A stretch of 59,942 bases of DNA from an uncultured Ruminococcus sp. (GTDB lineage: Bacteria; Bacillota; Clostridia; Oscillospirales; CAG-272): assembly GCA_900551005.1 (NCBI GenBank), contig URUL01000002.1:1-59942 (forward strand). The letters run 5' to 3'. The translations under genes were made by a program, and so were the position numbers. A model generated the notes under the pieces. That model did not search any database, was not told where the DNA came from, and saw only the letters and a list, made by a program, of their open reading frames with translations. This document shows, piece after piece, positions 1 through 59,942 of this stretch. Position 1 is the stretch's first letter. Every line of letters begins with the position of its first letter.

Positions 1-371
1 CCTTTTACCGCTCGCTTTCCACGGTGAAAATGGCCTATGATTCGCTGTTCGGCATGATATCCGGGCGCTTCGGACTGGCCGCCGTATCGGGTCCCGTCGG
101 CGTAGCCGGCGTGGTGGGAACCGCCGCACGGGCGGGGATTCTGAACCTCGTGTATATCGTGGCGGTGCTGTCCTGCAACCTCGGAATTTTCAACCTGATT
201 CCGTTTCCGGCACTTGACGGCGGGCGTTTCCTCTTTCTCATTATAGAGGGCATACGTGGCAAGAAGATCAATCCGAAGATAGAATCCTATATCAATTTTG
301 CGGGTCTTGTCATCCTGTTTGCCTTTATGATCTTCATCACCTGCAAAGACATTCTGAAACTGATTTTTTAA
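1..371 (+). CDS. rseP: RIP (site-2) zinc metalloprotease RseP/RasP, C-terminal fragment; the gene continues beyond the left edge
   Basis: The frame is open from base 3 to the window edge. C-terminal membrane segment carries the family motif NLIPFPALDGGR. Position directly upstream of ispG-polC fits the conserved Firmicute neighbourhood. Confidence 0.85.
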   Translation, partial: FYRSLSTVKMAYDSLFGMISGRFGLAAVSGPVGVAGVVGTAARAGILNLVYIVAVLSCNLGIFNLIPFPALDGGRFLFLIIEGIRGKKINPKIESYINFAGLVILFAFMIFITCKDILKLIF

Positions 372-391
372 CGAAGGCGGAAGTATAAATT

Positions 392-1474
392 ATGAATTAC
401 AATCAGATCCGCAGAAAAACGAGAGAGGTCCGCATCGGCAACCTTACGGTGGGCGGCAATGCGCCGATCGCCATTCAGTCGATGGCAAATACCGACACGC
501 ACGACTTTGCCGCAACGCTTGCCCAGCTTCAGCGACTGGAGCGTGCGGGATGCGACATCGTCCGCATTACCGTGCCCGATCTTGCGGCGGCAGAGGCGAT
601 CCTGTATCTGAAGGAAGCCGGTATCACCATGCCGATCGTGGCGGATATCCATTTCGACTATCGCCTCGCGATAGCGGCGGCAGAGGCGGGAGCCGACAAG
701 ATAAGAATAAATCCCGGCAATATAGGCGAAAGCGAAAAGGTAAAAGCTGTTACCGACAAATGCCGCGAGAAGCATATCCCGATCAGAATAGGCGTAAACA
801 GCGGCTCTCTGGAAAAGCATATTCTCGAAAAATACGGTGCGCCGACGGCGGAGGCGCTTGCCGAAAGCGCCATGGGGCATATCAGAATACTGGAGCATTT
901 CGATTTCAACGATATTGCCGTTTCCATAAAATCAAGCGATGTTTTGACTATGGTCGAGGCAAACAGGATACTTGCGCAAATGTGCGATTATCCTCTGCAT
1001 CTCGGTGTTACCGAAGCGGGCAGAGGAGAGGCGGGCTGTATCAAAAGTGCCGCAGGCATAGGTGCTTTGCTGACGGCAGGAATAGGAGATACCATTCGCG
1101 TTTCTCTTACGGACAAGCCCGAAAATGAGATATATGCCGCAAGGAATATTTTGCAGGCACTCTCACTTTATGAGGGCGGCTATATCAATATTATATCCTG
1201 CCCGACCTGCGGCAGAACTAAGATAGATCTGATATCTCTCTGCGAAAAGCTTGAAAAGAGGCTTCGTTCGATACGACCGCCGAGGAAGATAACGCTTGCC
1301 GTCATGGGATGCGTAGTAAACGGGCCAGGAGAGGCGAGAGAAGCCGATATCGGAATCGCGGGCGGAAGCGGAGAAGCCGTTCTTTTCCGCCGCGGAGAAA
1401 TCATCCGCAAAATAAAAGAGGAGAATATTTTGGGGGAGCTGGAAGCTGAAATAGCAAAGCTTTGCCAAATCTGA
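392..1474 (+). CDS. ispG: 4-hydroxy-3-methylbut-2-en-1-yl diphosphate synthase (IspG/GcpE)
   Basis: 360-aa ORF with the GcpE N-terminal barrel (APIAIQSMANTDT, VADIHFD) and C-terminal Fe-S cysteines (SCPTCGRT ... GCVVNGPGE). ATG preceded by GGCGGAAG. Confidence 0.95.
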   Translation: MNYNQIRRKTREVRIGNLTVGGNAPIAIQSMANTDTHDFAATLAQLQRLERAGCDIVRITVPDLAAAEAILYLKEAGITMPIVADIHFDYRLAIAAAEAGADKIRINPGNIGESEKVKAVTDKCREKHIPIRIGVNSGSLEKHILEKYGAPTAEALAESAMGHIRILEHFDFNDIAVSIKSSDVLTMVEANRILAQMCDYPLHLGVTEAGRGEAGCIKSAAGIGALLTAGIGDTIRVSLTDKPENEIYAARNILQALSLYEGGYINIISCPTCGRTKIDLISLCEKLEKRLRSIRPPRKITLAVMGCVVNGPGEAREADIGIAGGSGEAVLFRRGEIIRKIKEENILGELEAEIAKLCQI

Positions 1475-1481
1475 TGGCGGC

Positions 1482-4400
1482 ATGTCAAAAACAGAAAAAA
1501 CTCTGACAGAGCTTTTTGATAAATATATCCCGATGGCTGAAAACAGGAAAATACTCGATAGCGGCAAGGTACTCCGCATGCGCATTGATAAGGAAAAGCG
1601 CATGATGGAGGTAGATGCCGCTTTCAGTGCTTTGGTAAGCAAGGCGGAGCTCTATAGGCTGGAGCGGGCTCTCTGCGAGACATACAGGCTTGCTTATCTG
1701 AAAATATGCCCGAAATATGATGCATCGCTTTTTTCGCCGAAGTATTTTCCCGAGATCATTACAGAAGCAAGGCATACCAATATCATCTCTCATGGCTTTC
1801 TTCAAAAATATAATGCGGATTTTGACGAAAATACGATCAATATAGAAATCATGTTCGGAGACGGCGGGCTTTCCATGATGCGTGACGGCAATATCGGAGA
1901 GAAAATAGCCCGCATCATAGAAAACGAATTCGGACTGACATATTCCGTGAATTTCAGCACGGCAGGTAATATAGACATAGACTATGAGGAGCTGATAGCA
2001 AGTACCTTTGCCGCCGCTCATAGAAAGACGGAAGCGACTGCGGAAGAGGCTGAAGAGGTCTTTGAGATGCGCACCTCACTCTCGAGCGAGCCGCTGAGAA
2101 ACGATACAGATGAGCACGGCGTTCTCCATATAGGAAATATCATGCTTGACATATCCGCACCGGAGCCTGTTTACGGAGAGGCTTTTGAGATAGTGCCGAC
2201 AGCCATGCGCGAAATAGAGGGAAATATGCCATCTGTGATCGCCGCGGGAAAGATGTTCGGTATGGAGTTTCGCGAACTGCGCGGAAAAGGCACAGCAATC
2301 TCATTTTTCCTGACAGACGATGACGCTTCTATCACCGTGAAGCTGATGCTTACCGATGATAAAGCCAAGCTTTTCGAGGGATTGAAGAGCGGATGTGCGC
2401 TTGCCGTCCGCGGCAGATATAAATACGACGAATTTGTGGAGGAGAACGTGCTTTCTCCCGTAGGCGTACAAAAAATCAAGCTCGTTTCCCGCACCGATGA
2501 TGCGCCCGAAAAGCGAGTGGAATTGCATCTGCACACAAATATGTCCATGATGGACGCTACGATAGACCCATACGGCATAGTTGAAATTGCCAAGAGCTGG
2601 GGACATAAGGCGATAGCCATAACAGACCATGGGAATGTCCAGGGCTATCAGGAAGCGATGCTTGCCGCCGAAAAGCTCGGCATGAAGGTCATCTACGGTA
2701 TGGAGGCATACTTTGTCGATGATACGGCAAAGGCAATCTACGGCGACGATGATATAAGCTTCGAGGACGAATTTGTCGTTTTCGATACGGAGACTACCGG
2801 TCTTTCTCCCGTATATAATAAGCTGACCGAGATAGGCGCCGTCCGTGTCAAGAACGGTGAGGTGCTCGAGGTTTTCAACACATTTGTCAATCCCGAGGTT
2901 CTAATACCCGAAAATATAACCGAGCTTACAGGTATTTCCGACGATATGGTTTTCGATGCGCCGAAAACGAAGGAGGCTGTGGAGAGCTTTCTCGCTTTCA
3001 TCGGCGACAGGACGCTTGTTGCGCATAATGCCACATTTGACATGGGCTTTATCCGAAAAGCGGCAGATGATTACGGGCTGAAGTTTGAAAACGCATATAT
3101 TGATACCGTTTCCATGTCGCGTTTTGTCAATCCCGATCTCAAGAAGCACAAGCTTGACACCATTGCGGAATATTACGGACTCGGCGATTTCAACCATCAC
3201 CGCGCAAGCGACGATGCCGAAATGTGCTCTGCCATTTTCTATCGGATGATAGAAAAGCTGAAGGGAGAGGGCATCGATTCTCTCGCGCAGATGTCGCACT
3301 CCATGGTGGAAAATACCGATCCGAAAAAGCTGAAAACATACCATCAGATCATTCTCGTCAAGAATAAGGTCGGTCTGAAAAATCTCTACCGACTCATTTC
3401 GGAATCGTATCTGAAATATTACAAAAGGGTGCCGAGAATACCGAAAACTCAGCTTGAAAAATACCGCGAGGGATTGATCATCGGCTCGGCATGCGAAGCG
3501 GGACAGCTTTTCTCGGCTCTGGTAGAGGGCAAGCCGTGGGACGAGCTTGTATCGATAGCGCAGTTTTATGATTATCTCGAGATACAGCCACTTTCCAATA
3601 ACGGGTTTCTTATCCGCGAGGGAAGAGTGCCGAACGAGGAAGGATTGCGCGAGCTGAACCGCATGATAGTAAAGCTGGGTGAGGAGACGGGAAAGCCTGT
3701 CGTCGCAACATGTGATGCGCATTTTCTTGAGAAGCATGATGAAATATACAGGAAGATACTTCTTTCCGGTATGAAATATTCCGATGCCGATGCGGATATA
3801 GGGCTCTATATGCGAACGACGGATGAAATGCTCGCGGAATTTTCTTATCTCGGAGAAGAAAAGGCACGCGAGGTGGTCATAACAAATTCCAATAAAATAG
3901 CAGATGAGATAGAGGAGGGAATCCGTCCCTTCCCGAAAGGGACATTCACGCCGAAAATAGAAGGCGCGGAGGAGGACCTGCAAAACCGCTGTTATACGCG
4001 CGCAAAATCGCTCTATGGCGATCCGCTTCCCGACATTGTACGCGAGAGACTGGAAAAGGAGCTTGGCTCCATCATCAAAAACGGCTTTGCGGTGCTCTAT
4101 ATGATCGCCCAGAAGCTTGTAAGCTACTCAGAGAGCCAAGGCTATCTCGTAGGCTCGAGAGGCTCCGTGGGCTCGTCGTTTGTCGCTTCCATGGGCGGCA
4201 TTTCCGAGGTGAATCCTCTGCCGCCGCACTATTATCGCCCGAATTGTCAGTATTCCGAATTTTTTACCGACGGCTCTGTCGGCTCGGGATTCGATCTGCC
4301 CGATAAGAAATGCCCGAAATGCGGCGCTTCGCTGAAGGGTGACGGTCATAATATTCCCTTCGAAACGTTTCTCGGATTTCACGGCGAAAAGTCGCCCGAT

Positions 4401-5816
4401 ATAGACCTTAACTTCTCGGGAGAAGTTCAGGGCAAGGTACATAAATATACCGAGGAGCTTTTCGGTGCGGAAAACGTCTTTCGAGCCGGCACGATCGGTG
4501 CTGTTGCGAGCAAGACGGCATATGGCTATGTACGCAAATATCTCGATGAGCACAAGATAAACACGACCAAAGCAGAGATAGAGCGTCTCGTTTCGCATTG
4601 TGTAGGCGTCAAACGCACCACAGGACAGCATCCGGGCGGCATCGTCGTTGTTCCGAAAGAGAACGACATATATGATTTCACGCCGGTACAGCATCCTGCC
4701 GACGACCCGAATTCCAATATAGTGACGACGCACTTTACCTTTGAATATCTTCACGATACGCTGCTCAAGCTCGACGAGCTCGGACACGATATTCCGACGA
4801 AATACAAGATGATAGAGCGCTTTACCGGTACGAGCGTCATGGATGTTCCCATGAATGATCCCGAGGTCTACAAGCTCTTTACTTGCACCGAGCCGCTCGG
4901 TGCAAGCGCCGCGGAGATACGTTCTCCCATAGGCACGCTCGGCATACCCGAGATGGGAACAGGCTTTGTTCAGGGAATGCTCATGGATACAAAGCCGCAG
5001 ACCTTTGCCGACCTGCTTCAGGTTTCCGGACTTTCGCATGGAACAGACGTATGGCTCGGAAATGCGCAGGTGCTTTGTAAAAAAAATATCTGCACCATTT
5101 CATCGGTTATCGGTACGCGAGACAGTATCATGATATCGCTTATCGGTTACGGAATGGACAGCGGCGATGCTTTCAATATCATGGAAAAGGTACGAAAAGG
5201 CAAAGGCCTCTCTCCTGAGATGGAAGCGAAGATGCGCGATTGCCATGTTCCGGACTGGTACATAGACTCCTGCAAGAAAATAAAATATCTCTTTCCGAAG
5301 GCGCATGCCGCGGCTTATGTAATGAGTGCGATACGTCTCGGCTGGTATAAGGTTCATATGCCGCTGGAGTTTTACTGCGCATTTTTCAGCGCTGCGCCCG
5401 GAGGTTTTGATGCTTCTATTGCCATGAAGGGGAAGGATGCCATCGTTCGCTGCCTTGAGGAAATTGAGGCAAAAGGCAATGACACCTCACAGAAGGACGA
5501 TGCGCTCTATAACTCCATGCAGCTTGCAAACGAATTTCTGGCGCGAGGCTTCAAATTTCTGCCTGTCGATCTATATAAATCGGATGCGCGTCTCTTTCTG
5601 CCCGAAAACGGTAAAATGAGACTTCCTTTCGGAGCATTGCCGGGTTTGGGAGAAGCGGCGGCGCAGAGCTTGCAGGCGGCGAAAGACGAGGGAGAGTATC
5701 TTTCCGTCGAGGATCTGCAGCAGCGTTCCTGCGTATCAAAAGCCGTACTTGAGATTTTGGATATGAATGGGGTTCTCGACGGACTTTCCGAGACAAACCA
5801 AATGCGGCTTTTTTAA
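1482..5816 (+). CDS. polC: DNA polymerase III alpha subunit, Gram-positive PolC type
   Basis: Uninterrupted 1444-aa ORF. PHP motif (ELHLHTNMSMMDA), embedded DEDDh proofreading exonuclease (FVVFDTETTGLS, HNATFDMGF, HRASDDA), CPKCG zinc module and pol III alpha core. Length matches PolC. Confidence 0.97.
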   Translation: MSKTEKTLTELFDKYIPMAENRKILDSGKVLRMRIDKEKRMMEVDAAFSALVSKAELYRLERALCETYRLAYLKICPKYDASLFSPKYFPEIITEARHTNIISHGFLQKYNADFDENTINIEIMFGDGGLSMMRDGNIGEKIARIIENEFGLTYSVNFSTAGNIDIDYEELIASTFAAAHRKTEATAEEAEEVFEMRTSLSSEPLRNDTDEHGVLHIGNIMLDISAPEPVYGEAFEIVPTAMREIEGNMPSVIAAGKMFGMEFRELRGKGTAISFFLTDDDASITVKLMLTDDKAKLFEGLKSGCALAVRGRYKYDEFVEENVLSPVGVQKIKLVSRTDDAPEKRVELHLHTNMSMMDATIDPYGIVEIAKSWGHKAIAITDHGNVQGYQEAMLAAEKLGMKVIYGMEAYFVDDTAKAIYGDDDISFEDEFVVFDTETTGLSPVYNKLTEIGAVRVKNGEVLEVFNTFVNPEVLIPENITELTGISDDMVFDAPKTKEAVESFLAFIGDRTLVAHNATFDMGFIRKAADDYGLKFENAYIDTVSMSRFVNPDLKKHKLDTIAEYYGLGDFNHHRASDDAEMCSAIFYRMIEKLKGEGIDSLAQMSHSMVENTDPKKLKTYHQIILVKNKVGLKNLYRLISESYLKYYKRVPRIPKTQLEKYREGLIIGSACEAGQLFSALVEGKPWDELVSIAQFYDYLEIQPLSNNGFLIREGRVPNEEGLRELNRMIVKLGEETGKPVVATCDAHFLEKHDEIYRKILLSGMKYSDADADIGLYMRTTDEMLAEFSYLGEEKAREVVITNSNKIADEIEEGIRPFPKGTFTPKIEGAEEDLQNRCYTRAKSLYGDPLPDIVRERLEKELGSIIKNGFAVLYMIAQKLVSYSESQGYLVGSRGSVGSSFVASMGGISEVNPLPPHYYRPNCQYSEFFTDGSVGSGFDLPDKKCPKCGASLKGDGHNIPFETFLGFHGEKSPDIDLNFSGEVQGKVHKYTEELFGAENVFRAGTIGAVASKTAYGYVRKYLDEHKINTTKAEIERLVSHCVGVKRTTGQHPGGIVVVPKENDIYDFTPVQHPADDPNSNIVTTHFTFEYLHDTLLKLDELGHDIPTKYKMIERFTGTSVMDVPMNDPEVYKLFTCTEPLGASAAEIRSPIGTLGIPEMGTGFVQGMLMDTKPQTFADLLQVSGLSHGTDVWLGNAQVLCKKNICTISSVIGTRDSIMISLIGYGMDSGDAFNIMEKVRKGKGLSPEMEAKMRDCHVPDWYIDSCKKIKYLFPKAHAAAYVMSAIRLGWYKVHMPLEFYCAFFSAAPGGFDASIAMKGKDAIVRCLEEIEAKGNDTSQKDDALYNSMQLANEFLARGFKFLPVDLYKSDARLFLPENGKMRLPFGALPGLGEAAAQSLQAAKDEGEYLSVEDLQQRSCVSKAVLEILDMNGVLDGLSETNQMRLF

Positions 5817-5875
5817 AAAAATAGCAATTTTTTTGATATTTTTTACAAATTTTACATATTTTTATGAAAAAAGTC

Positions 5876-5903
5876 TTGTAAATACAGAAAAATATGGTAT
5901 AAT
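5876..5903 (+). promoter_or_regulatory. sigma-A type promoter for hup (-35 TTGTAA, 16-nt spacer, extended -10 TGgTATAAT)
   Basis: TTGTAA at 5876-5881, TG at 5895-5896, TATAAT at 5898-5903, in the AT-rich gap after polC and about 75 nt upstream of the hup ATG. Identified by eye only. Confidence 0.6.
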
Positions 5904-5976
5904 ATTATCAGTTTATCCGGCGTTTGGATCCCCCCCCAAAAAAAGTAAAATTCAAAAATCAGAAAGGAAGAACACC

Positions 5977-6252
5977 ATGAATAAGACACAGTTGATTGAT
6001 GTTGTTGCTGCAAAGGCAGAGCTTAAGAAGAAAGAGGCTGAGGCTGCTGTAAATGCAGTTGTGGCTGCCGTTGTCGAAGCACTTGAAGCAGGCGAAAAGG
6101 TTCAGCTTTCAGGTCTGGGTACATTTGAAGTTAAGGAAAGAGCTGCAAGAACAGGCAGAAATCCCAAAACTCGCGAAGCTATCAGCATTCCTGCATGCAA
6201 ATATGCTGCTTTCTCGGCAAGCAAGGCTCTTAAAGAGTCCGTAAACAAATAA
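5977..6252 (+). CDS. hup: DNA-binding protein HU
   Basis: 91 aa starting MNKTQLIDVVA, with the HU/IHF arm signature RTGRNPKTREAISIP. RBS GAAAGGAAG lies upstream of ATG 5977. The longer track ORF from 5767 is rejected because it overlaps the polC end and the promoter. Confidence 0.95.
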   Translation: MNKTQLIDVVAAKAELKKKEAEAAVNAVVAAVVEALEAGEKVQLSGLGTFEVKERAARTGRNPKTREAISIPACKYAAFSASKALKESVNK

Positions 6253-6260
6253 TCAAAGAA

Positions 6261-6288
6261 AAAGGCTTCGAAAAATCGAAGCCTTTTT
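6261..6288 (+). terminator. rho-independent terminator after hup
   Basis: GGCTTCGA / TCGAAGCC stem (6264-6271 with 6276-6283), 4-nt A loop, followed by TTTTT. Confidence 0.8.
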
Positions 6289-6304
6289 ATCTACGGAGGA
6301 GAAA

Positions 6305-6544
6305 ATGAGGCTTGATAAGTATCTCAAGGTTTCGCGTATCATCAAGCGCAGAACCGTTGCAAACAGCGCCTGCGATACCGAACATGTCAAGGTGAACGGC
6401 AAAGATGCAAAGGCGTCCTATCAGGTAAAGATCGGCGATATTATAGAGATCGCCTTCGGTGAACGCATCGTGAAGATACGTGTTACCGATATCAGAGAGC
6501 ATACCCTGAAAAATGAGGCAGGAGAGCTCTATGAGGTTCTCTGA
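6305..6544 (+). CDS. yabO: S4-domain RNA-binding protein (YabO family)
   Basis: 79 aa starting MRLDKYLKVSRIIKRRTVA (S4 fold signature). RBS GGAGGAG before the ATG. Lies immediately upstream of yabP-yabQ-divIC as in Bacillus and Clostridium. Confidence 0.8.
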   Translation: MRLDKYLKVSRIIKRRTVANSACDTEHVKVNGKDAKASYQVKIGDIIEIAFGERIVKIRVTDIREHTLKNEAGELYEVL

Positions 6545-6622
6545 GGTCAATATTCCGGAATAAAGCGCAGGATTCCCGCATAGAATGTTTTTGAAAAACA
6601 TATTTCTATGCGGGAGGTTTTT

Positions 6623-6901
6623 ATGGAAAATGCGGTAAAGCCGAAAAATCAGAATATATATATTGCGGACAGAAGCAGTATCAAAGTAACGGGCGTGACA
6701 GAGGTGGTCAACTTTGATGAATACGCCGTATGTATGAGTACGGAAATCGGAGAGCTGACTATCGAGGGAGAGGGACTTCATATATCGGAGCTTTCGCTGG
6801 GCACAGGCGATGTTTCCATAGAGGGGAAATTCTATGCACTCTCATACAGTGACGGTATTGTCGGCAAGAAGAAGGGCAAGCTCTTCCGGGGAGCAAGATG
6901 A
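6623..6901 (+). CDS. yabP: sporulation protein YabP
   Basis: YabP-like sequence (IKVTGVTEVVNFDEYAVCMSTEIGELTIEGEGLHI). Start moved to ATG 6623 because GGGAGG lies 6 nt upstream, whereas the track start at 6608 sits inside a hairpin stem. Synteny with yabQ supports the call. Confidence 0.8.
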   Translation: MENAVKPKNQNIYIADRSSIKVTGVTEVVNFDEYAVCMSTEIGELTIEGEGLHISELSLGTGDVSIEGKFYALSYSDGIVGKKKGKLFRGAR

Positions 6902-7527
6902 ACGGATTTTTCTATGATGACCCGCTCGATATACTGAAATTTTTTCTGCTCGGCGTTTTGATGGGCATTTTCTATGATATTTTCAGGATCATCAGGATCG
7001 CGCGGAGGACGGACAGCCCTGTAAAAGCAAACAGATTCTATCTGAAAATCGCGCCGAAGCGCTTTTTTGAAAAAAGAGAGAAAAAGCCGATAACGGGAGT
7101 GGCGGAAGCGGTGCTTATCTTCGCGGAAGATATTCTTTTCTGTATAGGATGTGCAGCCGCTTTTATTTTTCTTACATATGCCGTAAACGATGGGGAAATA
7201 CGCATATTCGGTTTTCTTCTCTGTATCCTCGGCTTCGCACTTTACTATATAAGCATCGGAAAAGCGGCGGTTTATCTGTCCGGGCATATAATATTTTTGA
7301 CAAAAATCTTGATTTATTGGATTTTTTATATTATAATAAAACCAATCAAGGTATTTTTGAGTTTTGTCATGCGTGCATATCGCTGTATATATGCGAAGAC
7401 ATTCGGCGCGCTCATGGCGAAAATATCGTATAAAAGACGGCTTGCTTATACCAAAAAGCTGTATGCACGGCTTCTCGAAAATGCGAAAAACGGATTTGAA
7501 ATTTCTACGGAGGTGACAATACGGTGA
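6898..7527 (+). CDS. yabQ: spore cortex biosynthesis protein YabQ (membrane)
   Basis: ATGA overlap with the yabP stop. Multi-pass membrane protein with N-terminal LLGVLMGIFYDIFRIIRIARR, as in the YabQ family. Synteny supports the call. Confidence 0.7.
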   Translation: MNGFFYDDPLDILKFFLLGVLMGIFYDIFRIIRIARRTDSPVKANRFYLKIAPKRFFEKREKKPITGVAEAVLIFAEDILFCIGCAAAFIFLTYAVNDGEIRIFGFLLCILGFALYYISIGKAAVYLSGHIIFLTKILIYWIFYIIIKPIKVFLSFVMRAYRCIYAKTFGALMAKISYKRRLAYTKKLYARLLENAKNGFEISTEVTIR

Positions 7528-7790
7528 AAAAAAAGAAAAATTTTATGATGAGATTTGTATTTTTTGTTTTCCTCGTATTTTGTCTTTTTTCCGTCATAAC
7601 ATTGCGAATACAGCTCAATGACCTCATGGCTGAACGCGACATCGCGATGAGAAAACTCGATGAATGTCAATTCAGGCTGGAAGAGCTGGACTATGAATAT
7701 TCGCTGGATGAGGATGCGTATATAGAGCGCTATATGCGCAAAAACGGCTACCGCATGGGCGGAGAGATCGTATTTAAGTCCGAAGATTGA
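7524..7790 (+). CDS. divIC: septum formation initiator, FtsB/DivIC family
   Basis: 88 aa with one N-terminal TM helix followed by a coiled coil (RIQLNDLMAERDIAMRKLDECQFRLEELD). GTG start 8 nt after GGAGGTG, overlapping the yabQ stop. Canonical position after yabQ. Confidence 0.8.
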   Translation: MKKKKNFMMRFVFFVFLVFCLFSVITLRIQLNDLMAERDIAMRKLDECQFRLEELDYEYSLDEDAYIERYMRKNGYRMGGEIVFKSED

Positions 7791-7800
7791 TAATGAAAAT

Positions 7801-7834
7801 AAAAAAGCGTTTCGCTGTAGCGAAACGCTTTTTT
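7801..7834. terminator. bidirectional rho-independent terminator between convergent divIC and the FAD-protein gene
   Basis: AAAAAAGCGTTTCGC-TGTA-GCGAAACGCTTTTTT: a 9-bp GC-containing stem flanked by an A-run and a T-run. Confidence 0.85.
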
Positions 7835-7839
7835 GCTTT

Positions 7840-9807
7840 TTATTGATCTTTCATTTTTCTGTATTCATTATAGATATTCTCAAACCACAGCTCGCGCTCC
7901 GGAATAGGGCGGACGGAAGAAAAATCGAATATCACGGAATCTTCACTATAATGTGCTGTCTGCACAGAAGAAAAATGCGCTGTGTCCGTTTCGATATCGC
8001 TGCCGCACGCAAGAAGCTCCTCTATGCTTTTCTCGGTTATGAGGTACGAGCCGCGGCTCTTTCCGCCGTGATCCATATAATTTTCGATTGCGCCGAGATA
8101 AACAAGCTGTGTGATCAGAATATCGCGGTTTATCATGACATCCGGCATGAGAGAGGGTGTGGCGCCTGCGTGAACTGACAGAAAAGACTGCAAGCGCAAA
8201 CGCACGGTTTTCAGCGCAGACTTCACGGAGGATGCAGAACGTACAAAAGCACCGCATTCGCTCATGACCTTTCCGTATTCGGCTCTGAGCGAGAGCACGT
8301 CTTCCCGTGTCAGTCTTATTTTCGGGCGGGAAAGAAGATCGAAATACGATACAAGCTCCTCTATCTGGCGGGCGATCTCTTTTTCATCCGGTCCCTCGTC
8401 GCGCGGTTTTTCCCGCGAGATCTTCAAAGCGGCTCGCATAGCGCCGACCTGAGTGGCATTGAGCGCCGTTCCGCCCGGGCGGTATACGCCAAACGTACCC
8501 GCACATTCTCCTATCGGGAAAAAGCCCGCAAGGGAAGTGCTTTCGCTCCATATATCGGTATCGAAACCGCCGTTATTATGCTGAGCGCAAACGGAAATTT
8601 CAAGCGGCTCGCGCGTGAGATCTATGCCGTGGTCGCGGTAGAGTGATATTGCCGGCTCGTTCATCTTTTTCAGGCGGTCTATCGGCTTCGGCAGAAGCGC
8701 ACCTGATTTTTCGAGATATTCAAACGCAAAATCCGGCAGGAGCGAGAAGTCGAGAGTGCCGTTTTTATCTGCCTGCTCGGGATTGCGGCGAAAGTCCATA
8801 AATACACGTCTGCCGCGACGTTCCTCCGCAAAGACAGCAAGATCCACAAGCGAGGAAAGCTTTTTTTCACCACGGAATATTTTTCTCGGGTCAAACGGCC
8901 ATTCGTAGCCTTTCAAAAAGATATCTCCGAGCATTTCGCTGATATCCGGAAAATAGTCATTGAGAAATTCATGCTCCTCTCCGTTTTCATCTACGGAAAA
9001 ATAGCGCGGAATGACCTGCTGATATGTTCCCGAGAGATTCCAGCGAAAGCCGAGCGATGCTATCCCGTATTGCGATTCGGTGAGGTTGATGCCCGAAGCA
9101 CCCGCCTCGAAAGCAACACCATGTGCACATGTCTGACTCTCGGGATAGACGCTGGAGGAATAGATGGCAGAGGGGCCGCCCGTCGCCCATATGATGTTTT
9201 CGGCGAGAAAAACGGTGATGCCGAATCGGTTCTTCTCATCGGCTGTATCGGGATTCAGCGCTACAACCCCGCAGGCTCTGCCGCCGCTTTTCAGTATTTT
9301 CACGGCGCGATAGCCGTCAAAGACGGGAATGTTTCTTCTTTTGACAGCAGCTTCGAGTGCCTCTGTCATGTACTTGGATGTGTACGGACCGCATGAGGTG
9401 GCTCGCATACGCGGGTCGTGGTCTGTCTTATAGCCTGCATATTCTCCGTATTCATTATGAGGGAAAGGAACGCCGAGAGAGACGAGCTCAAAAAAGCACT
9501 GCGCCGATCCTGCCGCCTGCGCGAGAGCGATATCTCCGTGCATGGAGCCGCCGTCAAAAAGCGTTTGTGCCATGTCGGAAACGGAATCTCCGTCTCCTCC
9601 CGCAAGTGTCAGCTTATAATAGGTCTGCTTGTCTGAGCCGGTATTTCGCGAGGTGCCCATGTTCACGCCCTCGGTAAGTATCGCTATATCGGATACGCCG
9701 AAGTCAGACAGCTTGCGCGCGGCATTATATCCCGCGGCACCGCTGCCGACGATAACGGCACGAAATGAAAAGCAGGGAATACCCGAGAAGGTAAGGGAAA
9801 TATTCAT
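7840..9807 (-). CDS. FAD-binding oxidoreductase, fumarate reductase/succinate dehydrogenase/L-aspartate oxidase flavoprotein family
   Basis: 655 aa. N-terminal dinucleotide fold VIVGSGAAGYNAARKL, GTSRNTGSDKQ and ATGGP segments typical of FrdA/NadB-like flavoproteins. Last gene of a 4-gene operon. Confidence 0.75.
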   Translation of the reverse strand: MNISLTFSGIPCFSFRAVIVGSGAAGYNAARKLSDFGVSDIAILTEGVNMGTSRNTGSDKQTYYKLTLAGGDGDSVSDMAQTLFDGGSMHGDIALAQAAGSAQCFFELVSLGVPFPHNEYGEYAGYKTDHDPRMRATSCGPYTSKYMTEALEAAVKRRNIPVFDGYRAVKILKSGGRACGVVALNPDTADEKNRFGITVFLAENIIWATGGPSAIYSSSVYPESQTCAHGVAFEAGASGINLTESQYGIASLGFRWNLSGTYQQVIPRYFSVDENGEEHEFLNDYFPDISEMLGDIFLKGYEWPFDPRKIFRGEKKLSSLVDLAVFAEERRGRRVFMDFRRNPEQADKNGTLDFSLLPDFAFEYLEKSGALLPKPIDRLKKMNEPAISLYRDHGIDLTREPLEISVCAQHNNGGFDTDIWSESTSLAGFFPIGECAGTFGVYRPGGTALNATQVGAMRAALKISREKPRDEGPDEKEIARQIEELVSYFDLLSRPKIRLTREDVLSLRAEYGKVMSECGAFVRSASSVKSALKTVRLRLQSFLSVHAGATPSLMPDVMINRDILITQLVYLGAIENYMDHGGKSRGSYLITEKSIEELLACGSDIETDTAHFSSVQTAHYSEDSVIFDFSSVRPIPERELWFENIYNEYRKMKDQ

Positions 9808-9828
9808 TTTATCCTCCTCATGTCTCTA

Positions 9829-10578
9829 TCAAAGGCGATGAATATGAAAACCGCCGTCTATATTGATGACCTCACCTGTGGAATAAGGCAGATATCCCTT
9901 TGCCAGGGCGACGACGCCGCGGGCGATATCCTCCGGATAGCCCCAACGCTTCAGCGGGAGAAGTCCGCCTGCGATGAGATTATCGTATTTTTCGTTTACA
10001 GTCGCGGTCATGTCGGTTTTGATGATGCCCGGACGTATCTCATAAACATTGATGCCGTATTCGGCAAGGCGGTCGGCAAAGAGCGATGTCACCATGGCGA
10101 GTCCTGCCTTCGATATGCAGTATTCTCCGCGGTTGGTGCTCGAAGTATACGCCGACATCGATGTGATATTGATGATGGCTTCGCCGCAACCGAGCTCTAT
10201 CATTTTGTTCGCGCAATACTGCGTTAAAAAGAAGGTCCCTTTCAGATTGATATCGAGAAGCCTGTCCATGCTTTCCCGGCTCATGCTCAGAATGTCGTTG
10301 CGCTCCCTTGGAGCAACGCCGGCATTATTTACGAGTATGTCGATCTTCCCGAAGCGATTTACAGCGGTATCTATGATGAGAGCTTCATCCTCTGCCTTTG
10401 AAATATCGGCACGAACGCATATGGATTCGGGCGAAAGCGCGCGGATATCGTTCATATATTCCTCGTTTTCGCTCTGCTGAACGCAAACGAGCGTAAAGCC
10501 TTCCTTTGCAAGAGCATAGGCGATGGCATTTCCTATACCGCGCGATGCGCCTGTGACGATGGCAATTTTTCTTTCCAT
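9829..10578 (-). CDS. short-chain dehydrogenase/reductase (SDR, FabG-like)
   Basis: Start reset to MERKIAIVTGASRGIGN (ATG 10578), because the longer track ORF overlaps the upstream gene. Motifs TGxxxGIG, NNAG and the YxxxK catalytic motif (YCISK). Confidence 0.9.
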   Translation of the reverse strand: MERKIAIVTGASRGIGNAIAYALAKEGFTLVCVQQSENEEYMNDIRALSPESICVRADISKAEDEALIIDTAVNRFGKIDILVNNAGVAPRERNDILSMSRESMDRLLDINLKGTFFLTQYCANKMIELGCGEAIINITSMSAYTSSTNRGEYCISKAGLAMVTSLFADRLAEYGINVYEIRPGIIKTDMTATVNEKYDNLIAGGLLPLKRWGYPEDIARGVVALAKGYLPYSTGEVINIDGGFHIHRL

Positions 10579-10595
10579 TTGATTAACCCGCTTTC

Positions 10596-11930
10596 TTATT
10601 TTTTCATACATACAGAACGGTAGATTGGCAGATAGATCTCCTGATCGCGGAGAGGACAGCCTGTCGTGCCGCCGGCGCGCATGATCTCCGTGCATTTACT
10701 GCATGCAAGACACGTTTTTTTCGGGTCGATATTTCCGGAGATGAAATCTTTGGCAAAGCCTTCGTATGCAAAAGCCATTCTTCCGAAGCCGATCATGGTG
10801 GAATAGCCGTTTGCAAGAGCGCCTGCCGCCGCATACGGTGCAAACTCGCGCAGATAGCTGTAACCCGTTCCGATGACGGCGACCTCGGGATTTGCCTTCT
10901 GAATGACTTCGGCGCCGTGTATCAGTCGGTCGACGCCTACAAGCGGATGCTCGGGCGGAATTTTCTCTCCCTTGTTGTGCGGGCGGTTGATATAGGCATT
11001 GAAATATGGCGTGCCCATCGTCATATCTATAAGCGAAATGCCGAGAGCAGAGAGCTTGGCTATCAGAGCGTTTGCCTCTGTAAAGTCGGGTGTTACGCCA
11101 TCGTCTGCCATGCCGAAGCCATAGGGCTTGGGGAGCATATCACATATTCCGAGGCGGGATGCGAGAATGACGTTTTTATCTGTATTGTCGGCGATCAGCT
11201 TGACGGTATCGAGCATGAGGCGCGTTCTGTTTTCAAAGCTGCCGCCGTATTTTCCTGCTCTCGTGTATGCCGAGAGCAGCTCACCGAAAAGATACTGATG
11301 GCAAGACTTGATATCGACACCGTCAAAGCCTGCCCATATCAGGAGCTTTGCCGCTGCGAGATATTTTTCCGGCAGGGAATCGAGATATTCGTCGGAAACG
11401 AGAGGCGTGCCCTCGGGAAGAGGACGGGCTTCCTCGATTATTTTATTATGAGTTGCGATGATGGGATATGGCGTTTTGCTGTTTCGAGAGAATCTTCCGG
11501 AATGTGTAAGCTGAGCGATAAGCGGAGCTTTTGTGATCTTTTTCACTTCCGATATCATCGCGCGGAATTTTTCCTTGTTCTCTTCTGTTATCATGAGCTG
11601 TCTGTCAGAAGTACGTCCCTCGGGGCAGACGGCTATCGCCTCCGACCAGATCAGTGCCGCTCCGGAACGGGCAAAGCGCAGATATCTTCTGCTCGTGAGC
11701 TCTGACGGAGCGCCTGTCTCATCGGCATCAAAGCCCTCCATAGGATGGACCGAAAGTGAATTTTCCAGCTGTATGTCTCTCATGCGCGTATGTACGGTCG
11801 GCTTTACTGCCAGCGGAGAAAGATCGCGCGAAAACGGAATATGAAGCCCTTTTTTGCGGGCATCATAATCTATTTCGTCCAGTGTGCGATAATTGAAATT
11901 ATACGGAATATTCATTTCAAAAGCGTGCAT
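10596..11930 (-). CDS. Old-Yellow-Enzyme-like NADH:flavin oxidoreductase with C-terminal Cys cluster
   Basis: 444 aa. OYE/2,4-dienoyl-CoA-reductase-type TIM barrel motifs (LTHSGR, YGGSFENR, GFGRMAF) and C-terminal CLACSKCTEIMRAGGTTGCP resembling the 4Fe-4S motif of that family. Confidence 0.8.
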   Translation of the reverse strand: MHAFEMNIPYNFNYRTLDEIDYDARKKGLHIPFSRDLSPLAVKPTVHTRMRDIQLENSLSVHPMEGFDADETGAPSELTSRRYLRFARSGAALIWSEAIAVCPEGRTSDRQLMITEENKEKFRAMISEVKKITKAPLIAQLTHSGRFSRNSKTPYPIIATHNKIIEEARPLPEGTPLVSDEYLDSLPEKYLAAAKLLIWAGFDGVDIKSCHQYLFGELLSAYTRAGKYGGSFENRTRLMLDTVKLIADNTDKNVILASRLGICDMLPKPYGFGMADDGVTPDFTEANALIAKLSALGISLIDMTMGTPYFNAYINRPHNKGEKIPPEHPLVGVDRLIHGAEVIQKANPEVAVIGTGYSYLREFAPYAAAGALANGYSTMIGFGRMAFAYEGFAKDFISGNIDPKKTCLACSKCTEIMRAGGTTGCPLRDQEIYLPIYRSVCMKK

Positions 11931-11947
11931 TTTTATCCTCCTGTGTT

Positions 11948-12952
11948 TTATGCCATTGTTTCAAGCATTTTTGCGGTTACTTTGTATCTCGTGGGTCTTC
12001 CTTCGGAATAAGCCTTGTATTCTTCAAACATATACTCGGCAAGGCGGTATGTTTCGTTTCCTATGCTTCCCGCTATATGAGGCGTCAGCCTTATATTCGG
12101 CAGACTGTAGAGCTCGCTTCCTTCCGTCGGCGGCTCTTCGGGATCGGTTACATCGAGCAGAGCGAGTCTATCGGGACATTCCTTCATTGCCGCTATCATA
12201 TCTGCCGTATTGACCTGTGCGCCTCTGCCTGTATTTATGAAAACGGCGGCTTTTCCCATAAGGTCAAAGCAGGACCGGTCTATCATGCCTTTCGTCTGTT
12301 CGTTATTTGCCAGATGATTTGAGATGACATTGCAGTCACGAAAGATCTCATGCAGACTTTTCTTTGTGACCCCGAGCTCTGCCGCTCTCTCCTCGGAAAG
12401 AAACGGGTCAAAAACATCGATCTCGATATCATGGCGGTGCAGATGTTTTATGACCAATGAACCTATCATGCCCGCACCGAGTAAGCCTACCCGCGTATGT
12501 AAATTGCCCGGATAAAGCTTTTCGCGGTCATCATTGTGCCAGTCCGCACGGCATTTGACCTCGCGTCGGAAAAAGCCCTTGTTGGCGAGAATAATCTCGG
12601 AGGCGGCAATTTCCGCTACCGGAACGGCGTTTGCCGCCCAAGCGGAAAATACATCTACGCCGCATGCGATAAACGGGCGCGCAAACTGCTGAACCGTTCC
12701 CGCGGCATAGAAAACAGCCTTGAGACGCGGCAGGTAGTGCCGTATCTCATCCTCGTCCAGTGCGGGCATGCCCCATGTCGAGAAAATATATTCGACATTC
12801 TGCAGTTCGCTCTCCAGCGCCGGGAAATCATCTTTTGAGCAGACGTTCGGGAGCATATCAAATTCTTCCTCAAGCTGATGTCTCATCTCTTCGCTGTAGA
12901 CATCGGGGATATTGGACGGTCGTAAAGTCATGATACACGCTTTGCTTTTCAT
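11948..12952 (-). CDS. D-isomer-specific 2-hydroxyacid dehydrogenase family, NAD-binding
   Basis: 334 aa. GLLGAGMIGSLV Rossmann motif, then the RGAQVN...LDV...EP...LTPHIAG catalytic region. RBS AAGGAG. Confidence 0.85.
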   Translation of the reverse strand: MKSKACIMTLRPSNIPDVYSEEMRHQLEEEFDMLPNVCSKDDFPALESELQNVEYIFSTWGMPALDEDEIRHYLPRLKAVFYAAGTVQQFARPFIACGVDVFSAWAANAVPVAEIAASEIILANKGFFRREVKCRADWHNDDREKLYPGNLHTRVGLLGAGMIGSLVIKHLHRHDIEIDVFDPFLSEERAAELGVTKKSLHEIFRDCNVISNHLANNEQTKGMIDRSCFDLMGKAAVFINTGRGAQVNTADMIAAMKECPDRLALLDVTDPEEPPTEGSELYSLPNIRLTPHIAGSIGNETYRLAEYMFEEYKAYSEGRPTRYKVTAKMLETMA

Positions 12953-12985
12953 AATTTTCTCCTTTTCCTCTGTATCTCAGAGACT

Positions 12986-13372
12986 TTATTCAAGCTCCTG
13001 TACTTTCTTTTCAAGTTCACTGATGCGCTCTTCAAGGAGCTCTATGGTTATATACATGTCATATGTGTTCATATAACAACCGTATTTTTCCATTCTCTTT
13101 TTATAGCTTTCGTAGCTGTATGATCTGGGAAGGGCTATTCGCAGTATCAGTCCGAGAATCATAAAGAAAGCGCCGAGCGGAGCGAATACGATACCGACGA
13201 GAAAGCCTTCTTCATCTTGCACATTACAGAAAATGAGAATAAGTCCCATAATGAGAAAGAGGGCACCGATCAGAAGGAAAACCAAAAGCAAGGTTCGCTT
13301 GGCGTAGGCAAGCTGTTTTTCGGACGCCTTTTCAAAAAGCTCCTTTTTCTTTTTTTCATCGAAGTTATCCAT
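12986..13372 (-). CDS. small membrane protein with C-terminal coiled coil (hypothetical)
   Basis: Start reset to MDNFDEKKKKE (ATG 13372, 8-nt overlap with the hslO end). Two predicted TM helices, then ELLEERISELEKKVQELE. No family recognised. Confidence 0.5.
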   Translation of the reverse strand: MDNFDEKKKKELFEKASEKQLAYAKRTLLLVFLLIGALFLIMGLILIFCNVQDEEGFLVGIVFAPLGAFFMILGLILRIALPRSYSYESYKKRMEKYGCYMNTYDMYITIELLEERISELEKKVQELE

Positions 13373-14261
13373 TTTTCTTTTCCTCCCGTATTTTTTTATA
13401 AGCTTCCACTTCATCGCGTGTGAAATAATATTTCTTATCGCAGAAGTGACAGCATACTTCGATTTTTTCAAGGTCGGCAAAGGTTTCATCGAGTTCCTTT
13501 TCCGAGAAGCTGGAGATAGCTCCGAGTATGCGCTCGCGTGAGCATGAGCAGATATATTGCGCCGTGAAATCATCAAAAATATCATATTCTATGCCGGACA
13601 TGGCGCGGTCTATGATGGCTTCATTTGTCATACCCGCGTCAAAGAGAGCAGAGATATTGGAGAGAAGCGGAACGTTTTTCTCTATTTTATCAACGGTTTC
13701 TTCATCGGCAAAGGGAAGCAGCTGTATCAGTATTCCGCCTGCCGCCTTGCAGGTGCGGTCTACATCGACAAGCACGCCGAGAGAGCAAACGGTGGGTATC
13801 TGCTCGCTCTGGGCAAAATAGGCGCATATATCTTCCGCTATTTCGCCGCTTACGATTGCCGTGGAGCCGACATGTGCCTCTCCCGTGCCGTCATCGCGCA
13901 CTACCGAGAGCGTGCCGTGCCCTATTCCGCCTCCGACATCGAGCTTTCCGTTTGTCTTGAGAGGCAGGTCGACTTCGGGATGCATGATATAGCCGCGCAC
14001 ATTGCCCTTGTAGTCGGCAACGGCAACGGCACTGCCGAGAGGTCCGTCGCCCTTGAAACGCAGGGTGAGGCTGTCCTCCTTTTCCTTGAGCATGGTGCCC
14101 ATGAGCGAAGCCGCGGTGAGGATCCTTCCGAGAGCAGCCGTCGCCGTGGGCTCTGTGTGGTGATATTCTATCGATTTATTTACTATATCCTTTGAATTTA
14201 TCACCAATATGCGCGCAGAGCCGTCACGCGTCATTGCGCGCGTAACATTATATTTTTCCAT
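13365..14261 (-). CDS. hslO: redox-regulated chaperone Hsp33
   Basis: 298 aa with the C-terminal zinc centre CSCSRERI ... CCHFCDKKYYF (CxC...CxxC), typical of HslO. Confidence 0.93.
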   Translation of the reverse strand: MEKYNVTRAMTRDGSARILVINSKDIVNKSIEYHHTEPTATAALGRILTAASLMGTMLKEKEDSLTLRFKGDGPLGSAVAVADYKGNVRGYIMHPEVDLPLKTNGKLDVGGGIGHGTLSVVRDDGTGEAHVGSTAIVSGEIAEDICAYFAQSEQIPTVCSLGVLVDVDRTCKAAGGILIQLLPFADEETVDKIEKNVPLLSNISALFDAGMTNEAIIDRAMSGIEYDIFDDFTAQYICSCSRERILGAISSFSEKELDETFADLEKIEVCCHFCDKKYYFTRDEVEAYKKIREEKKNG

Positions 14262-14264
14262 AAA

Positions 14265-15020
14265 TCACACCTTCTTTTTGCAGATGAAAAATTCTCTTTC
14301 GCTCGTCGGGGTGACGGGAGAAAAATCTATATCGGAAACGTTTTCAAGCAGCTCGAAGCCCGCTTTCTTCAGTAGGGAAAGTATGGTCTTTTCGCTGTAT
14401 TTGCGCTGACGCTGATATTCGTCGCTTCTTTCCCAAAGACCGTTTTTGTTTTTGGCAAAGAAGGTCAGATCAAAATCACAGATGCCGCTTTTTTTATTAT
14501 AGAAGCTCTCCCATACGGCAAACAGGTCCTCATACTCATAGACAAAGCTGTTATTTGCGAGGATATTTTCGTATTTATACGCGGTTGATATATCGAAAAC
14601 GAAAAGACCGTTTTCGCGCAGATTTTCATATACCGAACAGAAGCATGAATAGATATCTCCCGTATCGGAAAGATAATTAATCCCGTCGAAACAGCAGAGC
14701 GCGGCGTCCATATGCGCTCCGGTATCGAAGCAGGTCATATTCTGAGAGAGCAGGAGCAGCTTCACCTTTGCCGCCTCCGCTTTTGCATAGGCGAGCGCGA
14801 GCATCTCCTCACTTATATCCAGTCCGATCACGCGGTGACCGCGCTTTGCCAGCTCTATGGATATGCTTCCCGTGCCGCAACCGATGTCGACGATGTCAGA
14901 GGGCTCTTCCAACCCGTATTTACGAAAGCACGCTTCATAAAAATCGCACCATGCTGAATAATCGATATCCTGCATGAGCCTGTCGTAATGAGGGGCAAGA
15001 GCGCTGTATATTTCGCTCAT
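14265..15020 (-). CDS. class I SAM-dependent methyltransferase
   Basis: 251 aa. Motif I VDIGCGTGSISIELA followed by an acidic loop GLDISEEM. Substrate not assignable. Confidence 0.85.
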   Translation of the reverse strand: MSEIYSALAPHYDRLMQDIDYSAWCDFYEACFRKYGLEEPSDIVDIGCGTGSISIELAKRGHRVIGLDISEEMLALAYAKAEAAKVKLLLLSQNMTCFDTGAHMDAALCCFDGINYLSDTGDIYSCFCSVYENLRENGLFVFDISTAYKYENILANNSFVYEYEDLFAVWESFYNKKSGICDFDLTFFAKNKNGLWERSDEYQRQRKYSEKTILSLLKKAGFELLENVSDIDFSPVTPTSEREFFICKKKV

Positions 15021-15322
15021 TTTGCGCCTTCCTCCGTATCCCCGAGTACGCGCGAAAAGACGGTTTTATAGCCTTCGCTTCCGTCGCGGAGAAAACTGTT
15101 TACGCGCGTTATGGTCGCCGTGCTCAGCCCTGTTTCCTCGACGATTTCCGTATATTTCTTTCCCTCGAATATGAGCTTTGCCGCCCATAGGCGCTTTGTC
15201 ATTTCCCGAAGCTCTGTCTTTGTGCAGAGATCGCAGAAGAAATTTTCACATTCCTCCATGGTTTTCAGTGAGAGCACCGCGGAAAAAAGCAGAGTTTTTC
15301 TTTCATCGGGCTTATTTGCCAT
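15017..15322 (-). CDS. YerC/YecD family TrpR-related DNA-binding protein
   Basis: 101 aa. ...CTKTELREMTKRLWAAKLI..GKKYTEIVEETGLSTATITRV... matches the YerC/YecD family. 4-nt overlap with the downstream methyltransferase. Confidence 0.8.
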   Translation of the reverse strand: MANKPDERKTLLFSAVLSLKTMEECENFFCDLCTKTELREMTKRLWAAKLIFEGKKYTEIVEETGLSTATITRVNSFLRDGSEGYKTVFSRVLGDTEEGAK

Positions 15323-15353
15323 TTTTTATTTCCTCCTTGCTCCATTTTTGCGC

Positions 15354-16028
15354 TTATCTGAAATTTGTTTTCTTATCTTCGAGATAAACTGCCGTGCGAC
15401 AGATGCAGGTCTCGGCTTCTTCGGATATACCGTCTGCGGCGCGTGATATGCACTCTATCGGAAAACGTGGATTGACAAACTCATTTTCCGTAGACGAGAG
15501 AAGGAGCCGTAGCTTTATCATGTCACCCTCTGCATGACACTCGAGAAGGTCGCAGAGCGGCGCGATATCGACGGTTTTTATTCCCGATTTGGAATTTTTC
15601 TGTATGATCATGGGTGCGGCAAAGACCGCTTTTATTTTTTCCTCTGTCGCGGGATTTGCGCCGTTTGCTTCTATCTCTATTTCATATTCCGACCATTTTA
15701 TATCGCTGAGGCGCGTCTGCGGCTCATATGCCTCTACAGCGTGAAGTCCTGCAGGGAAGGCAGCGTTGAGCGCACGGCATATCTCTTCTCCCGAAACCTC
15801 CTCGGTTATTTTGAAATCCATGAAGCCGCACATATCGGAGACTCCGACGGAAAGCGGCAGGGAAAATACCGTTTTCGGGTGCGGATTGAAGCCCATAGTA
15901 TACCATATCGGCAATTTCGAGCGGAGAAAAGCCGCTTTCATCGTTCGGTTGAGGTCGAGATGCGAGATAAATTTCAGCGCCCCCGTTTTCGAAAACATGA
16001 CTCTTATTTTTTTGCTTTCGGACACCAT
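15354..16028 (-). CDS. TIGR03936-family (DUF2344) radical-SAM-associated protein
   Basis: 224 aa with N-terminus KIRVMFSKTGALKFISHLDLNRT...GFNPHPK. GGAGG RBS 9 nt before ATG 16028. Always paired with the upstream TIGR03960 gene. Confidence 0.8.
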   Translation of the reverse strand: MVSESKKIRVMFSKTGALKFISHLDLNRTMKAAFLRSKLPIWYTMGFNPHPKTVFSLPLSVGVSDMCGFMDFKITEEVSGEEICRALNAAFPAGLHAVEAYEPQTRLSDIKWSEYEIEIEANGANPATEEKIKAVFAAPMIIQKNSKSGIKTVDIAPLCDLLECHAEGDMIKLRLLLSSTENEFVNPRFPIECISRAADGISEEAETCICRTAVYLEDKKTNFR

Positions 16029-17851
16029 GTAGTTTTACCTCCGAGACTGTTTGCACCGCATGCACTGCATGCATTGCGGCAATTTTCCGTGGTTTTTCCC
16101 TCATATGCGCGATGGCGCTCGCGAAGGAGAAATTCTTTTGTCACGCCGATATCGATGATATCCCACGGGAGAACCTCATCTTCACCGAATTCGCGATTTG
16201 CATAAAATGCCGGGTCTATGCCGACAGCATCAAAGACCTCGAGCCACTTATCGTAGTCGAAATGCTCCTCCCAGCTGTCAAATTTCATGCCGCGTCGGTG
16301 CGCTTCCTCCATGGCGGTGCAGAGCTTTCTGTCTCCGCGGGCAAAAACCGCCTCTATACGGCTGACCTTCGCGTCATGATAATTGTATTTTACCTTTCTG
16401 TCCTTGATCACGCCGTCGAGATAATGCTGTTTTCTCTCAAGCTCCGCCATATCGCATTGCGGCTCCCACTGGAACGGTGTGAACGGCTTCGGTATAAAAC
16501 AGGCGGCGGAAATTGTGACGAGAGGCGCTTTGCGCGGTCTGTCGGGCGTCTGATAATAGGTATCTATCACGCTCTCGGCAACCTCATAGATGCCGTCGAG
16601 ATCGGCATCTGTTTCCGTAGGCAGACCCTGCATAAAATACAGCTTGACCTGGCTTTTTCCGCCGGAGAAAGCGACGCGGCAGGCGCGGAGCAGGTCCTCC
16701 TTTTCGAGATTTTTGTTTATAACATCGCGCAGGCGCTGGGTTCCCGCCTCGGGAGCAAAGGTCAGTCCTCCCGTGCGGACACTGGAAACCTTGTCCATAA
16801 GCTCCTTTGTGAAGCTGTCGGCGCGAAGGGAGGGAAGAGAAAGCGATATTTTGCGCTTATTCGTCCATTCCAGCAGCTTGTCCGTAAGCTCGTCTATATG
16901 CGAATAATCACTGATGCTGAGCGATATCAGGGAGATATCGTCATATCCGGTGCAGTCTGCGAGAAGCTTACCTTGGCTGCATAACGTTTCCACCGATTTT
17001 TCGCGGACGGGGCGGTAGATCATTCCCGCCTGACAGAAGCGGCATCCGCGTATGCATCCGCGGTAAACCTCAAGCATGATACGGTCATGAACGGTATCGA
17101 TGAAAGGCACGACCACCTTTTCGGGGAAGAGCGCCGTGTCCATATCTTTTACGATACGTTTCTTTATCTTCACGGGAATATCATCGTATTTCGGAATGTA
17201 CTTTTTTACCGTGCCGTCATCGTTATACTCCACAGAGAAGAACGACGGAACATAGAAGCCCTCGTGCTTTGCACATTCATGGAGAAACTCTTCCTTTACA
17301 AAGCCCTTTTTCTTATGTTCTGCATAAATGGTCATCAGCTCGTCTATGCTCTCTTCGCCTTCTCCGATGAGGCACACATCTATGAAATCCGCCATGGGCT
17401 CGGCATTGTAGGTGCAGGGCCCGCCGCAGACAACGATGGGCATGCTCGCGTCTCGGTCAGCCGAGCGGATCGGCACGCCGGCAAGTGAAAGCATATTCAG
17501 CATATTGGTATAGCAGAGCTCATACTGCAGCGTGAAGCCGATGAAATCAAAATCGCGGATGGCATCGCCGCTTTCCAGAGCGAAAAGCGGAATATCATAT
17601 TCGCGCATGTATTTTTCCATATCCGTCCACGGGGCGTATACACGCTCACACCACGTGTCATCGCGGGCATTGAGAATATTATAGAGTATGCGGATGCCGA
17701 GATTTGACATACCTATCTCGTATGTGTCGGGAAAGCAGAAGGCAAATCTGTTATCTATTTTGCTTTTGTCCTTTATCGTCTGTTCCCTTTCTCCGCCCGT
17801 GTATCTTGCGGGTTTTTCAACCTTTTTCAGTATTTTTTCCGGTATCGGCAT
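16004..17851 (-). CDS. TIGR03960-family B12-binding-domain radical SAM protein
   Basis: 615 aa. N-terminus VEKPARYTGGE, radical SAM cluster CIRGCRFCQAG, B12-binding-like N-domain. Confidence 0.85.
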   Translation of the reverse strand: MPIPEKILKKVEKPARYTGGEREQTIKDKSKIDNRFAFCFPDTYEIGMSNLGIRILYNILNARDDTWCERVYAPWTDMEKYMREYDIPLFALESGDAIRDFDFIGFTLQYELCYTNMLNMLSLAGVPIRSADRDASMPIVVCGGPCTYNAEPMADFIDVCLIGEGEESIDELMTIYAEHKKKGFVKEEFLHECAKHEGFYVPSFFSVEYNDDGTVKKYIPKYDDIPVKIKKRIVKDMDTALFPEKVVVPFIDTVHDRIMLEVYRGCIRGCRFCQAGMIYRPVREKSVETLCSQGKLLADCTGYDDISLISLSISDYSHIDELTDKLLEWTNKRKISLSLPSLRADSFTKELMDKVSSVRTGGLTFAPEAGTQRLRDVINKNLEKEDLLRACRVAFSGGKSQVKLYFMQGLPTETDADLDGIYEVAESVIDTYYQTPDRPRKAPLVTISAACFIPKPFTPFQWEPQCDMAELERKQHYLDGVIKDRKVKYNYHDAKVSRIEAVFARGDRKLCTAMEEAHRRGMKFDSWEEHFDYDKWLEVFDAVGIDPAFYANREFGEDEVLPWDIIDIGVTKEFLLRERHRAYEGKTTENCRNACSACGANSLGGKTTWCPKAKK

Positions 17852-17875
17852 GTATTTTCTCCTTTTGATTTTTGC

Positions 17876-20800
17876 TTATTTTCTTCGCGCCTTGCTCTTT
17901 GCCCCGGCGCGGCATATTGCTTTGTTTTTGCAATATTTGCATGGGTCGATATCTTTATCCGAAACGGGCTTTGCTCCCGCCTCACCCGAGCGAAGCTGTG
18001 CGGCAAAGGCGAGAACGGTATTCCGCACATCGCCCTTCAGACTTTCAAATTCCTCGGGGGAGAGCAGACCCTTGCCGGAGGTGAGGTTTTTCTCCGTTTT
18101 CGGTATGAATTTCCCCTCGAGTTTTTTCTCCATCCGGCGCAGGATATTCTCGTCATTTATGAGAATACCGCTTTTTACGGGGGCAAGATCGGCGCTTGTA
18201 TCCTCTCCGACATGTCCCGATTTCCGCGGGGGCTTTACGCCTATATAGAGAACGCCGGCGGGAATGGGCTTTTTACCGTACTTCTTTTCGCCGTTTTCGC
18301 AAACGGAAAACAGATAGAGAAGCATTTGCAGGTCGAATCCCTCGCGTATCTTATTCATATCGAAGGTCTTTGTGCCCGTTTTATAATCGGCTATCCGCAC
18401 ATAGAGATTCCCGTCATCGCCCTCAAGCATATCGACACGGTCTATGATACCGCGAAGCTGAACCTTTCCTCTTTTATCTTCGAGCTTCATCGGCGGTATA
18501 TTTCCTTCGCCCGTGCCGATACTTGCTTCGAAATCCACGGCGCGAAAACCGCTCTGGTCAAATTCATGCACCATATCGGAGATGAAAACACCTGCACATT
18601 TACAGAGCTTATCGGAAATATGACGAAGCCTTCCGGAGATAAATTCTTCACCTCCCGCGGTCTTTTTCAGATAATCCTGCGCGCACGCCCGTATGTATAG
18701 ATCTGTTTTTTCGCTGTTGTGCTCACCCGATTCGAGAACATACCTTGCCGCTTCCTCCAGCAGCTTGTGCATGAAGCTTCCTATATCGAGCGCGCCGAAC
18801 TTTATTTTCGAGCAGTCGGCTATCTTCAACTCGTAATCGCAGAAATAAGAAAAGTTGCATCGGATGTATTTTTCCAGCCGCGAATAGCTGATATTCACGC
18901 TCTGCGGGAAAAGCTCCTCTGTACATTCGGGTGAGAGACGGCATTCCTTTGCCGAGAGCGGCTCATTGATATATTTCAGCCGTTGGGCGTACTTTTCGTT
19001 TGAAAGAAAGTATTCGCGCAGCTTGTCCCCGAGTGCTCCGGAAAGAGATGCGGCATATTCCATAGCCGAGAGAGGACGCTCGATAAGATCGACCACGGGT
19101 GTTTCCTCAAAGCGCTCCTCGGAAAGCGCGGGAAACATCTCCAGAATGCGGCGGAGCGGAGCGCATTTTTCTGCCTTTTCTCCGCCGATATATCGAGGAT
19201 AGGTGACAGTCAGCACAGAGGAAGCCGAGCATACGGCTGAATAGAAGAAGAAAAGCTCATCAGCCAGCTTATTTTCAAGCCGCGTGCTGATTTCTATGCC
19301 GACATCGGAAAGAAGCTGTTTTTCATGCTCGGAGAAGAAGCTTTCTTCCGTCACGGTCGCAGGGAAGGAGCCCGCCGCCGCCCCGATGACATAGACGTAT
19401 TTTACATTTTCGGAGTTTGAAGCGCCGGCTTCCGTTATCAGCACCTCATCGACCGATGTGGGGATATTTCCGACGTCCTTATCCTGCGCGATCATCTTCA
19501 GCATGAAGGAAAATCCTTCGCAGGTCACTTCTGTATCACCCGAGCATGCGACGAGGCTGTCCAGCATATCGCAGATAAGCGAATGTGCCTGCGAAAGTTC
19601 AGCCGCTATTCCCGCTTCTCCCGCCTCGGAGAGCGATGCACAGAGCTTCTTTGTATGTTCGGGTATGCGCATATACGATATAAATTCAAAGAGCACGCGG
19701 CAATGCTCGCGCACGTTCTGCTTTTTGCCCGCCTCTCGGCAAAACCTGTGCAGAGGAGAGATCACGGCTTCCTTTACGGCATTTATCTGCGCGAGCTTTT
19801 GCTCAGTTTCTTCGCTTGAAGAAGCGCCGTATCCGTCGGGATTCATGGTCCATGCCATGCCGTCTGTAAAACCTTAGCCGTGTATATTCCAGCGTGTTAT
19901 GTATGTTTCAAAAACACCAAGCGCTTCATCGGGAATATCAAGATGCCCCGTCTTTATATAGGTGATGACGTTTTCGAGGGTAAATCCCCTACGGCATATC
20001 TCGAGCGCGGCAAAAATGAAGCGGACCGGGGCAAGGAGCATGATATCCGAGCGTGCCGAGAGGAAGTACGGTAAGGAGTAGCTCCTGAACATCGCATCGA
20101 CGATCCCCGCATAATCCTCACGTCGGCGTGATATGACAGCAAAATCATGATAGCGCGCACCGAGACGCACTCTTCTTGCTATATCGCAGGCGACGGCTCG
20201 TGCCTCTTCCGTTTTGTTCGCGGCGCAGATTACGCGCAGAGCACTGCATTTATCTCTGTAAACGGGTTTTATCCCCGGCTCGTGCCAGAGATTGAGTGCG
20301 AGATAGGAAAGCTCGGGCGCATCGAAGCGTTTTGCCTCGCGAAGAACGGTATCCGGAGCCGTTTTACAGCCGTTTTCATAGGCAGAGGCACGAAGGCGTC
20401 GGCCGGTTTCGCTGATATTATAGAAAGGGGCAAGCGACTGGTCGTCCGTCGGGTCATATGCGAGGGAGATATATACGTTTTCCGCCTGTCGGAAGATCTG
20501 TGAGATCACCTCGTACTGTTCCTTGGTAAAAAATGCGAAGGAATCGATGAATACATCGCACCCGGAGAAAAAGTCGGAAGAGCGGAGCTTGTCCGCGGCT
20601 TCGGAAAGTGCGGAATCCGGATCATCGTATTTTTCCGAGACGAGAGCATCGTATTCCGCGGCAATGAGCGCGATATCGGAGAGCTTTTCGCTAAGCCTGC
20701 CGTTTTCGGATATTTTTTCCGATGCCTCCATAAGAGCCTTCGGTGTGACCTTGCCGCGGGCCATATCCGTGCGAAGCTTCACAAGCTCAGCCACGGCATT

Positions 20801-21133
20801 CGTATCGGAGTCCGATATACCGCCGTATACGGAGAGCGCCGGTGAAAGAGAGGTGAGGGCACGGCGCATGATGATCTTTTTGGCACCGCTGTCTATGTAT
20901 GTTTTACAGATACCGCCGTATCTGCGGAATACGAAATCGCAGAGGCGCGTGAAGGTGATGATATCCACGTCTGCGCCGAGATTTCGCTTTGCCGCCGAGC
21001 GTTCGGCATTGACCGCCTCTCTGTCGGGAACGAGAAAATAGGCATGTCTGCCGCATGAGACGGTGCGCTCAGCCGCGCTGAAGAGACAGTCGCTTTTTCC
21101 GCTTCCGCTTCTGCCGTATATGAAGCTGACCAT
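17876..21133 (-). pseudogene. addB: ATP-dependent helicase/nuclease subunit AddB (RexB), interrupted by one in-frame TAA at 19874-19876
   Basis: ORF 19874..21133 is the AddB N-terminus (GRSGSGKS Walker A). ORF 17876..19858 is in the same frame and carries the RecB-type nuclease motif (IIDRVD ... VRIADYKTG) and Fe-S cysteines (CKYCKNKAIC). Read-through gives WNIHG*GFTDGMAWTMNP. Confidence 0.85.
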
Positions 21134-21163
21134 AGCCTTTTTCCTCCTTGTATTTGAATCTTT

Positions 21164-21841
21164 TCAATATATATGCATGATGCTCTCAATATCGGGGGAG
21201 CGCAGTAGTTTTTTTAGCCTGAAATAATATCCCGCGTAGATATAGTATACATTATTCCCGACATGGGAAGCGCATACGTCCTTCGCCTTGAAGAGCGAAT
21301 CGCATATCACGAGTATCACGGCGTTTTCACTGAGTGCTTTTGCCGTATCGAGATAATATTTTTCGCTCCTGCCGCGCCGTATATGAAAGAAGATATAGAC
21401 CTTCTTTTCGCTCAGATATTTGCCGAAAAAAGCATTCCACTTGCGATAAAGAAGCAGACCTGCAAGAAAAGCCGATAGCGCCATGAGCAGAAAAACAGGC
21501 AGAGCGACCGCGATGATACTCGCCGCCACGACAAACGCAACGCTGCTGCTCAATATTGCCAAGAGAGATTTTGCAATGAACAAAAAATTAGAGGCAAAGA
21601 CATATTTGCGCAGGACAAACATCACTTTGTCATATACGGCATATGCTGCGCTGCTTTTTATTCGGAGAAGCCAATATGCAAAAAAGCCGGACGAATTTTG
21701 GATGCGCATTTTTCCGCGTATCTTTGCTTGCGTGCCGCCGAGCTTTTCGCCCGATAGAACGTCCACGCGGTGTGCGAGATATTCATTCTGTTTTCTCAGA
21801 CGTCTGTTTTCGCGCCTGAGCGCACGAAGCTCGTTTTTCAT
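21164..21841 (-). CDS. hypothetical membrane protein with basic N-terminal coiled coil
   Basis: 225 aa. MKNELRALRRENRRLRKQNEYLAHRVDVL, then about 3 TM helices and a soluble C-terminal domain. No family recognised. Lies 30 nt upstream of addB. Confidence 0.5.
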   Translation of the reverse strand: MKNELRALRRENRRLRKQNEYLAHRVDVLSGEKLGGTQAKIRGKMRIQNSSGFFAYWLLRIKSSAAYAVYDKVMFVLRKYVFASNFLFIAKSLLAILSSSVAFVVAASIIAVALPVFLLMALSAFLAGLLLYRKWNAFFGKYLSEKKVYIFFHIRRGRSEKYYLDTAKALSENAVILVICDSLFKAKDVCASHVGNNVYYIYAGYYFRLKKLLRSPDIESIMHIY

Positions 21842-21908
21842 AAGACTCTCCGATTTTAAAATAAATCCGACGGGATATATTAAAAATCATGCGTCGTATG
21901 GGAGCTTT

Positions 21909-22742
21909 TTATTCATTTTTGCCGCTTTGCTCCTCGAAAAGAGCGAGATTTCGCAGTATGGTTTTTCTTCCTCGCCAAGAAAAAGCGCGAGAGACAAATT
22001 CTTCATCACTCATGGCGTTTACTTCGTCGCTTGTGAGAAAATTTATCCTTCGGTCATAGAAAAATTCGATCGGCGTTTTCACGCCGCTGTCTATGGCGCG
22101 ACGAACGAGAGGACAGCTTGTCTGGCAGATGTCGCAGCCCCACGCACTGCCATATTTCAGAATGTACGCCTTTTCCTCTTCGGTGAGCTCGCCCTTTTTC
22201 TGCGTTACGGCGGAAAGGCAATCCATGCCGCTTTCCGTCATCGGACAGGCGCGCTTGCATTTTCCGCAGTGCAGGCATCCTTTCGGAGAGAGGTCATGCG
22301 GAATATATCCGAGCTCCTCTGCAGAAACCTCCGAGAGTATCTCTCCTATGAAAACAAACGAACCGTATTTTTCGTTTATCAGCAGGTGATTGTCTCCTAT
22401 AACGCCGAGGCCCGCGCATGCCGCGGTATATGTTTCGGAAAGAGGGGATTTATCGGCAAAGCCCAGGAAACGCTTGCCATAGCTTTCCTCGAGGCGTGTG
22501 CAGATGCGCGAAAACAGGGTGTCGCAGAAGGAATGATAATCGAGGCTTCGCGCATAGAGCGAAATATTGCCCTCTGCACCGTCTCCCGCAATATACGGGA
22601 CGAGAAATATGACGGCGCTTTTTAACCGTGAAATGTCGATTCCTCTGCGGGTAATGATATCAGAGCGGAGAATCTCGCACGCCTCAAAAGGAACGGCGGC
22701 AAAAAACTCTATATTTTCGTCCGAAAAAACTTTTTTTATCAT
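21909..22742 (-). CDS. QueG-like 4Fe-4S protein (DUF1730 + double-cluster ferredoxin; epoxyqueuosine reductase family, short form)
   Basis: 277 aa. CLHCGKCKRACP and WGCDICQTSCP motifs, C-terminal ...RAFSWRGRKTILRN as in QueG. Shorter than canonical QueG. Confidence 0.6.
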   Translation of the reverse strand: MIKKVFSDENIEFFAAVPFEACEILRSDIITRRGIDISRLKSAVIFLVPYIAGDGAEGNISLYARSLDYHSFCDTLFSRICTRLEESYGKRFLGFADKSPLSETYTAACAGLGVIGDNHLLINEKYGSFVFIGEILSEVSAEELGYIPHDLSPKGCLHCGKCKRACPMTESGMDCLSAVTQKKGELTEEEKAYILKYGSAWGCDICQTSCPLVRRAIDSGVKTPIEFFYDRRINFLTSDEVNAMSDEEFVSRAFSWRGRKTILRNLALFEEQSGKNE

Positions 22743-22771
22743 GTTTGGTTTTCCAACTTTTAAAAAACTTC

Positions 22772-22800
22772 TTGATATTTATAACAATATATGGTAGAAT
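22772..22800 (+). promoter_or_regulatory. sigma-A type promoter upstream of the topoisomerase pair (TTGATA, 17-nt spacer, TGgTAGAAT)
   Basis: TTGATA at 22772-22777, extended -10 TG at 22792-22793, TAGAAT at 22795-22800. Leader of about 120 nt contains two short palindromes (TTTCCC..GGGAAA and GGCTTTTAAAAGCC). Identified by eye only. Confidence 0.5.
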
Positions 22801-22925
22801 AAATCAGAATGCTATACTAATTATACTGCTTTTTATAAATAAATCAATATTATTATTGAAATTTCCCACCGAGGGAAAGAAAAAAATGACAGGCTTTTAA
22901 AAGCCGAGAGGAGTTTTCGTAAAAT

Positions 22926-24926
22926 ATGGCGAATAAGAGCAAGGATTACGGCAATAACAGCATATCGTCCATCAAAGGAGCGGACAGAGTGCGCCTTCGT
23001 CCGGCAGTTATTTTCGGCTCGGACGGAATAGACGGATGCCGCCATTCCGTTTTTGAGATAGTATCAAACGCTGTCGATGAGGCAGGGGCAGGCTATGGCA
23101 ATCTGATAAATGTCACCGCCTACAAGGACCTCAGCATCTGCGTCGAGGATTTCGGGCGCGGCGTTCCGCTCGGCTATAATGAAGCCGAGGGCAGATACAA
23201 CTGGGAGCTTGTTTACTGCGAGCTCTATGCAGGCGGAAAATACAATGTCGGAGCGGAAGGTTCTTCCTATGAATTTTCGCTCGGTCTGAACGGACTCGGC
23301 GCCGCCTCCACTCAGTATGCCTCGGAATTTATGCAGGTGCGCTCCTACCGCGACGGCGAAATGTACGAGATGAATTTCAGGCGAGGATGTCCCGTAGGTG
23401 AGCTGACAGCCGTGCCTCTCACAAAAAAGGATAAAAAGACCGGCACTACGGTCTATTGGAAGCCGGACCCGGATGTCTTTACCGATATCAATGTGGGCAA
23501 GGACTATTATACCACGATGCTGGACAGGCAGGCGATGGTAAATCCGGGCGTGAAGTTCGTTTTCAAATGGGAAAATGAGGACGGTACATTCGAGACATAC
23601 GAATATTATTATGAAAACGGTATAGCCGACTATATAGCCGCGGCGGCAGGCGAAACCTCGCTCACCGCCCCTGTCGTCTGGAATATGCAGGACAAGGGAA
23701 GAGACTGCGAAAATCGCGCGGAATACCGCCTCAAGGCGCAGATAGCATTCTGCTTTTCCAATACAACGCATCTGACCGAATATTATCACAATTCGAGCTT
23801 TCTCGAATACGGCGGCTCGCCCGATCGCGCCGTCCGTGCCGCTTTTGTCTATGCGATCGACAAATATCTGCGTCAGACGGGAAAATATTCAAAGAGCGAA
23901 CAGAAGATAAGCTATGCGGATATATCCGATTGCCTGATACTGATCATCAGCAGTTTTTCCACGCAGGCTTCCTATGAAAACCAGACGAAAAAGAGCATCA
24001 CGAATACGTTCATTCAGGAATCGCTGACCAATTTCATGAAGGAAAATCTGGAGATCTATTTCCGCGAAAAGCCTCTGGAGGCGGAAAAAATAGCTTCTCA
24101 GGTACTGATAAACAAGCGAAGCCGCGAGGAAGCGGAGAATGCGCGCGTCAGCGCCAAGAAAAAAATGACGACGGCAAACGACGTCACTAACCGTATCAAC
24201 AAATTCGTCTCCTGTCGCTCCAAAGATCCGACGCGCAGAGAACTGTATATCGTTGAGGGAGATTCGGCTCTCACATCGGTAAAGCTGGGCAGAGATGCGG
24301 AATTTCAGGCGATCATCCCCGTTCGCGGAAAGACATTGAACTGTCTGAAGAGCACCTATAAGAAGATACTCGAAAGCGATATCATCATGGATCTCGTAAA
24401 CGCCATAGGCTGTGGCATGGAGCTGGAAAGCGGGCACAAGGATAATAAAAAATCGCCGATGGCTTTTGACCGCTCGGCTCTCCGCTGGAGCAAGATCATT
24501 ATATGCACCGATGCGGACGAGGACGGCTATCAGATAAGAACGCTTCTGCTCACGCTTTTCTACAGGCTTCTGCCGAAGCTCGTGGATGAAGGGCTTGTAT
24601 TCATAGCGGAATCCCCGCTTTACGAGATAACATGCAAGGATGAGACATATTTTGCCTATGACGAAAAGGAAAAAGCGGAGATAACGGAGAAGCTGAAGGG
24701 CGCGAAATTTACGGTCCAGCGCTCGAAAGGTCTCGGTGAAAACGAGCCGGATATGATGTGGAAAACAACGATGATCCCCGCCACGCGCCGTCTCATTCAG
24801 ATATGCCCGGATGACCGCGAGGCGACGGATTATATTTTCGATACGCTTCTCGGAGACAATCTCAGGGAAAGAAAGGCGTTTATTGCCAAGAACGGAAAAT
24901 TCTATTTTGGGCAGGCGGACGTTTAA
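22926..24926 (+). CDS. type IIA DNA topoisomerase subunit B (GyrB/ParE family, divergent paralogue)
   Basis: 666 aa. GHKL ATPase (EIVSNAVDEAGAGYG), TOPRIM motifs YIVEGDSA and ICTDADEDGYQI, PVRGK. Several motifs deviate from canonical GyrB (EGDSAGG, IMTDADVDG). Confidence 0.85.
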   Translation: MANKSKDYGNNSISSIKGADRVRLRPAVIFGSDGIDGCRHSVFEIVSNAVDEAGAGYGNLINVTAYKDLSICVEDFGRGVPLGYNEAEGRYNWELVYCELYAGGKYNVGAEGSSYEFSLGLNGLGAASTQYASEFMQVRSYRDGEMYEMNFRRGCPVGELTAVPLTKKDKKTGTTVYWKPDPDVFTDINVGKDYYTTMLDRQAMVNPGVKFVFKWENEDGTFETYEYYYENGIADYIAAAAGETSLTAPVVWNMQDKGRDCENRAEYRLKAQIAFCFSNTTHLTEYYHNSSFLEYGGSPDRAVRAAFVYAIDKYLRQTGKYSKSEQKISYADISDCLILIISSFSTQASYENQTKKSITNTFIQESLTNFMKENLEIYFREKPLEAEKIASQVLINKRSREEAENARVSAKKKMTTANDVTNRINKFVSCRSKDPTRRELYIVEGDSALTSVKLGRDAEFQAIIPVRGKTLNCLKSTYKKILESDIIMDLVNAIGCGMELESGHKDNKKSPMAFDRSALRWSKIIICTDADEDGYQIRTLLLTLFYRLLPKLVDEGLVFIAESPLYEITCKDETYFAYDEKEKAEITEKLKGAKFTVQRSKGLGENEPDMMWKTTMIPATRRLIQICPDDREATDYIFDTLLGDNLRERKAFIAKNGKFYFGQADV

Positions 24927-24947
24927 TGGCGCCGAAAGGAGAAAGCA

Positions 24948-27140
24948 ATGGCAAGATCAAAGAAAAAGCATGTGGTGGACGAGCCGCAGGAAACTGCGGA
25001 GGTCACGCTTCAGCCTATAACCGAAACCATTGAGAAAAACTACATGCCGTACGTCATGACGAGCATAATATCCCGCGCTATCCCTGCGATAGCCGGCTTC
25101 AAGCCGTCCCACAGAAAGCTGCTTTATACTATGTATAAGATGGGACTTCTCACGGGCGCCAGAACAAAAAGCGCGAATGTTGTCGGTCAGACGATGCGGC
25201 TCAATCCGCACGGCGATATGGCGATATACGAGACTATGGTTCGATTGACGCGCGGCAATGAGACACTGCTGCATCCGTTTGTTGATTCCAAGGGAAGCTT
25301 CGGAAAGCAATACAGCACGATGGCTTTTGCCGCATCGCGTTATACCGAGGTAAAGCTCGACAAATTTTGCGCCGAGATATTCTCGGGTATTGATAAAAAC
25401 GCGGTCGATTTCGTAGACAACTACGACAGCACCATGCGCGAGCCGACGATATTGCCGACAACATTTCCGAATATACTTGTTTCGCCGAACTCGGGTGTTG
25501 CGGTAGGTATCGCCTGTGAGATAGCATCGTTCAATCTCGCTGAAATATGTGACGGCACGATAGCGGCACTGCGAAATCCCGAGATAACGAGCGAGGAGCT
25601 CTCCGAGCTGATAAAGGCTCCCGATTTTGCGAGTGGTGCTTCGATTATCTATAATAAAGAAGATATACTTTCCATATATGAGACAGGCAGAGGCACTGTC
25701 AATATGCGTTCTCGCTATGTCTATGATAAGGAATCAAACTGCATAGACGTCTTGGAGATTCCTTTCGGCGTGACGATCGAGCAGATCATCACGAAGATCA
25801 CAGACCTTATCAAGCGCGGCGAACTGAAAGAGGTGACGGATGTTCGCGATGAAATAGACCTTCACGGCTTCAAGCTGACGCTGGATCTGCGCCGCGGGGC
25901 AGACCCGGAGAAGGTCATGGCAAAGCTTTTCAAAAAAACACCGCTCGAGAGCGGTTATGCTTGTAATTTCAATGTTATCATCGATAATGAAGCACGTCAG
26001 CTCGGCGTCCGAGAGATATTGCTCGAGTGGATCAAGTTCCGCATGAATTGCTATCGCCGCGAGCTGAGCTTTGATCTGGATAAAAAGAGTGAAAAGCTCC
26101 ATCTGCTCGTCGGACTCGGCACGATACTCCTCGACCTCGACAAGGCGATAAAAATAGTGCGCGAGACGGCGCGCGATAAGGACGTTATCCCGAATCTGAT
26201 GCAGGGCTTCGGTATCGACCAGGTTCAGGCGGAATTTATCGCGGAAATCAAGCTGCGCAATTTCAACCGCGAGTATATCATCGAACGGATAAAGGAAATA
26301 GAATCGCTGAAGAAGGAAATAGAGGAGCTGCGTTCCGTGATCGCTTCCGATGCCAAGATCAAGCGCAGAATCATCAAACAGCTTGAGGAAATAAAGGAAA
26401 AATACGGCATACCGCGCAAAACGATGATCGTTTATGAGGATACGCTTCCGAAATACGACGCACAGAGCTTTATTGAGAATTACAATGTGAAGCTCGTTTT
26501 GACAGAAGAAAGTTATTTCAAAAAAATAACGCTTCAGTCGCTCCGCGGAAATGATGAGCAGAAGCTGAAGGAGGGCGACAGCGTGCTTGAAACGCTCGAT
26601 GCGGAAAATACTTCACAGCTCATGTTTATCGGCTCTCTCGGGAATATGTACCGTGCAAAGGCGAGCGACTTTTCAAACTGCAAGGCAAGCGAGCTGGGCG
26701 ACTATCTGCCTGCCAAGCTGAAATGTGAGGGCGACGAAAAGATAAAGCTGATGCGTGCAGACGTAAATTACGAAAGCGAGGACAATCTCATTTTCGTCTT
26801 TGAAAACGGAAAGGCAGTCCGCATACCGATATCCGCCTATGCCACGAAAGCGCCGAGAAAGAAGCTGGTGAAGGCTTTCAATACAAATTCGCCGCTCGTT
26901 GCCGCCTTCTATGAGCCTGCGGGAAAGAATGTTGACCTCTTCATGCGCTGCGGCAATAAGGGAATAACCGTCAGCTCCAAGCTGATACCGCAGAAAGCCT
27001 CGAGAACATCCGGCGGCGTACAGATATTCACGCTGAAGGCGGGGCAGAAGCTCGAGCTAGCCTCGGTCGATCTCGAAAGATATCCCGAATCCGCCGGTTG
27101 TCGGAAGATAAAGATTCCCGCAACAGGCTCCACTCTTTGA
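24948..27140 (+). CDS. type IIA DNA topoisomerase subunit A (GyrA/ParC family, divergent paralogue)
   Basis: 730 aa. PSHRKLLYTMY, NPHGDMAIYETMVRL, catalytic-tyrosine segment AASRYTEVKL. Short C-terminal beta-pinwheel region without a recognisable GyrA box. Confidence 0.85.
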   Translation: MARSKKKHVVDEPQETAEVTLQPITETIEKNYMPYVMTSIISRAIPAIAGFKPSHRKLLYTMYKMGLLTGARTKSANVVGQTMRLNPHGDMAIYETMVRLTRGNETLLHPFVDSKGSFGKQYSTMAFAASRYTEVKLDKFCAEIFSGIDKNAVDFVDNYDSTMREPTILPTTFPNILVSPNSGVAVGIACEIASFNLAEICDGTIAALRNPEITSEELSELIKAPDFASGASIIYNKEDILSIYETGRGTVNMRSRYVYDKESNCIDVLEIPFGVTIEQIITKITDLIKRGELKEVTDVRDEIDLHGFKLTLDLRRGADPEKVMAKLFKKTPLESGYACNFNVIIDNEARQLGVREILLEWIKFRMNCYRRELSFDLDKKSEKLHLLVGLGTILLDLDKAIKIVRETARDKDVIPNLMQGFGIDQVQAEFIAEIKLRNFNREYIIERIKEIESLKKEIEELRSVIASDAKIKRRIIKQLEEIKEKYGIPRKTMIVYEDTLPKYDAQSFIENYNVKLVLTEESYFKKITLQSLRGNDEQKLKEGDSVLETLDAENTSQLMFIGSLGNMYRAKASDFSNCKASELGDYLPAKLKCEGDEKIKLMRADVNYESEDNLIFVFENGKAVRIPISAYATKAPRKKLVKAFNTNSPLVAAFYEPAGKNVDLFMRCGNKGITVSSKLIPQKASRTSGGVQIFTLKAGQKLELASVDLERYPESAGCRKIKIPATGSTL

Positions 27141-27161
27141 TTTTCGTGAACGGAGGTTTCT

Positions 27162-27785
27162 ATGAAAATACTGATAGTTTCCGATGACAGAGTATATGCG
27201 CGGATGCTGTTTCTCAGCATCACCGAGAAGGGCGCAGAGGTGCAGATGAGATCTCCTCTTGAGCTTCCGTCGGAGGATAAATACGATATGGCACTGCTGG
27301 ATGCAGGTTGCTTTTCCGCTTCCGACAAGCTACAGGAGGTGCCTGTGATCCTTTACGGTACGGATGAACAGCTGCGCATGCTCGGCGATGAAGAGCTTTC
27401 GCACTTCTTTATCCTGCCCAGACCTTTTCGCATGGAGGAGCTTTACGGTGTTATCTTCTCGGGGCGCAGCGAGCGTACAGAGAAAGATGTTTCCAAAAGA
27501 AAGCTCGGCATAGTGATGGACGGGACAAAGCGGTGCGTCTATATCAAAGGAGAAAAGGTTTTTCTCTCGCGCAGGGAGTTCAATCTTTTCGCGCTTCTTA
27601 TGGAAAACAGAGGCAGCCCTGTTTCCAGAGAGGAGGCAAATGCCGTTTTCCTCGGGGAGGACGGAGAGCTTAAGAGCAATGTCGTCGACGTATATATCAA
27701 ATATCTGCGCGAAAAAATAGATGAAAGATTTGATATCAAGCTGATAAAGACCGTCCGCGGAGCGGGCTATATGATAAGCCTGTAA
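27162..27785 (+). CDS. OmpR/PhoB-type winged-helix regulator with short, atypical receiver domain (orphan)
   Basis: 207 aa. N-terminal receiver-like region (D8 D9, D47) but ILPRPF instead of the K-P-F motif. C-terminal Trans_reg_C (REFNLFALLMEN ... VDVYIKYLREKI ... TVRGAGYMI). No histidine kinase anywhere in the window. Confidence 0.8.
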   Translation: MKILIVSDDRVYARMLFLSITEKGAEVQMRSPLELPSEDKYDMALLDAGCFSASDKLQEVPVILYGTDEQLRMLGDEELSHFFILPRPFRMEELYGVIFSGRSERTEKDVSKRKLGIVMDGTKRCVYIKGEKVFLSRREFNLFALLMENRGSPVSREEANAVFLGEDGELKSNVVDVYIKYLREKIDERFDIKLIKTVRGAGYMISL

Positions 27786-27850
27786 TATCTCGGGGTCAAG
27801 TTCCATATCGGCAAAATTGCGGCAAGATCTATGCAGGAGGAGGGCGAAAA

Positions 27851-30800
27851 ATGGCTGAAATAAAATGGACCCCGTCGCAGAGAGATGCCATAGAGGCAAG
27901 CGGCAGGAATATTTATGTTGCGGCGGCGGCAGGCAGCGGAAAAACAGCCGTGCTCACTCGCAGGATCATAGAGCGCATCTGCTCTCCCGAAATATCCGCC
28001 GATATTTCGCGCATGCTGAGCGTCACCTATACGCGTGCCGCCGCGGACGAGCTGAAAAGCAGGATCGGCGCCGCCATAGAAAGCGAAAAGACAAATGCCC
28101 CCCGTGACAGACATTTGCGCAGGCAGGCTTTACTTCTCCCGAGCGCGAAAATAAGCACGGTTCACAGCTTCTGTCTCGACCTGATACGTGCCAATTTCCG
28201 CGACCTCGACTTGCCGTCCGATTGCCGCACCGCGGATGAAACTGTGGAAAAACGGCTATTTTCGGATGTTGCGGAGGAGCTTATCTCCGATTATTACGAC
28301 GGGAAGATAAGCGGAGAATACGCGATAGACGATTTTCGTCTTTTTGTAAGCACCTTCGGCAGTGCCATGGATGAGGAGGCTCTGACGAAAACCATAGGCT
28401 CATTGTACAGAAGCCTTTGCGAAACGCCTGACGGAGTAGAGTCTCTTGTGCGGCATATCGAGCTTTACCAAAGCGCCGCAAAAGAGGATTTCATGAAAAC
28501 GCCGTGGGGTGCGCCGATACGAAAGCATCTGTCCTCGGCTGTAAAATATTATGTACAGATATATGAGAGAGCGCTCTTATATATCGGGGAGCATCCCGAA
28601 TACATGCCGTACTCTGAAACGCTTGAGAGCGAGCTTGAATTCCTGCGCTCTGTCGATTCCGATATCATGACTTATCGTGAGCTGTCGGAAAAAATAAACG
28701 GATATGTTTCTTTGCCGATAGGCAGGCTCAAACGCGGCACGGAAAAAACACTGGAGCTTTTGTTCTTTGTCTCACAAAGAGAAAAATTCAAGGATGAAAT
28801 GGCAAGGCTGAAAGCGGAATACTTCTGTTTTTCGGAGGACGATATCGCAGTATCCTTTGCCTTTACGGAGAGAGCGGCGGCAGACTTGAAAAAATTTCTT
28901 ACGCTTTTTGACAGGCGCTTCTCCGAGGAGAAACGTCGCAAGAAGCTGCTCACTTTCTCAGATATGGAGCGCTATGCACTTGCGCTTCTGTGGGACAGAG
29001 AAAACGATGCGCCGACGGATATAGCGCGCGCCGTTTCGGAGCAGTTCGATGAAATATACGTGGACGAATATCAGGATACAAACGCTGTTCAGCATAAGAT
29101 ATTCTCGCTTGTTTCGCGTGGCGATAATCTCTTTGCCGTCTGCGATATCAAGCAGAGTATATATGGCTTTCGCGGCGGCAGACCCGATATTTTCAAGGAA
29201 ATGACCGACCGTGCCGAAAAATATTCCGCGGGGATGGGCGACGGAGAGGCGAAGGTCTTTCTCTCAGAAAATTTCCGCTCTTGCTCTGAGGTTCTCGAGT
29301 ATGCCAACAGGGTTTTCGGCAAGCTGATGAACGTGGAATCCGCCCCCGGCTACGGCGATAATGAACGTCAGGTCTGCGGAAGAAAAGAGGGAAGCGCTCC
29401 CGTAGAGATATGTATCGTCGAAAAGGAGACGACATCGAGCGATGACATTTCCAGCGAGGCTGACTTCGTGGCGGGAAAGATACGCTCGCTTATCGGGCTT
29501 CCGATGTGTGACGGTACGCCGATACGACCCGGAGATATTGCCATTCTCCTGCGCAGTGCCGAAGCAAAAGCGCCGCAGTTTGAACGTGCGCTGAAAAAGC
29601 ACGGTATTCCGTGTGAAAATACAAGTACGAGCGATTTCTTTGAAAATCCCGAGGTCTTGCTCGCATTTTCGCTTCTCAGTACGGTCGATAATCCTTCGAA
29701 GGACGTTTATCTGGCGGCGACGCTGAAAAGTCCGCTGTACGGTGTCACGCTCGACGAGCTGATATATATACGACGAAAATATGGCGGAGGTTCGCTCTAT
29801 GAGGCGCTGAAAAGCTTTACGCAGGAGACGGGCTTTGCAAAAGGAAAGCGTTTTCTTGCCGATAATGCGAAATACCGTGCCCTTGCCGCGGCACTTCCGA
29901 CAGATAAACTGATATGGCAGATATATGAGGAAACGGGCATGCTTTGCCTGCCTCATTCCGGCACCGGCGATATCTCGGCTATGGAGCTTGCACGTGCCAA
30001 TCTGATGCAGTTTTACCGCTGGTCTATGGATTTCGGCGGCAATATATGCGGCCTTCATGCATTTCTCTGCTTTATAGAGGATGCCATCGAAAGTGAAAGA
30101 AAGATCAGTCAGGAGGGCGCCGCAGAGCGCACCGACTGCGTAAAAATAACCACGATCCATTCGAGCAAGGGGCTGGAATATCCCGTATGCTTCCTTTGCG
30201 ATTGCGCCGCGCCGATATCGGATAAGGACGCGGACAAAGATGTGCTTTTCAGCACGGAGCTCGGAATAGCACCGAAAATGCCCTCCGAAAACGGCTTTTA
30301 TCTTCTCGATACGCCTATTCGGCGTTCCCTGATATGTGAACGCCGGACGGAGATATCCTATGAGGAAACACGACTGCTCTACGTTGCTCTGACAAGAGCG
30401 CGCGAGCGGCTCTTCATTACGGCACAGGTGTCTCCCGGTGCGAAAGCGGCGACGGAAGACATCTATGATACCGCACATTCTCCCGAATTTTCCATAAAAA
30501 ATGAAGTATTTTCACTTTATTTGCTGAATACGGCGCCGAACTATCTGAAAATCCTTCTGCTTGCTTGCCCTTGTGCGCCTGAAATGACGGTAAATATTGT
30601 CCATGGCGAAAACGAAGAGGAAATCGAGGGCGATTCCACGAATGAAGCACCGGCAGATGACGGCATTTTGCCATATCAGGCGGAAAAAGCCGTTCTCCGA
30701 CTCGATTTTGAATATCAATACGCCGATATGACAAAAATACCATCGAAGCTTTCCGTATCAAAGCTCTATCCGGCGGTTTTTGACGAGGATGACGGCAGCA

Positions 30801-31435
30801 AGGTTTATGAGGATCAGACGGAGGAAAGCACGGATATTGAACAAAAGATACCGAAATTCCTGATGGACGAGCCGGAAGAGGATGCGAGCGCAGCACAGCG
30901 CGGCACGGCAACCCATACGTTCATGCAGTTTGCCGATTTTGACAATATTTACAGGAACGGTATTGAAGCAGAGCGCGAACGCCTTATCGCAAGCGGTTTT
31001 CTTTTTGCGGCAGACAGGGAAAAGCTCGATATGAGACGGATTGCGGCATTTTTTGAGGGCGATATGGCGAGAATGATACGTGAGGCAAAGCGCATATACA
31101 GAGAAAAGCGGTTTCTCCTGAATTATCCCGCCTCACTTTTTACCGAGGATGCCGAAAAAAAGCGGCGCTATAACGGGCAGGAGGTTCTTGTCCAGGGGGT
31201 TATCGACTGCGTGCTTTTCGATAAGAACGACGAGATGATACTCATCGATTACAAAACGGACAGCTTCAGGCGCGGCACCGATGCGCAGTACATAAGAGAG
31301 ATACTTCGCCGCCGCCACCGCACGCAGCTCGGATATTATAAATATGCGTGCGAGAAAATGTTCGGGCATCCGGTTGCGCATGTGCTGATATATTCGTTTG
31401 CGCTTGGAGAAGCCGTAGAGATATTTGATTTATAA
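27851..31435 (+). CDS. addA: ATP-dependent helicase/nuclease subunit AddA
   Basis: 1194 aa. UvrD-like N-terminus (WTPSQRDAIEASGRNIYVAAAAGSGKTAVL), helicase motifs (VDEYQDTN, TIHSSKGLEYP, YVALTRA) and C-terminal RecB nuclease (GVIDCVLF...LIDYKTD). Confidence 0.93.
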   Translation: MAEIKWTPSQRDAIEASGRNIYVAAAAGSGKTAVLTRRIIERICSPEISADISRMLSVTYTRAAADELKSRIGAAIESEKTNAPRDRHLRRQALLLPSAKISTVHSFCLDLIRANFRDLDLPSDCRTADETVEKRLFSDVAEELISDYYDGKISGEYAIDDFRLFVSTFGSAMDEEALTKTIGSLYRSLCETPDGVESLVRHIELYQSAAKEDFMKTPWGAPIRKHLSSAVKYYVQIYERALLYIGEHPEYMPYSETLESELEFLRSVDSDIMTYRELSEKINGYVSLPIGRLKRGTEKTLELLFFVSQREKFKDEMARLKAEYFCFSEDDIAVSFAFTERAAADLKKFLTLFDRRFSEEKRRKKLLTFSDMERYALALLWDRENDAPTDIARAVSEQFDEIYVDEYQDTNAVQHKIFSLVSRGDNLFAVCDIKQSIYGFRGGRPDIFKEMTDRAEKYSAGMGDGEAKVFLSENFRSCSEVLEYANRVFGKLMNVESAPGYGDNERQVCGRKEGSAPVEICIVEKETTSSDDISSEADFVAGKIRSLIGLPMCDGTPIRPGDIAILLRSAEAKAPQFERALKKHGIPCENTSTSDFFENPEVLLAFSLLSTVDNPSKDVYLAATLKSPLYGVTLDELIYIRRKYGGGSLYEALKSFTQETGFAKGKRFLADNAKYRALAAALPTDKLIWQIYEETGMLCLPHSGTGDISAMELARANLMQFYRWSMDFGGNICGLHAFLCFIEDAIESERKISQEGAAERTDCVKITTIHSSKGLEYPVCFLCDCAAPISDKDADKDVLFSTELGIAPKMPSENGFYLLDTPIRRSLICERRTEISYEETRLLYVALTRARERLFITAQVSPGAKAATEDIYDTAHSPEFSIKNEVFSLYLLNTAPNYLKILLLACPCAPEMTVNIVHGENEEEIEGDSTNEAPADDGILPYQAEKAVLRLDFEYQYADMTKIPSKLSVSKLYPAVFDEDDGSKVYEDQTEESTDIEQKIPKFLMDEPEEDASAAQRGTATHTFMQFADFDNIYRNGIEAERERLIASGFLFAADREKLDMRRIAAFFEGDMARMIREAKRIYREKRFLLNYPASLFTEDAEKKRRYNGQEVLVQGVIDCVLFDKNDEMILIDYKTDSFRRGTDAQYIREILRRRHRTQLGYYKYACEKMFGHPVAHVLIYSFALGEAVEIFDL

Positions 31436-31469
31436 AAAAGATATAAGCAAAGAAAGGAACTGTACGAAA

Positions 31470-31976
31470 ATGAAAAAACTTTTAAGAAATCCTCAGGTGA
31501 TACTGATGGCGCTGGTGCCTGTCGTTGCCTCTGCACTCTACATTCTGATCCTCGGGACGGCTGTCAAGGATGTATATCTCTTCGGCATACCGATTGTGCG
31601 CCCGCTCGAAAAGCTCTCCGTGCTCGGCATCGGTATGCTTGTCGGAGCACTCGTGCTTTGGGGCTTTGTGGGTGCTTTCTTCGCGAAGAAGAAAGCTTCG
31701 CTCGGTCAGGGAATACTCATCGCTCATATAGTGCCTTTCATCACGACGCTTATGTATACCGTGCTCTCGGCGATAGGTACATTTGTCGATGCCGCTTCGG
31801 TTAAATCGGCAGGCGAGCTGATAGGTGTTCTCGGCATGGGCTTTTTCAATACCGTAGGCACCTATGTCTTTCTCATAACACCGGTAAAATTTATTGAAAT
31901 ATATATTGATTTGATCGCAATGGTCGGAATTTTCGCGATAGGATACGCCATAAAAACGGCTAAGAAGCGAAAATAA
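31470..31976 (+). CDS. hypothetical multi-pass membrane protein
   Basis: Start reset to MKKLLRNPQ (ATG 31470, AAAGGAA upstream). About 5 hydrophobic helices. No family recognised. Confidence 0.55.
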   Translation: MKKLLRNPQVILMALVPVVASALYILILGTAVKDVYLFGIPIVRPLEKLSVLGIGMLVGALVLWGFVGAFFAKKKASLGQGILIAHIVPFITTLMYTVLSAIGTFVDAASVKSAGELIGVLGMGFFNTVGTYVFLITPVKFIEIYIDLIAMVGIFAIGYAIKTAKKRK

Positions 31977-32013
31977 AAATAAACGGCTTTTTTATCGAAG
32001 CCTGTAAAATTAA

Positions 32014-32039
32014 CACAAAAATTCTTCTCTCATACTATA
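32014..32039 (+). promoter_or_regulatory. possible mother-cell sporulation-type promoter (AC ... CATACTATA) for the tiny ORF
   Basis: CATACTATA at 32031-32039 resembles the SigK/SigE -10 consensus CATA---TA, with AC about 16-17 nt upstream. Weak, pattern match only. Confidence 0.25.
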
Positions 32040-32097
32040 TATCAGGTAGGCAAAAATTGCCGCTAATAGCCGCATATGCGGCGGAGGGAGGATATAT

Positions 32098-32187
32098 ATG
32101 AACTGTCTTTGCAATCTTTTCGATAATAACAACTGCATTTGGATTCTCGTTATTGCCGTCATTCTTATTTGTTGCTGCAACGGCTGA
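32098..32187 (+). CDS. 29-aa Cys-rich tiny transmembrane peptide (YjcZ-like sporulation small protein family)
   Basis: Below the track's length cut-off, translated by hand: MNCLCNLFDNNNCIWILVIAVILICCCNG. Strong RBS GGAGGGAGG 6 nt before ATG 32098. Cys/Asn-rich ends flank one hydrophobic helix. Terminator about 95 nt downstream. Confidence 0.6.
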   Translation: MNCLCNLFDNNNCIWILVIAVILICCCNG

Positions 32188-32280
32188 TGTATCTGAAATG
32201 TACGGGATGGTAGCTCCCATGAAAAAGCCTTAAAGGCAAAATGTCTGCCGGATGTTTATTCATATATTCATAAAAACAGG

Positions 32281-32316
32281 AAAGGGCGGCGTTTGCCGCC
32301 CTTTCATACATTTTTT
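32281..32316 (+). terminator. rho-independent terminator downstream of the tiny ORF
   Basis: AAAGGGCGGC-GTTT-GCCGCCCTTT followed by CATACATTTTTT. Confidence 0.75.
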
Positions 32317-32439
32317 ATTTATTTGACATACTATATCTGACTAAAAATATATACTTGACAAAATACAGCTTTCAGTATAATATAAATATATAATATCGTG
32401 CATATGGATCACGGTAAATACTATCGACAGGAGAAACAT

Positions 32440-33246
32440 ATGAAAAAAATTATTTCGATAATGATGACCCTCGCAATGGTTTTCGCGCTTGTTTTTGCCT
32501 TTTGCGCATGCGGTAAGGAAAAAAGTGCTTACCAGATCTATACGGAGGCTGTAAACAAGAACCGGGAGCTTGACTCATATGAGCTTGATTTCAAAATGAA
32601 TATGTCGGTTGAGGCATATGGCGATAGTATGGAAGTTCCGCTGTCATACAGTATAAAGTCATCAGGTGTACAGTCGGGTTCTCCCGTTTTCAGCGGCGAG
32701 ATGGAAATGACGATGTCCGGCGTGACGCTCAACGTCCCCATGTATTCAGACGGCAAGTACACATATATGGAGCTTATGGGCTCTAAAATTAAGCAGCCTG
32801 TCGAAGACGGCAATAACGATTTTCAGAAGATGGCCGATACTTTGCTATCGATGTTTTCAGAGGATAAGTTTGAGGGTGTTGTCGCAGTGAAAAATGATGA
32901 CGGTACAAAGAGCATAGATCTTCCGCTTGACAATGAGACATTTCAGGAAGCGTACAGCGATCTCGTTGATTCCATACTCGGCAGTCTGGGAGAAGAGACG
33001 ACTGACCTGAATCTTTCCATGAATGTATCTGATGCCAAGGTATCTGTTGTAATCAATAAAGACGGATATATAGAAAAGGTTGACTTGAAGTGCGATCTCA
33101 AGCTTACCATGTCTTCAGAAGGCGAAAGCGTTGACATGAATATGAACCTTGACATGAGCGGTGAATACAAGAATATCGGCTCCGAAGTTACGGTGGCGGC
33201 ACCTTCCGATCTGGATGAATATGAAGAAGTCGATTATGGTTTTTGA
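32440..33246 (+). CDS. putative lipoprotein (hypothetical)
   Basis: Start reset to MKKIISIMMTLAMVFALVFAFCACGKE (ATG 32440, AGGAG 8 nt upstream). Signal peptide with a lipobox-like FCAC. The mature part is acidic and Ser/Met-rich. Confidence 0.65.
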   Translation: MKKIISIMMTLAMVFALVFAFCACGKEKSAYQIYTEAVNKNRELDSYELDFKMNMSVEAYGDSMEVPLSYSIKSSGVQSGSPVFSGEMEMTMSGVTLNVPMYSDGKYTYMELMGSKIKQPVEDGNNDFQKMADTLLSMFSEDKFEGVVAVKNDDGTKSIDLPLDNETFQEAYSDLVDSILGSLGEETTDLNLSMNVSDAKVSVVINKDGYIEKVDLKCDLKLTMSSEGESVDMNMNLDMSGEYKNIGSEVTVAAPSDLDEYEEVDYGF

Positions 33247-33284
33247 TACGGTTTGCGGGCAATAAAAACGAATATCAGATTAAG

Positions 33285-33318
33285 GCTCTCGGAAGATTTG
33301 CTTTTCCGAGGGCTTTTT
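33285..33318 (+). terminator. rho-independent terminator after the lipoprotein gene
   Basis: GCTCTCGGAA ... TTCCGAGGGC stem (10 bp with one G-U pair), 9-nt loop, then TTTTT. Confidence 0.7.
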
Positions 33319-33427
33319 ATGTGTGTCGATATGTTGTAAAATGTTAACAATTCCGTCATGATAAATCAATATTGCAAGTTTATAATCAAATTACAACAGT
33401 AAAATCATGACCGGAAAGGAATACATT

Positions 33428-35257
33428 ATGAAAGAAGTAAAATCTCCGAAGAAACCTCTTATTTTCTACTACGGCATCGCATTGCTGATAGTTCTGCTTT
33501 TCAATGCCATCGTGTCGCCGCTTCTGACGAAAGCAAGAGTGGCAGAAGTGGACTACGGCACCTTTATGAAGATGATAGAAGAGGGCAATATCGGACAGGT
33601 AAGCATCGATAATTCCGAAATCGTTTTTACCGATAAGGAAAATAAGCAGATATACAAGACGGGCGCGATGGACGACCCGACGCTTACAGAGCGTCTCTAT
33701 AAATCCGGCGCGGTTTTTGCTAAAAATATTGAAAAAACCATGTCGCCGATACTGAGCTTTTTGATCACGTTTGTTCTGCCCATCCTGATCTTTATCGGAC
33801 TCGGACAGTATATGACAAAGAAGCTGATGTCACAGGCAGGCGGACCCAATGCCATGTCCTTCGGCATGGGCAAGAGCAATGCCAAGGTATACGTGCCCTC
33901 GTCGGATGGCATAAAATTCGGAGATGTGGCAGGTGAGGACGAGGCAAAAGAGAGCCTCGCCGAGATCGTGGATTATCTCCACAATCCGAAAAAATATTCC
34001 GATGTCGGAGCATCTATGCCAAAGGGCGTTCTTCTCGTGGGACCTCCCGGAACAGGTAAAACCATGCTTGCCAAGGCGGTTGCCGGAGAAGCGGGAGTTC
34101 CGTTCTTCTCCATGTCAGGCTCGGAATTTGTGGAAATGTTTGTCGGTATGGGCGCATCAAAGGTGCGTGACCTCTTCAAGCAAGCCAAGGAGAAGGCACC
34201 TTGTATTGTCTTTATCGATGAGATAGATGCCATCGGTAAAAAGAGAGAAGGGCAGTTCGGCGGAAACGATGAGCGTGAGCAGACGCTCAATCAGCTCCTT
34301 ACGGAAATGGATGGCTTCGAAGGCAATAACGGCGTCATCATTCTCGCGGCTACCAACAGACCCGAGGCGCTCGATCCGGCTCTCACACGTCCGGGACGTT
34401 TTGACCGCCGCGTACCTGTCGAGCTTCCGGACCTTGCCGGACGTGAAGCAATATTAAAGGTACATGCCAAGAAGATAAAAACAGCCGATGATGTCGATTT
34501 CCATACCATTGCGCGTATGGCGGCGGGTACATCGGGCGCAGAGCTGGCAAATATTATAAACGAGGCAGCGCTTCATGCCGTTCGCAACGGACGCACTGTC
34601 GTTACCGAATCCGACCTTGAGGAGAGCATAGAAGTCGTTATCGCGGGATATCAGAAGAAAAATGCGATAATGTCTGATGGTGAGAAAAAAGTCGTTGCGT
34701 ATCACGAGATAGGACATGCTCTTGTCGCCGCCATGCAGACAAATTCCGCCCCCGTTCAGAAGATCACGATCATCCCGCGTACATCCGGTGCACTCGGATA
34801 TACGATGCAGGTCGAACAGAATGACAAGGTTCTGATGACAAAGGCGGAGCTTGAAAACAGAATCGCCACGCTTACCGGCGGCCGTGCGGCAGAGGAAGTA
34901 GCTTTCAGCGAGATCACGACCGGTGCTTCAAATGACATAGAGCAGGCGACTAAGCTGGCGCGTGCCATGATAACGCGCTACGGCATGACCGATGAATTTG
35001 ACATGGTGGCATTGGAGACCGTAAATAATCAGTATCTCGGCGGCGATGCTTCTCTGGCATGCTCGGCAGATACGCAGAAGGAAATAGACAAAAAAGTCGT
35101 TGAGTTGGTAAAAGCACAGCACGAAAAGGCGCGCAGACTTCTCTCTGAAAACAGAGAGAAACTGGATAGGCTGGCAAAATATCTCTACGAGAAGGAAACC
35201 ATTACCGGAAATGAGTTTATGGCTATTCTCACGGGAAAGGAAGGCTTGACGGTATGA
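33428..35257 (+). CDS. ftsH: ATP-dependent zinc metalloprotease FtsH
   Basis: Walker A GPPGTGKT, Walker [12 protein letters not shown] region, HEIGHA zinc site, N-terminal TM helices. Start placed at ATG 33428 (GGAAAGGA 7 nt upstream); the track start at 33407 is also possible. Confidence 0.95.
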
Positions 35258-35808
35258 AAAGGCGTTCCGGCTTTGACTGGGTTGAGTTTATTATAGGAAT
35301 CCTTCTCATTGCGCTCGGCATATTTACCTTCATCTCTCCCGATAGAATGCTGACAAGTGCTGTTGTCATATATGGTATCATCGCCGTCATAATGGGAATA
35401 GCGGATATCGTGATATACGTTAAGCTCACGCATTTTACGGGCTTCGGTCCGATACTTTCTCTCGTATCCGGAATTATGAGCATCATGTGCGGCACTCTTC
35501 TCATCGCCAATCCCAATATCGGCAAGTGGGCGCTCACGATTCTTATGCCGATATGGTTTATAGCGCATTGTATATCGGGGCTTACACGTGCACAGCTCGT
35601 ACATTTGCAGGGAAAAAGAGTTTATTATTACTTGATGCTTATCACGAATATCATCGGTCTTATACTCGGATTTCTGATGATTTTCAGTCCGTCGCTCTCA
35701 TTTTTGACGATACGGATCATCACATATATTGCCGCTGCTTATTTCGTGATCTCAGGCATAGAAAGAGTGGCTTTGGCTTTTGACAGAATGAAGCAAGGAA
35801 GAAGATAA
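35254..35808 (+). CDS. DUF308/HdeD-family membrane protein
   Basis: 184 aa, six hydrophobic helices with repeated G-I-x-x-I-x-x-G patterns typical of HdeD-like proteins. ATGA overlap with the ftsH stop. Confidence 0.55.
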   Translation: MKRRSGFDWVEFIIGILLIALGIFTFISPDRMLTSAVVIYGIIAVIMGIADIVIYVKLTHFTGFGPILSLVSGIMSIMCGTLLIANPNIGKWALTILMPIWFIAHCISGLTRAQLVHLQGKRVYYYLMLITNIIGLILGFLMIFSPSLSFLTIRIITYIAAAYFVISGIERVALAFDRMKQGRR

Positions 35809-35824
35809 TCGGAAAATAGCATAT

Positions 35825-35855
35825 AAAAAATCCACATGGAACATGTGGATTTTTT
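35825..35855. terminator. bidirectional rho-independent terminator
   Basis: AAAAAATCCACATG-GAA-CATGTGGATTTTTT between convergent genes. Confidence 0.85.
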
Positions 35856-35869
35856 CATATATTCCGATT

Positions 35870-37246
35870 TCAGCTCTCGACTTCTTCCGCTATTCTGCGG
35901 GCAACGAAAACGCCGCTTGCAGATGCGTGGGAGAGAGAATGTGTGATGCCGGAGCCGTCGCCGATGATATAGAGTCCTTTATATTTTGTCTCAAGATACT
36001 CGTTTGTATCAACTTCCATATTGTAGAATTTTACCTCGACACCGTAGAGCAGGGTATCATCGTTTGCTGTTCCGGGGGCGATCTTATCGAGGGCGTAGAT
36101 CATTTCCATGATGCCGTCGAGTATGCGCTTTGGCAACACGAGACTGAGGTCTCCGGGGGTGGCAGCTAACGTCGGTGTAACAGACGCTTCTTCAATGCGT
36201 TTTGTATTGCTGCGGCGACCGCGGACAAGGTCTCCGAAGCGTTGAACGATAACGCCGCCGCCGAGCATATTCGATAGGCGGGCGATACTTTCACCGTAGC
36301 CATTGCTGTCTTCAAAGGGCTCGGAAAAATGCTTGGATACGAGCAGTGCAAAATTCGTATTTTCCGTCTGCATTTTCGGGTCTTCATAGCTGTGACCGTT
36401 TACCGTGACGATGCCGTTTGTGTTTTCGTTTACCACGATTCCGTGCGGATTCATGCAGAAGGTGCGGACATTGTCCTCAAATTTTTCCGTTCTGTAAATG
36501 ATCTTGCTTTCATAGAGCTCATCCGTGAGATGAGAGAAAACAACGGCGGGAAGCTCTACGCGCACACCGATGTCGACACGGTTCGACTTGGTATGTATGC
36601 CCATTTTCTTGCAGATCTCTTCCATCCATTTGCTTCCGCTTCTGCCGACGGAAACGATGCAGTCACGGCATTCAAAGCTTTCTTTGTCGGTAGTTACGAC
36701 AAAGCCGCCGTCTTTTGCGCTGATATCGCGCACAGGCGTATCAAAATAGAAATCCATGCGCTCGCGCAGATATTCATAGAGGTTTGTCAGAACGATAAAG
36801 TTTACATCCGTGCCGAGGTGGCGTACGGAAGCCTCGAGCAGATTCAGCTTATTCTGAATGCATATCTTCTTGAATTTTGAGCCGGCGGTAGAATAGAGCT
36901 TTGTTCCTTCTCCGCCGTATTCCATATTTATTTCGTCGACATATTTCATGAGGTCGAGTGCAGATTTTTTGCCTATATGCTCATAGAGCGTGCCGCCAAA
37001 ATCATTTGTTATATTATATTTTCCGTCGGAAAAAGCGCCTGCGCCGCCGAAACCGCTCATGATAGAGCATGTTTTGCAGCCGATACATGATTTTATCTTG
37101 TCTCCGTCTATGGGACAACGGCGCTTTGCGAGGGGATGGCCTGCTTCAAAAACCGCAATTTTCAGATCAGGGGATTTCTTTGTCAGCTCATATGCCGAGA
37201 ATATTCCGCCGGGTCCTGCCCCTATGATAATTACATCGTATTTCAT
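35870..37246 (-). CDS. FAD-dependent protein (COG2509-type uncharacterised dehydrogenase)
   Basis: MKYDVIIIGAGPGGIFSAYEL dinucleotide fold; C-terminal GLYIIGDGSGITHSLSHASASG. Start set at ATG 37246 (GGAG 8 nt upstream) rather than the GTG at 37255. Confidence 0.75.
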   Translation of the reverse strand: MKYDVIIIGAGPGGIFSAYELTKKSPDLKIAVFEAGHPLAKRRCPIDGDKIKSCIGCKTCSIMSGFGGAGAFSDGKYNITNDFGGTLYEHIGKKSALDLMKYVDEINMEYGGEGTKLYSTAGSKFKKICIQNKLNLLEASVRHLGTDVNFIVLTNLYEYLRERMDFYFDTPVRDISAKDGGFVVTTDKESFECRDCIVSVGRSGSKWMEEICKKMGIHTKSNRVDIGVRVELPAVVFSHLTDELYESKIIYRTEKFEDNVRTFCMNPHGIVVNENTNGIVTVNGHSYEDPKMQTENTNFALLVSKHFSEPFEDSNGYGESIARLSNMLGGGVIVQRFGDLVRGRRSNTKRIEEASVTPTLAATPGDLSLVLPKRILDGIMEMIYALDKIAPGTANDDTLLYGVEVKFYNMEVDTNEYLETKYKGLYIIGDGSGITHSLSHASASGVFVARRIAEEVES

Positions 37247-37374
37247 TTCATTCACTCCGTTTGTCGCTCTTGCGACATGATTTTGCGTCTTACGAAAAGA
37301 CTGTCTATTTATTATACATTAAGTGCATGAATAAGTCAAGCATAATTATACATCTTCGTTCACGGGAAAAGGAA

Positions 37375-37403
37375 AAATCTCTCCCGTTCATATGAGAGAG
37401 ATT
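37375..37403 (-). terminator. rho-independent terminator for the small minus-strand ORF
   Basis: On the minus strand: AAATCTCTC-loop-GAGAGATTT followed by TTCC. 7-9 bp stem, 12-nt loop. Confidence 0.55.
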
Positions 37404-37412
37404 TTTTTCGCT

Positions 37413-37640
37413 TTACCTTGCTTTTTTATGCTTGGATGAATTGTCAAGCGCCGTCACGGGGACATCATAAATGTCCGTATATGCTTCGGCTTCGAATTCC
37501 GTTTCGGGGATGTGCTGTGTTATTCCGGTGCAATCATTTGCACTGGCTGCGGGATTGCTCATAAAAGCATCCTTTGTGTGACTGTACGGGTCATTCATTT
37601 TCAGTCGGCGTTTTGCCTTTGCTTCCTTTCCGGAAATCAT
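37413..37640 (-). CDS. small hydrophilic acidic protein (hypothetical)
   Basis: 75-aa ORF (or 61 aa from MNDPY) with GGAG 10 nt upstream and its own terminator. No TM segment and no recognised family. Coding status uncertain. Confidence 0.35.
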   Translation of the reverse strand: MISGKEAKAKRRLKMNDPYSHTKDAFMSNPAASANDCTGITQHIPETEFEAEAYTDIYDVPVTALDNSSKHKKAR

Positions 37641-37702
37641 TTTTCATCAACTCCGTTCGCTGTTATTATCCGCATTTTCTTTGCTTTTATACCAAAATCA
37701 TC

Positions 37703-37731
37703 TTGAATTTATGAAGCAGATGATATATAAT
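37703..37731 (+). promoter_or_regulatory. sigma-A type promoter for prfA (TTGAAT, 17-nt spacer, TATAAT)
   Basis: TTGAAT at 37703-37708 and TATAAT at 37726-37731, 44 nt upstream of the prfA ATG. Identified by eye only. Confidence 0.6.
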
Positions 37732-37774
37732 ATAAAATGATTAGTTATGCGCAATTTACAGAAGGAGCGGCTTC

Positions 37775-38869
37775 ATGCTTGAAAAATTAAAGGAAATAGA
37801 AGAAAAGTTTATAGGTATAGAGGCGGAGCTTGCAAAATCCGACGTCATCTCCGATAAAGACAAATTCCGCGCCCTCATGAAGGAGCATAAGACGCTTCTG
37901 CCTATCGTGGAAAAATACAGGGAATACTGTGCCGAAAAGAAAAACGAAGAAGAGGCAGAGGAGATCATTGCCGAAACACATGATGCCGAGCTTAAGAAGA
38001 TGGCACAGGAGGAGAGAGCGGCTTCAAAGGAAAAATGCAAGGTTTTCCTCGATGAATTGCAGATGCTTCTGCTCCCGCATGATCCGAACGACGATAAAAA
38101 CGTCATTATCGAGATACGCGGCGGTGCGGGCGGCGACGAGGCGGCGCTTTTCGCCTATAATCTGTACCGAATGTATACGATGTACGCCGCATCCGTCGGC
38201 TGGAAAACAGAGATAATAGAGCAAAACGAGACAGAGCTCGGCGGTTTCAAGGAGGTTTCCTTCCTTGTGGAGGGCGAAGGTGCTTATTCAAAGCTGAAAT
38301 TTGAAAGCGGAGTCCATCGCGTTCAGCGCGTGCCCGAAACAGAGGCAAGCGGAAGAATACACACCTCCACCGTTACCGTTGCTGTGCTTCCCGAGGCAGA
38401 AGATATAGAAATCGAGATAAATCCCGCAGATATAAAACTGGAATCATGCAAGAGCAGCGGTGCCGGCGGTCAGCACGTCAATAAAACCGAGAGCGCCGTC
38501 CGTCTGACGCACAAGCCGACAGGCATTGTCATCGAATGCCAGGAGGAGCGCAGTCAGTTCAAGAACAGAGACAAAGCCATGAAGCTCCTGCGCACGCGAC
38601 TTTACGATATGGAGCGCACGAAGAGGGACAGTGAGCTTGCCTGTGCGCGCAAAAGTCAGGTCGGCACGGGTGACAGGAGCGAAAGGATACGCACATACAA
38701 CTATCCTCAGGGGCGTATCACCGACCATAGAATAGGACTCACTGTATATAATTTCGAAAATTTTCTTGCGGGAGATATAGGCGGTATGATAAATGCGCTG
38801 ATAGCCGCAGATACTGCCGAGAAGCTGAAAGGCGCAAACAATGAAAACAGAGACAGTAAAAATAAATGA
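37775..38869 (+). CDS. prfA: peptide chain release factor 1
   Basis: 364 aa. GGQ motif (SSGAGGQHVNKTESAVRLTH) and the RF1-type PxT tripeptide region (RVPETEASGRIHTST). RBS GAAGGAG. Confidence 0.95.
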   Translation: MLEKLKEIEEKFIGIEAELAKSDVISDKDKFRALMKEHKTLLPIVEKYREYCAEKKNEEEAEEIIAETHDAELKKMAQEERAASKEKCKVFLDELQMLLLPHDPNDDKNVIIEIRGGAGGDEAALFAYNLYRMYTMYAASVGWKTEIIEQNETELGGFKEVSFLVEGEGAYSKLKFESGVHRVQRVPETEASGRIHTSTVTVAVLPEAEDIEIEINPADIKLESCKSSGAGGQHVNKTESAVRLTHKPTGIVIECQEERSQFKNRDKAMKLLRTRLYDMERTKRDSELACARKSQVGTGDRSERIRTYNYPQGRITDHRIGLTVYNFENFLAGDIGGMINALIAADTAEKLKGANNENRDSKNK

Positions 38870-39893
38870 GGAATTGCCGCTTGAGAAGCAGCTTTGCCAT
38901 GCCGTGGAGATCATACGCGGCGGAGGGCTGGTGGCTTTCCCTACGGAAACGGTATACGGACTCGGCGCAAACGGTCTCGATTCTGCCGCCTCAAGCAAGA
39001 TATACGCGGCAAAGGGCAGACCGAGCGACAATCCTTTGATACTTCATATAGACGAGCCGACAAAGGCGGAAGAATATGCGTATACCTGCGAGGCATATTA
39101 TGCATTGGCAAGAAGATTCATGCCGGGCCCGCTTACGGTAATCATGCCAAAGCGCGGTATCGTCCCGAAAACGACGACAGGCGGGCTGGAAACCGTTGCG
39201 CTGCGATGCCCCGAAAACAGAATAGCAAGAGAGCTGATACGCCTCTGCGATCTGCCGATAGCCGCACCGAGCGCCAATATTTCCGGAAAGCCCAGCCCAA
39301 CTTGTGCTGCGCATGTGCTCCATGATATGGATGGGCGCATCGATATGGTAATAGACGGCGGCAGCTGTGATATCGGAGTGGAATCGACTATAGTTGAGCT
39401 TTCGGACGGCAAGGCAACTCTGCTTCGCCCCGGTGCGATCACTCTCGGGATGCTTCGGGATGTTATCGGCGATGTGGAGACAGATCCTACGGTCACGCAT
39501 ATTCCCGAGACGGGAATGAGACCGAAGGCTCCCGGTATGAAATACAGGCATTATGCCCCGAGCGCCCCGACCATACTCATATGCGATGATATGACGGCAG
39601 ATTTTGATATGCGCGCCATAAAGTTCCTCTCTGCCAAAAAGCGTGAGGATGAAAAGACGGGCATCCTTTGTTTTGAGGAGTACATTCCCGAGCTTGCAGG
39701 GAAGTACACCATCAGTCTCGGAGAAAAGGAAAATGAAAGCGAGCATGCAAGAAGGCTTTTTGCGGCCCTGCGCACCTTTGATGAGTTGGGCGCAGATCGT
39801 ATATATGCGACGGTCTCAAGCACAGGGGAAGCAGGTCTTGCTTTCTATAACCGCATGCTCAAGGCATCGGGATACAATATAGAAAAGATTTGA
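38841..39893 (+). CDS. tsaC: L-threonylcarbamoyladenylate synthase (Sua5/YwlC type, TsaC domain + Sua5 C-domain)
   Basis: 350 aa. GGLVAFPTETVYGLGAN, SANISGKPS, and a C-terminal Sua5 domain. 29-nt overlap with the prfA end. Confidence 0.9.
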   Translation: MKTETVKINEELPLEKQLCHAVEIIRGGGLVAFPTETVYGLGANGLDSAASSKIYAAKGRPSDNPLILHIDEPTKAEEYAYTCEAYYALARRFMPGPLTVIMPKRGIVPKTTTGGLETVALRCPENRIARELIRLCDLPIAAPSANISGKPSPTCAAHVLHDMDGRIDMVIDGGSCDIGVESTIVELSDGKATLLRPGAITLGMLRDVIGDVETDPTVTHIPETGMRPKAPGMKYRHYAPSAPTILICDDMTADFDMRAIKFLSAKKREDEKTGILCFEEYIPELAGKYTISLGEKENESEHARRLFAALRTFDELGADRIYATVSSTGEAGLAFYNRMLKASGYNIEKI

Positions 39894-39917
39894 TATTTCC
39901 GACAGGGGAGTTTTACT

Positions 39918-40493
39918 ATGATTATCGGAATCACAGGAGGAAGCGGGAGCGGAAAAAGCGTGCTTTCGGCGCTTTTTGCCGCTGATGGCTATTTTGTCAT
40001 AGACTGCGATGCTCTTGTTCATAAGCTGTACGGAGGAAAACAATACATAGACGCGGTATGCGCGGCTTTTCCCGAGGTACGAACAGCCGACGGAATAGAC
40101 CGCAAGAAGCTCGCAAGTATAGTATTTTCAGAGCCCGACGAACTGAAAAAGCTCGACGGTGCCGTTCTGCCGCTGATACGTGCAGCTGTTCTTGCCGAGG
40201 CGGCGGATAAAAAAGGATATCGCGGCGTGATACTCGATGCCCCCACGCTTTTTGAAGCGGGACTGGAAAAGGAATGTGATTTCGTGATAGGCGTTATTGC
40301 CGATAAGAATATCCGCATTTCGAGAATCGTCTCGCGTGACAAGATATCGGAAAGCGAGGCACGCGCGCGCATAACATCGCAGAAAAGCGATGACTTTTAC
40401 CGCGGGCATTGCGATTTTACCGTATGCAATAACGGCGCACAAGAGCTTTGCGAAATTTACGGGGAGCTCAAGAAAAAGATAGGAGGTGTATGA
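39918..40493 (+). CDS. coaE: dephospho-CoA kinase
   Basis: 191 aa. IIGITGGSGSGKS P-loop, VIDCDALVHKLY, typical CoaE length. Confidence 0.92.
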   Translation: MIIGITGGSGSGKSVLSALFAADGYFVIDCDALVHKLYGGKQYIDAVCAAFPEVRTADGIDRKKLASIVFSEPDELKKLDGAVLPLIRAAVLAEAADKKGYRGVILDAPTLFEAGLEKECDFVIGVIADKNIRISRIVSRDKISESEARARITSQKSDDFYRGHCDFTVCNNGAQELCEIYGELKKKIGGV

Positions 40494-41584
40494 TGGCGAA
40501 GAGAAGTCCGTTCTTGCTGTATCTGAGAATAATTCTTCTTGCCGTACTTTTTCTTGCTTTCTTGCTTCTTACCTTTTCGGAGGCAAAACGCAGGGAGAGA
40601 ACGGTCGATTTTGCCGAGGTTTATCCGATAGTGCAAAAATACTCGGAAGAATACGGTATAGAGGAGAATCTGATACTTGCGATGATACGCGCGGCGAGCA
40701 ATTTTGATGCCAATGCGGTCTCGTCATGGGGTGCTATAGGGCTCATGCAGATATCGCCTTCCACATATATGAACGATATACGCGTGCGTCTTAATGCAAA
40801 CGAAGGCGAATCCGCGCTCTATGACCCTGATTTCAATGTTATGTGCGGCGTTTTTTATCTTCGCGTGTGGTTGGATTATTTCAATTCCGCAGAGCTTGCG
40901 CTCGCTGCCTACCATGCAGGTGCCGGTAACGTCAGGGACTGGATACAAAATCCGGAATATGCAGACGGCGGCGTGCTGAAACGGGATAAAATACCCTCTG
41001 CCGGTACAGCGGAATATATCAATAACGTTCTGAGTCACTATGACGAATACAATAAGATATACGGCGAAGCGAAGATAGAACGTAAAGTCAATACAGATGA
41101 AAAACGCTATGTTTCGCGTGAGCTGTGCTTCGAGTTTGCAAAGAAATATGCGAAAATATACGACGTCAATCCTTATCTGGTGATAGCGATAGCTGAGGTC
41201 GAGAGCAGTTTCAATGCAAACGCACTCTCCAAATCAAACGCCATGGGGCTTACGCAGATAAAGCCTGATACATATACTATCGATATCAAGGCGAATCTCT
41301 GCCTTGATGACCCGCCTGAACGTCTGTATGACCCGGAATTTTCTATAAAATGCTGTGCATACTACGTATCATGGATCCAGACGAGGCTGAAAAAAGTCGG
41401 CACGGGCTCGGATATGCAGACGGCGGCGGCATATCACGGCGGTATCAATACCGTACGTGCATGGCTTTCCGCAGACGAATACAGCATGGATGGCGAGCTT
41501 CTTTTTGAAAAGCTGCCGGATGAAGCGACAAAGCGATATGTCGAAAAAATAGAGGCAGCCTACGATTATTGGAAAAATAAATAA
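40490..41584 (+). CDS. membrane-anchored lytic transglycosylase with two SLT domains
   Basis: Start at the ATGATG overlapping the coaE stop (AGGAGG upstream). N-terminal TM helix. SLT motif twice: MIRAASNFDANAVSSWGAIGLMQ and AIAEVESSFNANALSKSNAMGLTQ. Confidence 0.85.
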   Translation: MMAKRSPFLLYLRIILLAVLFLAFLLLTFSEAKRRERTVDFAEVYPIVQKYSEEYGIEENLILAMIRAASNFDANAVSSWGAIGLMQISPSTYMNDIRVRLNANEGESALYDPDFNVMCGVFYLRVWLDYFNSAELALAAYHAGAGNVRDWIQNPEYADGGVLKRDKIPSAGTAEYINNVLSHYDEYNKIYGEAKIERKVNTDEKRYVSRELCFEFAKKYAKIYDVNPYLVIAIAEVESSFNANALSKSNAMGLTQIKPDTYTIDIKANLCLDDPPERLYDPEFSIKCCAYYVSWIQTRLKKVGTGSDMQTAAAYHGGINTVRAWLSADEYSMDGELLFEKLPDEATKRYVEKIEAAYDYWKNK

Positions 41585-41608
41585 TTTACATAAAGAAAGG
41601 GAAAAATC

Positions 41609-43027
41609 ATGGAAGAAACAAATGTAAAAAAAGAGGAAAAATCCGCAGTTGATACTCTGAAAGAAGAGCTTTTTTTCAAGAGCAAGAATGCTTTTGAGGA
41701 GATGAGTGAGGAAGAAACAGAGAAGTGCTACAATTATTCTAAGGGCTATGCCAAATTCCTTGACAACGGCAAAACGGAGCGCGAATGTGTAAAGGAAGCG
41801 GTTGCTTTGCTTGAGGAAAAGGGCTTTGTTCCTTATGAATTCGGCATGAAGGTAAACTCCGGAGATAAATATTATTACAATAACCGCGGAAAGAGTCTTG
41901 CCGCCTTTATTATAGGCAGCGAAAGCCTCGAAAACGGCGTATATATGTCTGCCGCGCATATCGATTCTCCCCGCATCGACCTCAAGCAGCATCCGCTCTA
42001 TGAGGCAGACGGCTTCGGATTTTTCAAGACACATTATTACGGCGGCATCAAAAAATATCAGTGGACGACGATTCCTCTTGCCATTCACGGCGTTGTTGCA
42101 AAGAAGGACGGAAGCGTCGTTGAGGTCATAGTCGGCGAAGAGGAAAGCGATCCTGTTTTCTATATCACAGATCTGCTCCCTCATCTCGCAAGCGGTCAGA
42201 TGGCAAAAACAGGCGGCAATCTCATCGCAGGTGAACAGCTCAACATCCTTATCGGCTCACGTCCCTATTCCGTTAAGACAGGCGAGGCAGTCAAACTGAA
42301 TCTCATGAAGATACTCAATGAGAAGTATGGTATCACCGAAGGCGATTTCATGAGTGCGGAGCTCGAAATGGTTCCTGCCGCCAAGGCAAGAGATATCGGC
42401 TTTGACCGCAGTCTGATCGGTGCTTACGGTCATGACGACAGAGTTTGCGCTTATCCCACGCTCACGGCTCTCATGGAGACGGAAAGTCCGAAGCATACGG
42501 TAATGGGCATACTGGCAGACAAGGAAGAGATCGGCAGCGAAGGCAACAGCGGCATGAAATGCGCCGTTTATTTCGATATCATTGCCGATATCGCAAACAC
42601 GCTCGGTGTTTCCGATGCTGTTGTCAGAAGAAACTCAAAGTGTCTTTCTTCCGATGTCAATGCGGCATATGACCCCAATTTTGCCGAGGTGCACGAGAGA
42701 CGCAATACTTGCTTTGCAAACGGCGGTGTTGTTATCACGAAGTTTACCGGCTCCCGCGGCAAATCCGGTTCAAACGATGCTTCTGCGGAGTTCATGGGCT
42801 TTGTTCGCAGTGTGCTTGACGATGCGGGAATTGTATGGCAGACGTCAGAGCTCGGCAAGGTCGATGCCGGCGGCGGCGGCACTGTAGCCATGTATATCGC
42901 GCAGAAGAATGTTGACGTCGTAGACCTCGGCGTCCCCGTGCTTTCCATGCACGCTCCCTATGAGGTCGTGGCAAAGACCGATGTTTATATGACACACAAG
43001 GCGATTGCCGCATTCTTTGCCAAATAA
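41609..43027 (+). CDS. M18-family aminopeptidase
   Basis: 472 aa. SAAHIDSPRIDLK, YGHDDRVC, ADKEEIGSEG, LSMHAPYE segments match the aminopeptidase I/M18 zinc-peptidase pattern. Confidence 0.85.
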   Translation: MEETNVKKEEKSAVDTLKEELFFKSKNAFEEMSEEETEKCYNYSKGYAKFLDNGKTERECVKEAVALLEEKGFVPYEFGMKVNSGDKYYYNNRGKSLAAFIIGSESLENGVYMSAAHIDSPRIDLKQHPLYEADGFGFFKTHYYGGIKKYQWTTIPLAIHGVVAKKDGSVVEVIVGEEESDPVFYITDLLPHLASGQMAKTGGNLIAGEQLNILIGSRPYSVKTGEAVKLNLMKILNEKYGITEGDFMSAELEMVPAAKARDIGFDRSLIGAYGHDDRVCAYPTLTALMETESPKHTVMGILADKEEIGSEGNSGMKCAVYFDIIADIANTLGVSDAVVRRNSKCLSSDVNAAYDPNFAEVHERRNTCFANGGVVITKFTGSRGKSGSNDASAEFMGFVRSVLDDAGIVWQTSELGKVDAGGGGTVAMYIAQKNVDVVDLGVPVLSMHAPYEVVAKTDVYMTHKAIAAFFAK

Positions 43028-43044
43028 GAGAATAAGAACAAGAA

Positions 43045-43074
43045 ATCCCTGTCCGATTTATTTCGGGCAGGGAT
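43045..43074. terminator. terminator hairpin between convergent genes
   Basis: ATCCCTGTCCGA-TTTATT-TCGGGCAGGGAT, 12-bp stem (one G-U pair). The T-rich flank is on the minus-strand side. Confidence 0.7.
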
Positions 43075-43096
43075 CGTTTATATTGGAAAGAAAACA

Positions 43097-44155
43097 TTAT
43101 TTGCAGAGAAATTCCTTTACTTTTTCGCCGATGGCTTTTGCCATGTAGAAATAGCCCATACCGTTCGGATGACAGGTATCTGCCGTACATTCCTCGCGAA
43201 GCTCGTGGGGGAATATTTCGGATCCGTCAACAAAGCGGACGTTTTTATCGCCCTCAGAGAGCGCACGGTTGTAATTTTCGCGTATCAGACGGCGACGAGC
43301 TTCATTTCCGGCAATATCGGGGGCATAATCGACTTTGGATGCGAATATGATGGGCAAATCGGGATTTGCCACACGAATGCGCTTGTAGGCTGCATAGTGC
43401 GTTTTTTCGAGATATTCGAATGTCGGCGCGTTGTGGTCGTAATCATAGACCAAAACGCTCATATCCAGCTTTGAGATGTAATCTATCATGGCATCCTCGG
43501 CCCTGGCGGCACCCGCAAAGCCGAGATTGATGAAATCGCAATCGAGCATTCTGGAGATCACGGCAGGATATGAGGCACTCGCGGCGGGAGAGCCTACACC
43601 GTGAACGATGGAAGAGCCATAGAATACAACAGGCTTTTTGTACTGATAATCATCGGGAGGAAGCAACTCCGAGCCTTCCCTCAGAGCGATATACAGACGG
43701 TCTATCTTGGCGAAAAGCGGCAGATAGAGCGTGATCTCCTTCATCCCGGACTTGAGACGCACACGTCCCTCGGCAAATCCTGTGCTGCTCCCCTGATATG
43801 TATAGAATACACCGCCGAATTTCTGCATGCCGCCTTCCTTCACATAGAAATTGAAGCCGTATTTTGCGAGCATGGAAGACTGAGGCTGGCAGGATGTCTC
43901 GGCATAGGTTATATTTGCCTGAACAATCAAATAATCCGAGTCTGTTTTGAAGCGGACTCTTGCGCCTGCTGTCATGTCACCGAGGTGTTCAACAGCGGCA
44001 CTTGTATTTTTTGCGACCTCCACCGGAACGCGTCGGTATGGCTCACAGAGTCCGTGTATCGAAAACGGAGCCTTTGCCGCGTCGATATATATCGGATTTC
44101 CTACGGTCATCGACTGTCTTTCCGGCTTGAGACCGATATCTTTTGTTACCGTCAT
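43097..44155 (-). CDS. SGNH/GDSL-family hydrolase (esterase) with N-terminal beta-sandwich-like domain
   Basis: 352 aa. Block I VVFYGSSIVHG, block V DTCHPNGMGY (D-x-x-H). No signal peptide. Confidence 0.8.
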   Translation of the reverse strand: MTVTKDIGLKPERQSMTVGNPIYIDAAKAPFSIHGLCEPYRRVPVEVAKNTSAAVEHLGDMTAGARVRFKTDSDYLIVQANITYAETSCQPQSSMLAKYGFNFYVKEGGMQKFGGVFYTYQGSSTGFAEGRVRLKSGMKEITLYLPLFAKIDRLYIALREGSELLPPDDYQYKKPVVFYGSSIVHGVGSPAASASYPAVISRMLDCDFINLGFAGAARAEDAMIDYISKLDMSVLVYDYDHNAPTFEYLEKTHYAAYKRIRVANPDLPIIFASKVDYAPDIAGNEARRRLIRENYNRALSEGDKNVRFVDGSEIFPHELREECTADTCHPNGMGYFYMAKAIGEKVKEFLCK

Positions 44156-44160
44156 CGTAT

Positions 44161-45516
44161 TTACTCCTCAAAGATTCTGATGCTCTTTATAAGAGGGACA
44201 TCGCGTGAGCCTGTTATATAAATGCGGAGGCTGTCCATCTCCTTATTCACAGGGCATATCTTCTTGTGTCCTATCGTGGTATCGTCAAAGAAATGGCGAA
44301 AAACATTCTTTATGTTTTTCGTGGCAAGCGAGAAGCTCGAAACGCGCTGACCGTGTGCAATCTCTTCGCATAGCTCGATATAAGCGATCTTCTTTTTGCC
44401 GTCAAATATTATTTCATAGAACTTCTGTGTTTCGGATATCCATACTTCCTTCATATTGGATCTTTTACAGAGTTCTTTCTCATCTGAGAATGCGGTTTTT
44501 ATCCAATCGCCGAATTCCTGCAAACGCGCAACATCTTTTTCATCAAATTTTCCGTTCGGCATCGGAGGAATATTCAGATTCAGGCAGGTATTGTTTCCGA
44601 CGGAATTCAGATAGACCTTTTTGAGGTGTTCGAGCGAATGAGCACTCTCGTCAGGATGATAGAACCAGCCGGGACGTATAGAAGTATCTACCTCTGCGGG
44701 AGCAAATACCGGCTTACGCGAATAAATCATGGATTCGAAATCGCCTATTGTATTATATGTATTGAAAATATACTGCAATGTCCCGGGAACAGGAGACGCC
44801 GTCTGCGGTGCCGGCTGAAGTCTGTGACAAAGCTCATACGGAACTACAGCCCATTCCGCATGTCGGCGTGAACCGCTTTCGTTTCCTATCCAGCGTACAT
44901 CGGGACTGTGATCGTTATATATGACGGCATTCGGCTGATATTTGCGGATAAGCTCAAAATATCCGTCGAAATCGTATTCCTGACGCTTGCCGGTTGCCGT
45001 TTCGCCGTTTGCTTCGTCAAACCATACCTCAAAAACTTCTCCGTAACCGGTAAGAAGCTCCATAAGCTGTGCTTTGAAGAAATCGTTGTATTTATCTGTT
45101 CCGTAGTATTCGGAATTTCTGTCCCACGGTGAAAGATAGAAGCCGAACTTGATTCCCGCCTTGCGGCAAGCGTCCGAAAGCTCGCGGACAACATCGCCCC
45201 TACCGTTTTTATAAGGGGAATTTTTTATGGAGTGCTCGGTGGTCTTTGTCTGCCATAGGCAAAAACCGTCTTGATGCTTGGCAGTTATGATGGCACCCTT
45301 GAATCCTGCAGCCTTTATAGCGCGCACCCAGCCTTCACAGTCAAGCTCGACGGGATCGAATATGGCGGGGTCTTCCGTACCGTCGCCCCATTCTTTTCCT
45401 GTGTATGTATTCGGGCTGAAATGAATGAATGCGTACATCTCCATATCAAACCATCGGAGTTGATTTTCCGTAGGACGGACATTCCCCAAAACTTTCTGAT
45501 ATTCTTGTATTTCCAT
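44161..45516 (-). CDS. alpha-L-fucosidase (glycoside hydrolase family 29)
   Basis: 451 aa. GH29 N-terminal pattern (YAFIHFSPNTYTGKEWGDG, AKHQDGFCLWQT, FGFYLSPWD). GGAGGAATAA RBS. No signal peptide. Confidence 0.9.
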   Translation of the reverse strand: MEIQEYQKVLGNVRPTENQLRWFDMEMYAFIHFSPNTYTGKEWGDGTEDPAIFDPVELDCEGWVRAIKAAGFKGAIITAKHQDGFCLWQTKTTEHSIKNSPYKNGRGDVVRELSDACRKAGIKFGFYLSPWDRNSEYYGTDKYNDFFKAQLMELLTGYGEVFEVWFDEANGETATGKRQEYDFDGYFELIRKYQPNAVIYNDHSPDVRWIGNESGSRRHAEWAVVPYELCHRLQPAPQTASPVPGTLQYIFNTYNTIGDFESMIYSRKPVFAPAEVDTSIRPGWFYHPDESAHSLEHLKKVYLNSVGNNTCLNLNIPPMPNGKFDEKDVARLQEFGDWIKTAFSDEKELCKRSNMKEVWISETQKFYEIIFDGKKKIAYIELCEEIAHGQRVSSFSLATKNIKNVFRHFFDDTTIGHKKICPVNKEMDSLRIYITGSRDVPLIKSIRIFEE

Positions 45517-45555
45517 TTATTCCTCCATAGAGCGTTTTGCAAAATATGCGAAATA

Positions 45556-45585
45556 AATATATCATAAAAGCGACGCTCTTGTCAA
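45556..45585 (-). promoter_or_regulatory. sigma-A type promoter for the fucosidase-esterase operon (TTGACA, 18-nt spacer, TATATT on the minus strand)
   Basis: Reverse complement of 45580-45585 is TTGACA and of 45556-45561 is TATATT. The -35 is embedded in the palindrome CTCTTGtCAAGAG (45576-45588). Confidence 0.55.
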
Positions 45586-45673
45586 GAGTTATCGACTTTT
45601 TGAAGTATAAAACTGTTATTATTTTTCAGCTGAGTCTGAGCTGACAGCTCGGTTTTCGCGTATGCCTTGCGTT

Positions 45674-46558
45674 TCAGCGAAATTCTTTATCGTGCTTGCT
45701 GAAAAAGTCACGGTATACACGTACGTTTTCAAGCTCTGTCCAGCGCTTTTCACAAACGGGACGTGCATCGAGATCGTATATTTTGGCGCCGTTCATTGCA
45801 AGGATAAAGGGGCTGTGAGTGGCTACAATAAACTGACAGCCGTAAAAACGCGCCGAATCCTCGATAAACCTTGCAAGCTCCAGCTGATAAGCGGCAGAAA
45901 GACTGTTTTCCGGCTCGTCGAGAAGATAGAGCGCATTTTCCTTTATCTCATTCGTAAAATAGTGAAAAGCGCTTTCTCCGTTGGATTTTTCGGTTACGTT
46001 CTGCGACAGACGGCGCTTTGTGTACTTGTTTTTTGTCGTATGTCTCGCTTCGTTGTGGCGACGAAGCTCATCATACTGTGACAGATCGCGCATAAGAAAA
46101 GCCGGCTCATTCGGGTCGGTCAGCTTTTCGTATTCGTGAAAAATATCATCGCGCCGCTTATCCACGCCGTCATTGATCGCACGCATGTCGAGCAGGAAAT
46201 CAAAGACCTCATCGCTTGTGATGATGCGGCTGCCGCCGGGGAGAAAGCCGCGCGTAAGCCCGTATTTGCAAAAAGAGAGATATTCTTCGAAATACGGGGT
46301 GCGGTTGAAGGGAGCTTTTCGTATAAGACCGAGCTTTTCCGCCACTATATTCAGAAAAGTCGATTTTCCCGAGCCGTTTCCGCCGTAGAATATCGTAATC
46401 GGCGCAAATTCGGCATGAGAAAAATATTTCTCGGGAAAGATCTTAAAAGGATAGACGCAGTCGGCAAAGCAGGTCATCTCAACCTTATAGTTGAAGGAGA
46501 GAACGTATTGCGCCTCATCAAGCTCCGATGCGGGATCGAAAAAATCGAGATACATCAT
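45674..46558 (-). CDS. small ABC-type (AAA_21-like) ATPase without recognisable effector domain
   Basis: 294 aa. Walker A GGNGSGKST, signature-like SNGES, Walker B LYLLDEPENSLS, H-loop ATHSPF. ATGA start/stop overlap with the upstream repressor gene. Confidence 0.8.
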   Translation of the reverse strand: MMYLDFFDPASELDEAQYVLSFNYKVEMTCFADCVYPFKIFPEKYFSHAEFAPITIFYGGNGSGKSTFLNIVAEKLGLIRKAPFNRTPYFEEYLSFCKYGLTRGFLPGGSRIITSDEVFDFLLDMRAINDGVDKRRDDIFHEYEKLTDPNEPAFLMRDLSQYDELRRHNEARHTTKNKYTKRRLSQNVTEKSNGESAFHYFTNEIKENALYLLDEPENSLSAAYQLELARFIEDSARFYGCQFIVATHSPFILAMNGAKIYDLDARPVCEKRWTELENVRVYRDFFSKHDKEFR

Positions 46559-47307
46559 TTTTTCAGCTTTCCTATGACCTTGCCGAAGCAGGTAATGCTT
46601 ACTGCGGTATCGAGGGGAATGTCGCTGTAATCAGGATTGAGGGAAATGAGCCTGTTTCCGCCGTACTGCTTGAAGTAGCTTTCACCGTCTACGGAAAAAA
46701 TGCCGAGCTCGCCTATCTCTATATTCTTTCGGTCGGAAACGAGCAGAATGTCACCGTCGCTGTATTTCGGCGCCATACTGTTTCCACGCACTTTTATTGC
46801 AAAATCCGCGGCATCTGTTGTCGGATTGCTGTATACAGAGATATTTGTATAATCGCTGTCTTCCAGATAAGAGCCGGTGCCGGCAGAGGCAGCTGTGGAA
46901 TACAGACGGAGTGTGCGTATCTTGCGCGCGGCTTCCGTCACGTCCGCGTTTTTCTGCGGTTCGTATTCACGCTTTGCCGCGGCTTCTTTTGCCTTTTTCA
47001 AACGGCTGTATTCCTTATTTATAATATAGTCGGCAGTTTCCTTGCCGCTTGCATCGAGCTCGGAATATTTACGCATGATATCGGGAAGAGAAGAGATGTC
47101 ACCGTAAGAAGCCGTACCGAGAAGCTCATCCATGGAGCACGAAAAAGCATTCGAAAGTGCCGTGAGGGTAGAGAGCTTTGGATCGGTCGTGGCGCCGGAA
47201 AGCAATTTATTGAGAGTTCCCAGCGATATCCCGGAAAGCTCGGAGAGGCGCTCATTTGTGAGCTTCTTATCCTTTTTTATTTTCTTGATACATTCAAGCC
47301 ATTCCAT
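46555..47307 (-). CDS. XRE-HTH + S24 peptidase autocleavable repressor (HdiR / phage CI-like)
   Basis: 250 aa. N-terminal HTH (LTNERLSELSGISLGTLNKLLSG), candidate Ala-Gly cleavage site (AASAGTG), S24 catalytic Ser (VRGNSMAP) and Lys (SYFKQYGG). AGGAGG RBS. Confidence 0.88.
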   Translation of the reverse strand: MEWLECIKKIKKDKKLTNERLSELSGISLGTLNKLLSGATTDPKLSTLTALSNAFSCSMDELLGTASYGDISSLPDIMRKYSELDASGKETADYIINKEYSRLKKAKEAAAKREYEPQKNADVTEAARKIRTLRLYSTAASAGTGSYLEDSDYTNISVYSNPTTDAADFAIKVRGNSMAPKYSDGDILLVSDRKNIEIGELGIFSVDGESYFKQYGGNRLISLNPDYSDIPLDTAVSITCFGKVIGKLKK

Positions 47308-47378
47308 ATTAAAACCTCCTGTTTCTGTAAAAGAGAAATATTCCGCCGAGTTATTTCATATTATATTATTACGATTAT

Positions 47379-47407
47379 ATTTTATCACAAAGATTTGATT
47401 TTGTAAA
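47379..47407 (-). promoter_or_regulatory. promoter of the repressor-ATPase operon (TTTACA, 17-nt spacer, TGaTAAAAT on the minus strand)
   Basis: Reverse complement of 47402-47407 is TTTACA and of 47379-47384 is TAAAAT, with TG at -15/-14. About 70 nt upstream of the repressor ATG. Confidence 0.6.
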
Positions 47408-47471
47408 TAGGTTTTTGAAAATATTTTATATTTTACGGTAAAAATATTGATGAAATTTATAAAAACCTATT
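47406..47471. promoter_or_regulatory. candidate operator: perfect 11-bp inverted repeat AATAGGTTTTT / AAAAACCTATT bridging the two divergent promoters
   Basis: Arms at 47406-47416 and 47461-47471. The left arm overlaps the -35 of the minus-strand promoter by 2 bp and the right arm overlaps the -35 of the plus-strand promoter by 2 bp. Internal palindrome AAAATATTTT at 47418-47427. Confidence 0.5.
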
Positions 47472-47498
47472 GACAAAACGCAAATCGCGTAGTATAAT
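47470..47498 (+). promoter_or_regulatory. perfect-consensus sigma-A promoter (TTGACA, 17-nt spacer, TATAAT) for the membrane protein/radical SAM operon
   Basis: TTGACA at 47470-47475 and TATAAT at 47493-47498, spacer exactly 17 nt, about 60 nt upstream of ATG 47560. Confidence 0.7.
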
Positions 47499-47559
47499 CA
47501 AAATACAAATTATATTTGACGGTAATTTTTATACATAAATATAAATTCGGAGGGCGAAA

Positions 47560-47877
47560 ATGATCACAGAAAACGGATTTGAAATAATAGATGGTTGTAT
47601 AGTTTATGAATACGAAGCTGTATGTCCGAATTATGCCGAAAAGAAAAAGGCGTCGCACGGTCTTTTTGCCGCACTTTTTGCTTTGTTTTCCACTGTATTT
47701 GCTTTCATGGAAAATCTGCTCTGCATATTCATTGCGAGCATGATAATCTCATCGAAGAAAATACGCTTTGCTTTAAAGAAGAAAAAGCTTGTGCAGGTAT
47801 TCGCATGCATCGGCATATTTGCTTTTTGCTCCGCTTTTACGCTTATCGGTGTGGAGCTTGCCATACTTTTGGTGTAA
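47560..47877 (+). CDS. small membrane protein (hypothetical)
   Basis: 105 aa. GGAGGG RBS 5 nt before the ATG. Soluble about 30-aa N-terminus, then two long hydrophobic helices separated by a KKIRFALKKKK loop. No family recognised. Confidence 0.55.
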   Translation: MITENGFEIIDGCIVYEYEAVCPNYAEKKKASHGLFAALFALFSTVFAFMENLLCIFIASMIISSKKIRFALKKKKLVQVFACIGIFAFCSAFTLIGVELAILLV

Positions 47878-47880
47878 AAA

Positions 47881-48756
47881 ATGCACGAGGCAGAAGCGAA
47901 GTGTATATTGTCGTCCCATGGGCGCATGAATCCGTATCGCGGATGCTCGCATGGCTGCATTTACTGCGATTCGCGCAGTAAATGCTATGGGTTTGCTCAT
48001 GATTTTTCGGATGTGGAGGTAAAGGTCAATGCACCGGAGCTTCTCGAAAATGCACTTTTGCATAAACGGAAACGCTCGATGATCGGAACGGGCAGTATGT
48101 GTGACCCGTATCAGGATGCTGAGGAAAAATACAGAATAACGGAAAAATGTGCGCTTATCGCCGAAAAATACGGCTTCGGCTTTACCTTTATTACGAAAAG
48201 TTCGCGGTGTTTGCGCGATATCGATATTTTCAGCTGTATAAATGAGAAAACGAAATGTGTTGTGCAGATGACGCTTACCACATCGGATACGAATGTATGC
48301 CGTATACTCGAGCCGAATGTCTCGGACACATATGAAAGAGCCGAAGCTCTCGAGCGCTTTAAAAATGCGGGAATCCCCTCTGTCGTTTGGCTTTCTCCTT
48401 TTTTGCCGTATATTAACGACACCGAGGAAAATCTGCGCTCGCTTCTTGAGATCTGCGCGGCAGTAGGTGTGAGACATATCGTAAATTTTGGAATCGGGCT
48501 TACTCTTCGCGAAGGAAGCAGAGAGTATTTCTATCGCGAGCTGGACCGGCATTTTCCGGGGCTATCCGATAGATATAGGCATGATTTCGGCGATTCTTAT
48601 GTGTGCGCAAGCCAAAATAATGACAGGCTGATGCGTATATTTACGGATTTTTGCGACAAGTACGGCATGGGCTCCGATCCCGGACATGCGTTTGCTTATC
48701 TCGGTGAATTCGAGGATAAGCGCATGGGAAATCAGCTCGCTCTTGACATCTTTTGA
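47881..48756 (+). CDS. SPL-family (COG1533, SplB / DNA repair photolyase-like) radical SAM protein
   Basis: 291 aa. Signature NPYRGCSHGCIYCDSR (CxxxCxxC) characteristic of this subfamily. Starts 3 nt after the preceding stop. Confidence 0.8.
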   Translation: MHEAEAKCILSSHGRMNPYRGCSHGCIYCDSRSKCYGFAHDFSDVEVKVNAPELLENALLHKRKRSMIGTGSMCDPYQDAEEKYRITEKCALIAEKYGFGFTFITKSSRCLRDIDIFSCINEKTKCVVQMTLTTSDTNVCRILEPNVSDTYERAEALERFKNAGIPSVVWLSPFLPYINDTEENLRSLLEICAAVGVRHIVNFGIGLTLREGSREYFYRELDRHFPGLSDRYRHDFGDSYVCASQNNDRLMRIFTDFCDKYGMGSDPGHAFAYLGEFEDKRMGNQLALDIF

Positions 48757-48860
48757 TTTCGCCGGTATGATTGCGGATATCGAGACCGTCAAGAGAGAGG
48801 GATAATGATAGAAAAGCCGACAAGACAGTGATATACAGTGATATAAAAATCTCTTCAAAA

Positions 48861-48898
48861 GTGAAAGGCTCCTTGCGCTTTGGCAAGGAGCCTTTCAC
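48861..48898 (-). terminator. terminator hairpin downstream of the glycosylase gene
   Basis: GTGAAAGGCTCCTTGC / GCAAGGAGCCTTTCAC 16-bp stem, followed on the minus strand by TTTTGAAG. Confidence 0.7.
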
Positions 48899-48909
48899 CT
48901 ATGTGTGAA

Positions 48910-49437
48910 TTATAATATGATTTTCCATTCCTCTGTCAGCTTTTCAAGTGATGCGGAAGCATTGGCAGGGCTGGTGGAGGGAAGCTTTACTGCCGCCATG
49001 CCTGTCTTGGGCAGGATGTATTTATCATAAAGGCGGGCGGCTGTTCCGCCGTTTACAAATATGCGCGATATCTTGCTTTTGGAGAGGATTTCGGAAATAT
49101 CGTTGGGCACGGCATTTTTGATGGAGCTGTCGGAAGAACCGCTTATTTCGCATGATGCGATGACATCCCACAGCGCGATTCCGTTTCTCAGTAACATAGA
49201 GCGCTTTTCCTCGGCGGTCTCGGGAACATTTTCCCCGAAAAGACCGGAAAGAACACGCCAGAATCGATTCTGCGGATGCGCATAAAAGAATGCCGCCTCA
49301 CGCGATTTCACGGAAGGAAAGCTACCGAGAATAAGGATGCGTGAATTTTCATCCCATATCGGCGCGATATTGTGCACTGCGTGCTCGCTTGCGGGGCAGA
49401 CTGCACCGTTTGCCATAAGAAGCGCGTACTTGACCAT
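48910..49437 (-). CDS. UDG-superfamily DNA glycosylase of the deoxyinosine/hypoxanthine (family 6-like) type
   Basis: 175 aa. ILILGSFPSVKSREAAFFYAHPQNRFWRVL matches the DNA-deoxyinosine glycosylase pattern; C-terminal LPSTSPAN. Confidence 0.75.
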   Translation of the reverse strand: MVKYALLMANGAVCPASEHAVHNIAPIWDENSRILILGSFPSVKSREAAFFYAHPQNRFWRVLSGLFGENVPETAEEKRSMLLRNGIALWDVIASCEISGSSDSSIKNAVPNDISEILSKSKISRIFVNGGTAARLYDKYILPKTGMAAVKLPSTSPANASASLEKLTEEWKIIL

Positions 49438-49455
49438 GCAGAATATATTTCCCGT

Positions 49456-49806
49456 TCACGCAAAACGCGAATTGTCGGAAAAATCATCGTCCGAGCTAAT
49501 CCACATCAGCCGAATTTCATTGCCGGAAACATTTTTTTCGTGAATAAGCGTGCCGCTCCAGAATTCGAGAAGCAATTCCTCCTCGCAATAAGTCAAATCC
49601 ATGAGATGCGAGATCTTTATGTCATCGCGTGAGATCGCGGTTTCCTCAAAAAGCTCGCGATATGCCGCTTCCTCGCTCATTTCGCCGGGCTCTATCTTGC
49701 CGCCTACGAAATTCAGCTTGCCTTGATGCGGCGCTTTTTTTCGCAGACACATGAGAATTTTGCTCCTGTCGGGCGAAAAGACAAGTATAAGATTACATTT
49801 TTTCAT
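49456..49806 (-). CDS. NUDIX hydrolase
   Basis: Nudix box GGKIEPGEMSEEAAYRELFEETA. Start set at ATG 49806 (MKKCNLILVF); the track start is a GTG at 49839 that overlaps the AraC gene. Confidence 0.85.
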   Translation of the reverse strand: MKKCNLILVFSPDRSKILMCLRKKAPHQGKLNFVGGKIEPGEMSEEAAYRELFEETAISRDDIKISHLMDLTYCEEELLLEFWSGTLIHEKNVSGNEIRLMWISSDDDFSDNSRFA

Positions 49807-49813
49807 TTCAAAT

Positions 49814-50608
49814 TCACTTCCCGCGTTTTCGGTATTCACCTGTCGTTATTCCCGCTGTCTTGCGAAACTGACGGCAAAAATAAGCGCAATCATAAAAGCC
49901 GAGCAGGCTTGATATATGTTCTATGGTATAGTCTGAAGTATCGAGAAGCAGCTTTGCCTTGCTTATTTTTGCTTTCATCAGATATTCGGAAAACGGAATC
50001 CCGACGACGGATGAAAATAGTTTGCCGAAATAATCGGCGCTGTAGCCGTATACTTTTGCCGTTTCCGAGAGCGAACCGATATTTTCGGGAGAAAAGTCCA
50101 TTTGTTCTGTCAGCTTCTTGATCATGGCGTCGTGCGGTGCTTCTATGATAGGGGAAGGCGCTTTGGGCGAGCCGCCGAAAAACTCTGTCAGCGCGCAGTG
50201 CAGAAATTCTGCCGCACTTTCGTTTTCACCTTTATTATAATAGAAAATAACGCGGCGAAGCAGGCGCGAATAAAACTCGGCATCGGGTATCGTTTTGCAG
50301 AGAGTTTTTTTCGGAAAGGCGGCTATATTCCGCGGTGAGAAGTGAACATTAAGCGCAAGCAGACGGTCATTTATATCGTGGGAAGCATTATAGCGTGTAT
50401 TCGGGCAGAGCAGGAAGCTCTTTCCGGCGGATATCTCCATAGGCTCTCCGCCACACACTATCATGCCTTTTCCGCGCAGAACCGTCCACAGGTCATAATC
50501 TGAAAATCCCGCCGTATTCCAGCTCCAATCCGCCGGGCAGTCCGATATACCGCAGGAATTGATTCTGATGTCAAGTTCATGTAAGGCTTCTTCCATCGTT
50601 TCCTCCAA
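49814..50608 (-). CDS. AraC-family transcriptional regulator (cupin sensor + HTH)
   Basis: 264 aa. N-terminal cupin-like domain, C-terminal double HTH (…IEHISSLLGFYDCAYFCRQFRKTAGITTGEYRK). Confidence 0.88.
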   Translation of the reverse strand: MEETMEEALHELDIRINSCGISDCPADWSWNTAGFSDYDLWTVLRGKGMIVCGGEPMEISAGKSFLLCPNTRYNASHDINDRLLALNVHFSPRNIAAFPKKTLCKTIPDAEFYSRLLRRVIFYYNKGENESAAEFLHCALTEFFGGSPKAPSPIIEAPHDAMIKKLTEQMDFSPENIGSLSETAKVYGYSADYFGKLFSSVVGIPFSEYLMKAKISKAKLLLDTSDYTIEHISSLLGFYDCAYFCRQFRKTAGITTGEYRKRGK

Positions 50609-50770
50609 AAAAAGTTCTCATGCCGTAATAATACAATAAATTTTCCCCGCAGTCAATAGATAATGCGTTTTTTCTGTGGTAAAATAAAAATAAATACGGC
50701 TTTTTTAAAAAACACCAACCTTTTGATTTTTTACGCCACTATATAGGAAAACGACGTCGGAGCAATAAAA

Positions 50771-51274
50771 ATGAATAAGCTGAAAGCGGACAGATTGATA
50801 ACGGAATATCTCGAAAAGATATATGGACTTGCCTGCAAAAAGGCATTTTCCCATGACGAGGCGGAGGAAATTTCTTCATTTCTTGTCGAGCGTCTGTATA
50901 TCTCGCTTCTTGAATATAAGGAGAAGATATACAATATCAAGGGCTTTATAGGGAGGCTATGCGAACACAACTTTGCAAAATTCGTGTCGGAAAACAAGCT
51001 TCGAGAAGGGATTTCAACAGGCGGAGCCGATATTCCTTATAACGAGCCTTTTTTCGATGAGCTTGACGGCGCGAAGGCAGAGATCCTTCGTCTGCGCCGC
51101 GAAATTCTCTACAAAAACGGCACCTTCAAGTCACTTACCGAAAAAGAGAAAGAGACATCACAGCTTGTCATGTTTGCGGACAAGCTCCGCAGCAAGAAGA
51201 ACAAAACGGACAAAAGCAAAAGACCGACGGATTTTCCGTCGGTCTTTTGCTTTTGCTGTATTCAGATAATATAA
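50771..51274 (+). CDS. sigma-70 region-2-like protein lacking a recognisable region-4 HTH (possibly decayed ECF-type sigma factor)
   Basis: 167 aa. The N-terminal about 75 aa resembles sigma region 2 (…EEISSFLVERLYISLLEYKEKIYNIKGFIGRLCEHNFAKFV). The tail is Lys-rich and is translated through the terminator hairpin. GGAG RBS. Confidence 0.35.
   Translation: MNKLKADRLITEYLEKIYGLACKKAFSHDEAEEISSFLVERLYISLLEYKEKIYNIKGFIGRLCEHNFAKFVSENKLREGISTGGADIPYNEPFFDELDGAKAEILRLRREILYKNGTFKSLTEKEKETSQLVMFADKLRSKKNKTDKSKRPTDFPSVFCFCCIQII
51218..51248. terminator. bidirectional rho-independent terminator between convergent genes
   Basis: AAAAGACCGACGG-ATTTT-CCGTCGGTCTTTT. Confidence 0.8.
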
Positions 51275-51687
51275 TCGCAGTTTTCGGGTACTTTTATCAG
51301 GTCTGCTACCGTGACGCCGTCAAAAAATTCATTTGTCATCCGGCAATAATCGCGCCACATCGGGAGCGTACGGCAGTACGAGGCGCGCGGGCAGGGCGGT
51401 GCTCCCTCGGAAAGGCATGCTACAGGAGCGAGTTCTCCCTCTGTCAGCCGCAAAATCTCACCCACGGTATATTCTCCCGGCTCGCGGCAAAGCCGATAGC
51501 CGCCGCCCTTGCCGTGGATACCCTCAATAAGCGCTCCGCGTGCAAGCAGAGGCATGATCTTTTCGATATATTTGAGCGAAATCTCCTGTCTTTCCGCTAT
51601 TTCGCGCAGCGGTATATATCTGCCGTTTCCGTGCTCCGCCAGATCTATCATGACTCTGAGGGCGTATCTTCCGCGTGTTGATATCAT
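51262..51687 (-). CDS. Rrf2-family transcriptional regulator (CymR/IscR-like)
   Basis: 141 aa. MISTRGRYALRVMIDLAEH...; HTH REIAERQEISLKYIEKIM; Cys residues in the C-terminal half. Immediately downstream of cysK. Confidence 0.88.
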   Translation of the reverse strand: MISTRGRYALRVMIDLAEHGNGRYIPLREIAERQEISLKYIEKIMPLLARGALIEGIHGKGGGYRLCREPGEYTVGEILRLTEGELAPVACLSEGAPPCPRASYCRTLPMWRDYCRMTNEFFDGVTVADLIKVPENCDYII

Positions 51688-51752
51688 ATCGATCTCTTTT
51701 CTTGCTTTTAAATTTGTCTGATGTTTTCCCTGTGATATCTCATTTGTTTAGC

Positions 51753-52685
51753 TCAGTCGGCAAAAAGTGGGGTGGAAAGATATCGGTCACCTGTATCGGG
51801 AAGAAGGACGACAATGGTCTTTCCCTCGTTTTCGGGCTTTTTCGCAAGCTCTATCGCAGCCCATACGGCGGCACCCGAAGAAATACCTACAAGCACGCCC
51901 TCACTTTTTCCTATCATTTTTCCTGTGGCAAAGGCATCCTCGTTTGACACAGGGATTATTTCATCATAAATCTTTGTATCGAGAACATCGGGAATAAATC
52001 CCGCACCGATGCCCTGTATCTTATGCGGACCCGCTACGCCTGTTGAGAGTACGGCGGATGATGCAGGCTCAACGGCAACGATCTTGACGGAGGGGATCCT
52101 TGATTTCAGATATTTTCCGACGCCTGTTATCGTTCCTCCCGTTCCGACTCCGGCAACAAAATAGTCAACCTTGCCATCTGTATCGTCATAAATTTCCGGA
52201 CCTGTATGTTCAAAGTGCGCCTTCGGATTTGCAGGATTTACAAATTGCCCGGGGATGAAACTGTCGGGAATCTCTCGCGCAAGCTCTTCCGCCTTTGCTA
52301 TGGCGCCCTTCATGCCCTTTGCGCCGTCGGAGAGAACAAGCTCGGCACCATAGGCTTTCATGAGCTGGCGTCGCTCGACAGACATCGTCTCGGGCATGAC
52401 GATGATGATACGATAGCCTCTTGCAGCGGCAACGGAAGCAAGACCTATGCCTGTATTACCGGAGGTCGGCTCGATGATCACGGAGCCTTTCTTGAGAAGC
52501 CCTTTTTCCTCTGCATCGTCGATCATTGCCTTCGCCACTCTGTCCTTGACAGAGCCTGCGGGATTGAAATATTCGAGTTTTGCTATGATTTTGGCTTTCA
52601 GGCTGAGCTTTTCTTCGATATGTGTGAGCTCAAGAAGCGGTGTTTTGCCGATGAGCTCGTCGGCTGATTTATAGATTGCGGACAT
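51753..52685 (-). CDS. cysK: cysteine synthase A (O-acetylserine sulfhydrylase)
   Basis: Start set at [20 protein letters not shown] (ATG 52685, AGGAGG 6 nt upstream). PLP-lysine region NPAGSVKDR, and GTGGT and SSGA motifs. Confidence 0.93.
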
Positions 52686-52903
52686 GATGATCCTCCTGTT
52701 TTTTGAAAATTTGTCGGTATTACCTACCAACATAGTGTGCAGATATTATAAAACGCCTTTCTTATTTTGTCAATAGTTTTACCGAAAAAAATTCGGAAAT
52801 ATTCTGCGAAACTCTCACAGCCTGTTTTTTTCGCTGCAGCTATTGATAATAACATAAAAATATGATATAAAATATATATCACGATAGAAAAAAACGAGGT
52901 GCC

Positions 52904-53962
52904 ATGAAAAATCTAATTTTTGTAAACGGAACGATGGGCGCGGGCAAGACCGCGACGTGCAAGGAGCTGAGAGACATACTGAAGCCTGCCGTCTTTCTGG
53001 ACGGAGACTGGTGCTGGGATATGCGCCCATTTACCGTTACCGAGGAAACAAAGTGTATGGTGATGGATAATATATGCCATCTGCTCGCAAATTTTTTGAA
53101 ATGTTCGGAGTATAAAAATGTTATATTCTGCTGGGTAATGGATGAACAGAGCATCATTTACGATATTCTTGCGCGGCTTGAGCTGACCGATGTAAACTAC
53201 AGGCTTTTTACCCTGCAGTTATCGGAGGATGCGCTGGAGAGGCATCTGCGCGCGGACGTGGAAAGCGGGCTGAGATGTGCGGATATTTTTGAAAGAAGCC
53301 GCAAAAGGCTGCCGTCCTATGAGAAGATGAATGGTACCAAGATAGATGTGAGCGAAATATCGGCGCGCGAAGCGGCGGAAAAGATTGCCCGCGAGATGGC
53401 AGTGAGGGAGAAGGAGCCTTCCTTTGAGACCGAACGGCTGATCCTGCGTCCTTGGCGTCAGAGTGACGCTCCTTGTCTCTACAAATATGCGCGCGATCCC
53501 GATGTAGGACCTGCCGCGGGATGGAATGTGCACACAAGCCTTGAAAACAGCAGGGAGATCATAGACAATGTTCTTTCGGCTCTCGGCACGTTTGCCGTCG
53601 TACACAAGGCGAGCGGAGAAGCGATAGGAAGCATAGGTATATTCAAAACTGATGCACAAAGTGCGGAGGAAGGCGAGCTTGAGGTCGGCTTTTGGATAGG
53701 AAAGCCTTACTGGGGACAGGGTCTCATTCCGGAGGCGGTTCATGCGCTTCTGTCCTATTGCTTTGGCCAGCTCGGATGTGGGCGTGTATGGTGCGGATAT
53801 TTCGAGGGCAACGAGAAGTCGCACCGCTGTCAGGAAAAGTGCGGATTCTTGCCGCACCATACGGAAGATGTTTTTTGGAAGATCACGGGAGAAAACAAAA
53901 AAGTCAATTTCATGACGATAACAGCAGAGCGCTTTGCCTCGCTTGACAAAAGCGAAAAATGA
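52904..53962 (+). CDS. fusion protein: N-terminal P-loop NTPase/kinase-like domain + C-terminal GNAT (RimJ/RimL-type) N-acetyltransferase
   Basis: Single 352-aa ORF. Residues about 1-170 have VNGTMGAGKTAT Walker A and DGD. Residues about 180-352 start ETERLILRPWRQSD..., typical of RimJ-like GNATs, and include GFWIGKPYWGQG. Confidence 0.75.
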   Translation: MKNLIFVNGTMGAGKTATCKELRDILKPAVFLDGDWCWDMRPFTVTEETKCMVMDNICHLLANFLKCSEYKNVIFCWVMDEQSIIYDILARLELTDVNYRLFTLQLSEDALERHLRADVESGLRCADIFERSRKRLPSYEKMNGTKIDVSEISAREAAEKIAREMAVREKEPSFETERLILRPWRQSDAPCLYKYARDPDVGPAAGWNVHTSLENSREIIDNVLSALGTFAVVHKASGEAIGSIGIFKTDAQSAEEGELEVGFWIGKPYWGQGLIPEAVHALLSYCFGQLGCGRVWCGYFEGNEKSHRCQEKCGFLPHHTEDVFWKITGENKKVNFMTITAERFASLDKSEK

Positions 53963-54006
53963 TCAAAAGCGGCGTTTTCCATGCAAATATTGATTCGGAG
54001 ATTAGT

Positions 54007-54600
54007 ATGAGAGACACAAGAGAAAAAATCTTACAAAAGGCGCTGAAGCTCTTTGCGGGAAACGGATATGAGGCTGTTTCCGTAAGCGAGATAGCGGGTG
54101 CTCTGGGAATCACCAAGGGCGCTCTCTACCGGCATTATATAAACAAACGCGATATTTTTGACAGTATCTTATCGGAGATGGAGCGCCGCGATGCCGAGAG
54201 AGCTGCCGCTTTTGACCTGCCGGAGGGGACACTTCATGATATGCCTGAAAAATACCGCGCGGCGTCCATGGAAAAGCTGATTGACTTTTGCAAAGCGCAG
54301 TTTGATTACTGGACAAGAGATGAATTTGCTTCCGATTTTCGCAAGCTGCTCACGATAGAGCAATACAGAAGCGATGAGATGATGTCTCTGTACAGACAGT
54401 ATCTTGTGGGAGGTCCGCTCGGATACATAGAGGATCTGCTGTCCGCTATGGGATGTGACGGTCCGCTTGAAAAAGCGGAAAAGCTCTATGCGCACATGTT
54501 CTTTTGCTACAGTCTCTATGACAGCGAGAAGGATAAGGACGGTGTGCGTAAAGCACTTTTTGAGCGGCTCGATGACATGGCAGGAACTTTTCTGCCATAG
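54007..54600 (+). CDS. TetR/AcrR-family transcriptional regulator
   Basis: Start set at MRDTREKILQKALKLFAGNGYEAVSVSEIAGALGITKGALYRHY (classic TetR HTH). Confidence 0.9.
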   Translation: MRDTREKILQKALKLFAGNGYEAVSVSEIAGALGITKGALYRHYINKRDIFDSILSEMERRDAERAAAFDLPEGTLHDMPEKYRAASMEKLIDFCKAQFDYWTRDEFASDFRKLLTIEQYRSDEMMSLYRQYLVGGPLGYIEDLLSAMGCDGPLEKAEKLYAHMFFCYSLYDSEKDKDGVRKALFERLDDMAGTFLP

Positions 54601-54615
54601 AAAGGGTAGCGCAAG

Positions 54616-55458
54616 ATGGAAAGAATCTTGATAGTTGACGGTCAAAAACTGCTTATACTGATGTTTTACTGCATGCCCGCGAGGATAACAAACGAAAAAG
54701 GCATATCGATCGGCGGGACGCTCGGCTTTGTCGGTGCACTGCTGAAAATTATCAGAATGACGTCACCGACGCATGTTGTCGTGCTTTTTGACAGCGAGAC
54801 AAAAAACGGGCGTGGAGAGCTGAATCCCGAATATAAAGCCAACCGCACGGATTTTTCCGATATTCCAGAAGGAGAGACCCCGTTTTCACAGCTTCCGTAT
54901 ATCTATGCGGCGCTTGACTTCCTCGGAGTGGCTTACGCCGAAGCTGTGAACTGTGAGACAGACGACATCATCGCTTCCTATGTTTATACATACGGAGAGA
55001 AATGCAAGATCATCATATCTTCTTTCGACAGCGATTTCTTTCAGCTGATTTCCGAGCACGTATCGGTGCTTCGGTATCGCGGAAGGAATACTCTTATTTT
55101 TACGGATCAGACCGTGCGCGAAAAATTCGGCATAGAGCCATGCAGATACGCGGATTTCAAAGCTATGACGGGAGATACAGCCGATAATATCCGCGGTGCA
55201 GACAAAATAGGACCGAAAACCGCCGCGGAGCTTCTCCTGCAGTTCGGCTCTCTGGAATGTATCATAGAAAATGCGGATAGAATCTGTAAGCCGAGCATCC
55301 GGGCATCTGTTATGCAGAACGCCGAGCGGCTGAGGATGAATTATCGACTGATAAAGCTCGATTCGCATGCTGCCTTGCCCTATGAGAAGGAGAAACTGAT
55401 ATTTTCCGATGCAGGCAGGACGACGGGTGAGATTCTGCATGCTATCGGGCTGAAATAA
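54616..55458 (+). CDS. stand-alone 5'-3' exonuclease (FEN/Pol I N-terminal domain family)
   Basis: 280 aa. ILIVDG, VLFDS, CETDDIIAS, SFDSDFFQL, GDTADNIRGADKIGPKTAAELL (H3TH). Confidence 0.88.
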   Translation: MERILIVDGQKLLILMFYCMPARITNEKGISIGGTLGFVGALLKIIRMTSPTHVVVLFDSETKNGRGELNPEYKANRTDFSDIPEGETPFSQLPYIYAALDFLGVAYAEAVNCETDDIIASYVYTYGEKCKIIISSFDSDFFQLISEHVSVLRYRGRNTLIFTDQTVREKFGIEPCRYADFKAMTGDTADNIRGADKIGPKTAAELLLQFGSLECIIENADRICKPSIRASVMQNAERLRMNYRLIKLDSHAALPYEKEKLIFSDAGRTTGEILHAIGLK

Positions 55459-55490
55459 AAATGAGCAGACGCTCCGTCTGCTCATTTTTA
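55457..55490. terminator. bidirectional rho-independent terminator
   Basis: AAAAATGAGCAGAC-GCTCC-GTCTGCTCATTTTT between the convergent exonuclease and LysR genes. Confidence 0.85.
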
Positions 55491-55501
55491 TTTTCGATTT
55501 T

Positions 55502-56422
55502 TCAGAAAATTTCGCGCTTTACGCGGCAAAGCTCTGCAATGAAAGCAGAGTCAAGCTCCGTGAGCTTATAATCCTTGCGGCGGATGATGACATCCTTATA
55601 TATCTTTTTGTTTTCATCGCAGGTGCGGCAAACAAGTCCATAGCGCTCGAGAAGCTTCGGCGGTATGGGGGACACCCACATGAACGTATCGGTATTTTCG
55701 GAGAGCAAATCAAATTGACTGCCGCGCTCGAAAACAAATATGCGCCGCTTTATATCAGGCAGCTCCTCTTTCTTGACCGCGTCTGTCGGAAGCGAGGGGA
55801 CATAGGGATCTCCGTGTGCTATTTCTATATACTCGGCAAGGTCACTGAAGGCGATCTTTTCTTTCTTTGCAAGCGGCGAATCCTTGCTCATGACAAGCTC
55901 ATAGGAAAATTCTGCGATAAGCTCATAACAGAGGCCCTTTTCTTCGAGCATTTCTTTATAATATTTATCGAAATTTTCCGCATAGCGCACGATGCCGAGC
56001 TTGTATTCTTCCTGGAGAATGTTTTTTATCGCCCGCATGGAGTTTGTTTCTTTATAGAAAAGCTCTATTTCTTCTTCCGATGCGAGTTGCTTTGAAAATG
56101 CGGCAAAGGCTTCCGAAATATAGCTTGCTCTCGGAACAGAGATGGAGAAGCGCTTTTTGTGCACCGTATTCTTGCTGAACATATGCTCGAGCGCATCTAC
56201 TTGCTTTAAAATCGTTTCGGCATACGTCAGAAATGCCTCGCCGTCGGGCGTCAGACGCATTCCTCTGGCTGAGCGCTCAAAAATGGTCACTCCGAGTGAG
56301 GATTCAAGCTCCTTTATCGAACGGCTGAGGTTCGGTTGGTCTATATAGAGTTTTTCTGCCGCTTTGTTGATCGAGCCGCAGGCGGCAACCTCCGCGGCAT
56401 ATTTTAGATACAAAAGATTCAT
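55502..56422 (-). CDS. LysR-family transcriptional regulator
   Basis: 306 aa. N-terminal HTH MNLLYLKYAAEVAACGSINKAAEKLYIDQPNLSRSIKELE, plus a substrate-binding domain. Confidence 0.9.
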   Translation of the reverse strand: MNLLYLKYAAEVAACGSINKAAEKLYIDQPNLSRSIKELESSLGVTIFERSARGMRLTPDGEAFLTYAETILKQVDALEHMFSKNTVHKKRFSISVPRASYISEAFAAFSKQLASEEEIELFYKETNSMRAIKNILQEEYKLGIVRYAENFDKYYKEMLEEKGLCYELIAEFSYELVMSKDSPLAKKEKIAFSDLAEYIEIAHGDPYVPSLPTDAVKKEELPDIKRRIFVFERGSQFDLLSENTDTFMWVSPIPPKLLERYGLVCRTCDENKKIYKDVIIRRKDYKLTELDSAFIAELCRVKREIF

Positions 56423-56472
56423 ATAGTCTCCTTTCCGATATTATTCTGTGCCGAAATGCGATTTATAAACAG

Positions 56473-57156
56473 TTATTTCAGAAGCCCGTATTTTTTTATT
56501 ACGCGGCTCAGCTTTTCGCCTATCGGCTTAGCGAGCAGCAGAAGAAAAATTACATTGGAAACGGCATAGATGAGCAGTACAATGCCCGATGAGGCGACGG
56601 CAGCAAGATAACGGGCAAAGGAAAAATCTTCCCACCAGAGCACCGTCCAGATATCCATGACGAGCGAATAGAATATTCCTGCGAGCGCCCCGAAAATCGC
56701 AAGCGCGATTTTGTTTTTCTTTAAAAGCTCTCCGAGCAGGGCGGCAAAAAGTCCGATAAGTCCCCACGCAAACATTTGAAACGGAGTCCACGGACCCTGA
56801 CCGAAGAGAATATTGGACAGGATCGCCGAGAGAGCTCCGCAGAGAAAACCCGACTGCACACCGAGGTACATGCCTGTGATGATGACTATTGCCGCTACGG
56901 GCTTGAAATGGGGAAGTGCCGCAAAAGCAAATCTGCCGAGCACGGAAAGCGCCGTCATGACGGCAAGTATAACCGAAAGCTGAATATTGCCGTCTTTTTT
57001 TTCAAACGTGATAAAAAAAGGAATACAGGAAAGCAAAGCCGTGCATATGGATATGGGGAGATACGCTTTTTCTCCGAAAGCGAAAATGCCGACGGCAATG
57101 CAAAGAGGGATCATCAGAAAAAATACGATATACGAAAAAGCGGATTTGAGCTTCAT
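56473..57156 (-). CDS. ECF transporter substrate-specific (S) component
   Basis: 227 aa, about 6 TM helices. Directly downstream of dedicated ecfA and ecfT genes. Substrate not assignable from sequence. Confidence 0.7.
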   Translation of the reverse strand: MKLKSAFSYIVFFLMIPLCIAVGIFAFGEKAYLPISICTALLSCIPFFITFEKKDGNIQLSVILAVMTALSVLGRFAFAALPHFKPVAAIVIITGMYLGVQSGFLCGALSAILSNILFGQGPWTPFQMFAWGLIGLFAALLGELLKKNKIALAIFGALAGIFYSLVMDIWTVLWWEDFSFARYLAAVASSGIVLLIYAVSNVIFLLLLAKPIGEKLSRVIKKYGLLK

Positions 57157-57158
57157 AT

Positions 57159-58820
57159 TTATTTCGCGCCTCCTGCGAGGAAAACGACATCATCGACCGT
57201 GACTGCATTTTCAAAGATGCCGCGTGATATGCGGCTCGCTGCCGTGGTATAGAAATCGTTTCCGCTGAAAAATCTGCGCGGAGAGGTGGGAGAGATGATT
57301 TCGCCGTCAAAGAAAAGCGCACATCTGTCTGAGGCGATGGCGGCAAATTCTGTATCGTGCGTGACCATGATGACGGTTACGCCGTCGTTTTTCAGACGGA
57401 AGAGAAGTTCTTTCAGCATCAGCTTGGCATGCGCATCTATCCCTTTCGTAGGCTCGTCGAGGAGCAATATTTTCGGCTCCGACAAAAGAATTTTCGCAAG
57501 TGCGCATTTTTGTGCCTCTCCGCCTGACAGATCATATGGGTGCTTTTCCGCAAGGGAGAATATGCCGAGTTTTTCCTTCATATCGCGTATTTTTTCCTCC
57601 GCTTGTCCTGCCGGATATCCGAGTGCGCGGCACATATCCCGAAGCTCCTCTGCGACGCTTTTTTTCAGAAAGACATCGCGTACATCCTGCGGCAGGAGAG
57701 CTACATTGTGAAAATGCAGTTCGCGACCGCTGTATTCTTTTATATTTTTGCCGAGGATCTTAATTTTCCCGCGATACGGCTTGTCTATTCCGCTCATGAC
57801 CTTCAGAGCGGTCGTTTTTCCCGCGCCGTTTCCGCCGAGGAGAGAGAAGAACTCGCCGCTTTTCACCGAAAGACACGTGCCGCGCAGAACGTCAGGCGCA
57901 TTTTTCTCATAACGGAACCAGACGTTTTTCATTTCAAGTGCGATATCGCACTCCTTTTCCTCATTCTCGGATAGAGAAGCACCGATGGGCAGATCGAGTG
58001 AGGAAAGAAAACCTCTGCCTTCGCGAACGGTAAGCGGTGCTTTATCTGCAAACTTACTATTCCGAAGTGAGGAATATATTCTTGAAGCGGAGGGGAAGCC
58101 CGCGGCAACAGAATGGGAGCCGAGCTTTTCGCAGATATCCCGAGGGGAGCTGAGGGCGAGTATTTTGCCATTCTCCATCACAGCCACGCGGTCGGCTATC
58201 GGGAATAACTCCTCCAGCCGGTGCTCTGCCATGATGACCGTGACGCCGAGATCGCGGTTCAGTTTACAGACAGCCGTTATGAAATTTGATGCGGCGACGG
58301 GATCGAGCTGAGCCGTCGGTTCATCAAGCAAGAGCAGCTTAGGCGAGAGAGCCATGCCCGAGGCGAGCGAAAGGAGCTGCTTCTGTCCGCCGGAGAGAGA
58401 AGCGGTATCCCTCCGAAACCATGAATCAATGCCGAAATATCCCGCCATCTCTCCCGCACGCATACGTAGTTTTTCGCTCGGACAGCCGAGGCTTTCCATA
58501 CCGAAGGCAAGCTCATGCCAGACCTTGTCCGTAACGATCTGAGACTCGGGATTCTGCATGACGTAGCCTATATCAGAGGCAAGGGAGCGCGTGTCAAGCT
58601 CTCCGTGCGGCTTTCCGCAAAAGAGGATATCGCCGCTCATGCTTCCGACAGGGGCAAGTTCGCGTTTTATCAGACGCAGGAGCGTTGTTTTCCCGCAGCC
58701 CGATTCTCCGCAGAGCACGACAAATTCGCCCTCGCGCACGGAAAACGAAATGTTTTCGAGCGCGGGTTTTTCAGCCTCCGGATAGGAGAAACTCAGATTT
58801 TTGACCGTAAGTATTTCCAA
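57159..58820 (-). CDS. ECF transporter ATPase, fused duplicated EcfA1-EcfA2
   Basis: 553 aa with two ABC cassettes (GESGCGKTT / LSGGQKQ / LLLDEP and GGNGAGKTT / LSGGEAQ / LLLDEP). TTG start 7 nt after GGAGG, overlapping the ecfT end by 28 nt. Confidence 0.9.
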   Translation of the reverse strand: MEILTVKNLSFSYPEAEKPALENISFSVREGEFVVLCGESGCGKTTLLRLIKRELAPVGSMSGDILFCGKPHGELDTRSLASDIGYVMQNPESQIVTDKVWHELAFGMESLGCPSEKLRMRAGEMAGYFGIDSWFRRDTASLSGGQKQLLSLASGMALSPKLLLLDEPTAQLDPVAASNFITAVCKLNRDLGVTVIMAEHRLEELFPIADRVAVMENGKILALSSPRDICEKLGSHSVAAGFPSASRIYSSLRNSKFADKAPLTVREGRGFLSSLDLPIGASLSENEEKECDIALEMKNVWFRYEKNAPDVLRGTCLSVKSGEFFSLLGGNGAGKTTALKVMSGIDKPYRGKIKILGKNIKEYSGRELHFHNVALLPQDVRDVFLKKSVAEELRDMCRALGYPAGQAEEKIRDMKEKLGIFSLAEKHPYDLSGGEAQKCALAKILLSEPKILLLDEPTKGIDAHAKLMLKELLFRLKNDGVTVIMVTHDTEFAAIASDRCALFFDGEIISPTSPRRFFSGNDFYTTAASRISRGIFENAVTVDDVVFLAGGAK

Positions 58821-59683
58821 CGAAATGCCTCCTTAGTCTCAAAGATAAAAGGAAAAAGCGAAAGTGCCGCGAATGTCGCATAAAGGCAGACGGCAACGAA
58901 TGAAAAATCAATTTTTGCCACCCGCGGATAAAACGAAAAAGTGAATATTCCCAGATTGATGCCGATAATGGATACCGCGATAAGAGCGACGGTACAAAAT
59001 GAGAGGACAGTATCGCCTGCGGTAAAGCGGAATGGTGCAAATTTTGTTCTGCCGGGCAGACCGTAGCCGCGAGCCTTCATGGAGGAGCTTGTTTCTGCGG
59101 TACCTTCGAGCGCCCACGTAACAAGCGCTGAGAATATCCGAGCATTGACGAAGAGCTTTGCCACGAAGCCTTTTTCGGAATAATAGCCCATTGCCTTTTG
59201 AGCATCAGAAAGTTCTTTCCATTTACGCCTGAAAAGCGGAAGAAAACGAAGAGACATCGTCAGAACGAGCGATACCTTCGGCAGTACTCCGCCGAAAACA
59301 CAAATGAGTTTGTCTGAGGACATTACGGCGGAAAAGCATTTGCACCATATCATCACGGCTATCATGACAGCGGCAATATCTGCGCCGTACAGGATCGCTT
59401 CCAGCGTGACGGGATTGCCGTTCATAAAGAAAAGCGGTGTCGCACCATTATGCGAAAAAAGCGGATTTGCAAGAGAAAGCAGGATGAACAGCGCAAAGAA
59501 GAATGTGATATCGGATAAAAATTTTCTACCCTGTATCATCGCGCAGAAAAGGATCCCTCCGAGAAGAGAAATACCGACCGCAATGGGATTTGTGATAAAT
59601 ACGGTTACGAGAATCACAGACATCAGATAAAGAAAGGCGGAAAGGGGATGAAACTGTCCGAAGGCAAGAAATTTCTCATTCAT
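58793..59683 (-). CDS. ecfT: ECF transporter transmembrane (T) component, EcfT/CbiQ family
   Basis: Start set at MNEKFLAFGQFHP (ATG 59683, GGAGG upstream). Multi-pass membrane protein with the conserved coupling-helix Arg region (MSLRFLPLFRRK...ARG). Confidence 0.85.
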   Translation of the reverse strand: MNEKFLAFGQFHPLSAFLYLMSVILVTVFITNPIAVGISLLGGILFCAMIQGRKFLSDITFFFALFILLSLANPLFSHNGATPLFFMNGNPVTLEAILYGADIAAVMIAVMIWCKCFSAVMSSDKLICVFGGVLPKVSLVLTMSLRFLPLFRRKWKELSDAQKAMGYYSEKGFVAKLFVNARIFSALVTWALEGTAETSSSMKARGYGLPGRTKFAPFRFTAGDTVLSFCTVALIAVSIIGINLGIFTFSFYPRVAKIDFSFVAVCLYATFAALSLFPFIFETKEAFRWKYLRSKI

Positions 59684-59942
59684 TTCCAATTCCTCCCTCA
59701 GGTAAATTTCCGATATCGTGACCGAGGTCACAGGAATAAACAAATTCAATCACGTCACCGTCGGAAAGTGTATATTCCGCACATCCGCAGGACGGGAATT
59801 CGTCGTTTACCTGAAACATCCAACCCGACAGCGGTCCGCATGAATATTCATAGAGGTAATTTATGCCGGCAATATACAGAACACCGATCGAATTTTTATT
59901 CCCGCCACGATATTCCATCTGAATCTTGTTATATCGCAGGAC
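59676..59942 (-). CDS. DUF4430-like domain protein, C-terminal fragment; the frame is open to the right edge
   Basis: The C-terminal sequence ...GPLSGWMFQVNDEFPSCGCAEYTLSDGDVIEFVY resembles DUF4430. No stop between 59918 and 59942, so the true start probably lies outside the window. 8-nt overlap with ecfT. Confidence 0.55.
   Translation of the reverse strand, partial: VLRYNKIQMEYRGGNKNSIGVLYIAGINYLYEYSCGPLSGWMFQVNDEFPSCGCAEYTLSDGDVIEFVYSCDLGHDIGNLPEGGIGNE

Follow-up and report, generated by a model that had tools for sequence, protein, structure and literature searches.

A candidate LexA-like local regulator with a captured ABC ATPase in an uncultured Ruminococcus

At a probability of roughly 0.55, we favour reading this locus as a LexA-like local regulator, chromosomal and of the phage-CI/HdiR type, whose operon captured an otherwise free-standing ABC ATPase of an uncharacterised family. 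The window, by which we mean the whole stretch of 59,942 nucleotides that was analysed, carries the repressor and ATPase genes as an overlapping pair on the minus strand, back to back with a divergent operon on the plus strand. The features on which the argument turns are as follows.

45674..46558 (-): single-domain ABC-type ATPase (AAA_21/AAA_15), 294 aa, from the ORF, Pfam and an AF2 model
46555..46558 (-): ATGA overlap of the repressor stop and the ATPase start, from the sequence
46555..47307 (-): XRE-HTH plus peptidase S24 repressor, 250 aa, from the ORF and Pfam
47379..47407 (-): promoter of the repressor-ATPase operon, TTTACA-17-TAAAAT with a TG upstream, at the homologous position in all family loci
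47399..47478 (no strand): 24-nt inverted repeat I1, TTGTCAATAGGTTTTT / AAAAACCTATTTACAA, 88% complementary, spanning both divergent -35 regions
47424..47443 (-): candidate operator O3, core TTACCGTAAAATATAA at 47426-47441, between the divergent -35 elements and 84 bp from O1
47470..47498 (+): promoter of the divergent small-ORF operon, a perfect sigma-70-type TTGACA-17-TATAAT matching 12/12 consensus positions
47508..47527 (-): candidate operator O1, core TTACCGTCAAATATAA at 47510-47525, a PWM and exact pattern match
47560..47877 (+): divergent small ORF, 105 aa, two hydrophobic helices, preceded by a GGAGG ribosome-binding site
47881..48756 (+): radical SAM gene related to the Rv2578c and PA0069 families

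The minus-strand pair and its ATGA overlap are present as originally predicted, and every motif that had been named for the two proteins was found in the sequence. A Shine-Dalgarno-like AGGAAAG lies 8 nt 5' of the ATPase ATG, within the 3' end of the repressor gene. Judged by sequence, repressor and ATPase are co-transcribed through this overlap and their translation is probably coupled. The same 4-bp overlap was called at loci L001-L003, L085-87 and L174 and, in a separate clade, at L073/L131, and overlapping pairs were recovered on other contigs by independent gene callers. Within 45300-48000 Rfam returned no RNA family.

The repressor joins an HTH_3 domain (Pfam, residues 7-62, E=4e-10) to a Peptidase_S24 domain (PF00717, residues 136-245, E=1.6e-19) that scores 70.2 bits against a cut-off of 23.3. 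Ala142-Gly143, Ser177 (in GNSMAP) and Lys213 (in FKQY) are invariant in an alignment of 30 family members, and the spacing from cleavage site to Ser to Lys is 35 and 36 residues, a LexA-like arrangement of dyad and scissile bond. In E. coli LexA the corresponding residues are Ala84-Gly85, Ser119 and Lys156, spaced by 35 and 37. The claim that this is a repressor of the autocleaving S24 type, with an Ala-Gly site and a Ser/Lys dyad, thus stands as a sequence-based prediction with all its determinants in place. Canonical LexA (TIGR00498) was considered as an identity for the protein and rejected, at 27.7 bits against a cut-off of 110.95, the match covering the S24 part only and the N-terminus being HTH_3. 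Motif scans for canonical lexA, recA and uvrA, with the window as their scope, found none of the three. There is precedent for S24 regulators of the SOS response other than LexA, in HdiR, UmuDAb and the Bacteroidetes (PMC8565304), while IrvR of S. mutans is described as a LexA-like XRE-S24 protein that is not driven by RecA (PMC7101444).

Such repressors are familiar from phages, and one could suppose that this one is left over from the immunity region of a lost prophage, with the ATPase as a phage moron. Its best PHROG match is indeed phrog_4, the phage 'transcriptional repressor' (E=6e-33), and XRE-S24 relatives abound in viral contigs. However, viral relatives reach at most 39% identity, against 50-90% for chromosomal relatives in conserved non-phage contexts, and the ATPase was found at 0/80 phage repressor loci. 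The 10 kb to either side contain neither an integrase nor umuC nor any phage gene, the neighbours being housekeeping genes, which agrees with the earlier conclusion that this is not a prophage immunity region and makes the remnant reading exceedingly improbable. Across the family the housekeeping surroundings of repressor loci vary by clade and include groES/EL, clpX, gpsA, RF-1 and Sua5. Our analysis shows a family that is chromosomal and Clostridia-wide, with an invariant predicted Ala-Gly site and Ser/Lys dyad.

The closest known counterpart on the repressor side is HdiR of Lactococcus and Streptococcus (COG2932, phage-CI type), which likewise has an XRE-type HTH with an S24 domain, an Ala-Gly site and a Ser/Lys dyad, and which is chromosomal and autoregulated, its regulon being minimal and local instead of a global SOS network (PMC8565304). 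The two differ in that HdiR governs umuC-type mutagenesis cassettes. As the original prediction held, the present locus is not an HdiR-umuC cassette: no umuC or Y-family polymerase gene occurs within 10 kb on either side of the repressor, and the SIDE(A/V) Y-family motif is missing from the window. It differs further in its TTACCG-based operator, in its targets (small ORF, radical SAM and ATPase genes) and in its taxon, Clostridia.

The operator is the most sharply defined element of the locus. Over 15 intergenic regions 58 copies of TTACC were counted where 6.1 +/- 2.4 were expected, and the motif resolves into a repeated dyad, TTACCG-N4-(C/A)(G/T)(G/A)TAA (in the forms TTACCG-N4-CGGTAA and TTACCG-N4-ATATAA), with 2-6 sites per intergenic region. 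When a PWM built from other loci only, the window being left out, was scanned over the 60 kb, O1 ranked first (25.7 bits out of 27.5) and O3 second (25.0 bits), the next, at 18.4 bits, falling inside a fucosidase gene; no further strong match that might mark other regulon members was seen in the 60-kb window. Palindromes with 2 mismatches number 10 in the window, with 1.6 expected, and lie mostly inside genes. O1 and O3 form a direct repeat, D1, with 84-bp spacing, and are paired likewise at L087, L095 and L096. O1 sits about 10-29 nt 3' of the -10 element of the small-ORF promoter. Both promoters are conserved in relatives, as TTTACA...GTGNTA(T/A)AAT on the repressor side and TTGACA...GTATAAT on the small-ORF side, and the inverted repeat that spans their -35 regions, which both repressor clades retain, forms the conserved core of a bidirectional control region.

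The placement of these operators bears directly on the ATPase. In the window the two strong predicted operators lie to either side of the promoter that drives the small ORF and the radical SAM gene, and the repressor promoter itself has no operator across it; of the sites mapped in relatives, O4 (in the repressor-promoter spacer) and O2 (in the small-ORF-promoter spacer) are absent from the window's clade. Because the operator overlapping the repressor promoter has been lost there, damage-inducibility of the ATPase is doubtful, and the gene may not be damage-inducible at all. The idea of an SOS-derepressible ATPase is weakened to that extent, since the operator over the repressor promoter is missing in the window's lineage although it is found in relatives.

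On the other side of the control region lies what our comparison shows to be the conserved partner of the repressor family: the divergent small ORF, linked to the repressor through the shared bidirectional promoter. It was found at essentially all repressor loci of at least 50% identity that have room upstream, carries an N-terminal IIEGCxVYSYxVE motif, and gave no match in Pfam, NCBIfam or PHROG. In the distant repressor clade its position is filled by a different small protein of 2-3 TM segments. This layout recalls the pairing of B. subtilis lexA with yneA and S. aureus lexA with sosA, in which lexA is divergent from an SOS division inhibitor. As in such pairs, an S24 repressor gene stands back to back with the gene of a small, usually membrane-associated protein, with several operators between them; they differ in that the repressor here has an XRE DNA-binding domain rather than the LexA winged helix. 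No similarity could be detected between the small ORF and known division inhibitors, including YneA, SosA and ChiZ. The M. tuberculosis lexA/Rv2719c pair shows the same divergent layout as the repressor and small ORF (PMC3381160).

The radical SAM gene starts only 3 bp past the small ORF and so comes second in the divergent operon. Its best family is Rv2578c, at 141.7 bits against an NCBIfam cut-off of 430 and so below the curated membership threshold, and it is limited to the window's own species, being absent in the 88% clade. In M. tuberculosis, Rv2578c is LexA-bound and RecA-dependent, and lexA is there divergent from the division suppressor Rv2719c (PMC3381160). A gene for a MutT-like NUDIX and deoxyinosine glycosylase adjoins the locus.

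How often the ATPase accompanies the repressor can be asked from both sides. Sorted by repressor identity, the ATPase lies downstream of the repressor in 8/8 loci at 74% or more, in 0/28 at 50-64% and in 1/35 at 34-46%; from the ATPase side, the repressor is upstream in 1/80 species-level loci and absent in the other 79. A conserved two-gene module had been proposed, with lack of co-conservation named in advance as its refutation, and lack of co-conservation is largely what these counts show. Coupling is confined to the window's clade and one separate, distant clade (L073/L131, whose repressors are 68% identical to each other), and hence arose at least twice; the ATPases of L073/L131 are no closer to the window's ATPase than free-standing ATPases are. 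The repeated coupling counts in favour of the original interpretation, as does the presence of an Rv2578c-like gene in the divergent operon. Because the repressor's conserved partner is the small divergent gene, we read the pair as a lineage-specific rewiring and not as a conserved two-gene defence module.

Two other accounts of the coupling deserve consideration here. The ATPase might be a cofactor of the repressor (a co-sensor, anti-repressor or co-protease) made in fixed ratio with it by translational coupling, turning a signal other than RecA-ssDNA into cleavage or release of the repressor. Conservation of the 4-bp overlap in two independent clades speaks for such a partnership, as does the coincidence of ATPase gain with loss of the autoregulatory operator, a pattern that would fit a sensor pair made constitutively. 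Yet the ATPase family is far wider than the repressor family and nearly always found away from such repressors, most of whose own family members have no ATPase adjoining, and we consider a partnership of this kind distinctly unlikely. At the opposite extreme, the ATPase could simply have landed behind the repressor and borrowed its promoter, the adjacency having no regulatory or functional meaning and the ATPase an unrelated housekeeping role. The variable and unrelated neighbourhoods of the ATPase in 79/80 species and the lost repressor-promoter operator fit this account, and so does the frequency of the repressor operator upstream of free-standing ATPases, where TTACCG/CGGTAA is not enriched (0.55 per kb, the background being 0.60 per kb). 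Against it, within one repressor family the same tight arrangement arose independently in two clades, and the locus has also drawn in DNA-damage genes, one for the Rv2578c-like radical SAM protein and one for the NUDIX-glycosylase, leaving purely neutral adjacency rather unlikely in our estimation.

The ATPase itself belongs to a large family that our survey shows to be single-domain, mostly free-standing in Clostridia, without a fixed partner and not phage-borne. Pfam assigns it to AAA_21 (E=1.4e-13) and also to AAA_15; 30 relatives show no variation in the Walker A (G59-T67), the SNGES signature (192-196), the Walker B/D-loop LLDEPENSLS (212-221) or H248, and a helical hairpin is inserted at about 115-183. 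Clustering at 50% identity (E<=1e-30) divides the family into 389 clusters, and at 90% identity into more than 8000; its members are mostly about 280-310 aa long, and none of 10 longer relatives that were checked carries an extra Pfam domain. The description of an AAA_21-type ABC ATPase with no attached nuclease is therefore borne out for the window gene and for the family alike. A nucleotide-binding subunit of an ABC transporter was also tried as an identity and rejected: ABC_tran scores 22.1 bits, below its cut-off of 25, the signature is SNGES and not LSGGQ, and there is no conserved adjacent permease. Family models of RecF, RecN and SMC gave nothing above cut-off, and a search of the literature on COG3910 found nothing usable.

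The framing first favoured was an anti-phage or abortive-infection module: infection or DNA damage would be sensed by the S24 repressor, which would then release an AAA_21 ATPase, as effector or sensor, related to the ATPases of Septu, PARIS, Gabija or AbiL. Damage-responsive repressors do sometimes govern defence systems, CapH/CapP being an example. The best PADLOC and PDB sequence matches of the ATPase are PtuA, AriA, AbiLi and GajA, the PDB sequence search giving motif-level matches to AriA and PtuA only, and its predicted fold (AF2 model, pLDDT 84) resembles the heads of OLD, GajA and PtuA. With these proteins (PtuA, AriA, AbiLi, GajA and the OLD N-terminal domain) it shares an ABC-type fold, the Walker A, an SxGxx signature, a DEPE Walker B, the H-loop and a helical insert where SMC-like proteins have coiled coils. 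It differs in being roughly half their size, in having no nuclease partner or domain and in matching their profiles at motif level. Foldseek with the model returned generic SMC-head, OLD, GajA, PtuA and ABC-NBD matches only, at query TM-scores of 0.29-0.42. The PtuA, AriA and GajA profiles cover only about residues 187-265 and/or the P-loop, so that none is a full-length match; the AbiLi profile spans 20-275 weakly, at 39.7 bits, and NCBIfam PtuA and MAD3 are far below cut-off. No nuclease or effector was found beside or fused to the ATPase in the window, in the 80 species loci or in the longer relatives, and the neighbours are metabolic and housekeeping genes with no defence islands.

The distribution of the ATPase points the same way. 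It is 55-63% identical in loci labelled Clostridia, Eubacteriales and Oscillospiraceae and 50-54% in loci labelled Lachnospiraceae, a fall that we read as vertical inheritance. Among 2.9 million viral contigs only 5 loci carry it, and the phage and plasmid collections yielded 4 phage and 51 plasmid records, the latter mostly chromids or distant relatives, all annotated 'AAA family ATPase'. With housekeeping neighbours, near-absence from viral contigs and only partial PADLOC matches, the defence framing loses most of its ground, and we regard it as very unlikely.

What surrounds the free-standing ATPases offers a different clue. All-against-all clustering of flanking ORFs at 80 species-level loci gave no neighbour conserved across them; the largest real clusters, of ABC or MATE transporters, reach 5 loci, and one apparent cluster was an artefact of antisense ORFs. 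The same-strand immediate neighbours do include RecX, ExoIII with a SprT/WLM-like peptidase, an MGMT-type DNA-binding protein, OGG, MPG and a member of the Rv2578c-like radical SAM family. The raw count is 6 repair genes among about 50 real adjacent genes, noticed post hoc and classified by eye, with 0/3 in further contexts, and this adjacency gives a weak hint of a role for the ATPase in DNA damage. The Firmicutes LexA box (GAAC-N4-GTTC) occurs upstream of free-standing ATPases at only 1/80 loci (L082). In structure, SMC heads top the Foldseek list, which together with the occasional operons shared with RecX, ExoIII, OGG and MPG likens the protein to SMC-head/RecF-type repair ATPases, although its insert of about 70 residues is neither a coiled coil nor a RecF domain II. 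That the ~290-aa protein is an unrecognised ABC ATPase of Firmicutes associated with DNA damage or base excision, a minimal SMC-head/RecF-like sensor placed repeatedly with repair genes and at least twice behind an SOS-like S24 repressor, is a tentative possibility to which we give limited credence.

Under the favoured reading, that of a local regulator with a captured ATPase, the locus could work as follows. Bound at O1 and O3, repressor dimers would keep the small-ORF operon silent. Upon a damage signal, most likely RecA-ssDNA, the repressor would cleave itself at Ala142-Gly143, possibly helped by Clp as for HdiR, and its loss would release the small protein and the Rv2578c-like enzyme. By analogy with YneA, SosA and Rv2719c, the small protein is a candidate membrane-acting checkpoint or division inhibitor. 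The ATPase would be an output carried on the repressor transcript, which the repressor itself would not need. In the E. coli lexA-dinF operon a gene of other function similarly rides the repressor transcript and the SOS boxes are kept at the promoter; the lineage that carries the ATPase here lacks the operator overlapping the promoter, and because of this loss its ATPase expression is probably largely constitutive or only weakly autoregulated. The ATPase might most plausibly act on DNA in damage handling, forming an ATP-dependent dimer of SMC-head/RecF-like type that carries a basic helical hairpin.

A more general caution that follows from this work is that not every AAA_21 ATPase is a defence gene. 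Of the uncharacterised single-domain ABC families found in gut Firmicutes, the one examined here is among the larger, and its recurrent capture by the repressor, along with its scattered repair-gene neighbours, provides a first testable handle on its function. The TTACCG-N4-CGGTAA/ATATAA operator motif is defined well enough for direct testing. The repressor/small-ORF module extends across many uncultured gut Clostridia and looks, by analogy, like an undescribed counterpart of lexA/yneA-type checkpoints; if the ATPase does prove to be a DNA-damage sensor, the repressor and the small divergent protein would constitute an undescribed damage checkpoint in gut Clostridia.

The repressor, the ATPase and the divergent operon facing them are laid out as follows.

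45674..46558, minus strand: ATPase ORF, 294 aa
46555..47307, minus strand: repressor ORF, 250 aa
47407-47379, minus strand: repressor promoter, TTTACA-17-TAAAAT with TG upstream
47470-47498, plus strand: small-ORF promoter, perfect TTGACA-17-TATAAT
47560..47877, plus strand: small ORF, 105 aa, GGAGG ribosome-binding site
47881-48756, plus strand: radical SAM gene, second gene of the divergent operon
48910-49839, minus strand: MutT-like NUDIX and DNA-deoxyinosine (hypoxanthine) glycosylase fusion gene, adjoining the radical SAM gene

The original prediction was of a translationally coupled pair, and its coordinates, overlap and named motifs are all correct. The repressor TGA and the ATPase ATG share ATGA at 46555-46558, and the ATPase has a ribosome-binding site, AGGAAAG, 8 nt 5' of its ATG, within the end of the repressor gene. 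As also claimed, phage genes are absent nearby: none lies within 10 kb on either side, where the genes encode RF-1, Sua5, CoaE, an SLT-domain protein, an M18 peptidase, a fucosidase and similar proteins. Elsewhere in the window, a 1444-aa ORF (1482-5816, plus strand) is by its size alone a candidate PolC-type DNA polymerase III, an enzyme that would be in keeping with a Firmicutes chromosome.

Pfam assigns the repressor HTH_3 (residues 7-62) and Peptidase_S24 (136-245, E=1.6e-19). The predicted self-cleavage elements, Ala142-Gly143, Ser177 and Lys213, are all present, invariant among 30 aligned relatives, and spaced by 35 and 36 residues; the corresponding spacing in E. coli LexA is 35 and 37 residues. 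No NCBIfam model reached its cut-off on the repressor or the ATPase, the LexA model scoring 27.7 bits on the repressor against a cut-off of 110.95. Like HdiR, UmuDAb and the non-canonical LexA of Bacteroidetes, the repressor is a non-LexA S24 regulator (PMC8565304). Clostridia metagenomes are rich in relatives of 50-90% identity (237-250 aa). A prophage origin was rejected, with relatives on viral contigs reaching at most 39% identity, the ATPase beside none of 80 such loci, and the 10-kb flanks free of phage genes.

Gene calls around three repressor relatives placed the ATPase downstream in one only, the 74%-identical one, and a divergent upstream small gene (61-106 aa, without a Pfam match) in all three. 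Scoring ATPase presence against repressor identity extended this to 80 metagenome loci.

ATPase directly downstream of the repressor, by repressor identity to that of the window
At least 74%: 8 of 8 loci
50-64%: 0 of 28 loci
34-46%: 1 of 35 loci (L131)

Other downstream genes vary by clade (RadC-like, pantothenate-kinase-like or glycosyltransferase) and are not fixed partners. The small ORF, by comparison, occurs in essentially every locus with a repressor at least 50% identical and room upstream; the repressor's real partner is the divergent small gene, not the ATPase.

The small proteins of this family (60-115 aa; the window and loci L085-L118) are encoded upstream of each repressor, always divergently, and found no match in Pfam, NCBIfam or PHROGs. 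Their conserved N-terminus, Y(D/E)xxIIEGCxVYSYxVE.P, contains the family motif IIEGCxVYSYxVE; a basic linker comes next, then 0-2 hydrophobic helices. The protein is a candidate effector, induced by damage and acting on the membrane or on division. The layout resembles lexA/yneA, lexA/sosA and lexA/Rv2719c; in M. tuberculosis, lexA and the division suppressor Rv2719c are transcribed divergently (PMC3381160). A sister repressor clade (L073, L125-L166; 262-287 aa, 34-46% identical to the window's) has a different small protein in this position (MNxYY...GVIGGxExG, 2-3 transmembrane helices), the same bidirectional promoter skeleton with CGGAA-type half-sites, and RadC-like genes downstream in 8 loci.

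A 24-nt inverted repeat spans the -35 regions of both promoters and is kept in both repressor clades. The pentamer TTACC was observed 58 times in 15 non-redundant intergenic regions, against 6.1 +/- 2.4 expected, and the aligned predicted operators give TTACCG-N4-(C/A)(G/T)(G/A)TAA, in some loci the perfect palindrome TTACCGCATGCGGTAA. Scanned over the whole 60 kb, a weight matrix derived from other loci only placed its top two matches at 47508-47527 (25.7 bits) and 47424-47443 (25.0 bits), with the third at 18.4; the exact pattern occurs in the window only at these two intergenic sites. Mapped against the promoters, repressor-only lineages typically have four predicted operators.

O1: just downstream of the -10 of the small-ORF promoter
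O2: in the spacer of the small-ORF promoter
O3: central
O4: in the spacer of the repressor promoter or immediately downstream of that promoter

The ATPase-carrying lineage (the window, L087, L095 and L096) has O1 and O3 only, 84 bp apart, O2 and O4 having decayed. Because the two bracket the small-ORF promoter, shutdown of the small-ORF operon by the repressor has good sequence support. The repressor-ATPase transcript lacks such support for classical autoregulation, and hence the ATPase lacks it for damage-inducibility. The proposed SOS-derepressible ATPase is possible but weakened by operator loss at the repressor promoter.

The ATPase itself matches AAA_21 and AAA_15 in Pfam. The motifs named for it hold throughout 30 relatives, with Walker A, the SNGES signature, the LLDEPENSLS Walker B/D-loop and the H-loop His248 all invariant, as is Tyr36 (YPF), a possible A-loop aromatic. 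A protein search returned at least 8000 matches; among those listed, full-length identity is 58-65% for the best non-identical relatives, most of which are 285-305 aa, and the sole name is 'AAA family ATPase'. In an exhaustive profile search the family came to 389 clusters (50% identity) at E<=1e-30 and 1682 at E<=1e-10, mostly of 280-310 aa, and the 10 longer relatives examined contained no additional Pfam domain. In the AlphaFold model (pLDDT 84) a helical hairpin is inserted into an ABC head at about residues 115-183; the model's Foldseek matches (SMC heads, OLD, GajA, PtuA, transporter NBDs) indicate likeness at class level only, since query TM-scores are all 0.29-0.42. At its tip the hairpin is strongly basic (ELRRHNEARHTTKNKYTKRRL; K176 and R183 are conserved), which would suit nucleic-acid binding.

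The ATPase had been framed as part of a defence module. In PADLOC and PDB sequence searches, matches to PtuA, AriA and GajA are confined to the P-loop and the Walker B/H-loop stretch, AbiLi giving the fullest match (39.7 bits). Most of the 80 species-representative genomes that we sampled carry the label Clostridia, Eubacteriales, Oscillospiraceae or Lachnospiraceae; records labelled Clostridium drakei, Jeotgalibaca and Anaeromicropila are also among them. An XRE-S24 gene lies upstream in 1 of these 80 loci (L073), so the pair is not generally co-conserved. Clustering of flanking ORFs revealed no conserved neighbour across the 80 loci, and in the loci examined the ATPase sits among genes of metabolism or housekeeping. 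Of 50,697 phage records, 4 contain a family member, as do 5 loci among 2.9 million viral contigs. It does not look like defence-island genes, and the defence reading is not supported. Because identity to the window's ATPase drops with taxon label, from 55-63% (Clostridia, Eubacteriales and Oscillospiraceae) to 50-54% (Lachnospiraceae), we read its descent as mainly vertical.

L073 and L131, whose repressors are 68% identical mutually and 41-42% to the window's, each have an ATPase overlapping the repressor by 4 bp. These ATPases are each other's best match (51%), and are 45-51% identical to the window's and 47-54% to free-standing ones. As they are no closer to the window's than to free-standing ATPases, and the half-site kept in their repressor promoter is CGGAA, not the window's type, the coupling arose at least twice in a single family of repressors; this speaks against mere accident.

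Several neighbours hint at a DNA-damage role. The radical SAM protein, present in the divergent operon of the window's own species only, has as best family matches Rv2578c and PA0069, both below cut-off; Rv2578c in M. tuberculosis is LexA-bound and RecA-dependent (PMC3381160). An unrelated Clostridia MAG has a 56%-identical homologue (L079, 3630-4499) immediately after a free-standing ATPase. The adjoining NUDIX-glycosylase fusion is an intact 309-aa ORF in L174 (7469-8398) and also in the 88% clade. The window's copy is broken into two ORFs by an in-frame TGA at codon 128, where L174 has Gly; the stop is either a nonsense variant of the strain or an error in sequencing.

Repair-type neighbours on the same strand and within 80 bp of a free-standing ATPase
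L011: RecX
L018: ExoIII upstream and YgjP/SprT/WLM-like metallopeptidase downstream, both with 4-bp overlaps
L043: MGMT-type DNA-binding protein
L063: OGG
L078: MPG
L079: radical SAM, same family as the window's

Seven of the nine occurrences of these families in ~800 kb of flanks are immediately adjacent to the ATPase. The signal was noticed post hoc (roughly 6 of ~50 real adjacent genes; 0 of 3 in further contexts) and is a lead, not a result. The L018 trio (5258-7454) is suggestive of DNA repair, possibly of DNA-protein crosslinks. Other surroundings share a theme of oxidative or nitrosative stress: one clade (L009, L021, L007, L028, L264) has a recurrent block of ATPase, TM1586-type nitroreductase, low-molecular-weight phosphatase (LMWPc) and NUDIX hydrolase, and in L008 and L010 the gene directly downstream of the ATPase encodes a Bcp peroxiredoxin. 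Of 80 loci, only L082 has a perfect Firmicutes LexA-box core, GAACTTGTGTTC, ~118 bp 5' of its free-standing ATPase.

The locus is best described as an SOS-like autocleaving repressor of the CI/HdiR type whose conserved target is a divergently encoded small protein. Behind the repressor gene, the window's clade has captured an ABC ATPase gene that is otherwise solitary and is uncharacterised. Two leads stand out as more valuable: the conserved system of repressor, small ORF and operators, and a possible role in DNA damage for the very large orphan family of ATPases.
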